A stretch of DNA of 64,000 bases, taken from contig NC_087250.1 of NCBI RefSeq assembly GCF_037042905.1, positions 21,330,001 to 21,394,000 of the forward strand, written 5' to 3'. This document shows, in pieces, positions 1-64,000 of this stretch (within the stretch, counting starts at the first letter, position 1; the number at the start of each line of letters is the position of its first letter). Origin of the DNA: Lytechinus pictus (Eukaryota). The notes below the pieces were generated by a model. That model saw only the letters and a program-made list of their open reading frames with translations, was not told where the DNA came from and made no database searches. Position numbers and translations under genes: made by a program.

Positions 1-117
1 TTTCTTATGTAGGCCTTTAAGAAATGAACAAGAATCTGAAACTAGTTTTGATGAAAATTATGGGTACTTTGAAAATTTGATAAATAATATTATACCCCTA
101 CGGAATTTGGAAATGCA

Positions 118-434
118 TTGAAATTACATGGTGAGAAAAATCTGATTTTGGCAAATTTCAATTGCCGTAGTTTAAAGTGTAATTTTGAGACATTCACTAA
201 TTGTCTTGATGAAATTGGTCAGAAATTGTCATTTATTGGTACTTGTGAAACATGGCTCAATAATGAGGAAGAACATGAATGTATGATTCCAGGTTATACA
301 TTTGTAGGCAAACACAGACATAACAAAAGAGGAGGAGGCGTAGGCATGTATATAAATGATTATATAAAATATATAAAACGCCCAGACTTGGTCACATTTA
401 TTGAAAATATCGAAAGCCTGTTCATTGAAATTCA
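118..434 (+). mobile_element. L2/CR1-group LINE endonuclease fragment
   Basis: NFNCRSL, IGTCETWL, RGGGVGMYI and IESLFIEI are APE-type motifs. The frame is cut off by the palindromic insert at 435. Confidence 0.8.
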
Positions 435-740
435 AAATTTCTTGGTGGAAGCTGAATGGTGAGGTGAAGCTCTGTCCTGCAGGAAAATCTGTCCTTGAAA
501 GAGGGAATGTAGCTGGAGGTCAGAATCTCTTGATACTGAATGCTGTCCACGTACTCTGCAGATCTTTGTTGCACCACCAGATCTGATGTAGCCCCAAGAT
601 CTGCAGAGAAGATGGGACCATTTACAGCATTAGGTTTTTAACAGATTCTGACCTCCAGCTACATTCTTACCTACCTACAAGGGCAGATTTTCCAGCAGGA
701 TGGAGCTCTTTGTCACACGTCAGCTTCCACCAAGAAATTT
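435..740. mobile_element. Palindromic MITE-like element
   Basis: AAATTTCTTGGTGGAAGCTGA at 435 and its exact reverse complement ending at 740, with imperfect symmetry over about 110 bp per arm. Confidence 0.75.
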
Positions 741-1091
741 ATTCAGCACAAGAAGATCAAATGTCTTGAGAATAGGACAGCACAGTCTCCAGACATGACT
801 TTTATTGAGCATGTATGAAGCAGAATGAATGAGAGCACATGGAAACGAAGCCAAATAATGTGGGGGGAGTTGTGGAACACTCGTGAGGCCATCTTTTATG
901 CCATTCTGATGCCTACATCAACAAACTGGTACGACCCCCTCCCAAGACCAAGGCCAAAATAAGGCACAGCAGATACTAAAGTGTTAATTCCCGGTGTTGC
1001 AGTTAGTATGATGTTGATGTGATGTCAGAAGCAATGTTTGTTGATTCAGTCTGAATGATTTGTAAATTGCGACATGACTTTTGTCCAGCTG

Positions 1092-1640
1092 AAAAAAAAG
1101 GCCTACTTGACATTATTCAATTCAATTCAAATAAAACATTTATTTTCTTCTATTTCATCACATAGTTTTCTTGTAACATACATACATAAATACATAAATC
1201 AATTTGTTATGAAAAATATAAATATATACATGTTGGGTTTAAGGAAGAAGGCGTATACCCTAAAAGCTGAGGCTTGTGGCGGGATACGCCTATAGACATA
1301 AATACAATACAATCAACAATACAAAGGAAAGGGCAGAGAAAAGAAGAAAAGGAAAGGGAACAAGAGAGGGAGACGTGAGCGGGGAGGCGGGCATGAAAAT
1401 AGAATCCTCAACAAAATATCAGTGGGGGGGGGGGCAAAATATAAATGCCGCAACCACAATTGTCCATGGTTCATCTTATCATGTTTAAAGTCAAAAGGAA
1501 ACGTAAGATGAGAAATATTTATATATAAAACGACAGAAGCAATTTTTTTCATTTTATACTTAAAGCTGGTTGTCGATAGAGATTTTTTTATGTAATCCGG
1601 AATTTCAATTTATGTCACTGTTCTCATTAGCGTAGATTAA
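1092..1640 (-). mobile_element. L2/CR1-group LINE 3' end
   Basis: Minus-strand C-terminal residues IPDYIKKSLSTTSFKYKMKK, a 3' UTR stem-loop at 1249-1291, and AATAAA followed by a (TTGAA)n tail. Confidence 0.6.
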
Positions 1641-3084
1641 ATTTAATTTCTCTGCTGCCAAATAATATTTTTAAACATTAGAATTAATCTGAAAGATATC
1701 ACAGATCAGATGATTTTTGGTAAAGTTAGAAAGTGATTACTTCATCAGCAGTACCTGCGACAAGACTTATGTACATTACAGTAATACGCTAATGGTTTTC
1801 TGCGGTTGTAATAGTTTAACTACTTGAGGTATTAATACCTTATTATGAAATACCTTACTTCGTTTTGTATATCTTTGCATTTGTTGGTCATTTGCTATTA
1901 TCAGGGGAAGCGGAATTGCAATAAACTTGTACTAAATCTTTTAAAATACACGAACTACCCTTTCTGCATGGTCATTCATTAGGGATATAACTGTTTGGGG
2001 ATACAATTGCATAAGGCCTATGTGTGTTAACATATATCCATATATCTCTCTAACTATGCCATCAAAATTAGAAATAACTGCTATCGAATATTTATTTCGG
2101 CACCTTCGGAGTTGACGCTGATTAAAGGTACGACCTGGATCTGTTAAAAAAACACGAACTTTGAGAGATTGTGTAGATGAATCAGGGAGAACACCTGGTT
2201 ATTTCTTCATCTTTAGCCTGCAACATCATAGCACTGTCATCGAAATGTATCTATACCATATTTCATGTCGTAGATGGCGCCCTTAGGTTTTGTGACGGAG
2301 ATAACACAGAATTACGGGACATAAAATATCCGACAAAATTGTTGTTTTCTTGCAAAATTTTCAACATGTACTCATATTTACATATATTCATTCAAGAAAA
2401 GAACTATCATCGGTATTTCTCAGGCACAGAGCCTAATATAATATTCATCCATTCGGAATTTATGAAATTATGATTCAATTTTGATGATATCGTCGGGACA
2501 TGCGGTTGTATTAGGGGGTTCGGCACATTCAGACAAAACAACAACAAAAAATCACCGAACAGATTAATTTCTCCAAACTCCGTTAATATACATTGTTAAA
2601 GACATTCATGTCAGCATAAATAGAGAAAAGTTAAAGTTAAAATCACATAAATATTTCTTTGATTATCATGATTATTATGATTATCGGGACACAAAAGGAG
2701 ACACTTAAGTTTGCGAAGTATCACCATCATAATGAGTGACCTGTGCTTTTGTGCTCCTGGAAAATCTTGGTAAAAACATAGCTTAGCCTTGACATAACCC
2801 TCTTACTACGGTTATTGAGTCTTCAATTGAGAAGATTAACAAAAACTGACATTTGAACAAAATCAACAGGAGCAGTACTCAACCACGTAGCCAGGATTTC
2901 ATTTAGGAGGGGGCGGTAAATGCACGCGAAGCATGCCAACAATTAAAGAGCGCGCGAAGCGCGCTCCCTAGGAGATGGGTGCAGGGAGGGGGAGTTTCCC
3001 CCTCCCTTGCGAAGCGCGAAGTTTTCGGTGTTTCATAAATTAAAATTAAAATGAGCCGTCTCTCCTGTCTCTAGTATTATATAT

Positions 3085-5545
3085 TTGTTAGAAGTATGGA
3101 TAGACATGATAGAGACGAAGGATTTTCGATTTAAATCTGATACATTTAAAGGAAATGTTTTTAACAATAAATTTGTACGAATTCAAGGGAAATGCATATT
3201 TAACCAAAAGGTATGTGAAAATAATATTTACAGAGTGAAAAAAATTATGGATTATGATAGAAACTTAAGGTCATTTTCGTACTTCCAAAGACAGGGTTTA
3301 AACATAAATGATTTTCATTTGATAGAGTCAATTTATAAAACTATTCCAGTCAGCTGGAAACGAAATATGAAAATAGATAGCAAAGAGGCTTCTCTTAGGG
3401 AAGGAATATCATTTATATCTGAAAAAGAATTTTGTCAATAGATCTAGAGGAGTTAGTATCCAAAGGGGGGGGGGGGGGTTGGGAGGTAGAACATCACTTT
3501 TTGGGCGCCGCTTTTCCGACGGCGACGGCGGCGGCGGCGGCGTCAACACCAAATCTTAACCTTAGGTTAAGTTTTTGAAATGACAGCATAACTTAGAAAG
3601 TATATGGACCTAGTTCATGAAACTTGGCCATAAGGTTAATCAAGTATTACTGAACATCCTGCCTGAGTTTCATATCACATGACCAAGGTCAAAGGTCATT
3701 TAGGGTCAATGAACTTAGACCATGTTGGGGGAATCAACATCAAAATCTTAACCTAAGGTTAAGTTTTTGAAATGTCATCATAACTTAGAAAATATATGGA
3801 CCTAGTTCATGAAACTTATACATAAGGTTAATCAAGTATCACTGAACATCCTGCATGAGTTTCACGTCACATGACCAAGGTCAAAGGTCATTTAGGGTCA
3901 ATGAACTTTGGCCGAATTGGGGGTATCTGTTGAATTACCATCATAACTTTGAAAGTTTATGGATCTGATTCATGAAACTTGGACATAATAGTAATCAAGT
4001 ATTACTGAACATCCTGTGCAAGTTTCAGGTCACATGATCAAGGTCAAAGGTCATTTAGGGTCAATGAACTTTGGCCAAATTGGGGTATTTGTTGAATTAC
4101 AGCCATAAATTTGAAAGTGTGTTGGTCTAGTTCATAAAACTTGGACATAATAGTAATCAAGTATCACTGAACATCCTGTGCGAGTTTCAGGTCACATGAT
4201 CAAGGTCAAAGGTCATGTAAGGTCAAAGAACTTTGGCCACGTTGGGGGTATTTGTTGAATTGCCATCATATCTCTATGAGTGTATTGGTCTAGTTCATAA
4301 AACGTGGAAATAAGAGTAACCAAGTATCACTGAACATCTTGTGCGAGTTATAGTAGTTTTCAAAATCAGCACTGCTGCTATATTGAATCGCGTGATGCAG
4401 GTGAGACGGCCAGAGGCATTCCACTTGTTATCTTTTTTTTCTCTCTTATCATTTCATACATCTTGTTAATATTTCATTTTGTAATTGCTGAAACGCATTA
4501 GTATTAATTTCAAGTATCTTTGAAGTTTGATGTACAGGTATAATTTGTATGATTATACTTGTTATGGTTTTATTGTATAATTTATAATCATGTTTCAAAT
4601 AATATGTACAACTTGCTTATGGAATGTGAATGTGTATTTTGATTTGAGAGAATTCAATAAAACATCCTTAAAAAATATTTTAAAAAATCGAAAAGAAGTT
4701 TTGTATTTTTGCAGATTTCAGTCGTTTTATTTTTCATTAGTTTGAAATCTTTTTTAATCGATTACAATATTGATTAGAGGAAGAAACATATCGCCATCTA
4801 TTTTTGGAATGTGAATATGCTTGTTTGGTTTGGGATAATTGTAAGAAGATGTTTGGTTTTATTTCGACGGGCAATTTAAGCTGGGAGGAAATTCTTGTAG
4901 GTGTAGAATTAAATGACGAAGGAAAGGAACGTTTAGTCAATCATTTTCTAATCTTTGTTAAATTTTTAATCTTCAAAGGGAAGGAAAAGGGTGCACTTAT
5001 AACCATGGATGAAATTAAAAGGAAATTTAAAGAAGAAGAATGGGAAGAAAGAAGGCTGGCGCTAGGTAGAGGTAAGATGTCTCTACATTTAAGGAAATGG
5101 GAAAATCTGAATTAAAAGAATATATAGGGAGAGTGAGGCAAAGGTATATATACAACGAGAGACAAAACCACACAAAAAATACAAAAATAAATAAATACGG
5201 AGAATTGTAGTCCCTTCCATGTAGAGTATAGGCATAAAAAGGGGAGGGTGCTCCTAACCTAGGGACCGGGGGGGGGGGGTTGGGAGGTAGAACAACACTT
5301 TTTATCTTTTTTTTTCTCTCTTATCATTCATACATCTTGTTAATATTTCATTTTGTAATTGCTGAAACGCATTAGTATTAATTTCTAGTATCTTTGAAGT
5401 TTGATGTATAGTTTGTATAATTATATTTGTTATGGATTTATTGTATAATTTATAATCATGTTTCAAATAGTTTGTACAACTTGCTTATGGAATGTGAATG
5501 TTTATTTTGATTTGAGAGAATACAATAAAACATCCTTAAAAAAAA
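3085..5545 (+). mobile_element. Rearranged L1/Tx1-like LINE 3' fragment
   Basis: ORF pieces at 3085-3441 and about 4780-5115 include EETYRHLFLECEYACLVW (zf-RVT-like). The 3' UTR with AATAAA and poly(A) occurs twice. Confidence 0.65.
3504..4428 (+). mobile_element. Helentron-type non-autonomous element (HINE/DINE-like) with ~162-bp tandem array
   Basis: Repeat landmarks at 3684, 3876, 4039 and 4201, a (GGC)n tract, and a 3' subTIR TGCAGGTGAGAC ending ...CACTTGTT. It is inserted in a T run of the LINE 3' UTR; the uninterrupted site is at about 5300. Confidence 0.75.
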
Positions 5546-5591
5546 TCGTTTATAAAACAAAAATTGTTTATTAAAGAGGGAATTCACCCTT

Positions 5592-6054
5592 AAAGCGACC
5601 TTTCATTGACAAATCATGGGGAAATCAAGACCAATCTCAGAACGGAGAAGGGTTTAAAGTCTTTCACTCGGGTGTATATGCCTAGGGGTGTTATGTAATA
5701 GACGCCGGCATGCCTGGGAGGTCTAATACAGGAGAGCAATAGTTAGACTAACCAAGCAGAAGAAAAATGTGTTTTCGCTTTGAAACATGTAACTTCACAA
5801 AGGTTATTTATTTTGGTTTAGCAATCAAGAGACCTGCTAAGAGTCTAGGAATTGGGATTGTTGGAAACTAGAACTGCGATAGCCCGAATTAAATAACGAT
5901 CACGAGTTCGGTCGAATTCGTGTTGTCCGAACTTTTATCGCATTAGTCCGACGGGCTCTCATGACGGACGGAATATATTATGCAAGTCAATTGGCCTTTT
6001 GCAAATTTCGTATTGATTCAATTTCCCCATGATTTGACAATATAAGGTCGCTTT
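5592..6054. mobile_element. MITE with ~33-bp TIRs
   Basis: AAAGCGACCTTTCATTGACAAATCATGGGGAAAT and ATTTCCCCATGATTTGACAATATAAGGTCGCTTT. Confidence 0.7.
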
Positions 6055-7210
6055 GACAGAAATGATAATACACAAATTGTAGGTTTGCCGAAAAATCAAT
6101 TAAAGATTAAGAAAGTGAATATAATTTCAAGTTTTGGATATGTGATTTCATAACCGAGCAGTTGTTTCATATTTTGATTAATATAAAATGCCTAAATTAA
6201 AATGTTTTACTTTGTTTGAGATGACTTATTTTTGTATTCTCTTTAGGAGCCGATGTGAAATAATCGGACTATTGATGTACTCGTGATACAGTAAAACCTA
6301 CATTTAAATTTTCTGAGAAAGTGGCCTTTCGCCGATTATTTTACCATACGATATGAGGATAAACTGCTCGCATTACGTCACAAGTCAAACTGCTACTTTT
6401 ACAATGAACGCTTTTTCAGGGTGAACCAAATTTTAATAAATGGCTTGTAATTCTTTGGCCGGGTAGTCTATTAAAGGCGCTTGATCACAAAAGTCATGTG
6501 TTGTGTCCTTGGTCACGGCACTTGTGTCCGTGAGCAAGGAATTTAATCAACAATTTTATTCTTCATTCAAACACATGACAATGATAGAGCATTATTTATA
6601 TATTTATGTGTGCACTTGTTTAAAAACATCAATGAATTTTATTCAGTAGAATAGAAATGGTTTTGTAGTGTTCTCCTGAATTTCACAGTCATTTGCATAA
6701 TTAATTACTTCAAATTTATTCAAAACTACTCTTCAGCCTTGTAGTTTACAGCCGGCCCTAGGCATTTTGTGCGAATTTTTGCGACTGGAACACGAAGGTT
6801 AAGATTAATTGCCGATTGAAATGGCCTATCAAGATCATCGTTGCATTCGTATTTTATTCAGTAGGCTATCGAGGAACCAATCAGAATTGTTCTTTCATAT
6901 TAGCGATTAGTTGATAACCTGTGTGTTACAGGCCCCAATAGTCGAGATCGGAAGAGGGGGTGAATTTGATCTGGTCTTGCCCATTTCAAATAATTATGAC
7001 CAAAACAGAGTGATATTCATTCTCAGACACGTTAACCAAACGCTTCAGTGCCTCAACAAAATTAGACTTACAATCGATTATAACTTATAAAGTAAAAGAA
7101 AAAAAGCGAAAATGGAACTTGTTTATTTATAATGTGAATGTGTCCTATGAAGTTATTAATCACTCATTAATAAGCTATCTTGGCCGATTCTTAAAAATGC
7201 AGTTTTCACA

Positions 7211-7393
7211 ACTGGGCGTTGTGGCGTGCGCCTGTAATCCAAGCTATGTGGGGAAGTTACAAATTGATGCAGAGGTTCGAGGTACGAGCCCTGGTCACGT
7301 CTTTCGGATGGTGACGTAAAAGGTCGGTCCCAGACGTAAATAAACATATCTGATTGATACACGTCTGACAAAACTCAAATACACACACACACA
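7211..7393 (+). mobile_element. SINE with 7SL (SRP RNA Alu-domain)-like head, copy 1
   Basis: Head ACTGGGCGTTGTGGCGTGCGCCTGTAATCCAAGCTA, B-box-like motif, 3' stem CAGACGT/ACGTCTG and a (CA)n tail. A second copy is at 30282. Confidence 0.7.
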
Positions 7394-7486
7394 AACGAAT
7401 TAATGGTAAAAACGGTTTTAATCGATTACAATATTGATATTATATAATAAAAAAAAATAATATAATTTATTTATACAAAAATAAAC

Positions 7487-8178
7487 GGAGCCGTGGCCGA
7501 GTGGACTAAGGCGCCTAACATCACTTTTAAATGCACTGTCAATGATTATAAAGTCATTCATCTTTTTTTTATTTTTTTTTATTATGTTTAAAGGCTTTTC
7601 AGTCTTTTTAGACTATTTAATCTGGGGTGATTCTTTAAAATGCAGCTTTCATAAGAAAGGTAATGGTTGAAGCAAAAGTACTTTGTTATATTAGCAGATT
7701 TCTGTCATATTATTTATTTATTGTTGGTTTGAAATTTTTTTAAATTGATTTCAACATTGATAAAAAATTATAATTACTTTATACAAAAATAAAATAAAAC
7801 AATTTTATTGTCATAGTTTTAAGGCGCCTGGCAATACATGGAAAGTCCGGGGTTCGATCCTCGGCGGCGGTACCAATGCCTGTTTTTAATCGATAATGGT
7901 CTTTTATCCTGCATTCAAATAAATGAACATGCTATACACACTCTTGGTAACTAGGTGTGCACTTGTAAAAAAAATAGTTGATAAAATTAAAATAACAAAT
8001 AAAACAAGTAACTTTAATAATACAAAAATAAAATGAGTCATAACCGAGCGGTCTAAAGGGCCTGACAATACATGGAAAGTCCGGGGTTCGATCTTCGATA
8101 ATGGTCTTTTATCATGCATTCAAATAAATGAGAATGGTATACGCATTTTGGTAACTAGGTGTGCACTTGCTAAAAAGA
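7487..8178 (+). mobile_element. Two degenerate copies of the same tRNA-derived SINE, the first interrupted at 7517-7819
   Basis: A-box at 7495, B-boxes at about 7850 and 8085, and a shared 3' end GGTAACTAGGTGTGCACTTG. A more decayed copy lies at about 6456-6627. Confidence 0.6.
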
Positions 8179-8678
8179 AATAAAAGCTCAAATTTGTTTC
8201 ACTGTCGAAATTGTTACTTTGAACAGTCGAATGCATTGAGAAATCTGTCTCGATCCAGACCCCCATGATCAATACCATAGTTTGCTATCAACAGAAACAT
8301 GCCGATAACCAATCAATATCGTCGTCAAACGCTCAATCTGTTCCTAAGATTGGACTATCAGGCATTTAGATTTGTTCTTTCATTCTTGTGATTTAAATGG
8401 GTAGCGAACAACACTGACTAAAACTTTGTGTAGTGTCTCATTGATTCTGTTCATGTTTTAAGAATGGCTACTTTAGTAGGGTTATCCCACAAACACCTAA
8501 ACACAAAATCCAATACCATACATGAATGGCTAGTCTTAAAATATACATTTTGTTAAATTAGACGAACTAAAGTTGATTTAACAAATTATTCTCTTCCTCT
8601 CTCTCCCACTTTCTTCCCCCCCCCCTTTCCCCCACAAACACCCACGCACACAATCCAACACTATGCAATAATTTCACT

Positions 8679-11623
8679 GGTTCTAGGACAACTACCCCCT
8701 GGACAATCACCCCCCGGACAACTACCCCCCGGACAATTACCCCCCGAGGACAATTACCCCCCGGACAATTACCCCCCGAGGACAACTACCCCCCGAGGAC
8801 AATTACCCCCCGGACAACTACCCCCCGGACAATTACCCCCCGGACAACTACCCCCCGGACAACTACCCCCCGGACAATTACCCCCCGGACAATTACCCCC
8901 CGGACAACTACCCCCCGGACAACTACCCCCCGGACAATTACCCCCCGGAAAATTACCCCCCGGACATTTACCCCCCGGAAAATTACCCCCTGGACAATTA
9001 CCCCCCAGACAATTACCTTCAGAAAATACCCCCTTCTCTCCAGCATCAATGTTAGAATAAGGCGGGACCCATTGTAAGTTTTGGTTGGTGGCACAGGTTT
9101 CCGAAATATTTTCTACTTTATCTTACGTTAATAACTTTTTCTTTCTCTTTTATATTGCTCTTTCTCCTGTTTTCTCACTTTCTTCTTTTTTACTTTTTTG
9201 TTTTTGTTTAGCGGCGCCTTCTGCATCATGAAAAATGGGGGGGGGGGGGGCTTGCACCCGAAACCTCCCGTTTGGCTATGCATATATACATCAGAAAATT
9301 TGTAAACTGGCCCTCATTCTAAGTTTTCATAGAACAATTGAACACGATTAGTCATAATAATCACATATGCTGAATATCCCTGATTCCAACTGATCTGATT
9401 TTTTTTAATATTTATTTTGGGTTTAATTTCAGGTAAGAAATCAGGCAAATAGATAAAACGTAAAAAAAACCACCTTAATAGGTAGAAAAATTGAAAGTCG
9501 ATAACGCAACTATGAACACTAATACTGTCAAGTAGACCTATAAATCTGTTTTTTTAACAGTTCAACTAACAAGAAGCTAAGAATTATGAAACAATTGGTG
9601 CACATTCCAGATTAAGATGTGGCTTTATAACTTAATACAGTTAGCTAAAAAACGTTATGCAAAGATAATACACACAAGAACACCTTGTAAATTACAAGGT
9701 GTGTTTGTGTGTATTATTCTTGGGTGAAAGCAATTAAACATTAAAGAAGGAAATTAAGTACCAAATTTACTAAATTGTAAACAATATGACATAGTCAAAT
9801 ACAGTGTTTTTTCTATACAAATTGGCAATCATGATAGTATACAATTCGTTTAAGGTGCATTTTAAGGACGGTTTGTAAGAATTTATAAAGAAGTAGGCCT
9901 ATGCAAATCAAATAATGCGACCGAGCACCGTGAGCTAAAAATATTAATATTTAGACCATAAAACGGACATTTTACAGAGCACTTGAAAAATCAATGTGTA
10001 AATTAAAAAATAATGAAAGCTCGATATCCGAGATGAAATATGTTTTGTATATTGACTTCGAAACTTGATATTTTAAGCTCCATATCAGCCTATATTGAGC
10101 AAGATATTAATCTCATCGAAAAAGCAATGCGAGCGCGAAGCGCGAGCGGAAAATACTTGATATTCCGGTATGAAAATGGTGAATTTGAGCACTATCTAAA
10201 GCATTGTGTATGGAAATTGTGAAGTGGATGTGGAAAGCACTTAATAAATGATATCTTCATTATTATTTTGACCTAGGACCTGGACATTCTAGGTCTAAGG
10301 ACATTTTGTCATCAAATGAAAATGATGACAACTTTCTTATTCCTCTTCCTGAGCGCGATATGAAACATATGAAACTGTGATATTGTCGATATTTTTTTCT
10401 GAAAAGGGACAATTTAGTCATTAAGAATTCATGAAAATTTTATTATCATATTTATTAATGTAATAAGCCTAAATGAGTGAGTAAAATGTGTTGACACGGA
10501 GGCCTGAAAACTTGATATTTTAAGCACTTTTGTAATCATGAATAGGATTTGTGAGTTGATATATTTTTAACAAAAATGCGAGCGCAAATCGTGAGACGAA
10601 ATTTTTGGTAAACTGTCATAAAAGGGGGGTTTTAAGTAGTTTGTTATATAATTTGGCAAATCAAATAATTCGAGCGCATAGCGCAAGCTGCAAGTTATAT
10701 TCACACCATAAAACGGACATTAAACAGAGCACTTAAAAATCAGTTTGTAAATCAAACAAAATTATGAATAATGTCCGAGCTGAAATATGCTTTGTAATAT
10801 CGACTTCAAAACTTGACATTTTAAGCTACATATCAGCCTATTTAGCAAGATGTGTATCTCATCGAACAGGCTATGCGAGCCCGAAGCGCGAGCGAAAAAA
10901 ATTAATATAGTGACATGAAATATATTTTTTAATCATTTTCCAAGTCATCCCCTGACCTTTTTTTTTTCACTCGTCTCCCTCTTATTTTAACTCTTATTTT
11001 TCCTCCTTTCTTTCCCCTTCTTTTTCTTTTTTCTTTCTTTCCCCCTTTTTTCTTCATTTTTTTTGCTCTGCCGATAGGGGGGGGGGCGATCCCCTCGCCC
11101 CCCTGGATCCGCCTATGGATAGAGCTCAATTTTACAGCTTTCTTACGGCGTACGTTTGATTCCAAGATACTCGAGAATGCCTTGAGTACTTCTTACGTCA
11201 AACGTACGGCCGACGTATGACTCTGTGCACTCCCTTTGTCTATATAGGGGGTAATTGTCCGGGGGGTAGTTGTCCGGGGGGTAATTGTCCGGGGGGTAAT
11301 TGTCCTCGGGGGGTAGTTGTCCGGGGGGTAATTGTCCGGGGGGTAATTGTCCGGGGGGTAGTTGTCCGGGGGGTAATTGTCCTCGGGGGGTAGTTGTCCG
11401 GGGGGTAATTGTCCGGGGGGGTAATTGTCCGGGGGGTAGTTGTCCGGGGGGTAGTTGTCCGGGGGGTAATTGTCCGGGGGGTAATTGTCCTCGGGGGGTA
11501 GTTGTCCTCAGGGGGTAATTGTCCGGGGGGTAAATGTCCGGGGGGTAATTGTCCTCGGGGGGTAATTGTCCGGGGGGTAGTTGTCCGGGGGGTGATTGTC
11601 CAGGGGGTAGTTGTCCTGATACC
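8679..11623. mobile_element. Foldback (TU/Mutator-like) non-autonomous transposon with 15-bp minisatellite TIRs
   Basis: (GGACAAYTACCCCCC)n at 8686-9017 and inverted at about 11245-11617. Termini GGTT/TACC and a perfect 9-bp TSD AATTTCACT (8670-8678, 11624-11632). Confidence 0.9.
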
Positions 11624-12360
11624 AATTTCACTTTGGGATGTATGTTTTTATTCGTGTTATTGATTATTACAACGCGCCCTCTCGCGCTCAAGATTAATTA
11701 CTTATACGTTCAATCATTTTTACACAATGATAAAACACGAATGAATTGAATAAGATTATGAATGTGATACATCCTACTTCAACCATGAACAGCTCTAACT
11801 TGTTCCAAACATCTCAACACTGATTGTATAAAATGACCGTCATACGTACGGAATTGTTTATATTAGTTGTTGACATTGTCACATTGTCTTTGTATTTTAC
11901 AAACAATCTTATAACCATAGGAAAAAAAGGGAAATATTTTTTTATGTACTTTTCATATTGCGATTAAAAGAGTTAAGCGTGCAAATAGTACTGTTATATT
12001 AATGAATAAAGCTAAACTCGTTATTCATGTTTGGTCATTTTCCATATGTCGTGGGTAGGACAATAAAGAGCAGTCAAGACGCCAAAAGATTGAGTTGTAG
12101 TCGATCTTTTATTTTACAGCCAGATCAAAGTGTCATGAAAACGAAACCAAAACAAACAAAAACCCTGCAAAGACATGATAAATACAATAAGTAAGTACAC
12201 TGTGCTACAAGGCAGTCATATTCTGTAATATACATCTTAGTATTGCATTGAAAATTTATATAGATGTTTTTGTAGTAATATTAAGTGTTTCAACAAATAT
12301 GAAATTTATAATCTTTCTAAGTTCAATTTGTAAATAATATTAAAATCTTCAGTTATAAAA

Positions 12361-12504
12361 TTACATGTTATTCATTAACACCCCCATCTGTATCATCAAA
12401 TCAGATAATGAATAAATTGTATATCTTTTCTCGAGAACATCGTCACCCCGAATGTGACATGAAAATCCTCTGACTTGCTTCTCAATAGTTACTTCCTCGT
12501 TATC
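12361..12504 (-). CDS. Possible terminal coding exon (47 aa plus stop), of the NLR or spurious
   Basis: Acceptor cacag|GAT in phase 0, open to TAA, with AATAAA on the minus strand at 12108-12113. No homology recognised. Confidence 0.15.
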   Translation of the reverse strand, partial: DNEEVTIEKQVRGFSCHIRGDDVLEKRYTIYSLSDLMIQMGVLMNNM

Positions 12505-12946
12505 CTGTGATAACACTCGTCATCTTACAAGGCAAGAACAAAATAAGTTTGGAAATAAAAATCTAACTTGCAACCCTTACTCTTAAATCTTAAAACCTTA
12601 AATATCTTCTAAAAATAAAGTTAAATGAAATGCATACTGGAGGTAGGCCTACACATATATAAGTTTGAGAGTATTTAGAATCATTTAATTACATTATTGG
12701 ATATTACTTATTACTATTGCTACAAGAACTGCCATTTTTAATAATCTATTACAATAAAGATACCTTATATTTTATAGAATCTTCAATGATCTGAAGCAAA
12801 AACTCTTATCAATCATCAAATTCAAAACAAGACATAAATATATCATATCATCTTCTGGTCCATAGCAAAACTGTAATATTTACAAAACCTCATAAATAAA
12901 CTCACTTGATTCAACAACATTACTCCAACTCTTAAGGCCCTGTCAC

Positions 12947-13018
12947 ATTGTATTGTATTGTATTGTATTGTATTGTATTGTATTGTATTTTATTATATTG
13001 TATTGTATTGTATTGTAT
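12947..13018. repeat. (ATTGT)n microsatellite
   Basis: About 14 pentamer units. Confidence 0.95.
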
Positions 13019-13172
13019 TTATTTAATCACGGTAAAACTTACATTCAGTCATAACAGACTCCTTTTCAACATTGCGATCATCATAATGGCATAAAACGAA
13101 CAGCAAGCAGGCAGCTCAAAGATTAAATCAAAATTCAAATCACCAACCTGTACTCCAACATTCAAACACTGG

Positions 13173-13464
13173 GGCCCGTATTCTGAAGTCAAACCACGGT
13201 CACTCTGTGCTTGAATTATGGGGAGTCGAAAATTATGTTTGCATTGTATGTCTCTTATGTTTACTATTCAGCTTCTTTTTGCTATCACAATGAAAAAAAA
13301 TACTTCAAAATACTTCAGTTATCATTCCCAGACGATTTGGGTATATAGGAGTTAATAACAATTGGATGTGCACTTTTAGGGATTCGTGCCCCAATTGGCT
13401 CTCCATAGTTAAACCACAACTTTAAACCAGGGTTTAATTTAAACCTGAATTCAGAATACGGGCC
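13173..13464. mobile_element. MITE with 15-bp TIR GGCCCGTATTCTGAA (PIF/Harbinger-like ends)
   Basis: Perfect inverted 15-mers at 13173 and 13450-13464. No clear TSD. Confidence 0.65.
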
Positions 13465-14012
13465 TGATTATTTAGTATTTACAGACATAAAAATTGAATT
13501 CAAAATATCATTTTCATCACATCTGATTTAAAGCACTATTAACATTGAACCATTTAATATCATGTTTACAAAAAATGTAGAGTCAAAGCAGGCGTGGCAT
13601 AAGTACAGTGGGTCTGCCATCTCTAAATGTCACATTTCCACTATTAAACAAAATCTAAAACCACACAATCAATACAATTCAGATCTTCCAAATAAAGTAT
13701 TAATCTTAACTTTTTGCAATCCTGATAATACACTAACCATACTTCAGCGAAAAATGCGCCCATACGGTACATTAAATTGAGCTGACTTTGCACATTTATC
13801 ATTTTCACTTGCTCTTTAAAGAAACACACTTGTCATTAAACAAGTAATATATAATATTCAATATTTCTAAAATCTTCCATACTTGAGAGTATTCGGTCTT
13901 ATCCTCTATTGATTTTTATCGTAATCACACATGTTCTTATTCAATAAAACAAATTGCCTTTATTATTTTAGACGGCTGAGAATTTCCAAACTACAGAAGT
14001 ACTTTTGACATA

Positions 14013-14770
14013 GGGCCTTTTCACACGTGAATCTTGAATTATCATTGCATTAATGATTGCAATTCGTCTGTAGAATCATCCGACCTTTCACACGCTCAAT
14101 CGAAAACTGTGATTTGAATTCCAATTCCGACCAAGCGAAGGTGTTTTTGGTGACTTGTCAATCAAAGCACTGCATCGGTACGATGAGTGCATGACAATTG
14201 TATTATCTACGGAAGTGCTTGGAAGGACACGTAAGCTCCGCCCCCGAAGGATGTTTTGGAGGTCAAGCCTTTCACGCGTAAAATTCGTACCGTCATTGTA
14301 GTGAAACTTAACTGGAATTCACATCCGGGGTAGAATTTGAATTCGTGATTTGCGTTCGTTGTTATAGTTTGGTTTCACACGTGCTAAACATTCGCCATTA
14401 GTCATATTTTTCACTGGAATCATCATTCAAATTATGATATTGTTCTGTCGTGTGAAAGGGCGGGTTGAGTAACAAAGATTACTGATTGAAACGCCTCACA
14501 TACTTGGCTGCCCAAGTACATGCCAATCTACATGTTAAATACTTGCACCTGCTCTAAAAAATGTATGCCGTTCAGAGAACCATTAGCCGCCCTTTCACAC
14601 GGTAAAAAAGTAATTTGAATGATTCCAGTGAAAAACAGGGGCAATGGCGAATATTTAGCACGTGTTAAACCAACCTAGAACCTGTTTAGAATCACGAACG
14701 ATAATCACAGTCACGATTACAATAGTAATCATCATTATAATGATGATTCAAGATTTACGTGTGAAAGGCC
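14013..14770. mobile_element. Two related MITEs in opposite orientation (14013-14463 and 14587-14770)
   Basis: Both have CYTTTCACACG termini, and their inner ends are reverse complements over about 100 bp. Confidence 0.6.
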
Positions 14771-15416
14771 TTAAGTTAACACAAACAAATCTCTGCACCG
14801 TATTATCGTTGTTTTGCATACCCCTGTAGCTATCCTTAGAATCTAATAAACGATCCAGTTTAAAGTGCACTGCAGTCTTATAAACAGTAAAAAGGTGTAG
14901 GTCTGTAAGTACAAGCAAGCATAATTCCAACCCCCGACACTGAAATTTATAACTTACACCACCACAAACATTTTCGCGACTCATTAATTACTAGCAACGT
15001 GTTAACTGCTATGATTACATCGCTAGAAAAAAAAAATACACCATGTCCTGTAGTTAAAAACCATTATAACTTCAAATAATTATTTGACAAGAAGTATGCA
15101 TTTTTGAGAATAAATTTTTTCTTCAGATATGTTATAAATGTAATTCTCTGCTTTTATGACGAATAATTTTGTATAATTCATATCGAAAATTATATTTTAT
15201 GAAAATTTAAAAATGAATGTTTATTTGAATTGAATTGAAAATATTAATCATATCCGCTTTTCTGCAATTATTATACTGTCGGTTAAGCTGTTACGTAATC
15301 AGGCCAACTTGAATTATGAACTCGAATGAAGTGTGGAAATGAGTACATTTATATTTACACTAGTTGCATAATTATACATAAAATGTATAATGCATGTTAC
15401 ATGCATGTCGTTTGCT

Positions 15417-16010
15417 GATATTTATTTATTTCGTCTTTATTCAACAGGGTAGTCCCATCAGTAGTTACAACGCTGTTATACTAGGAGGCCCTGCATAACA
15501 TAAAATACATATACATAAATATACATGAAAAACATCCAATGGTGATATGAAAGATCTGTACAAAATGATATTACATGCTACTTGTCAACGAGTAATAATA
15601 GAAAACAAATATTTACAACATAATAGTTATTGATGAATACAATACATTTTTATTTGGTTAAATTAAGATCAACGAAAATGCATGTATAATAAACAAACAG
15701 TTCATTTTAAGGCTACTAACAAATAAGTGTAAGAAGATTAAAGACATTCGGTAGGAGCAAATGGGGTCTAAACTAGTCATATTACTTATCATATTATAAT
15801 AAGCTGCTTTCAGAAATAATATTAATGAATATTATAGTAGCTTTCTCTACAAGATTGTGCAAAAAAACCATAAAGGCATGGAACATAGCAGTTGACTTGA
15901 CGAGTTCTTGTGTTTTCAGCGTCTAAATCCATTCCATGGCGTGGTACTATGAACCTGCTTGCATTAGGATATGATGGCGCATTTAGGATTCAGCTTCACT
16001 CTCATTATGC
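15417..16010 (-). mobile_element. Decayed L2/CR1-group LINE 3' end
   Basis: A (TAAA)n tail, a CAGGG...CCCTG stem near the end, and decayed C-terminal coding sequence. Confidence 0.4.
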
Positions 16011-17112
16011 TCATCGCTCAATCGATGTAGGGAATGATGTAGGTTTCGTAATCAAAAAAGTCATCCTAAAACGAGACACAAAACAATATAAATGCCACCG
16101 AGATAAACAACATTTATTAGTGATGACACATTTTTCAATTTGTATATAATTTTTAACGTAACGGGAACGGAGACTATTTTTTGGGTTGATATACATTGGT
16201 TTTGATAATTATACACCCCTTGTTTTTGTTGCCTAATTCATTTGGTTATAACCCTCGTCCAATTCGGAGCCACGCCCATAGCCCAGGGAAGCGCAGGTGC
16301 TGGGTGCTGAAGCGCCCCAATATCTATTTTATTTATTTATCTATTTATTTAATTTATTCATTGATTTAAATACTAATTTATTTATTATCATTATTATTAC
16401 TTTTCTGGGGGGGGGGGGTGCTGTGTATGTTATACACCATAGGCAATTCCCCCTGAAAACCACTTGGTGTGCAAATAAATGTAGAATTAACTTCTTGTAA
16501 AATACTTATTTCATCTAAAAAATAGTTCCCATGACCCTGTCCATTCCCCTTTTTATCAAATTTTCCTACCGTCCCCTATCTCGCTAATTTGTTTAATATA
16601 TCTTCATTTCGTCTATATCTTTTTATTCGTCTGCCGGTTATTTCGCTTACAATTCTATTTATATAGTATCATTTTAATCTACAATATGATTATACGATCA
16701 GATAAATAATTTTCTTTTGATAAAATGGAAAAGCGAAATATAGAATATTGGGAAAATAGGTTAGATGTTTGCTTCCTTTTGTTAATTTCGTTTCGATTTT
16801 CAATTTTTATTTTCACGGAACGATAACGGGAAAAAATATAAACAAAACGAAACTTTTGTTTTGGTTTTAGCTATTGATTCTTTAATTCTTACTTTATTTT
16901 GGTGAAATGAAACTTAACTGGTCTAAAGGCACAGACACTTGTTCTTTTTTGCATAGTGCAGGGTCTGAAGCAGTTTGGCTAAAATCAATAAGTTCTGTGA
17001 CCGACTCTACTCTCATTTCACGCAAGATTGGGGTCAGTGCTTGCAGACTAATATCTTAATGGTCATTTCTGGGGTTATCCTTACTTTGATCTTGTTTCTA
17101 GAAATTGGAAAC

Positions 17113-18955
17113 TTAGTCCCTCCTAAATCAAAATGCTGTAATTTTGAATGGAATAATTTTGAGATAGGCCTATAATATTTCGTAGGTGGTTTTCTAGAGT
17201 CATAAAGCAACTCTTGGGGAAAATGAAATTGATCGGTTGAGTCATGCATGCATGGGTAATCAAAGATTGAATTAAAATTTACATTTTTTTACAGTCACAA
17301 GAGTAGTTTATCAGATTATGTAAATGCAAAGTCGGGCGAATGCTTTTCTGTTGTGGTGAGTTTTACGGTGCTAATGATGTTTCGCTATCCATCATTTAGC
17401 CACTCCACACAAAATTTTGATAGCGTCTGTTCATTGTTGAGCACATTTTTTTATGACGGATCATTATAGGGTTTTAAAGTAGTATCCTACATAACTTAAA
17501 AAATACATGTTAAAATTGAAAAGCGTTAGTGGCTCCCCTTCCCCAAATTCTCGGCCCCTCCCCATTTTCAAATTCTGAATCCACCACTGATTTGTCCTTA
17601 AATTTAACTGATCCTGAGAAATTGTTAGGAAAGGGATGCATTTATGCTACATAAAGAGTATTCATTCCTAAGTTTTCAAGTGTAAAAACTTCAGAAACCG
17701 TGTGGTGATACAAATGATGGAAGATAAAACCAACAGCAAATAATTCACATATGTAACGGAATTTGCCCCTTTGTCTTTTTATATCCCCTAAAATAACTGC
17801 GACATTGAAAATGCAATATTTTCCTCTTTGATTCGTGCTCATCATCCATAAATAAACAAATGGATTTCATTTTTGCACAGAATTCCGCCCACAGGTTGAT
17901 AAACATTTCTGTCAAATGACATTGATAAAGACAGCTTTGAAAGAAAGTTCCACCATATTAAATTAGGGGTTACTCATTCTTAAACATTTTCACCCATAGT
18001 GTACAAAATGTCTATGACAGAGGAAACCAACATTTTAATAAAAGTGAAATGAGGGTTTGTTTCATGGACGGTTTTTGTTACTTTTGCCAATAGTTTTTTC
18101 ACGAAACTTCGCCCATTGCTTCAGACTGACACTATCCAAAAAGTGCGCACACTAAAATAATCATTTGATACCTCACAGAGTGGGAACAAGGCCTTGAACT
18201 TTTTTCTCCTTTGCATAATTTTCGAATATATTGTCCTCACTGAAGCATAAGGCACTGGGATTTCATAAAAAAAATCATATCAAAGAACTATGCAAGAAGG
18301 TTTGTGACAGATATCCATAGTAAGCAATTGCATTTTTCCCAATAAAGTAAAAATAAAGAGCTATTCACATTCCACATGTTCATTCAAGCGGTAATGTTTA
18401 ATTAGCCTTTGAACATGTTGAATCATTGAAACATTTAATTTGTCATGAACGTAACGAAAAGAAGTTGATACGATAATTTCATTTCCCAAAATAAAATGTT
18501 CTTGCCTATGTAATTTGTTAAAGATACTCTTCCAAAAATAATTGTCATCTTGTCATCATATTTGAACTTTTTTATCGATAGAAATGTGTAAAAAAATCCA
18601 ATTATAGGAAATTTTGACTTGTATTTATTCAACCGTGAAATTTAGCCAAAAAAAAGTTATACGGTCTTTTAGAAAGTATATTTTTCAAGCCATCTGACGA
18701 TTTTTCGTGATGATAATGTAGAATTCGTTCCAATAAAATGGAATCAGTCATGATATTTGGCTCACGACTTTTAAAAAGTGACAATTTTGCCTCCTGACGG
18801 TGCTCACTAAAGCATGGCATAAAGTACGTCCGTAACATTCACTCTGAGGGTAGCTTATACAATTACCTACACGCTCATGTAAAAATATATCGACCTCTCT
18901 CAGTGGTTCGAAAATTATTGATGTTTGTCTAAGGAGGGACTCACTTTTTGTTGTG
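17113..18955. mobile_element. Second copy of the 33173-35187 element, opposite orientation, one end eroded
   Basis: Reverse-complement similarity along the whole length and a TIR ending TTGTTGTG|TA at 18955. Confidence 0.8.
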
Positions 18956-21167
18956 TATTATTTCAACTCTGCTTTCCTTTCCTATTTTCTTCCCAAAGAG
19001 GTAAAAGAATGTCTTTCGTTTTGCAATGTTGCTCATTTTTTCGCATTTAAAATGTAAACAAAAAAGTTTGGACTGCATTCTTTTCTGTGGTGATTAGTTT
19101 TGGTAATTGGTAAGCTAATAGAAATAAGACAGGTAGGAAATCGTGCACTCCATGCCCGAAAAAAAAATACGAGTAAGGAATTATCAATGTCTTATATAAT
19201 ATAACAAAATAAATGGCGTAATCCTTGTAATGATTAAAATCTTTTGATAATTATCTCATTCATCGGGGGTATGTAATTTTCTGAGTAATTTACACAGGAG
19301 TGAAAAAGAGAAAGAAAGGATTTTAAAAAGTATTTTGGCTGACAGTGTCTGAATTTTAAGACGAAAACAACATCACATGTCCTGAAGATACCATAGTTGT
19401 TGTTTCTCACTGGAAATGACAATCGATTGAAAAAAGGATAACGAGTGGTAATATTCTATTTGTTTCATATAATATTGTATTTACATGGTTATATTTAATC
19501 GAATGTATATATTTACCGATGGCCTGTTGTAGTTATTGCCTATAATGTAGATTTTCTACGATCATCACACAATGTATCAATTTACGTTTTTTTATGGGGC
19601 ATCGTAGGCCGCCACACGCTATAATTTGTGTGTGTGTGTGTGTGCGTTTATATTGTTTAAAGTCATCATATGAATGTACATGCTTGACATCGTAGATGGC
19701 GAAATAAAAGCCACCGTGAGACAACGATCGTTATAACAAAGTAAGCATCACCAATCAAGCATCCTTAAGTTCGCTGTTCGTTACAACATAATTATGCAAT
19801 TTGCAAGTCATGATTGTGATCGAGTTATGACTTCCATTTTCCTCCCTCATGTTAATAAGCCTGTTCACGGTTGTAAACTGCGCACGAGCAGAAAAAGGTC
19901 ATTGGAGACAACCATGAAGGCGGCTTTCAAATTCACTGACATAGGCATTTGTGATTTGATGATTATTCATGTATTCCTTTCAAAATATTTATCACATCCA
20001 AGCTGAAGAGTAATAAATAGAGCCTTCATAATCACTGATATTTGACAGTAGCCTAAACAATAGTCAAATGTGCCAAAGGCAGACAATAAAACAGATTTCC
20101 AAACTTTATCCCTGATGTAGGCCTACTATTCTAGTCACCTGGTCTATACAATGCCTTTTGTTCTTATAATTTGAATACTCTACCGGTAAAGCTTACGCAA
20201 CATCTACATTTGAAAATGATAGTGCTTATCCTAATGAAAAATCACAAAGGTCATTTGAGAAAAGTTGATCATGAGCTAACCGTGAACTGGCTTATTATAT
20301 AGCGCTTGGTACCTACGACGTTTTAATGGTATAGGATCGGTTAAAGGTTAACTCGCATAAAGGGAATAATTATATATGGTGCATTGGACCGACTACGATA
20401 AGAAATAGCCAAATTTACGTATTCTGACTTTTCCCCCTTTCCCTTCCTTCATCTCATTTTCCCCGTTTGACCTTTTCTTACATGAAATATACAGCAAAGT
20501 ATATGTTAAATCGTGATCACATGTTTCTTCCACATTCCCGGCATTTACTGGGTGCTTTTTGTTGTCTTATTTAATAAAAAAAAAAGAATATGGTTCACTT
20601 CTTCATTGTCATTGGAGTATGCTAAGAATTAAGGGTAAAATCAAATAACGCGTTTTGACTGCTTTCAATTTAATTTATATCACATTTGCGTAAGACGGCA
20701 ATACATACAACTACCATGATAAAAGGCATATAATACATAAGATCAAACAAAATACCGAGAATACAAATGTGTGGAAACTAACAAAGGCCAACGGCATATC
20801 GAAGGCAAATCCCAAACGGTTGCAAACAGAAAAAAAACGTGTTTAAAACAGAACTAACCTAGGCAAAGACTTACACAAAATAAAAAACTTTTGTTTTTCT
20901 TATAAATTCGTGAATTTTTGAGAAACAATTCACGAATTTATCAGAAATTCTATATATTTTCGTTGAAAAGAGTTGAGTGAATTATGAATCAGAGAAGAGC
21001 TACTACTACACATTAGATTTCAAATTGCATTAATTTAATCTTTCACTGTTGGATTATCTTTCGATTTATCCTGACACGTACATGCTTTACCATCAATAAT
21101 GATACTAGTGTGTCAATTATGTGGTATTGAAATTACATAGTGTACAGAAGCAGAGCATGTGACTTAC

Positions 21168-21270
21168 ATCATGGGAAACATACACGTAGAGATTGTTGGG
21201 TGATTCAGTGTGAAGGCGCAGGAGGTGAGAATCCACCCTCCCATTCGACATCGTCCCACAGTGCCGGAGC
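21168..21270 (-). CDS. NLR gene, probable small downstream exon (K-LRHCGTMSNGRVDSHLLRLHTESPNNLYVYVSHD)
   Basis: Acceptor atatag|G, open frame in the required phase 2, and a consensus donor GAT|gtaagt. Confidence 0.65.
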
Positions 21271-22531
21271 CTATATTCATGAAAGAAAGTTATGGGTGCA
21301 AGAAATCACAATAATATGGGGAATGCTTATCAAAAAGTATTTGCGTGTCTTGTAAATATATTTTATTTTTGAGGTGGATATGCTTGTAATATTGGAATGT
21401 GTCGTTTGGATTGAATAATTTTTTTTTACTCTTCCCTTCGGAAATCAACATTAATACTTTATAATGCAAAAGTGTTTGAAACATTATTCCCTTTGGAGTT
21501 AGCGCATTGCAAGATTCCATGAGAGTTTGCAATAACGGATATCAAGATCATGGTTCTCCAAATATCATTTCAAATTGAAACGCGATTTGTGTGCAAGTGT
21601 CATGTATATATGTTGAACATGCGTTTCGGCGACCACCTCACCCTAACAAATGTAATTGTTTGGCCTGCAGTTAACGTGAGATGATTGTGACGAAGTGAAT
21701 TTACTCAAACGAGTTTAAATGAATACATTTTGAGAATTGTATTGGTCGACTTGGTGACAAATATAATAAATAAAAACGCAATACTCTTCATCTGTTTAAC
21801 AAAATGCCATTTTAAAGCATGATGTGCTGATAAATTATGGCTTTGTCGTTTAATTTGCTAAATGATGGGGGTGGCACTTAGGGCCATTTTCAAAGAAGTT
21901 AAAACAGAATTACTGCGAGAGGGAGCTCGATATCCCCGAAGGTGACATTCTGATTGTCAGATCACTTTCATAAGATTAACAAATTAATGATATAATAATA
22001 ACAGTCCATATTCAATATAATAACTTTACCAAAATGGAACTATTTGTTCTGAGATGTACATTTCAATGTTGTGATAAGACAAACATATTACTCCCTCTTC
22101 GTCCAACTCTTTTAAGTAAATCTTAAAGGAAAAATCGGACCTTTTTCGAAATACTATAATTGTCACGTGTTTGATATTGTTTTAGAAGAGTTTTCAATTT
22201 AAGCTTAATAAGTTTGAATCATTTTGATTAACACAAGTAAACATTAATATTTTATGAAAATGATGCAAATACAATATTGAGAGAAATTGGGGGAAATACA
22301 CCAACGTATCGAGTATTCAATATTTTGAATTTGGAAATAACAAATAGTATTAATCTGTTTTTTCAATTGTGGTATTTAATGTTTACACAAATTCTGTAAT
22401 TGGTTTAATAGTTTAAGTAGCTGAAATGTTAGCCCTGGTGCAAATTAGTTACAGGGGGATTTCTTGTAATGTTAACGCTTTTGATTGATGTACCTTAATG
22501 ATAACAAATACTGTTTAAAGCAAGAACATAC

Positions 22532-23049
22532 TTTACGCATTCCATCGTCTTCACATGTCTGCAGCACTCAATGAGATAAACCAAGTCATCCTCGTCTGTA
22601 CACTTCACCCTGTCCAGATAGAGCCACTGTAGGTTCTTTGTATGTTTCTTAATGAGCAGACTCAGTCCTCTCAAGGTCTCTCGAGATACGCGACACTGTT
22701 CTAATGGAAGTGAGTCCAGATTGCGAAGGATAATGTGTTTGAGATTTTGTCCTCCAGTCCGACGAAGACCAGCCGTGATAAAGGCTATGTCTCCCTCTGC
22801 ATCATCGATAGTGATTTTAATATATACCAAAGCAGGGAGTGATGAGATCAGACCTTCATAGAATTGTGACGTCACTCCATCAGTTGATAGCTTTGTGATG
22901 GATGGTAGCTCAGGAGGAGATGGAGGGAAATCGATAGATGAGTCTGAGATGGTGAGAGAATTTAGCATCGGGAATGATTTAAGGCAGGCCCATAGTCCAA
23001 CTGTCACAGCGGTTGCCATGATAGACTGCTCGAATTGTACACTCACAAC
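22532..23049 (-). CDS. NLR gene, leucine-rich-repeat-like exon
   Basis: LxxLxI/L motifs (LNSLTIS, ITKLST, LVYIKI, LKHIIL, LQWLYL). Acceptor aatag|GTT is phase 0, matching the NACHT exon end. Donor AA|gtatgt. Confidence 0.85.
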
Positions 23050-23496
23050 CTATTAAGAAGATGAAAGAAAAATTGAAATAAGCAGCATAGGAAGGAGAAC
23101 CAGTGATTTTTTTTATTTTTTATGCTAACTGAAACATTCAACGCGTATTATTTAACCATTCAGAAACATTGAGTATCGTACCATTTATTTATATTTCCCA
23201 TAGGACTATGCCCTCCAATAGACAGAAAAGAGGGTAAGAAAAGACTTAGAATACCCGGCTTTTATTGTTTAAACTCTGAGTTGTTTACTGTTTGGTATGT
23301 GTTTGGTTCATCCATTTATGTATTCGTATTTATCTGTTATGGTATTGCTGATTCATTTGGTTTAATCTAAATGATTACATCGGTCAATACTGCGCTATTT
23401 GGTATATCAAAAGTAGGCCTATATACAGTACTGTATAATATATGAAGCATAACGTTATGGCCTATATCTGGCAATCATGACTTTGCATTAGAATAC

Positions 23497-25076
23497 CTTC
23501 TGTTTCAGCTCACGTGGAAGATTTCGCATCCCAACGATAGTATACACTGTTGGTGACTTTAAGATCATACATCGTGACGTCACACATCTTCGTACCAATG
23601 ATGACACATTCCCATCGTTGACCCCAGACTCTGATGAACAATCTAGGAGAATACGATATCGCTCACTCTCAGATAAATAACTATTTGTAAGGACCTTCTC
23701 CATTATTCTAATGCAGAGATTGTTCTTCGTACCAGAAGCAAATCGAATAAGATTTTCATATTCTCCAATGCTGGTTTTTATATCACGCAGTACTCGGTCT
23801 AACTTACTGGACTTCAACAACAAAAGAAAGCGGTTTGTTTCATCGGCAAGATACTTTCCTGCTGCATGTTCTTGAGCAAGTTTGTGATAAAACTCAATAC
23901 TAGTTATGGAAGTCGAAAATGCTTTGTCAAGTTGTGGAAGGCGTCTGGTTGAAACAACAGTCTTTGAGACTATTCCTAGGGCGCATGCCATATCAAGAAT
24001 AGAGGGAACTCTCTGAAAATCACAAGACGAGAAAACTAACTTCTTAGCATCATTGATCAGACCAGTGAGAGCAATTTCTCCCAGTTTCAGTATTATTTTG
24101 TTTAGTTGTTTGGGAGTTTTTATTAAGCCAGGTGTCCGGGCATTTGCGTGGAGCATTAAAAATACGTTAACTTGGTCGAGTAATGCTGTTTGAGTTGTAG
24201 TGTCACGCTGAAGTAGTTCTTCAGACCACAAGTGACAGACAATGAGGCAAAATAGCGGAGTTTTTACGAGTTCCTCAATAAGGGGTTGTTCATCGAGGTA
24301 AACTTTCAGACCATCCGCTTTCATAGGTTTCTGAACAGAAGTAAAGAACCTGTCAATGTAATCGCGTGCGTTCTCTCGCGAGAACCCTTCGATCTCCATC
24401 TTTGTGTACACCCTTGGTAGAACCCCTTGACTTAAAATGTCTTCTAGGTGAGGTCGTGTTGTTACAAGAACTCGACATTGTTGAAACATTTCCCATCTGA
24501 GAATGCTCATGATATTGCTTGAGGAAGAGATACCAGCATACTCATCAAGCCCATCTAGTACAATATGACAGATTCCCTGATGTTGTCTTATGAAACTTTC
24601 TAGCCCCTCTGGCGTCAGATCATCAACATCACTCAGGAGTTGTGATATGATAGCTTCTCCAATCGACGTACTGTGGCTTGTGTTTCGAAACTTTACAACA
24701 AACAAAAGTGGCAAGTCTTCTAATCCTGACCCTTCCTCGCTGTGAACCCAGTCGTATGCCATCTTAGCTACAGCTGTCGTCTTTCCTCGTCCAGCTGGTG
24801 CCGAAATAATGATTCGAGATGGAAACTTTCCGTCTACTTTTGCTGAAAATATTTTTCCAACAGAGCCTTGCAGTATTTCCTTTTCTTTAATATCTTTTCC
24901 TCGAGCGTCCTTCTTTACCATGGTAACAACGGTGTGCATTCCCTTAAACTCTGCATAATCATCTTTGTCCCAAGGTTTCATTTGGATTTTGCACAGCCGA
25001 TTCGAGTATATATCTTCCAAGATTGTGCGACATTTTCCAACAGTCAGAGATTTCGAAATCTTTTCACTGTAGATAT
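23497..25076 (-). CDS. NLR gene, NACHT NTPase exon (NACHT, HD1, winged helix, HD2)
   Basis: Walker A ISAPAGRGKTT, Walker B IVLDGLDEY, sensor-1 LVTTR, PLFC motif and winged-helix FYHKLAQEH. Acceptor ttccag|AT at 25076 and donor AAG|gtattc at 23497. Confidence 0.95.
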
Positions 25077-25539
25077 CTGGAACGATGTAAGAAAAACATT
25101 GAGCAAAATGAATTAAACCACGTTACATATGTCCTTAAAAACAAAGTAAATACATGAATATAGGTTATTCAAAATATGAAGACACTCAATACGACAGTAA
25201 TAAAATATCAAAATGAAAATCGGTAGAATGTGTACAAAATGAAACAAACCCCTGGGGCAGGAAAAGTGATGAAAGATACTTTGAATCTAAACTTGTTGCA
25301 GATATATTTTCACTACGTCAGTGTCTAAGTCCCATTATACAATGAGTATTAATAATACACAGGATAAGGCCATTACAGCTTTAGAAAATATGCCTTAATC
25401 ATAATAAATTTTAAAGATATTATTGGTTCATATAGATAATTACATATTCTGCGGTCTCCGCTATCAGATGACAGCAAATAAGTTAAATTTGCGTCAATTA
25501 GAATATAATATTTGATAATTACATGCTCTTTTCATATAC

Positions 25540-26074
25540 TGACGAAATTACTAATAAATGTCCAAGTTTCATGAATCAGATCCCTAAACTCTTAAAGTTT
25601 TGATGGTAATTCAACATATGCCCCCAATTTGGCCAAAGTTCATTTCCCCTACATGTAAATGACATTTGATCTTGGTTATGGGACGTGGAACTCAAGCAGG
25701 ATAATCAGTAATACTTGATTAACCTTATGTCCAAGTTTCATGAACTAGGTATATGTATTTTCCAAGTTATGATGACATTTCAAAAACTTAACCTTAGGTT
25801 AAGATTTTGCTGTTGATTTCCCCAACATGGTCTAGGTTCATTGACCCTAAATGACTTTTAACCTTAGTCATGTGACCTGAAACTCAAGCAAGATGTTCAG
25901 ACATACTTGATTAACCTTATGGCCAAGTTTCGTGAACTAGGTCCATATAATTTCTAAGTTATGCTGTCATTTCAAAAACTTGACCTTCGGTTAAGATTTG
26001 ATGTTGACGCCGCCGCCGCCGTCGGAAAACCGGCGCCTATATAGTATCACTCTGCTATGCAGGTGAGACAAAAA
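25540..26074 (-). mobile_element. Same Helentron-type family, 5' part
   Basis: The minus strand begins TTTTTGTCTCACCTGCAT (5' subTIR), followed by (GGC)n and the same repeat units. Confidence 0.75.
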
Positions 26075-26741
26075 TGTGACTGATGGATGAGTAAAATAAG
26101 CTGAAAAATAAAGGACAATCCACAAGTTAATCACCCTTTGCTAAAGGAAACTTTATCCAAAAAAATGACCTTTTTATTTTAAATAGTTATATTAAATCAA
26201 CTTGACCACAGCAGCTTATTATCTAAAAAAATATAAAAACGAAAATGCTGTTTTAGGCATGAATAAAGCATGAAACAGACATAATCCGCTGTCTTAATCA
26301 TTGTGCATCTCCTTTTATTAAACATGAAATGAACTAAATAGGTTCATTATTGCGGACTGAAATAATCGCTAGAGGGTATTCATTTATCTCGCAATTTACT
26401 ATGGTCAACAAGGAAATTCGTGATCAGAACTGGATATATTAAGTGTCATTTAATCCTCTTGAATGGGATTCATTACACAGGCAATGCGAGCGCGAAGCAC
26501 GAGCGAAAATTTTTATGTAAAGTCTATTTTCCAATTCTTCCCCTCACCTTTTTCTTGTTTTCGGGGTCGGGCCGGCCGTTACGAGGCTGTAAATTACACA
26601 TCATGGGTATAATACCTCTTCCCTACTTTTCTTTCTGTTTTTCGTAGTTTCTATCAAGTTAAACAGTACACTTTTTCTGCAGGTTGTCAAAAAATAGGGG
26701 GGGCGGGGCCGGCTCGGCCCCCTCCTGGGTCCGCACCTGAT

Positions 26742-26939
26742 TACGTCTGTGATCAGGGATGGGGTCTTTGGGGTGCACAAGCTGTTTGTGTAGGGTGGTG
26801 TCCGAGCGGAAAACCGTTCGGATAACGTGACCTTCTAATCGGCGTTTGAATTGTGGTGAAAGACCATCTATGTATGGCAAGACTGTGCAAGTCTTGAAAA
26901 CCTTCTGATCCCTTGGCGGTTGTTTCTTCTTGAAAATTG
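26742..26939 (-). mobile_element. Penelope-like element, RT to GIY-YIG linker fragment
   Basis: VLPYIDGLS...LVHPKDP, truncated just before the GIY-YIG domain and separated from the RT by a 1.2-kb insert. Confidence 0.75.
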
Positions 26940-28146
26940 GGACCTTTCGCAATCCTCACGGACGCTAATATTAGGGTCCCCTAACACAAAAGTTAACGCT
27001 TAATCATACACTTGATTTTTAAGATTGAATGTGCATTATAGTCAATAGAATCAAACGTAGAAAACTGCTCTACAATCAATGCTAAACTTTGTGTTACAGG
27101 GGGGTTACAGGCCCTACAGATCTGCTTTTCGTGTGCAAAATCCTTTTCTGCGACACTCGCACCATACATAGCATGTATATTACGACTGATGGTTTGAGAT
27201 ATTCGAAATGAAGACCTAAAATAGATTATGACATGGATAAGAAAGTGTTTTTTCAAACAAATCGAGTACATATTGAATGAGGAAAAACTTACTGAATGAA
27301 GGCTTAGATATAGATCATTACAGTCCATCGAATCGATATTACATTTAATGTGGATTATTGGTGTATCACTGGCAATTGATTTCATGGGTCAGATCAACCT
27401 CTCCAGCCGAACATTTCGCGTGAGTTGATATGTGAACACCATTATGTAATACATTTGAACTCGTTTCTTTTTTTTTCTTTTGTTTCTTTTGTTTATTCCT
27501 TCTACACAAACGATATGCCTCTCGCACACGATGTAATGGGCATTATGTTTTACTTCCCCCAGAAATGGGGATTAGATTCAAATTCCGGGGGGACCACTTC
27601 TATTAATGAGTGGATACCAGGCACGACCATGGGGTTTCGAAAAATACCCTAAACAAGCTGGGAAGTAATTCTTTTCCAGATTATGAAAATGCATCTCTTA
27701 ACAAGAATTTGGCTTGTGAAACCCTACAAGTATTGGATATCCCTTTTTTGTCAGCATTTTAAACATCGTTTTGACACCCTTATAACGTTACATAGGCCTA
27801 TACGTAATGTACCTGCCCACTCTGTCCCCCCTTTACGCGTGGTCGCTCCTGGGATCCACTAATCAATGGAAGTGGGCCCCCCGGGCGGCCTCTCGAGCTC
27901 TAGGAGGAGTCAAATGTGGCTTTGGAAAGTCGTCCTCAATGAGATATATCGCTGTTACCATAGTAGCAACCAAAATTTTGCACACGAAACGCATATTGAA
28001 TGTTTCCGTCGCAGATGCGAAACGAAAAAAAAATCTCATGTCACACAATTTGCATTGCAGGACGACCATGATGACGGGCCCAAAAAGTCTCTTCCAAAAT
28101 CAACTAACGTCGTAAATAAGCGTGCGCGTCCTCAAACGAAAGGTCC
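26940..28146. mobile_element. Insertion with 10-bp TIR GGACCTTTCG splitting the Penelope ORF
   Basis: Inverted 10-mers sit at both breakpoints of the Penelope frame. Confidence 0.55.
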
Positions 28147-29105
28147 GGAGTGTTCTCGATAAAACGGCGTGGGTAGCCGTTGCTGTATGTGTGCTCTTTC
28201 TTTCGGGAGTTCAGGTGGGTTGGTTATAATACGTGCTGCTCTGTCGAACAGGCATTTAACAAGACCCTTCTTGACTGATTTGTCGTGATGCGAATCATAT
28301 GGTATGTATTGGTCTGTATGAGTGGGCTTGCGGTAGAAAGAGGTGGAGAGTTTCCCGCCCTCGTGTCTTTGGACTAGACAAGTGTGTCAAGGAATGCTAA
28401 TTTCCCTCCTTGCTCAGTCTCCAGAGTGAACTGGATGGACGGTTGGTGGCTATTCATGTAAACTATGCGAATTATGAAAGTGTCATCGACATATCTCTTC
28501 CACACCCGGGGGCGGCATGTGGAAGGACACTTGGGCAAGGCGTTCTGTTCAAAACCTTCCATATACAGGTTAGCCACAACCACTGAGACTGGGCTACCCA
28601 TTGCTTCTCCTTCTGTTTGCTCATAGAAAGAGCCTCTGTACAGAAAATATGTGGATCTGAGGACGAACTCCAGGAGTTCGGCTATTTGTTCAGGCATAAG
28701 TGTGGTACGTTCTGCTAATGTAGGGTTGGATTGCATGCGTTGCAGGGCCGTACTGCATGCGCCCTCTATCGGTACGTTGGTGAAGAGGGAGACTACATCA
28801 AAAGAGATCATGGATTCTTGTTTGTTAATTGTCTGCTCCGATGTGAATTCAGCGAATTCACTGGAGTTGGAAACCGTGTGTTCTGAGCAGTTAGTAGGAG
28901 GGGACAGGATGTCCGCCAGGTACTTTGATAGGTTATAGGCAAATGAGCCTATGCATGATACTATTGGTCTGAGAGGTATCTCGGGTTTGTGTATTTTGGG
29001 CAACCCGTATATTCTAGGTGGCTGTTCCTGTGTGGGCTTTATCTTTCTGTATGTAGCCTCATCTAGAACTTTGTCTTTCTTTAGTGCCAGTAACGTACTG
29101 GTCAG
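28147..29105 (-). mobile_element. Penelope-like element reverse transcriptase (disrupted)
   Basis: YGLPKIHKPEIPLRPIVS, SFDVVSLFTNVP, AMGSPVS, RYVDD and FLD, then frameshifted YRKPTHTDQY and NGYP. Confidence 0.9.
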
Positions 29106-29200
29106 CTGGCAGAACATGCTTGGGAAAAGCAACACCACCCAGATTGGGACGGTGTACATTGCGTTGCCAAAGAGAGACATTGGTATACACGCATGATTAA

Positions 29201-29803
29201 AGGTCAAGTCCACCTCAGAAAAATGTTGATAAGAATAAACAGAGAAAAATCAAACTAGCATAATGCTGAAAACCTCATCAAAATCGGATGTAAAATAAGA
29301 AAGTTATGGCATTTTAAAGTGTCGCTTATTTTTCCCAAAACAGTTCTATGCTCACCTCAGTGATATGCAAATGAGAGAGTTGATGATGTCACTCACTCAC
29401 TATTTCTTTTGTTTTTTATTGTTTGAATTATACAATATTTCATTTTTTTACGGATATGACAATTAGGACCATCTTGTTTGAACCACAAAATGTTAAAACA
29501 ATCAAATCCTACATGTTAAGGGGGGAATGAAACTTTGCTGACATGACATTGAGGGGAAAATTCAAATATTTCATATTTCATATAATAAAATACAAAAGAA
29601 ATAGTGAGTGGGTGATGTCATCGGTCCCCTCATTTGCATACTGACCAGGATGTGCATATAACTGTTTGGTGAAATTTAGCAAAACTTTAAAATGTCATAA
29701 CTTTCTTATTTCAGATCCGATTTTGATGAAACTTTCCGTGTTATTCTTGTTTGATTTTTCTCTTTCTATTCAAATCATCTTTTTGTTGGGGTGGACTTTT
29801 CCT
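29201..29803. mobile_element. TTAA-specific non-autonomous element (Kolobok-like)
   Basis: TTAA|AGGTCAAGTCCACC...GGTGGACTTTTCCT|TTAA with long imperfect internal symmetry. Related fragments lie at about 50.6-51.05 kb and 52.4-52.9 kb. Confidence 0.8.
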
Positions 29804-30281
29804 TTAAGGAGGCTATTAGTATACGTCTTTGTCCTAACAACTTCAACAGAGACAGCGGGATCGCATCCCCGATTTCTGGATGCGAACCATCCGACAACAC
29901 AATATTCCCTTACCAGGCAGTGCACGCCGACCCGATCGTTCCCGGCCCCGAGTGAGGGACCGCTCAGCTAGTCAACCCCACCCACGGGAAACTAGCAAGC
30001 CCGCCAATTTTGTCTTATTTGCACATTGCCGACTCGCGGCGTATATGCATATACCTCCGGCTTATTTGCATATACGCCCGACCAATCACATAACGGATCA
30101 GTGCCCACCTATTGTTCCCGCGTTCGTGCGTACGGTCCTGGGGGTTGGTATAAATAGACTACGTTGTCAGACAACTGATATAGATTGAACATAGATTGAA
30201 GGGAAAGCAAATTTACAAGGCAACAATAGTCAAAACTGACTAGTTTGCCTATTTAAAATAACAACAACAACAACAACAACA

Positions 30282-30466
30282 ACTGGGCGTTGAGGCGTGC
30301 GCCTGTAATCCAAGCTTTGTGGGGAAGTTACAAATTGATGCAGAGGTTCGAGGTTCGAGCCCCGGTCACGTCTTTCGGATGGTGACGTTAAAGGTCGGTC
30401 CCAGACGTAAACAATCATATCTGATTGATCCACGTCTGACAAAACTCAAATACACACACACACACA
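30282..30466 (+). mobile_element. SINE with 7SL-like head, copy 2
   Basis: About 95% identical to 7211-7393 in unrelated flanks, with B-box GGTTCGAGCC, directly after an (AAC)n tract. Confidence 0.7.
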
Positions 30467-30999
30467 ATTTTCGTCACTTGATAATGAGTTGCAGCGGCAC
30501 TCAAAAGCTCGTGAACTTGGGTGTACGAGTTTGTGCGAGTTGTGGCGAGTCGATTTTTTTGGGCTACTCGCGGTAACTCTTCATTCAACTCTTGATAACT
30601 CTCCGTTACTCGCAGCAACTCGGCACAGCTCTTTACAACTCTTGGCAGCTCGACGCAACTCGAGTGATGTCGCAGTAAGCTCGTGCAATTTTTAAAAATT
30701 TCAAAATTTTGTCAAGCTCTCGAGAACTCTTGAAAGACTCGATCAAACTATGAACAACTCGAAGTAGACTCGCTAAACTCGTGAGAAACTCTTCGTAAAC
30801 TCTTGGCAACTCGTGAAAAATCGAAGAAATTTGCATAAATTACCATAAATTTCCATACACGAGTTCCCGCGATTCTAGTACGACCAGCTGCGAGTTCTGC
30901 ACGAGCTTGCCGAGTCACTTGGGAGCTTAACCACGAGGTTTGCAAGAGTATAGCGAGTTATGAAGAGTGTGGATAATTTTGGTTTCTATCAAGTGGTTC

Positions 31000-31480
31000 C
31001 TGAACATCTTGTGTGAGGTCAAAGGTCATTTAGGGTCAACGAACTTTGATAATGTTGGGTGTCTTTGTAGAATTTTCATCAAAACTTTAAAAGTTTATGA
31101 AGCTAGTTCATGAAACTTGGACATAAGATCAACATTGTATCCTTTAATATCCTGTGCCCGTTTCAGGTCACATGACCAAGATCAAATGTCATTTAAGGTC
31201 AAAGAACTGTGCCCGTGTTGGGGTGATTTCTCTGATTGGCATCATAAATTGGAAAGTTAATGGATCTAGTTCATGAAACATCTAGACATAAGGGTATTCA
31301 AGTATGAATGATTGCTTTGCACACGTCTTAGGTCATATGATCATGGTCATTTTGGGTCAATGAATATAGTATTTTATCATCATGTTTTTTTGTGAATATT
31401 TATTAAATAATTAAAATGCTTTCAAAGTCAACACTGTTGCTAAATCGAATCGCGTAATGCAGGCAAGACTGCCAGAGGCG
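31000..31480 (+). mobile_element. Same Helentron-type family, 3' part (diverged)
   Basis: Repeat units, then GAATCGCGTAATGCAGGCAAGACTGCCAGAGGC matching the end at 4385-4418. Confidence 0.65.
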
Positions 31481-33172
31481 AATATGTTGTTGTTTTTTAG
31501 CTGAAGAAAGTTTGAAATTATTTCCAACCTTATTCAAATGGCTGTACTTCCTCATAATTGTTTTATTGTTTGAATATTGCACTTATCAAAATCTTTACCA
31601 TAGTGTTTTACAACAATAAAAAAGTGAAAGGAAAATTATTCATATAAATATGCAAATTATTTGAAAGGAAATCTTGCAATCCATATATTGTTCAAGAAGG
31701 AATTTCCATGTGAGGGTTTCAACTCGAGATCTTTAAGTATAAAATAAAAGTGTAAATAACAACTCAACTATGTTGAATATCATGACATTGGTTTTAATTT
31801 CAAGTATATCATTCATCATATAGCAAACGGCAGTTCATCTTTTTGTATTACCTTTGACTGTATTGTTCTTTACATGATTCTGGATGCAATTATTTACCTC
31901 AACAATGGCCTTGGTTTCAATTATTAATTGCTGCAAACTTAGAAACAGATTTATCAAGCTTTAAAATAAAAGAGCACACGTTTTTATTCAAATGAATTGA
32001 CCAATATAAAAAAGTAACATTTACTTTTTTTTCTGTGGTACAAAAATAACAAATTTTACTTGAGGATAAACATGTGAGGATAAGCATGATAAAGTAGTTT
32101 TTAAAAGTCTTTGAGAAAGAAAATCTCACAATTCACAAGATTCTGCAGGGCGATGAATTCAGCTACGAGAGTATTTGGATCAATCTTGCTCACTAGTCCA
32201 GGATAGGCCCCATAGCAAATGGACTAAACCTTGTTTTTTCATAAATACAATATTTTTATGATGGTTTCTTGTCAATTCGAGGGTGCTGATTATGAATCTG
32301 AAAGATGCCACTCGTGTAACCTTTATCATTTTCCGCACATAGGCCTATGGCCGCCAAAATATACAAATAACCCATGACAATCATAAAATTGCCAGCACAA
32401 TGGTCCCCTATAGGCCCTAACAGAATTATCTACAATGTAAATGGAGAACAGATAATTTTGTAAAAAAATTGGATTTGCTTGTCTATGAAATCCACATAAT
32501 TTTGTTCTATGAATAAAGTGTTGTTCGAAAACATGATTTGTGTGAAATATAGCATTTCTTTTGCCATATCAGGTAAAAAAATCACCACGAATCACCAATA
32601 TAGGTGACGAATACTGCATTTTGACATTCAAAATAGCCACTACAAACCCTTACTGAATTATGTAACATGCTGTAGGGAAACTGATTTTCACAAGAATGAG
32701 CAGAACCATAAAATGCATATAACTGTGATGTATAAGTAAAACATTGTCTTAAACACGATTTATAACTAAATACATCGCATATGGGCAAAGGGCGACCATT
32801 TTAAAATTTGATTTATCACCTAAAGATATATTTCATTAGAAATCATGTTTTCAGACAGTATTTACTCATACAACACCATCTACTCAAGAAACGGCAAATT
32901 CTGTTGGAATTATTTGTCCCTTTCAATACCGGTAGGGCCTGTAGCGGCCATTTTGACTTTCAAAATACAGTACTTATCACCAACCTAGCAGAGGAAAGGC
33001 AATCTTGTGATTTTCATGGGTAATTTGCATATTTTGGCGGCCATATTGGATTTTTCAAATTTGCGGAAAATGCTCAAAGTTACACGAGTGGCATCATTCA
33101 GATTTCTAATCAGCACCCTCAAATTGATAAGAAACTATAAAAAAATATTGTATAAAAACAAATATATATATA

Positions 33173-35187
33173 CGCAACAAAAAAAGTAAGTCCCCCCTTA
33201 AACAAACATCAATAATTTCCGAACCAATGCGAGTTTTTAATATATTTTTACATGAGCGTGTAGGTAATTTTACAAGCTACCCTCTGAGTAAACGTTATGG
33301 ACGTATTTCACTTTATGCTTCAGTGAGCACCGTCAGAAGGCAAAAATGTCACTTTTCAAAAGTCACAAGTCAAATATCATGACTTTGATTCCATTTTATT
33401 GGAACTAATTCCACATTCTCATCATAAAAAATAGTCAGAAGGCTTGTAAAAGGTACTCTCTAAAAGACGATACAACTTTTTTGGCTAAATTTCACGGTTG
33501 AATAAACACAAGTCCAAATTTGCTATAATTGGATTTTTTACACATTTATATCAATAAAATATGATAGAATATGATGACAGTTATTTTTGGAAGAGTTTCT
33601 TCAACATTATTCATCGTTTCACGGTTCAATGAACATTTATGGAAAACAAAAAATACGATTTTCAAATATCATAGGCAAGTATTGGTTCATTTTGGGAACT
33701 GAAAATTATCTTTTCTCAACTTTTTCGTTATGTTCATGACCAATTAACATGCTTCAATGATTCAAAGGCGTTTAATTAAATATCCACGCTTGAATAAACA
33801 TGTGGAATGCGATTAGCTCTTTTTTACGTTATTGGAAAAAATGCAATTTGTTACTTTGGATATCTGTCACAAACCTCCTTGCATAGTTCATTTGATTTGA
33901 TTTTTATGAAAATCCCGATGTTTAATGCATCAGTGAGCACACAATATTTGAAAATTATGCAAATGAGAAGAAAGTTCAAGGCCTTGGCCCCACTCTGTGT
34001 CGTATCGAATGGTTATTTTGGTGTGCGCGCCTTTTGGATAGTATTACTCTGAAGCCATGTACGAAGTTTCATGAAATTACTACTCTCATAGACTTGTGTA
34101 CATTATGGGTGCACATGTTTAAGAATAAGTAACCCCTTATTCAATATGGTGGAACTTTTTTTCACGGCTGTCTTTAGCAATGTCACTTGGCAGTAATGTC
34201 TATCAACCTATGGGCATAATTCTGTGCAAAAATGAAATCGATTTGGTTATTTATGGATGAGTGAGCACGCATCAAAGTGGGAAAATTTGTATTTTCAATG
34301 TCACAGACTCATTTTAAAGGGTAATAAAGTGAATATTGGGGGCAAATTCGGTTTCAAATAAGACTTAAATTGCTATTGTTTTATCATCCATCATTTCTAT
34401 CACCACACACTTTCCGAACTTTAAACATTTTCATGGTTGAGCGAGCACATTCGAAAACTTAGGAATGAATACTCTTTATACTGCATAAATGTATTATTTT
34501 CCTAACAATTTCTCATGATCAGTTTAATTTATGGACAAATCAGTGGTGGGTCCAGAATTTAAAAATGGGGGAGGGGCCTATAATCGGGGTAGCCACCAAC
34601 ATTTTCAAATTTTAACATGATCTAACAAGTTGTAGAGGATACTACCATAAACCCCTATGATGATACGTCACAATACAGGGGCCGGGGAAGGGTTTTCAAA
34701 GTGGGGGGGGGGGGCTGACCATGCAAAAAAATCACAATCGTATGGTCATTTTTAAATTTTTGTACATGCTTTTGGAAAAAAGTGGGGGGACTGAAGCTCT
34801 CCGCCCAGCCCCCCCCCCCCCCTCGCTTCCGCGGCCCCTGCAATACATTGTGCTCACTCAACCATGAACATATGATATCAAAATTGTGTGTGGAGTGGCC
34901 AAATGATGGATATTAAAACAGCATAACACCATAAAATTCACCTAAAGACAACATTTGCCCAACTTTGTATTTGCACAATCTGAAAAATGACTCTTGTGAC
35001 TTTCAAAAATTGTCATTTTTAATTCAATCTTTAATTACTCATGCATGACTCAACCGATCAATCTTATATTTCCACAGGAGTTGCTTAATGAGTGTAGAAA
35101 ACCACCTACGGCATATCCTATCTCAAAATAATTCCGTTCAAAAGTTACAGCAATTTGATTTAGGGGGGACTTACTTTTTTTGTTGTG
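33173..35187. mobile_element. Non-autonomous Tc1/mariner-type element (~2 kb)
   Basis: TIRs CGCAACAAAAAAAGTAAGTCCCCCC and GGGGGGACTTACTTTTTTTGTTGTG, with TA on both sides. Confidence 0.8.
34676..34840. mobile_element. 165-bp MITE, CAGGGGCC...GGCCCCTG, 5-bp TSD CAATA
   Basis: TIR and TSD are both visible, and the insert is absent from the paralogous copy at about 17450. Confidence 0.8.
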
Positions 35188-36291
35188 TATATATGAAAAA
35201 GGGTTATGCCTATTCTAGCATGGACTAGGAGGTCCATCTGGTCATCCATCTTGAAAAAAGCAGAATGCACGAAAACTCCCACCTATCAAAGGCTGAATTA
35301 CTCGTATGAAGATCTTAAAAGACTCTCAGTAAACTCTGCCAAACTCGAGAAAAGATCGCAATCACTCGAGCAGTATACTCGGTACTACTCGTTGATAACT
35401 CTTCTTGACTCGTACTGCGCTCTGGTTAATCTGTCAAACTTTCCTGAAAATGTACCATTTTCCCCCCGAGCTTCCGCGAGTTGGAACTCGCGGAAGCTCG
35501 CAGAGACTCTTACACACAACTCGGCTCTGTGTGCTAGTGAACACTTTTTGCGAGAGTGATCACGAATTTCCTTGTTGACCATAGTAGATTGCGAGACAAA
35601 TGAATACCCTCTAGCGATTATGAAATGAACTGTCAAATATTGGTTTTGCCCTTCTGAACATGCTCAAGGCCATGATTTAATGAGCCTGGTTAGATAATTG
35701 AGATGTTCAAAGGGGGTTGATATGCTAGAAAGTACAGAACACACATCAGTGCTGCATGCATGCAAACTGGGAATGGGCTGAAAACACAACTGTTACGTAA
35801 TAGACTGTGTATTCAAAACCACTGAAGAGAGACCATTTATTTTTCATAGAAGTTAAAACATGATATGAGCTTCTAGTTCCATACATTTCATTGAGAATAA
35901 TTTCATTTTTTGAACTAATTAAGCCGAATATCGTAGGGACATTGTTTTGGGGACGCGCGGAAGAGCGTGCATTTTAAACATGCAGCCCCCCCCCCCCAAA
36001 AAAAAAGGGGGATTATAAGGGGTAATAAATGACAACAAATATTGATCTACGCCCCTGTTCTGTTCATTATTTGCATAATGCTAATCAGGTTCACACACCT
36101 ACATTGGTTTATGACATTAATTTTTTAATCATAAAATTGAACAAATATATTCATTCAACATGATACCCTTGAATATAGCAAACGATACATCTGTTTTCAA
36201 TGGGGGAGCCGGGTCGGGAAGTTCATGATACATATTGATGCAATATTCTCATTTCAATGTAAAAAAAATAGAAGGTCTAGATAAAACCAAC

Positions 36292-36597
36292 CTGGAGTAT
36301 TCAATGTCTCTTTGAGATAAGTTTCAGCAAGCATGACAAGCTTGGCATCAATAAGAGCTTGTTTCAGGCTAGGGTGCTGATTGAATGGTTCCACGGTCTG
36401 TCTCCAGTCAAACAGCATGTCACATGTTCCCTTGCACGTGACCTGGTTTCCCTTGTTATTGGTCGATGTGTATCTATTGATGGCTGCTTGCTCGAATTCG
36501 AGGGTTCGTGCCAATGCCTCCATCTGGTCATCTGTCTCGATGTTTTCAGCTAGCTTACAGAGAAGATTATCGGTAATACCCCCGTGAGTCGCCATGC
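36292..36597 (-). CDS. NLR gene, Death-domain exon copy 2 (306 bp, phase 1-1)
   Basis: About 96% identical to copy 1 with the same splice sites. Its phase-1 end joins the NACHT exon in frame (G+AT = Asp). Confidence 0.85.
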
Positions 36598-37627
36598 CTA
36601 TCGTGCGATAAATACAATTAGATTTGATCTTTTAAACATATATTTCTATACTTACATGTATAACCTTTTTTTTCCATGGAGAAATATAATTTGCTTCTGG
36701 TAAAAAAAAAAAAAAAAATGGGGCCTCATTTTAATTTGGATGCACGCCCCCGTCTATTTTTCCTGACAAAAAATACAAAAGAAAAATAAATGCATTATAA
36801 AATCTATTAATTCCCTGAGCCATTTAATCACTAATGAATATTCAAACTTCAAATGTTTTACGATCGACAATATTATTTGGGATATACATGCAAAGGTAGG
36901 ATCAAACATTACTGTTTGTCCGTTTCAACCCACAATCACGAAAGGGGGCGTTTTCTCTTTAACTTTAGTATATATATATTTTAGTATAATTATATATATA
37001 TATTATATATTTCAGTATTATATACAATGAGAAAGAGGACCAAAGAAATCACAAGAGTGAGCACTAAAATGCATATATAAGTTATGTGATAAAGTAATGA
37101 GATACTGTTTAAAAAACATGCTTTTTAACGAAATATATCATTCAGGTTTCAAATTTGAGTTAAATACTGTATTTTTAGAACTTAAAACATGATATGAGCT
37201 TCTAGTTCCATACATTTCATTGAGAATAATTTTATTTTTTGAACTAATTAAGCCGAATATCGTAGGGACATTGTTTTGGGGACGCGCGGAAGAGCGTGCA
37301 TTTTAAAAATGCAGCCCCCCCCCCCCCCCCCCGCAAAAAAAGGGGGGTTATAAGGGGTAATAAATGACAACAAATATTGATCTACGCCCCTGTTTTGTTC
37401 ATTAGTTGCATGATGCTAATCAGGTTCACACACCTACATTGGTTTATGACATTAATTTTCAAATCATAAAATTGAACAAATATATTCATTCAACATGATT
37501 CCCTTGAATATAGCAAACGATACATCTGTTTTCAATGGGGGAGCCGGGTCGGGAATATCATGATACATATTGATGCAATATTCTCATTTCAATGTGAAAA
37601 AAAATAGAAGGTCTAGATAAAACCAAC

Positions 37628-37933
37628 CTGGAGTATTCAATGTCTCTTTGAGATAAGTTTCAGCAAGCATGACAAGCTTGGCATCAATAAGAGCTTGTTT
37701 CAGGCTAGGGTGCTGATTGGATGGTTCCACGGTCTGTCTCCAGTCAAACAGCATGTCACGTGTTCCCTTGCACGTGACCTGGTTTCCCTTGTTATTGGTC
37801 GATGTGTATCTATTGATGGCTGCTTTTTCGAATCCGAGTGTCCGTGCCAATGCATCCATCTGTTCATCTGTCTCGATGTTTTCAGCAAGCTTACAGAGAA
37901 GATCATCGGTAATACTACCGTGAGTCGCCATGC
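37628..37933 (-). CDS. NLR gene, Death-domain exon copy 1 (306 bp, phase 1-1)
   Basis: Translates to MATHGSITDDLLCKLAENIE...ALARTLGF...MLFDWRQ...LKQALIDAKLVMLAE, a Death-fold pattern. Acceptor gatag|GC ATG and donor CCA G|gttggt. Confidence 0.85.
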
Positions 37934-38450
37934 CTATCGTGCGATGAATAAGATTAGATTGATCTTTTAAACATAGATTTATAGACTTACATGTATAACA
38001 TTTTTTTCCTTGAGAAATACAATTTGCTTCTGGTTAACCAAAAATAAAATAAAAACGGGGCATCGTGTTTATTTGGATCCACATCCCCGTCTATTTTCCT
38101 GACAAAAAGAATCAAAAGAAAAATAAATGCATTATAAATCTATTAGTTCCCTGAGTCATTTAATCACTCATGAATATTCACACTTCAGATGTTTTATGAT
38201 CGACAATTTGGGTTATAAATGCAAAGGTATGATCAAACATTACTGTTTGTCCGTTTCAACCCACAATAGTGAAAGGGGGCGTTTTCTCTTTAAACATACA
38301 TCTCAATATTCCGAGGTATGGGAAAATGTGACACATGCAGGAAACAAATAGAAATAAAAATAAGCGGTAATAAATGGAAACAAATAATAATCTATATCCA
38401 AGGTTAATCTTCATTGTACCTTATCAGGTATACACCCTAAAAGTTGTTAA

Positions 38451-38829
38451 AGTGCTTGGTTAACATTGGTTTGGCTTAAAAAAAATCTGAGCTAGAAGGT
38501 CACACTTGTCACCTGTTTCTGTGATATGTTACAAAAATGAAGCCAAGAAAAAATTGCGTTCGAAAATAATTATTAAGTGCTTCAAAAATTGAAATATAAA
38601 GTGACCGAAAACACCATCTTAATTTCATCCAATACACTTATGTGTACTATTTAGGCGTCTATTAGACGCCTATTTACAAAATCGGGGTTTGCCTTGTAGT
38701 TTTAGCTTTTCATTCTCAATAATGGTTGTTTTCAGGGTTTATTAGTTCAAATACATGCACTTGTACACATGTTTCATCTTGGTTTGAGAATTTTTTTAAA
38801 TCGGCTGCTCACAAAGTTAAACAATACCT
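38451..38829. mobile_element. Second TTAA-flanked element (Kolobok-like, diverged)
   Basis: TTAA|AG...CT|TTAA with imperfect TIRs. Confidence 0.45.
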
Positions 38830-39805
38830 TTAATGGCATTCGTTTTATAAATCATAAAAGTATTATATGCGCAAACTACCGATCGAATGTGACATCCTTG
38901 ATCAAACCCATTTTTATGGATGAAGAAGGTCAGGCAGTTCATCCAATTATCAGAAACGAATATCGGGCATGGAACCGGGGGGTCGCCTAGGGGCCTTAAC
39001 CTCTTTCCCATAGAATAAAGTGGTAAAATTGCAAAAAAATAAAAATTACGTTCCTGGTTGATCTATATATTATATTTTATATATAAATTAACAGGAACGA
39101 ATACATAGGTTTTCAAGGGGGATTTGACATGAAGGACCATGACAGGCGAGCCGCGAATCGGTGAGCTGATTTTTTGTTTGTTTATTATTATTAATTACTG
39201 TTATTATCTATTCCGATTTTTTATGGTTGGGGTCGTTGCTTTTGTGATGTTTTCCAGGCATCTTTCAAACGAAATGAAGACCGTAAAAGATGGATCATGA
39301 TTAGTTCTTTTCAGATCAAGTAACAATTAATTCACAGTTATATCCATAGCTATCGTGCGTTTGGTTTATATTAAGTTAATAAGTTACCAGAAAAAAATGC
39401 ACCTCTAAATACTAAATACTCTGTCATAAATATTTATCAAGCTACATAGTTTTGTGAAACTGTTCCTGGTAAAATGATTGCATGAACATAAACACTTTTA
39501 TTTTTATATCTTTATTAGCTAAAGATTCAATATACCGAGCTGCAAAAGTGATTGTTTGCAATGATTCTTGAATAAAATACATGTCTCACTTGTCAAATAT
39601 TACGAAGCGCAAGCTGAAAACCTTTTAATTTCTCGACCTAAACATTTGATATTTCAAGAACATTATGTAACCGTGAATAGGATAAATATCTATCTATCTA
39701 TCTATGATTTACCAAAAAAATATATTAAAATTATTCTCTTCTCAAAACCTTTGTTATTCAATATGTGTACATTCGGGGGCTTTTTGACAATTTTTGCAGA
39801 ATGGG

Positions 39806-40048
39806 GGCCATTTTTACCTCTGCATTGTTGCCTCTGCATTATTTACGTCTGCCTTTTTTTTATCCTATGCCATTTTTACCTCTGCCATTTTTACCTTTGC
39901 CATTATCACCTCTGCCATTTTCCCTCTGCATTAATACCTATGTCATTTTTACCTCTGCCATTTACCTCTGCCATGTTTACCTCTGCCATTTTTTTTCTCA
40001 GCAATTTTTTTTTTTACCTCTAACATTTTTTGCACCGAGCAGGTGAAC
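39806..40048. repeat. 15-bp minisatellite (CCATTTTTACCTCTG)n
   Basis: About 13 imperfect units ending ...GGTGAACC. Confidence 0.85.
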
Positions 40049-41299
40049 CCCTTCCCTGCATTTGACTGAGAAACCTCACCCCACTTTTAAAACCCCCAAG
40101 TGCAAGGTTATGAAAATTTACATTACATTGACAATCATTAACTCGACAAATATGAACCTCTCAAAAAGTTATAAAACTCAAGTAAAGTGATGATATACAT
40201 TTGGTTTTTTCGTAACAATACCGTTGTAAAGCGCTATTATTTCTGTCTTTTTACAATAAGGTTTATAAGGTTCATAAGGGAGTATTTATTGTACAAATGA
40301 ATAAATATATGGAAATTTGCATTTTTGCATGGTATTGAACGTACAAAACATAGCATGGAGAATGGAAAATGAACATATTTACAGAAAATCAAACAGTCAC
40401 ATATAGACAAGCATGATAAACGAATATACACGTGCAAAGCATTTGAAACAATTAGTGTTATTGACATTAAAATTAGGATAGAAATTGAATTTGGAGCTGA
40501 AAGTAAGATATCAGATATTGAAATGAAATTGACAGAATCAAAATTAAAATCAGTATTGTAAATTTTCACAGCATTTTCCACTTATAATTGTTATTGTTAT
40601 CAGTATTTTCATATTATTATTTATTTTTTCAATATTGTTATTGTTTTAAAGAATAAAATCATATTCGGTCGTATAATTATGTTTATGTTACATTTCTCAT
40701 TCAAGGACTTTATATTGACTATTCGAGCCATTAATTATAAACAAACTTGTAGTATATTGTACAGTGTATGTATATACCATTACCCCCATGATCACCGTTT
40801 ACTTGATATGAGCATCGTCTGCGCCAACTACGCGACAAGGTAAAGTTAGATTATCAGGCATATAATTATTCTTACATAATCCCTTCCTCAATCAGCATTC
40901 GGATTGAGTTTGGCACGAATGAGTTTAAGAACCTATTTTGTTCTACAACGTGCTGACCGTAATCTATTACCCGATCTCATCCTTTCGTAGTTTAAATTCA
41001 ATGGGTGATCATTATTGTGTAGTATTTCTTTTGCCTTTTCGAGTATTCTGTTTCGACATACATCAATGAGGTTTAAGTCGTGTCCTGTTATTTTTCTGCT
41101 TGTCTGACCATTCTACTCAGTATATTCAGATCTTTCTTGCGACAGATTGTGTACCAAACCACACAATCAGATATGATGCTTTGATTAAATGCACCAAACG
41201 GATACAACTGACTAATTATCCACCATAAGATCCTATTTCGGTTCATGATCCATGGTCTAGGGGTAAAAAAAAAATGTTGATACAGGCTAAAGTGAATTA

Positions 41300-44200
41300 T
41301 AACCCCTCCAGTGTACCTGACAAATCCAAGATGGCGCCCAAAATGGCTGCCGTAGACTAAAAATCCACAATTCATCTAAGTGGCTTTAATTTGGTTTTTA
41401 TTCAATTTTTTTTAGGGTGAAGTAGTAAATTGGAACAAGTTACAAGGACAGCCAGTGGTCTGGTGTGTCCAAAAATCCAAGATGGCTTCCAAAAATGGAG
41501 TTTGAAATGGCTGTTGATAATAAAATCCACATAGTTCATTTCATATCCGCCTGGTACATAATGATTTTGGTGTTTATACCATGTTTTCAATGGTCAAATA
41601 AGACATTGGGGTAAATTTCAAGGACAGTCAGTGGTCCAGTATGTTAAAAAATCCAAAATGGCTTTAAAAAATGGAGTCTAAAATTGTTGTTGCTACTTTA
41701 AAAAACCCGACATACTTTGTTCAATATCCAGAAATATGATTTTTGTGTCTCTGCCATGGTTAAATGGGTCAAATAATACATTAGGACAAGTTACAAGGAA
41801 AGTCAGTGGTCTGGTTTGTGCAAAAATCCGCTATGGGTTCCAAAAATTGATTCTGAAATGGCTGCTAATAATTAAAGCGGATATGACTCATTTCATTTAT
41901 CGCCTGGGAGATGTGACTTTATTGTCTAAACCACAGGTTTCAAGGGTCAAATAATGCATTAGGATAAGTCAGTGATCTGATATGTCCAAAAATCGAAGAT
42001 GGCTTCCAAAAAATTATCTTAAAAATAGGCTGCTTATTCTTAAAGCGGACATAGCTTATTTCATATCGGCCTGGGAGATGTGATTTTGGTATCTAAACCT
42101 CTGGGTTTCAAGGGATAATTAATACTTCAGAGTAAGTTACAAAGACAGTCAGTGGCCTGGTTTGTCAAAAAATCGAAGTTGATTTCCAAAAACTGATTAT
42201 AAAATGACTGCTGATACCTAAAAGTGGCATAGCTCAATTTATATCCGCCTGTGATTTGATATATGTGTCTATAAACTATGGTTTTAAGGGTCAAATCATA
42301 AATTAGGACAAGTTACATTGACAGCCAGTGATCTAGTATGTCCCAATTCCAAGATGGCTTCCAAAAATGGAGTAAAAAATGTCTCATGTTACTCATAAAA
42401 GGGCAGTTTATTCAATATCTGTCTGGGGAATATGAGTTCGGTGTCTAAACCATGGTTTAAAAGGTCAAGTAATACACAAGGGTAAGTTACAAGACCAGTC
42501 AGTTGTTTTGTAATTATGTTTAAAAAATCCCAGATGACTTCACAAATGGGGTAAAACTTGACTGTTGTTAGTTAAAATCATACATAGTTTATTAGAAATA
42601 CCCCTCGGAGGTATGATTTTACTGTCTAAACTAAAGTTTAAAGGGTCAAGTAATACATTGGGTTAAATTAAAAGGACAGTCAGATGTCAGGTATGTCCGG
42701 AAATTGACGATGGCTTTAAAAAATGGGGGTCTTAAATGACTGTTGTTACTTAAAATTGGATATTACAAATACACATTGGGGATATTATTTTGGTATCTAC
42801 ACTAGGGTTTTAAGGGTAAACAAAAATACTTTGTGACTGGTTACCATGATATGCAGTTATCCATTTTGCCTTAAAATCCAAGTTGGCTGTAAAAAAATGG
42901 GTTTTAAAGTGACTGCTGTTACTTAAAAATTGATATAGTTCATACAATATCCACATGTGAGAAATAATCTTGGTGCGTACACTGTAATGCATGGGGATAT
43001 GTTATCATATTGTTTCATGAGCTGGTAACAGCACCCATTTTAATGAATTTTAGAATCCTCCATGGATTTTTTTTTTCAAAATGGAATACAAACTATCCTC
43101 GTTACTTGTCCGAATGCATAATTAAAATTGGTTGTTATTTGGTCATTATTTCGAATTGTTTATTCTGTTTTGATACATTTATTTCATATTCATTCCATAT
43201 CCTCATTTATTTTCTTCATTGATGTATAAGAAAAACCATCAGGAGAGACGGATACTTAATATTTTTGTTGTTATCGTTTTTTGTTTATCCATATATTTTA
43301 GTTAAGTTTTTCTTATTCTCTCCTTCTTGTTCTCCCCCTTTTCCTTTAATGTATATTGCCTAAGTATGCTATCCATGTTCTTATTTAATATGTTAGTTTT
43401 TTGTGAGCATTGTGTTTCTGTTTGTTCTGCTGCTCAAATCTGTCCTTCTTTCACTCTTCATCCCATGATTTCTTTTCCTTTCTAACAGTCTTCTGACCAC
43501 ACCGTTGGCTTCAGTAAATCTTCACCGTTTCGCCATGGCTACGCTGAATGATCATATTGCTTTTAACTCTATAACAGACAATGATTTATTTGATTTGTTC
43601 AGGTCCTCTCCTAGTCCAAGCAGCACAACTCCATCAAATTCTTTAGGTACTTATGATGATTATATAGCTGATCAAATCAATTCATCGGCCGAAGAGTTGC
43701 TGCTTAATCTTGGTCAACACGATCCAGCAAATAACCATTTTAGTAAATATATTACAGTTTCTCAATTTGACAACATTACCATGAACTTTAACTGTGACAC
43801 ACTCTCTCTTCTTCATCTTAATATAAGAAGCCTGAACAGACACTTTGATGAATTACAGATGCTTTTAAATAATCCCTCTCCTAAACCATTATCTGTTATA
43901 GGTGTAACAGAGACTTGGCTTTCACAGGACTCCAACCTTCCACTTTCTATTGACAATTATAACCTTGTTACTAAAAACCGGCAGGGGAGATTGGGTGGAG
44001 GCTTCGCGTTGTATATTCTTCATTAATTCCGTTATTTTATCCACGAAACAATTTCAATTAGTAATGATATAATGGAATCTCTTTTTCTAGAAATTGAAGT
44101 TTCAGGTGGTAGGAATGTTATTGTAGGTGTTGTTTACCGCCCTCCCAGCTCTAATGGTAACGATTTTATTGCTCGTTTATCTGACATACTTCGAAATGAT

Positions 44201-47200
44201 ATATTTAAAAGTAAAAATTGTTTTATTATGGGAGATTTTAATATAAATATTCTTAAATGTGCCTCTAATAATATTGCGCATGAGTTTATAGAAACATTTT
44301 TGTCTGCCTCTTTCTTGCCACTCGTTACCAAACCCACTCGTGTTGCAAATTTATCTAGTACATTAATTGATGATATTTTTTCCAATGTTGTTCCGCATCA
44401 TGATTCATACATTATTCTTTCAGATACAACTGATCATTACCCGATAATGACTTCCTACAAATTATCGCAACCCAATAATATTCACAGCCCCCGCCCTCTA
44501 CGACGTATAGTTAACGCACGGAATTTATCCAGATTGAATGATAGTTTAGAAAATGTGGACTGGTCTTGTGTTCTTGATTCAACTGATGTTAACTCTTCAT
44601 ATGATAATTTTATTACTTTACTTAATAGGCACATGGATACCTTTCTTCCAAAACAAAGAAAAAACAACAACAATGATTACAAGAAAACTCCTAGACTTCC
44701 TTGGATATCAAAATCTTTACTTCGTTCAATAAACCGAAAAAATAACCTATATTATAAATACAAATCAAAACCTACTGAAAAAAATAGAGAAAAATATACA
44801 TATTACAAAAACACTTTAACGAGAATAATTCGCTTAGAAAAGAAAAAATATCTTACTAATAAACTAGAATTACATAAACATGATATGCGAAATACTTGGA
44901 AAATTCTTAAACAAGCTATGAACATAGCGGATAACAAAATTGATATACAAAAATATCATCAAATTATATTGTTATTCAGGATTTTGATAACATAGCAAAT
45001 GCTTTTAATACTCATTTTTCTTCCATATGTAAAAATTTGGCCAACAATATACCGCCCTCTCGCGGGCATTTCTCTGATTTTCTTGTTCCCTCTAACCCGG
45101 GCTCGATCTTTTCAAATCCAACGCATATTCATGAAGTCATGGACATTGTTTCTAACTTAAGCAACAAGAAAAGCTCTGGATACGACGATATCAATAATAT
45201 TATAGTAAAATAAATTATTCCATTCATTGTTGTTCCCCTAGTTCAAATTTTTAATTTATCTTTAACTAACGGGCAAGTTCCTGATTCTATGAAAATCGCT
45301 AAAGTTATCCCATTGTATAAAAAGGGGGACAGGCTGAGCGTTAATAATTATCGTCCAATCTCTTTACTACCGTGTTTTTCAAAAAAAATTGAAAAAATCA
45401 TAAATGTTCGAACTTTCACTTTTTTAAAAGATCATGATATATTCTCAAATTTTCAATTTGGCTTTAAAGAAAAACACAGTACCGTTCATGATCTGTTGTC
45501 ATTCATTGAAAATGTAGCTCATGCCTTAGATAAGTCTTCTCATATGGTTGGTATATTTCTGGACTTCTCCAAGGCCTTTGATACAATCAATCACGAAATA
45601 TTACTCAGCAAACTTCTTCATTATGGTATACGTGGCAAGGCCTTGGAGTGGTTCAGGAATTACATTTCCAATCGAAAACAATTTGTTTCACTGAATGACC
45701 ATTCTTCCAACTTATGTGACATTAATTGCGGTGTGCCACAGGGAAGCCTTTTGGGACCTCTTCTTTTCATAATATATATTAACAATTTTTGCAGATCATC
45801 TGAAATTTTGTCTTTCATAATCTTTGCTGATGACACCAATTTATTTTTTTCTGATAAAGACCCACACACTCTTGTTCAAACAATCAATCAAGAACTGTCT
45901 AAAATACTCGAGTGGATTAGATGTAACAAACTTTCTCTTAATATTGAAAAAAAAAATACATGTTGTATAGTAACACCCAAAATTCATTATCTAATAGTAT
46001 TAGTATTAGGTTTGATAATTTTCAATTGGAATGTGTATCGAATATTATTTTTTTAGGTGTCACTGTAGATAATAAACTTTCTTGGAAGTGTCATATTGAC
46101 AGTATTTGCAAAACAATTGTTCGTAATATTTGTGTCATGAATAAATTAAGAATGTTCCTCCCGTCGACTTCCTTACTCACACTCTACTCTTCTTTAGTAT
46201 TACCATATCTTCACTACGGTCTTCTTATATGGGGAAACACACATCAAACTTTACTTAACAGGATTTTATTGCTGCAAAAGAAAGCACTTCGAATTGTTTT
46301 TTCTTCTCATGTACGTTCCCACACTGATCCCATTTTTTTCGAAAACAAACTTTTGAAGATCAGTGATCTTTACCTACTCCAGCTTGGCCAATTTATTACC
46401 AATACAATAATAATATGGTTCCTTTTATTTGTCACGACTTGTTCTTGAAAACAACTCCTCACACAATTACCCTACTAGACGTCGCGATGACCTTCATTTG
46501 CCTATGCTTAGAACGCTGTTCGCCCAAAATACATTTATATATAGGGGCCCAAAATTTTGGAACTCTCTCCACCCTGATATACAGTTTTCCCCTTCTCTGA
46601 ATTCATTTAAAAGAAAATTTAAATTCACTTTGTTGCAGTCTTACAAAACTTCACATTGATTCCTTTACCTCTACAATTTATTTATTTATTTATTGTTTAC
46701 CTGTTTACAGGTTACCCTCGGTGATTGTGTTAGATTGACTACACTTCTCTCATTCTCTCTCTCTCTCCCTCTCTTTCTCTTTTTGCCTTTCTCTTTCTCC
46801 ATTTCTTCCTTCTTCGGATTTACGCAGTTTGTGCAGCAATGTTTGTTGTCTTGTGTGTCTTATTTTGGTTGTTGTTTTGTTTTGTCTTCATGTCTTTTTT
46901 GTTGTCTCTGCTCACCTTTTAATATTAATTTCCTTTATTATAATTATTTTTTATATCTTTATTTCATTATCTATTTTGTATTGCTGCCTGCTTTTGGCCC
47001 ATATAGATTTAAGTGTTATGCTTTTGTTTTCTTCTTGAGTGGTCCACACTTTACAAGCTTTGCTTTTTAGTGGGCCACTCCATTTTTTCAACATATCTTG
47101 CATATTGTCATTATCAAATTGGAAATATTATCTTCTGTATCAGGTGTATATTCTTTATATTTGGTTTATTTGAATATTTATGTCATTTATATTTTCTGAT

Positions 47201-48530
47201 TATGTTTTATTTATTGTAATTATTGCATTGTAAATTTTGTTGGAATAATGAATAAATAAATGAATGAATGAATGAATAATTTAACCCTTCATACCAAAAT
47301 TTAGACACCAACATTCTTTCTTACAAATAGATATTGCAGATCTCTGACCATTATTGAGTGATATGAGTCGATTTAGATGCCTGTTTTGGAAACCCTCTTG
47401 GACAACTGCATATACATGTAACCTGTCCAAACGTATTATTTCAACCATGAAACCATAGTGTGGGCACCGAAATCATATCTCCTTGTTGGATTTTAAATGA
47501 ACTATGTCAAGTTTTAAAGTAACAGCAGTCATTTTTTGGAAGCCATCTTGGAATTTCGACATACTGGACCACTGACTGTCCTTGTAAATAATTTTCTGAC
47601 TTTTAAAACCATGGTAAAGACATCAAAATCATATTCCCTTGATGGATATTGCATGAGCTCTATCCATTTGTAAATACTAGCGGCTAATTTATACTATTTT
47701 AAGCCACTGTGGACTTTTGGACACTCTTGACCACCCATCGTCCTTGTAGCTTATCCCAATGCATTATTTGACCCATTCAACCACGGTATAGGCAAACAAA
47801 AATCATATTTCCGGATATTGAACAAACTATGTTATTATTTTTTTAAGTAGAAACAGCATTTTTTAAATCCATTTTTGGAAGCCATCTTGGATTTCTTAAC
47901 ATACTGGACCACTGACTGTCCCTGTAACTTATCCCAATGCATTATTTGACAATTGAAAGCATGGTCTAGACACCCAAATCATATCTCCCAGGTGGATATT
48001 ATATGAGCTATGTCAATTTTAGGTTACCATTTTAACAGCCATTTTAAACTCAATTTTTTGAAGCCATCTTGGCTTTTTGGACACAACAGACTACTGGCTG
48101 TCCATGTAACTTGTACCGATGTACTACTGCACCATCAAAACCATTGAATAAAAACAAAATTAAAGCCACTTAAGTAAGTAATAGATAAATTTTTGGTTTT
48201 TTAGCCTCCGGCAGCCATTTTGGGCGCCATCTTAGAATTTCCTGGTACCCAGGAGTGCTAATATTCACTCTAACTTGTATTAATATTCGTTTACCCACTG
48301 GGCCATGGAATATGAACCCAAATATAATTCTAGGGTGGATAATGAGTGAGTGATATCCATTTTCAGTGAATCCGGCCATCTTGGACGCCATCTTGAAAAT
48401 AACTAATTTCCCATACGCAGATTTTGGTAGATTTTTAGTATGTTATTCGTGAGGTCAAATAGTACCAAAAAACAGTGAAAAATAATTTGTTGCAATTTGT
48501 TCCGGGTCAAACCATATATTGACCCGTCTA
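41300..48530. mobile_element. Large inverted-repeat element built of ~177-bp tandem units, enclosing a LINE
   Basis: CAAGATGGCTTCCAAAAA units every ~177 bp at 41.45-42.95 kb, inverted at 47.3-48.15 kb. Unique parts 41325-41410 and 48143-48235 also pair. Confidence 0.7.
43505..47277 (+). mobile_element. L2/CR1-group LINE ORF2 (APE endonuclease plus RT), disrupted, with 3' UTR
   Basis: HLNIRSL, VTETWL, VYRPP, GDFN, DHYP, FLDFSKAFD, GVPQGSLLGP and FADDT, with several stops and frameshifts. Stem-loop at 47037-47080, then AATAAA and a (TGAA)n tail. Confidence 0.95.
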
Positions 48531-49361
48531 ACTAATTCACATGCAGCCGTCAATATTCAGCTAATACGGAGCTTTCTACCCGCACACCGAACGTTAGCTA
48601 CTACGAGTTAACTGTTGCGTATCGAGGTTGTGCAGACCTCGTTCGTTCTCTCGCAGAAGCGCTTTCGATTTTCACTACGGGGCCCTCGGCGATATCACGT
48701 GACTAAGTGTTCAGATCAAGTGACCAAATTTACATCGTATACGCTGAATCCATCCGAAATGGCGAACATCAGGCGCAGGCGCAGGCTGAACTTACACAGA
48801 GCTAGAGATATTTCTTTAAAATACTAACTTTTGTTAGGCCTAAGTAAGTTCAAGTAGTTCTTCTTCTTCTTCTTTCTGTTACTGCAGGCAAGGCAAACTC
48901 CTCAATCTGGATATAATTGCTGCAGGCTAAGAAAATACTAAGCCTACAGTGCCAAGTATTTTCTTCAAAATACCCATAAACACAAAATTCAATCCTAACA
49001 ATGTTCATAAACGAAATACCTGCGTTGCACCGATAGCTAAAAGTATATTCTCTATAGGCTACTCAGCCGACGTGCTGCCCGGCAGCCACGGCGGCCAGCC
49101 TCGTCGATTTCCGCTGGGAATCATGACTTACGCTATCATGGAAATGAAAACGTTCACTCCAATTTACATGATCTAAGAAACGATTTCATGAAAAATATGA
49201 TCGCATGGTGGTTGATTCATATCTAGAGCCCTCCCAACAAAATATTTTATGATGCAAGAAGTAGAAAAAAACAAAATAAACCAACCTAATCCGATTGTTT
49301 GGACAAGTAAAGATCGAAGAAATTGCACTCACGTTGTCGTTTTCACCGCAACGTGGAATCA

Positions 49362-49450
49362 GGGAAATTCCCCCCAACTCCCGTTGTCAGAATCGGGGGA
49401 CGACGTGAGAGCAAGCTTTCTGGCATGCGCAGTGGCAAAATATGACGTCA
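49362..49450. promoter_or_regulatory. Candidate NF-kB site (GGGAAATTCC) and CRE (TGACGTCA) cluster
   Basis: Consensus matches at 49362-49371 and 49443-49450 in CpG-rich DNA upstream of the NLR. Motif match only. Confidence 0.25.
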
Positions 49451-49669
49451 CTCGTAGTAGCTTGACGTTCGGTCTGGCGATAGAAAGCTACCTGAGCAAA
49501 TACAAGTACGGGACGTATACGCTGCTTCTGGCTGCTGACGTTACTTTACTCCCGAGGAAGCTAGCCAACCAAAATGACCAAGATCTTCGAACAGCAGACG
49601 AAGCGTACGCTAATTGACAACCCTTAGAGCTCGGGCATTCAGAGATGGAATCTGCATAAACGTCGTATA

Positions 49670-51851
49670 CAGGGACCTGGGAAGCGGGGGTGCTGGGGGT
49701 GCTGAAGCACCCCCATAAATTATCCTGGGGGTGCTGCGTGTATTATTTTCCATAGGCAGCACTCCCACGAAATCGGGTTCCCCCTGTATTTTTTGAAATA
49801 TGTTATAATCTACATAATTATGACATCCGACAATCGCAAATCATTTACATAGTCTTTCACATATTCCAATAACATCCCTCCTATAACGCGACTCAATCAA
49901 GCTCCAGCGGGGCAGCACTCCGATACAGACGTGGTCGCGCGCAATACGTTATAACCATACACACTATTGGGGGTGGTTGGACTTGAAACTTCCAGGTTTT
50001 ATGTCGAATCAAGTGAGCGCGCGCCCGACCGCCCGTGTATTGTATACAAAAATTACAAGTCAGACAATAGAAATCAAATTTCAGTCTTTTTCGCCCTGCC
50101 CCATGGCCCTGGGGGCTGGGAAGCGGGGGTGCTGGGGGTGAAGCACCCCAACAATTTGGGGGTGCTGCGTGTGTTATTTTCCATTGGCAGCGCACCTCCG
50201 GGAAATCTAGTGGTAGGTATGATAAATGACAGAAATGTAATGAAAATGAATGTTTTGTAGAACCCCCCCCCCCCTTCAGAATTTTCTGACACGTTACTTG
50301 AATAGTGTTTCAATTCACCCTCTTTCAGATCGGAATATCAAATATTTTCTGCTCGCACTTCGCGCCCGCATTATTGATTTTATAATAAAAAATGTATTTA
50401 GAATGCCCAGATACTAGGTCTAACTCTAAACACACGCAGGCATGTTTATTCAGACACGCAGCTTGATTGGGGGGGGGGGGGCTACTCCGGGCTAAAAATA
50501 TTAATATCAAATATATTTTATCAAAAAATAAATTTTATCAAAATCTGTTAACGATTAGTTAACTTATTTAATTTTAAAGTTTAGCAATATTTTATGAAAA
50601 TGGTGATATGCATGTCGTCATGAATATCTAAATAAGTGGGCTGATGCTGTGACATTCCCACTATCCTGTTTCTTGTGGAATCAAAATTGTTTCATTTTTT
50701 TCATACCAGAGTGAATGATATGTCTCCCCTATAATGAAATAAGTTGCAGCAAAGAATATCTAATGGACTAAATCAGTTGTCAATTCAACTGTTTTGGTTC
50801 TTGAAAGGGAAATATTGAATAAACCTAATTCTATATAATAAAATACAAAAGAACAAGTGGGGATATGACATCACCAGTTTGCTCATAGAATATTAATGAA
50901 GACATGCCTAAAACTGTTTCACCGGAATAATGCTAATCTTTAAAATGCAATAACTGTTTTATTCCTTGTCTGATTTTGATCAAATCTTTATTCTTATGTT
51001 CGTCTGAGTTTTCTTTATCTGTTCAAACCATTTTACATTCAGTGTGGAGTTTCAGATCAGAATATCAAAAATTTTCTGCTCGCGCTTCGCGCTCACATTA
51101 TTAATTTAAGAATATATCGAATTACCCATCATTTTCTTGATTTACAAAACATGAATAGAATGTCCCGTTTTCTGGTCTGAAATCTCAATTTTGTTTCCGC
51201 TCGCGCTTTGCGCTCGCATCAATTGTATAGTTATATACCTATCCTGTTCATGATTAGAAAAGTGCATTAGATGTCTCGTATTTAGGTTTGAAATCTCATT
51301 TTTATTTCCGCTCACGCTTCGCGCTCGCATCAATTAGATAGTTTTATACCTATCCTCATTATGATTAGAAAAGTGCTTAAAATCTCTCGTTTATTTGGTC
51401 TGAAATCTCAATTTTGTTTCCGCTCGCGCTTCGCGCTCGCATCAATTGTATAGTTATATACCTATCCTGTTCATATTTACAAAACGTGCTTAGAATGTCC
51501 AGTATTTAGGTCGGAATTTCAATTTTTTAAGCTCGCGCTTCTGCGCTCGCATTATTTGATTGTTGATATATGTATCGTCTTCATGGGTAACTGCAAAACA
51601 GTCCTTATAACACGTCCCTTTCGATCAGGCCAGAGCGTATATAAAAAAATATCTGCTCGCGCTGATCGCGCTCACAATTATTATTTGTTACATACGCATC
51701 TTGGACCACAAACATTGCTCAAAATGTTCAATTTTCAGGACAAAATACATGAAACAAACAAAAAATAGCTCGCGCTTCGCGCTCAAATTATCTAATTATA
51801 TATTTATGTTCTTTTATAAGAAGAAAGCTAAGAAGTGACTGTCATATATTA

Positions 51852-51903
<52 letters not shown>

Positions 51904-52018
51904 GGGTGTGTGTGTGTGTGTAATTATGGAAAACTCAATTGTGTCTGTCCCCCCCCCCCCTCACCTTTGAGGAGAGATTTCAGCGCCCCCACTGAAAAAA
52001 ATCGTTCCCAGGTCCCTG
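49670..52018. mobile_element. Non-autonomous hAT-like element
   Basis: Perfect 14-bp TIR CAGGGACCTGGGAA and perfect 8-bp TSD GTCGTATA (49662-49669, 52019-52026), with internal ~112-bp repeats. Confidence 0.9.
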
Positions 52019-54447
52019 GTCGTATAACGCTTTTCAATGGGCAGCTAGTGTCGTGTGCAAGCGTAAACTTATCTCCATCAGCGGCCTCTTAAAACCTTTA
52101 AATGTAAATTGTATTAAACTATCGCCTTCAAAAAACGAAACTTCCCCACTTTTTCATGTGTATTTCGTAATTAAATACCTAAATTTAGCAAAATAGTTGA
52201 GCTTACATAGTGGGCAAGAAAATTAATAAATAAAGATATAAAGCTACCTAGCGGGTCGTGGTGCCATATATTTAAAACAACTTCTCTTTCCTGGTACTTT
52301 TCACGTATCACAGGGTAAGATATTTGATGACTAAATGTAATGCCATTATTTTCTATAACATCCATATCTAAGGATGGGTCCATCCCAACGAAAAGTTGTT
52401 TTGAACAAAGAGGAGAAATTCCAACAAGCTACACTAGATTTTCATCAAAATCGATTGTAAAAAGGAGAGTTATGACATTTTGCTTAATTTTACAAAACAG
52501 TTATATGCACATCCTGGTCGGTATGCAAACGAGGGGACTGATGACATCACTCTCTTTTGTATATCATTATATGAAATATTGAATATTCTAATCAGCAGAA
52601 TATTATAATTTCTCATTTTATCCTCAATGGTATAAATTATGTTCTTCCTCCATTAACATGGGGGATTGCAAAAGTTTTAACACATTATCTTTCCATCAAG
52701 CTGGTCATTATCAAATCTGTAAAAAATGAAAGATTGTATGATTGAAAAAATGAAAAACCCACAATTTAATAGTGAGTAGGGACATCATCAACTCTCATTT
52801 CCGTGTTGCTGAGTTGTGCATTTAAATCTTTTGTGAAAAATAAGCGAAACTCTAAGATGTCATAACTTTTTTTTATTTTACATCCGATGTTTACGAAAAT
52901 TTCGTCTTCCATGAGCGGAAGTAAAGTGATTTGTATATATTGAAGTTTCTCCTGTATGATATAATTTTTTTTTCTAAAGATTTCTTTTCAAAATCTTTGA
53001 ACCATTTTCCTAAGGACTATACCAATAATCTCGAACTATTTTTTTATTTTACATATAACTTTTTCTCGGGGTGAATCGTCCATGTAAACGTCGTACTGTC
53101 TCAGTTTGTAACCGAATGGAGGAAGATGCTATGCCAAATAACTCGCGTCTTCACCACAACTTCACCCCTCTTCCTCATCGTCTCCCCCTCTCTATCTTGA
53201 TTTTCCCTCTTATCCCTCCATCGTTTTATGCCCAGGCCTATTTATTTATTTATCTATCTATCTATTTTCCCTCTCCCTTTCCCAATCATTTTACTTTGTA
53301 TCCCCTCTCCAGGGGCGGATCCAGCCTTCGCCAATAGGGGGGGGGGGGGCGGAAATTTTTTTCAGCCATATTTTCCCCGATCGACCGCTCGAAAATGATT
53401 GTTTGTTTGTTTCTTTGAAGGTTGTAGTCATATAAGTCACTTTTTAGCTTTAGTCTTTAAATCAACATAAATATGTAATATCACAATCCTTGTTTTATAA
53501 TGCGAGAGCGAAGCGCGAGAAAAGTTTTTCTTTAAATTGTATGTAGTTTTTCCTAAAATTTGAAGAAAAAAAAATATGTGCCTGCAATAATTACTACGAA
53601 CGCGAAGCGCGAGCAGAAATTTTTGATACAAGTTTTGAACTGATCGGAAAGGTAGGCCTACCTGTTTAAGACTGCTTGCGGTTTATAGCCATAAAGACGT
53701 TACATATTTCAACAATCAAATAATGCGAGCGCGAAGCGCAAGCTGAACCATTTTGACATTTCTACATAAAGAATGAAAAATTTCAATCAATTTTTGTAAT
53801 CATGAACAGGATAGCTATATAACTAAACAATTGATGCGAGCGCGAAGCGCGACCAGAAATTCTAGTTTTAGACCTAGAACGGGACACTCTATTCATGTTT
53901 TGTAAATCTTGAAAAGGATGAGTAAGAGGGGATCTTCCTACATTAATGATGCGAGCGCAAAACGCGAGCAGAAAATGTCTGTATACGTCTTGAACTGATC
54001 GAAATGTGCTTTTTACGAGCTGCTTGCACTTAGCCATGAGGACGTTACATATTTCAACAATCAAACAATGCGAGCGCGAAGTGCGATCGGAAAAATTCGA
54101 GATTTAGACCTAGAACGGGACACTCTATTCATGTTTTGTAAATCGTGAAAGGGATGAGAAAGGGGGAATCTTCCTACATTAATAATTCGAGCAAAAAGGG
54201 CGAGCATAAAATGTTGATAATGTGATCTGAAACTGGATAACTGAATGAACATGTGCGGGCGTGTTTAAGATTTAGACCTAGAATCTAGGCATTCTAGATA
54301 CACCCTTTTTCATGAAAATAAAAGCGAGCACGAAGCGCGAGCTTAAAATATTTGATATTCCGATCTGAAAAAGGGGGTAAATTTCAGCTTTATATTTCAA
54401 ACACTTTGTAGGAAAATTGTAAGATGGATATAAATCGCACTTGATAA

Positions 54448-57400
54448 GGCTTATTATAATCACTCGGGTCGCGGGCGCGTTCGAAATCACTCGGGTCGCG
54501 TTCGAAATCACTCGGGTTTCGGATTTTGGGCGATTTTTTGGATTTCGATGCAATTTTTTTCTAACGGTGTCTTCAATGGAACAAACACGCTGGGAAAATA
54601 AAATGAAATTGAAATTCGAGTTTCGTTTTAAGCCGGCAAGTGCCTTGAATAAAATGTACTCGACTACTATTTTAACATAACAAACAAGCAAATCAGCCAT
54701 GTGGCTCAACTATCTTAGAATACATCCGGACGACATGCCTGCATGCAATGGCCCAAGGCGGGAACCGGCCGCGGTCGGACACGTCGTGCATCGGTAGCAT
54801 GGAGCAAGCTAATGTGAGTCGAGCCGAGTTAGATCCCACGTTACAGTGCCAGTCAGTCCGCAGCTCGTCCGAAAGTATTTTATTCAGCGGTATGCATAGC
54901 CAGCCATCCGTGGCTTAATGCATATAAACCCCTCAAAAAAGTTTGGAAATCTGAGTTTGGCTATTAATTTCTCCCAACTCCCAATATTACACAATGCATA
55001 TCTGACATAATTCAAAAGCTCATTTAATTCTCTCTAAAATGATACCATGCTTGTTATGATCATGCCATCACGAAAAGAGCAGGATTCAAAAGTGTTGGAT
55101 GAGGTCTGAATTGAAAAGCTGCAAAATGAGCAGAACAGAACATGATTCTTTTGTCTGTGTCAATAGAGATGAAAATCCATTCAAATCAAGCCCCTGCTTC
55201 TTCAATTTCGATGTTTTGTTGTGGTTTATGTAGTGATGGTTCTGTGAGATAATATGGTTTGAGTCGTGGTATGAAACACCCATGCATGTTTGTTTGTTTG
55301 TTATGTGTTTGCTTGTGCAGAGGTGTGTTTGATTCCATGTTAATGTTGATGTTAAGGTGCATGAAACAATCAAAAGAAACCGCTGAGAAACTCACTCATC
55401 ACCACGGAAAAAAGAACTGTGACTTTCAATATTGTGTCATTTTGCAACTTTTGAATTTTGACCTTGCCCCACATTTCAAGGCACTGCACCCCCATGTGAG
55501 CCATAATCATATCATGTAGGGTATCATTTTAAAGAGAATCAAATGATCTATTCATTGCTATTAATTACATATTGATATTTACTAAAACCGAGGAGGGATA
55601 ATCGATCAAAATCAGATTTCCAAACTTTTTTGAGGAGTTTACATACGTAATTAGACCAAAAGCTTCGGTCTCTGTTATGTTCGTTGTTCCGCTGAACTCC
55701 GTTGGCTCCACTCACCAAATACAGAGACCGAAGTTCTAGCTCGATCTGTACAGGGACTCAATGGCCATATGTTTATGTATTAAGTTCCAATAAACAGGGA
55801 AGTGAAGTAGCGCGAGAGCCGAAGTAATTAGTCACTGTTTTTTCCCCTTTTAAGTTTATTTTCCCCGTTTTTTGGTGCATTATAGGACAAAACGGAATAA
55901 TAATCCTTATTTTGGTACAGTTCTTTTCATATATTTTTATGAAATAAATACAGATTTAATGAGCCCCGTTTGGTGGATTTTGCATTGTTAACCCCCTAAT
56001 GGTGGCAGCACGATAGCCGTCTGTGTACGAGGAGAAATAAAAATGTTAAAAAACTCCTCGAAACAGACGGCTGCCAGCTGTCTAATACTTAATGAGCTGT
56101 GAGGACTATCTTTCTGATCGGCGTTTTAAAATTTTGCTCTTAATTATTGTCCATTTCTCATAAAATTGGTCTTATTTTATAGATAAAAGGGCCATATCGT
56201 GTTTTAAGTAACTGGAGACCTAACAAATTCCCTACCTAAATTCTCGAGACATTGCATTAGGTGATGTGCTTGATTGATCTTCTTTGTGCTCGCGTGCGAA
56301 ACGTATACGTTGAGCTGCATGAACAGGGAGTCTTTCTCTCTCTGTCTCTCCTACCTTTCCGAAATTAAAACAGTCCCTCGATCGGACACAGTTATTTAGT
56401 AGCAGGACAAATAATGCTCTGACAACCAAACTAACTTCTCGTCAGCATCAGTAAAAATGTGAATGGGCTTTTAAAACTAATACTAAAACTGATCTAAAAT
56501 TGATCCTAGATCGATTTTAAAATTGATTTAAAAAATCGATTATGAATCAATTTTAAAATCGCAATTGTACCTGTTCTAATTATTCTATCAACCCCTCTTT
56601 TCTCTCCTCTTCAAAACCACTCTGCCACTTTTAGACAGTTATAATTTTAAAATCGATTTTAAAATCGTATTTTAAATCGATTTTTAAAGCTCAAACATAT
56701 TTACGACAGTTGGCTAGCCACGATATCGCCTTATCAATCCATATTATATACTCCTCCTTTAGGGCTCTCCCTGTACTAACAAACATTAAAATCTCATAGA
56801 CGGAGCCCTAAAGGAGGACTAAATAATAGGGAATGACGAGGTGATTTCGTGGCTAGCCAACTGTCTTAAAAATGTTTGAGCTTTTAAAATCAATTTAAGA
56901 TATGATTTTAAAATCGATTCTAGAATCATTTTAGGTGGGGAATTGTTAAGGTCTCCAGTTACTTAAAACACGATATGGCCCTTTATCTATAAAATAAGAC
57001 AAATTTTATGAGAAATGGACAATTCTAAGAGCAACATTTTAAAACACCGATCGGAAAGATCGTCTTCACAGCTCATAACCACGGATGGCTATGCATACCG
57101 CTGAATAAAATACTTTCGGACGGGCTGCGGACTGACTGGCACTGTATAACGTACGTTGGATCTACCTCGGCTCGACTCACGTTAGCTTGCTCCATGCTAC
57201 CGATGCACGTCGTGTCCGACCGCGGCCGGGTCCCGCCTTGGGGCTATTGCATGCAGGCATGTCCGCATATGGGAATGATGCGATGTAATATCGATGTGGC
57301 AAATATGGCAAGTTCCGACTCGGAGTCCTCGTATAGGACACAGTAGAGGTCCGGATCTATTCTAAGTTAGTTGAGCCAAATGGCTAATTTGCTCGTTTGT

Positions 57401-57631
57401 TTTGTTAAAACAGTATTCGAGTACATTTTATTTAAGGCACTTGCCGGCTTAAAACGATCTCGAATTTCAATTTCATTTTATTTTCCCAGCGTGTTTGTCC
57501 CATTGGAGACACCGTTAGAAAAAAAATCGCATCGAAATAAAAAAATCGTCAAAAATCCAAAACCCGAGTGATTTCGAACGCGACCCGAGTGATTGCAAAC
57601 CCGCCCGCGACCCGAGTGATTATAATAAGCC
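54448..57631. mobile_element. Nested long-TIR foldback element
   Basis: 54448-54912 pairs with 57079-57631, and 56092-56232 pairs with 56938-57076. 8-bp TSD CTTGATAA/ATTGATAA with one mismatch. Confidence 0.85.
54925..55641. mobile_element. MITE nested in the left arm of the foldback element (Tc1/mariner-like)
   Basis: ~30-bp TIRs TAAACCCCTCAAAAAAGTTTGGAAATCTGA and TCAGATTTCCAAACTTTTTTGAGGAGTTTA. Confidence 0.8.
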
Positions 57632-60600
57632 ATTGATAAAGAGCTGATATTTTTCATTACTTTGAGTTTGAGACATAGGACCGTGACATCCTTAGGACAT
57701 GTTATCATATGAATATGATGACTATGACTCTTCCTATTCATCTTGCTAAGCGCGAGATTAACGAAAAGGGACATTTTTATTATTAAATTGATATCTTATT
57801 TATTAATGCACAATGAGGGCGCGGAAACTGATGATATTATGGCTGGAACACTGTACATTCAAGCACTTTTGTATTATAAATAAGGTGCATCAGTATGCAG
57901 TAATCAGTTGATATAATTATATTTAACCATTAATGCGAGCGCAAATCGCGAGCCGAAATTTTTGATAAACTGTCATGAAAAGGGGATTTCAAGTAGTTTG
58001 TTATATAATCAATATTGAGACAAACATAACCCGCCAATCAAAATGCAAGCATGGCAGCGCTAGCTGATACGTTTTGACAATCAGACCTCAAAAGGGATAT
58101 TTTGAAAACTTTATGGAATATTTGAAAATAATAGGTACCTGATAAATACAAACACGCGAGCGCAGCGCGAGCCGAAAATTTTAATATTCAGACCATAAAA
58201 CCGACATTCTTACAGAGCACTTTTTAAAAATCAATGTGTAAATCACACAAATTAATGAAAGTTCGATTTCCGAAGAGAAATATGTTTTGTATATTGACTT
58301 CCAAACTTAATATTTAAGCTCCATGTTGAACAAGATATGTGAATCACTTAACAGGCAATGCGAGCGCGAAGCGCGAGCGAAAATTTTATATAGTGACATG
58401 AATTTTTTTTTTCTTCCTCTCATCTTATTTTATTCACTCGTCTTCCTGCTCTTCTTTTTTCTCTTTTCTTTTCCTTCCTTTTTTCTTTCTTTCCCTTTTT
58501 TTCTTTTTTTGCTCCGCCAAATAGGGGAGGCCCGGGCCCCTCGGGCCCCCGCCTAGATCCACCTATGCTCTCTATTGCTCTTGTCCTTCGCGGTATAATA
58601 ACAAACATATTCCGTAATCTGCTGATGAATATATTTGAAATCCAACAGTGCAGCCTGAGTTTGAAAGGAGCTGGGCCCGTTTCTTCACCCTGTTTACCGG
58701 ACTTAAACAGTTGTAACTATATCATTATGACAACTGCCAGTATAACATGGCTCTGCAGTCAACCCCAATCAATGTAACCATGGTCATGATGGCCATAATT
58801 AAAAAGTTACCATAGTTATGTCTTTACGAAACGGGCCCCGGATGTAAGCAAAGATGACACCTTAATTTTAATTCCCTCCCTACCTTTCTTTGTTGTTTCT
58901 TCCTTTTTGGTATATAGTAGCATTTTACAAACTTACTCTGTTTTATACTTACTTCTTTAAATATTGGAAATCCAACAGTTCTCGCAGCCTCCTTTGTAAT
59001 AATGTGCGGCGGGCCTAATAGACAACCACGGACCATGAAAACGAAGCAAACTCACACTAGGGTAGTCACAAAATCACATAATGTAGTTGAAATTGACCAG
59101 TCATTCGACAATTGACTATTTAAAACGACGCTGCTCCTCTTCATGTAGCAAAATCTCAGAAGAAAATACCATACAGGCTACGAAATATAACAACTCACTG
59201 GTCCATTCTCGAATGAGGGCTAGTGTTAAAGTAAGGCTCGAAGAAAATGAGGAGTTTTGATAAACTAAATGGTGCACACCCGATTTGCTCCTCATTCTAT
59301 CACGTGATTTCATGCACAGCGATCACTCAACCAATCAAAATTGATTGCAACGTTTTCGTAACCAAACATGGTCGATTCATTTCGCAGATTATTTTTATGA
59401 CACTGTGGTATATAAACGCCCCCTATTATTAAAATCAGGGAATATACATGTATCATCCCGTGATGTTAAAAAAACATCTACAATCATAAATATAATATAA
59501 ATTATACTCGTTAACGCAGGGATAGATTTCCGCCCTAACTTCCTACGATAATGCACACCTTGTTAAAGTAAAAAAATAAAATACAGTAAACATAGAATTA
59601 CAAAGTATTGCAGGCACCCCTCCCCATCCTTCATGAAAGGCGCTATAGTATCCAACTAAATTGTTTCTTTAACATGAAACAAGGGATAAGAGAAATCACG
59701 GCGACATCACGAACTGTCAATGAAAGAGATTTTAAAAATATCACTCCTTCCCTCCCATTTTGGGGCTTTTTCTTTATTTTCGATTTTTTGTTTGTTTTGC
59801 CTTTACTTTTTTTTTAAGAAAGGGCATTTTATCCTATTTTCCCCCTTTCCTAAGAAATCTTGGATCAGCCATAGCGTCATACTCCAACCCACTCCCCACC
59901 CCGAAAGTGAGAAACCCTTACATACCCTCGTAATATGATATGTTGGTTGCAAGAACAGTTACAGCTTTCGTTTCATCCTAATATCTCTGTGTTCGACAAT
60001 ATAAATTTGACGTAATAATCTTTAGCAAACATCAAGTCCCAAATCGCGTGCTTTACAGAGTTGGGTAAATATACTGATTATTGTATAAATACCAATTTAA
60101 TGGTTATAAAATGTTTACAGTTCGTGAAAATTGTCCCAATTAAATTTTTATGATGACAGATAAGGAACAAGCGGTTAAAAAGAAAATGCAATCTCAGCAG
60201 AACAATCTATCATTTTTTTATTACCTTGTTATATTTTTTGGGGGGAATGATTTTCTTTTGTGGAAAGGAAAAAAATAAATTAATGATCACTCGACTTGCC
60301 CCTTGAGAATCTGCATCAATGAAAGTATTTTGGGACGTCGTGTTCTAGTGTTTAATACTTTTGTCTTTGGTTCGATTACCAGCCATGGTGTGTTTTCCTT
60401 CAACAAGAATGTTTTTTCACATTGTGTTGCACTCAACCCGGGTGGGCGTTTCAAGAAGCTGTTTGCAAGTAAAGAGCGACTTTAGGAACAACAGGTGTAG
60501 TTTTTTTACGTGCTAAATAATTATCAATGAAATGTATGAAATTGTGAATATCATTTACCACAATGAAGGATGACCAATCGTGCTTAAAGAAACTTACGGA

Positions 60601-60665
60601 CAGTTTAGTGAAACGGCCCCCTGGTGAGGTAAATTGGCACCGACAGGAAGTACTTCCCCCCAAAA

Positions 60666-60668
<3 letters not shown>

Positions 60669-60701
<33 letters not shown>

Positions 60702-60876
60702 AAGTTCACACCTAGTTACCATTAATGCATATAGCATTTCCATTTATTTGAAAGCAGGATAAAAGAGCATTGTAGATTAAATGCCTTGCTCACGGGCATA
60801 GCTGCCGCGGCCGGGGATCGAACCCCGGACTTTTTCATGTATAGCCAGGCGCCTTAGACCACTCGGCCACGGCACC
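60669..60876 (-). mobile_element. tRNA-derived SINE, full length with poly(A)
   Basis: The minus strand reads GGTGCCGTGGCCGAGTGGTCTAAGGCGC (A box), GGTTCGATCCC (B box), a CCGTGAGCAAGGCATTT core and a long A tail. Confidence 0.8.
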
Positions 60877-63800
60877 TCCACCGGAGCAACCGGAATCGAT
60901 AGACTAGGTTAGTGGGGAATATAAGAGCGCCATCATCACCTAATAATGTAAATACATGCGCTACATAAATCGTATATTTTTATACATTTTGGAAAAAAAT
61001 AAGAGGAGGTGCTTGTCTGGAAAAAAAATTACATTTTGGTCTAAAAAGTAAAAAATACAATAAAAAAATGAAATGTTATTCATAGAGAAAGTGGCAAGCA
61101 GAATATATAACAGTGATTTTGAAAATAAACAAATGAAAAAAACTGTCATGATTGTATAATGGTAAAGAAAGTTCCCCGTCAGAAGACTGTGTAATCAGCA
61201 GGAATTGAGCAGGATCATGTTTCATGAATTCTGATCATGATAACAAAATAATGCACAATTCAAAACAAGTTTACTATCAGCCAATCAAATTGAATGATTT
61301 GAATAGCCTTGCACCGATGTCGCAGTTGTTTTTGTCATTACAATGCACAATTTCTATCTACATGTATAAACAATCAACTAATGAAATTGAAGGATTTCAG
61401 TAGCTTTAAACTATTATAGCAAATTATTTTGTTATTATAACAAGGTTCATGAAAGGGGCCACTGAGTGAATGACAACTTTGACAAAAAATAATGTCGGTT
61501 GGGATTTGGTTTCGTTGTTTAAATCTTGCATTAGATTTTCAAACGATAACTATAATGTAGACATAGCAGAAAGAATGATAAAAAATATGAAGGTTTGAGG
61601 AAAATCCATAAAGATTAAGAAAGTTATTCGAATTTTAAGTATTGCATTTGTGACGCCATAAACGAACAGCTGCATATAACATAAAATACATGAATTTCAT
61701 TTGTTTTTAATTGTTCCTGATGGCTCACTTTTTAATTATTCATGATCGGGTATGACACGATTTGTCTATTAATTGATACATGGTACAGTACAAACCATTT
61801 TCAAATTTCAGATGAAAGAGGAGATTATGAGCTTTTCAATGATATGTCACTTGTCTATTGTATTATTTATTAAGTAATGATAAATCATCGATAAATATCG
61901 GTTTCGTTTTTTTTTCTGGGACGCACTGTATATTGACGTTGCTCTACATTATGATGTCAATTCTTTTTTTCTTAAGACTTCTTTTCAAAATCTGTAATCC
62001 ATTTTCATAATGACTTTAACAATAAGCTTAAAGTACTCTCCTTCGGATTTACAGATAGCTTTTTTCTTGAGGTGAATCGTCCATATAAACGTTGTTTTGT
62101 CTCAGTTTGTAACCGAATTGAGGAAAATGCTATGCCAAATAACTTGCGTCTTCACCACAACTTTACCCCTCTCTCTTTATTTACCCTCTCACCCCTCCAC
62201 CCTTTCATGTCTAGGCCTATTTATTTACCTATCTATCTATTTTCCCTCTCCCTTTCCCAATCATTTTACTTTGTATCCCATCTTTATTGTTTTGTCCTTT
62301 GGAGTATAATAACAAACATATTCCGTAAGCTACTGATAAAATATTTGAAATCCAACAGTGCAGCCTGGGTTTAAAAGGAGCTGCGCCCGTTTCTTTACCG
62401 GACTTAAACAGTCGTAATCTTATCATTATGACAACTGCCAGTGTAACAGTGCTCAGCAGCAAATTCCAATCAAGGTAACTATGGTAGTTGCCATAACGGC
62501 AATTTACCAAAGTTACCATAGTTATGTATTTACGAAACGGACCCGGATGTAAGCAAAGATGACACCCTAATTGTTATTCCCTCTCTACATTTCTTTGTTG
62601 TTTCTTCCCTTGTGGTATAGTAGCAATTTACAAACGTATTCTGATTTATACTTACTTCTTTATATATTGGAAATCCAACAGTTTGAGTCTGATGCTAGTG
62701 TTTACAGTTGTTTCTCTCTGGTTCCTTTATTGATAATGTGCGACGGTTCATTATAAAACCACGGACCATGAAAACAAAAACTCACGCCAGGGTAGTTACA
62801 AAATCACATCATGTAGTTGAAATTGACAAGTCATTTAACAACTGGTTATTTAAAACGACACTGCTCATCTTCATGTAGCAAAATCTCAAAATAAAATACC
62901 CTACATGCTTCGAAATAAAATATCTCCCTATTCTAATCTCGAATGAGGACTAGCATTAAAGTAAGGCTCGGAGAAAAATTAGTTTTTTGATCAGCTAAAT
63001 GACGTACACCCGATTTGCTCCTCATTCTATCACCTGACCTCATGCACATCGATCACTCAACCAATCAAAATTGATTGCAACGCTTTCGTAACCAAATATG
63101 GTCGATTCATTTCGCAGATTATTTTTATGACACCATGGTAAATAAACGCCCCCTATTATTAAAATCAGGGAATATACAAGTATCATCCCGTGATGCTAAA
63201 CAAACATCTACAATCATAAATATAATACGAATTATGCCCGTTAACGCAGGGATAGATTTCCGCCCTAACTTCTTACGATAATGTACACCTTGTTATTATG
63301 TAAAAGTAAAAAAAAAAGGAAAATAAAGAAGACATAGAATTTCGAAGTATTGCAGGCACCCCCTCCCCATCCTTTATAAAAGGAACTATAGCGTACAACT
63401 AAATTGGGCATGAAACAAGGGTTAAGAGAAATAACGGCGACACCACGAAAAGTCAATAACAGAAAAATATCCCCCCCACCTTCCCTCCCATCTTGGGGCT
63501 TTTTCTTTATTTATTTATTTTTTTTTTGTTCTGCCCTTACTTTTTTCTTACAAGAAAGGGTAATTTACCCCATTTTGCACCTCAGCCAATGCGTCACACC
63601 TACACCCACTTCTATCACCCTCCCCACCCCGAAAGTGAGAAACCCTTACATACCCTCGTGATGCGTTATGTTGGTTACATAAATAATTACAGCTTTCGTT
63701 TTATCCTAATATTTCTGTCTTCAACAATATAAATTTGACATAATAATCTTTAGCAAACATCAAGTCACAAATCGCGTGCTTTACAGAGTTGGGTAAATAT

Positions 63801-64000
63801 ACTGATTATGGTATGAATGCCAATTTAACGGTTATAAACTGTTTACAGTTCGTGAAAATTGTCCGAATTAAAATGTTATAATGACAGATAAGGAACAAGC
63901 CGGCAAAAAGAAAATGCAATCTCAGCAGAGCAATCTATCATCTGATTGTATTGCCTTGTAATATATATATATGTTTATATATATTTTTTTTTGGGGGGGG

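Follow-up and report, generated by a model that had tools for sequence, protein, structure and literature searches.

A short interspersed element with a 7SL-like Alu 5' domain as its head in the sea urchin Lytechinus pictus

Introduction

How does a sea urchin genome come to hold a short repeat whose 5' end looks like 7SL RNA, and by what route might such a repeat have spread? SINEs derived from 7SL are described from supraprimates, hagfish and the shrew mole only, as three origins that are all vertebrate (PMC13023118, 2026), and the words "invertebrate" and "urchin" are absent from the accessible text of that paper (papers are given here by PMC number and are cited throughout for their accessible parts). 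A sequence-only reading of a 64,000-nt stretch of Lytechinus pictus DNA (hereafter the window) had described two copies of a chimeric 7SL/tRNA/core SINE and had listed, as the main known 7SL SINEs, those of primates, rodents and their relatives and of hagfish; the list is right in those cases and omits Urop of the shrew mole (PMC13023118).

We present an analysis of both copies and of three relatives that carry other heads. The reading to which we lean, with somewhat better than even confidence, is that a 7SL 5' domain was grafted onto an older tRNA-headed, Deu/Nin-like SINE and that the product is predicted to spread via SRP9/14.

Results

Two dispersed copies and a clean insertion

The element and its parts are placed in the window as follows, L001 to L003 being three metagenome loci that are treated below.

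7211..7393, plus strand: SINE copy 1, full length; with it excised, the flanks match a paralogous empty site without a gap
7211..7257, plus strand: 7SL-like head of copy 1, equivalent to the Alu 5' domain (helices 2, 3 and 4, U-turn, loop-loop bases); RF00017 positions 1-44, E 4.8e-6
7258..7280, plus strand: linker of copy 1, likely a tRNA-head remnant, with a 7-nt tandem duplication extending into the B box; 9/10 match to the L003 head, weak
7281..7291, plus strand: tRNA-type B box of copy 1 with one mismatch, T>A at 7284
7294..7330, plus strand: core of copy 1, similar to the start of the Deu/Nin domain; 24/28 columns against AmnSINE1, by eye
7331..7367, plus strand: 3' stem-loop of copy 1, a predicted LINE reverse-transcriptase recognition signal; z -3.40, common to L001-L003
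7381..7393, plus strand: (AC)6A tail of copy 1, from the sequence; its last 4-5 bases are also a possible target-site duplication
7620..7667, plus strand: paralogous empty site of copy 1, within a tandemly repeated unit; aligned over 48 nt at 77%, ungapped at the junction, E 1e-4
30282..30466, plus strand: SINE copy 2, full length, adjoining an (AAC)7 run on its 5' side
30282..30328, plus strand: 7SL-like head of copy 2; RF00017 positions 1-44, E 1.5e-5; reciprocal change at pair 12-36
30352..30362, plus strand: tRNA-type B box of copy 2, intact by motif match
30365..30401, plus strand: Deu/Nin-like core of copy 2; 23/28 columns against AmnSINE1, by eye
30402..30438, plus strand: 3' stem-loop of copy 2; z -5.64, 0/200 shuffles as good
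30452..30466, plus strand: (AC)7A tail of copy 2, from the sequence; its last 3-4 bases are also a possible target-site duplication

The two copies, both on the plus strand, are identical at 175 of 183 bases, with eight differences and no gap (blastn, 95.7% over 186 nt), and their flanks cannot be aligned to each other, which bears out the earlier description of two dispersed copies of about 183 bp, some 95% identical in unrelated flanks. Neither blastn (word size 7) nor nhmmer (--max) found a third copy or a fragment in the window except CA runs. At 183-185 nt, and built of a head, a body and a simple-repeat tail, the element is short, interspersed and non-tandem in the sense of SINEBase (PMC3531059). 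In a run search, 17 of the 18 sequencing runs listed (three coded organisms, with no RNA run among those listed) contained 0.05-0.39 of the query words, which is word sharing only and is not counted as evidence here.

Copy 1 occupies one unit of a locally repeated segment, and once it is excised the flanks line up, ungapped, with the sister unit at 7620-7667; copy 1 is therefore a clean insertion. Of the two marks by which a SINE insertion may be recognised, a target-site duplication or an empty site, it is this ungapped paralogous empty site that the element displays. Target-site duplications, which the sequence-only reading had suggested looking for, are seen at most as direct repeats of 4-5 nt at the junctions of copy 1 and 3-4 nt at those of copy 2, which overlap the CA tail and are thus ambiguous in length; repeats of 3-5 nt fit short duplications at tail-like targets. 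Both copies are preceded by ACA, a hint of target preference. The (AAC)7 run just 5' of copy 2 (30260-30280) is possibly the tail of another retroelement.

The head matches the first 44 positions of the SRP RNA model

All 4,227 Rfam families were searched with 401-base queries. The best match for the head of copy 1 was to positions 1-44 of 299 of Metazoa_SRP (RF00017), aligned to element positions 1-47 at 29.6 bits, and the best match for the head of copy 2 was to the same positions at 27.9 bits, with model position 1 coinciding with the 5' edge of the repeat in both. The gathering score of this model is 70 and both scores lie below it, as expected for a fragment; because of this cut-off, the heads are absent from the scan of the whole window at gathering score, which returned no matches. 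The Rfam tRNA model (RF00005) gave no match to either head at E<=10, and in a control of equal search size a tRNA-headed SINE at 60803-60876 matched it at 19.7 bits (E 0.14). The mir-1268 model also matches the head of copy 1 (E 0.002). By eye, 28 of the first 30 head bases are equal to those of the printed copies of hagfish SINE1-1_EBu (PMC7245038).

The match covers the Alu 5' domain only, and neither copy holds any 3' part of 7SL. Judged by its match to the Metazoa_SRP model, the head is very probably of 7SL origin. The earlier claim of a head that matches the Alu 5' domain of 7SL is thereby supported. The label of an Alu-like 7SL head has to be narrowed to the 5' domain of the Alu fold, a complete Alu domain being absent, and the head sequence quoted in that reading is that of copy 1, copy 2 differing at element positions 12 and 36. 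With respect to published classifications, the element has the 7SL-homologous 5' end of SINE1 in the broad sense (PMC7245038), at the E values listed above. SINEBase sets minima of 60% identity and 60 nt for the likeness to tRNA, 5S or 7SL, with exceptions permitted only where Pol III transcription has been demonstrated (PMC3531059), and the SRP match, which spans 47 nt, falls short of this length.

Fold, U-turn and loop-loop pairing of the head

In human Alu RNA, the 5' domain comprises nt 2-47 and is the sole part contacted by SRP14, and in the closed, active conformation SRP9 holds helix 5 as well (PMC4238359). The urchin head, at 47 nt, equals the 5' domain in length, and helix 5 is missing. 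Twelve of the 14 Rfam pairs are canonical in the head, and the outer-helix pairs 1-47 and 3-45 show two-sided changes relative to the Rfam consensus. As the sequence-only reading had claimed for the U-turn, G4, U23 and G24 are retained in both copies, along with the loop partners 13-15/33-35, and these bases correspond to the triad and pseudoknot bases of BC200 (PMC12265939; numbering offset inferred). Pairs 11-15/33-37 are complementary in both copies, so that a U-turn triad and complementary loops are both found at the level of sequence only.

The sole two differences between the heads fall at positions 12 and 36, as a reciprocal swap from U-A to A-U, and pair 12-36 belongs to the only register in which both copies form an unbroken run of five loop-loop pairs. 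In simulation, two random substitutions struck one of the 17 predicted pairs and left it Watson-Crick in 0.5% of trials. The swap is no more than suggestive as evidence of pairing, being one event that was noticed post hoc. The human Alu 5' domain has only three interloop pairs, as against five in archaea and bacteria (PMC8137916; PMC4238359), and pair 12-36 need not be one of the three. Shuffled sequences fold as stably as the head (z 0.09 and 0.05), and helices 2-4 are partly displaced by other pairings in the unconstrained full-length MFE structure; MFE folding leaves pseudoknots and protein out of account.

Differently headed relatives and the junction

An exact 22-base core pattern, scanned over metagenome and viral contigs, was found at three metagenome loci (L001, L002 and L003) and in no viral contig, and a second pattern was found in neither viral contigs nor prokaryote genomes. 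From element position 48-59 through the tail, the element can be aligned to all three loci at 77-87% identity, whereas their likeness to the 7SL head is at chance level in each case (1060-1392 of 2000 shuffles score as high). A perfect B box is present in L002, and L003 carries a tRNA-type A box upstream; L001 lacks both boxes, and its B-box region scores no better than many shuffles (417/2000 as good). Neither Rfam nor ARAGORN credibly assigned the heads of L001-L003 to tRNA, so those of L002 and L003 are counted as tRNA-like by their match to the usual A- and B-box consensus. Two further features of these loci may be recorded: a MITE-like insertion at L002 81-437, with inverted ends matching at 14 of 15 bases (by eye), apparently splits the tRNA-like head, and L003 has a 9-nt duplication at about 316-333, inside the loop of the 3' stem-loop, with the stems intact.

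Since the relatives share the body and tail and carry other heads, it is likely that an older tRNA SINE received the 7SL head as a graft. The most economical account is an exchange of heads, by which the 7SL 5' domain came to adjoin the 3' portion of a tRNA head, the putative junction being at or shortly past position 47. Past this point, the linker matches the L003 head marginally (114/2000 shuffles as good) and has no homology in L001 or L002. The B-box region of the element is homologous to those of L002 (3/2000 shuffles) and L003 (1/2000). Its B box lies at element positions 71-81, the human 7SL counterpart being at 76-86 (PMC7245038). The perfect tRNA-type B box that had been claimed is present in copy 2, and copy 1 departs from it by the substitution at 7284. 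The 7-nt tandem duplication (7272-7285; 30343-30356) produces a second, imperfect B box directly upstream of the main one, and in copy 1, where the main box carries the mutation, this upstream box has stayed intact.

Core, 3' stem-loop and tail

The core is nearly invariant across the five sequences (copies 1 and 2 and L001-L003). The counts of 24/28 and 23/28 columns given above refer to the start of the printed AmnSINE1 Deu domain (PMC7245038, Fig. S4), and the core motif is found, again by eye, in the Deu part of BivaMD-SINE1 and is absent from BivaMeta-SINE1. The core thus resembles the start of the Deu/Nin domain, in a match of about 30-40 nt as against 70 bp in the shortest member described. 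The sequence-only reading had likened this core to the Meta-SINE domain, a label that we reject, as the core has no extended likeness by eye to the printed Meta consensus (PMC7245038, Fig. S4) or to BivaMeta-SINE1, and no 66-bp Meta domain behind a tRNA head, as in MetaSINEs, was seen by eye. A core hairpin, likewise proposed earlier, does not exceed shuffles (7294-7315, z -1.65, 14/200 as good).

The 3' stem and the (CA)n tail of that reading fare better, the tail being present in both copies and the stem-loop being more stable than shuffles in copy 1 (z -3.4), copy 2 (-5.6), L002 (-4.4) and L003 (-2.7), and weak in L001 (-1.28). Across the five sequences, 96% of cells pair in the 3' stem-loop. 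None of the 20 pairs in the body and tail stems changed on both sides among these sequences, and for this reason the 3' stem-loop is without confirmation from covariation. A comparison of the tail with LINE ends, which had also been proposed, gave no LINE fragment within the 64-kb window that shares it.

Neighbourhood of the copies

The window holds a broken LINE with endonuclease and reverse transcriptase at 43469-46448 (plus strand) and a second reverse-transcriptase fragment at 28374-29249 (minus strand), which we take to be Penelope-like, both without the SINE tail. A second SINE family at 60670-60876 (minus strand) has a tRNA head with A and B boxes, which gave the RF00005 match of 19.7 bits (E 0.14) used above as a control, and a poly(A) of more than 30 nt; decayed copies of this family stand in tandem at 6440-8200 (plus strand), around copy 1 of the 7SL-headed element. 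Pieces of an NLR immune-gene cluster lie on the minus strand at 22495-25122, 36254-36631 and 37584-38033, with a NACHT exon and duplicated death-domain exons. Over 91% of its length, the NACHT protein at 23488-25122 matches a Lytechinus pictus protein at 100% identity; identity reaches up to 88% in L. variegatus and is near 70% in Strongylocentrotus. Two arrays of 15-nt units, at 8650-9060 and 11200-11631, lie in opposite orientation about 2.4 kb apart and are perhaps the ends of a foldback-type element.

Discussion

A proposed route of birth and spread

On the two copies examined, the evidence indicates that the element is real and young, a chimeric sea urchin SINE headed by a 7SL 5' domain. 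Of the chimera put forward by the sequence-only reading, the 7SL-like head, the tRNA-type B box, the conserved core, the CA tail and the invertebrate host all stand; the Meta label falls away, and the likeness to Alu narrows to the 5' domain. Dispersion, SRP homology, a body common to differently headed relatives and a clean insertion are observed, and from these we infer the remaining steps.

At its birth, template switching would have grafted the 47-base 7SL 5' domain onto an older tRNA-headed SINE, an event with a precedent in SINEs whose 5S rRNA head is fused to part of a tRNA head (PMC4824008); chimera formation has also been proposed for the birth of hagfish SINE1 (PMC7245038). Pol III would then transcribe the element from a hybrid promoter, its A box lying in the 7SL head and its B box being a legacy of the tRNA SINE. 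The head of the transcript would fold as an Alu 5' domain and bind SRP9/14, which would deliver the RNA to ribosomes making LINE reverse transcriptase, as for Alu, whose retrotransposition is lowered by 88% when the U-turn is mutated (PMC11581171). A stem-loop-recognising, non-L1 LINE would bind the 3' stem-loop and CA tail, and target-primed reverse transcription would insert the copy at sites that have ACA as their last bases. Binding of SRP9/14 and targeting to ribosomes are thus predictions of this scheme, and we judge the SRP9/14 route of spread to be moderately probable.

Other explanations

The main rival holds that the 7SL-derived head is a new Pol III promoter part only, supplying an A box and 5' structure, and that the element spread without SRP9/14 or ribosomes. 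The absence of helix 5 suits such a head, as does the report that 7SL structure is required for transcription also (PMC12265939); 5S-headed Deu SINEs were born by a like swap without any SRP role (PMC4824008), and recency alone would preserve the head in a young family. Against it, the graft stops at the 5'-domain boundary, the U-turn triad and its loop partners are intact, and the swap at 12-36 is reciprocal. We regard a purely promoter role as unlikely, and as the explanation that deserves most attention after our own.

With just two copies in the 64-kb window, and a 7SL head at none of the three metagenome loci (0/3), the element could be a chimeric retrocopy of a rare kind, or could belong to a small family of dispersed ncRNA genes, instead of being a self-propagating SINE family. 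Two full-length copies per 64 kb that share an identical junction, lie in unrelated flanks, differ in tail length and include a clean insertion make this quite improbable.

It could further be argued that the entire 5' 90 nt is a diverged tRNA-derived head whose SRP likeness arose by chance, as ARAGORN relaxed to a threshold of 80 calls a tRNA-like gene at element positions 4-93 in both copies. Shuffles receive this call as well (27/500 and 17/500), the same threshold yields 24 calls in the window, and the call on the element is gone at 85, so that we reject it as near background. Together with the silence of RF00005, an SRP match (E 5e-6) that starts at model position 1, and a head unlike the tRNA-like heads of L002 and L003, this leaves a tRNA-derived head very little weight. 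Contamination with human Alu, or transfer of a vertebrate Alu-like piece, would explain a head that resembles vertebrate Alu/7SL and matches the mir-1268 model (E 0.002), and is scarcely credible for one that is joined to a marine-invertebrate SINE body, occurs twice among sea urchin genes and repeats, and has no further Alu part behind it.

Significance

We retain the graft of a 7SL 5' domain onto an older SINE, spread via SRP9/14, as the favoured reading. A wider proposal, which we put forward tentatively and at somewhat less than even strength, is that 7SL-headed SINEs have arisen independently a fourth time, here for the first time in an invertebrate, and that the 47-nt Alu 5' domain alone would be a portable SRP9/14 module, selected for its pseudoknot, that boosts retroposition on an unrelated SINE served by a non-L1 LINE. 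Searches of the published literature listed no paper on an invertebrate 7SL SINE, and in the papers they listed Lytechinus, SINE and 7SL co-occur in reference lists only. Three body motifs were absent from the accessible supplements of PMC11481361, and the body of the element may fall within the sea urchin SINE2 families of Repbase.

A family of sea urchin SINEs that has just the 5' domain would amount to nature's own deletion experiment on whether helix 5 is needed. It also asks whether SRP9/14-guided delivery to ribosomes aids the spread of SINEs generally, beyond the L1 system, and it does so in a laboratory sea urchin genus, with tRNA-headed relatives of like body and tail as a built-in control.

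Comparison with known systems

Among the nearest known systems are the tRNA-headed SINEs L001-L003, which share the B-box region (L002 and L003), the core, the 3' stem-loop and the CA-rich tail, at 77-87% identity, and differ in having no 7SL head. DeuSINEs and Nin-DC SINEs, including the 5S-headed AmnSINE1 (PMC4824008; PMC7245038; PMC4758252), share the first 28 or so Deu columns and the combination of a new small-RNA head with a partial tRNA head, but described members hold 70-330 bp of the domain, whereas the urchin element holds about 30-40 nt and has a head that is 7SL-like, not tRNA or 5S.

The hagfish SINE1-1_EBu (Ebu1-1; PMC7245038) is likewise young and has a 7SL head on an older tRNA SINE and a non-L1 tail ending in a microsatellite. 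It carries the 5' 96 nt of 7SL plus the 3' end, and hence a complete Alu domain, where the urchin element has 47 nt of 7SL; its tail is a bipartite RTE tail with (AAC)n and target-site duplications of about 17 bp, as against (CA)n and repeats of at most 3-5 nt; and only the urchin element of the two has a tRNA B-box remnant and a Deu-like core.

Alu, B1 and Tu of Euarchontoglires and Urop of the shrew mole (PMC13023118) have in common with the urchin element the 7SL 5' domain, the U-turn and the loop-loop bases. They keep both 7SL ends around a central deletion and use poly(A) and L1, whereas the urchin element is without the 7SL 3' part and poly(A) and has (CA)n behind a stem-loop. A central deletion with both ends of 7SL retained marks all three known origins of 7SL SINEs, which has been read as a shared mechanism or selection (PMC13023118); in the urchin, what follows the match to RF00017 positions 1-44 aligns to tRNA-SINE relatives. 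Because it lacks the 7SL 3' end and poly(A), the urchin element stands outside the Alu/B1/Urop/Ebu1-1 design; its features fit SINE1 in the broad sense, and it would appear to work like the 5' half of that design.
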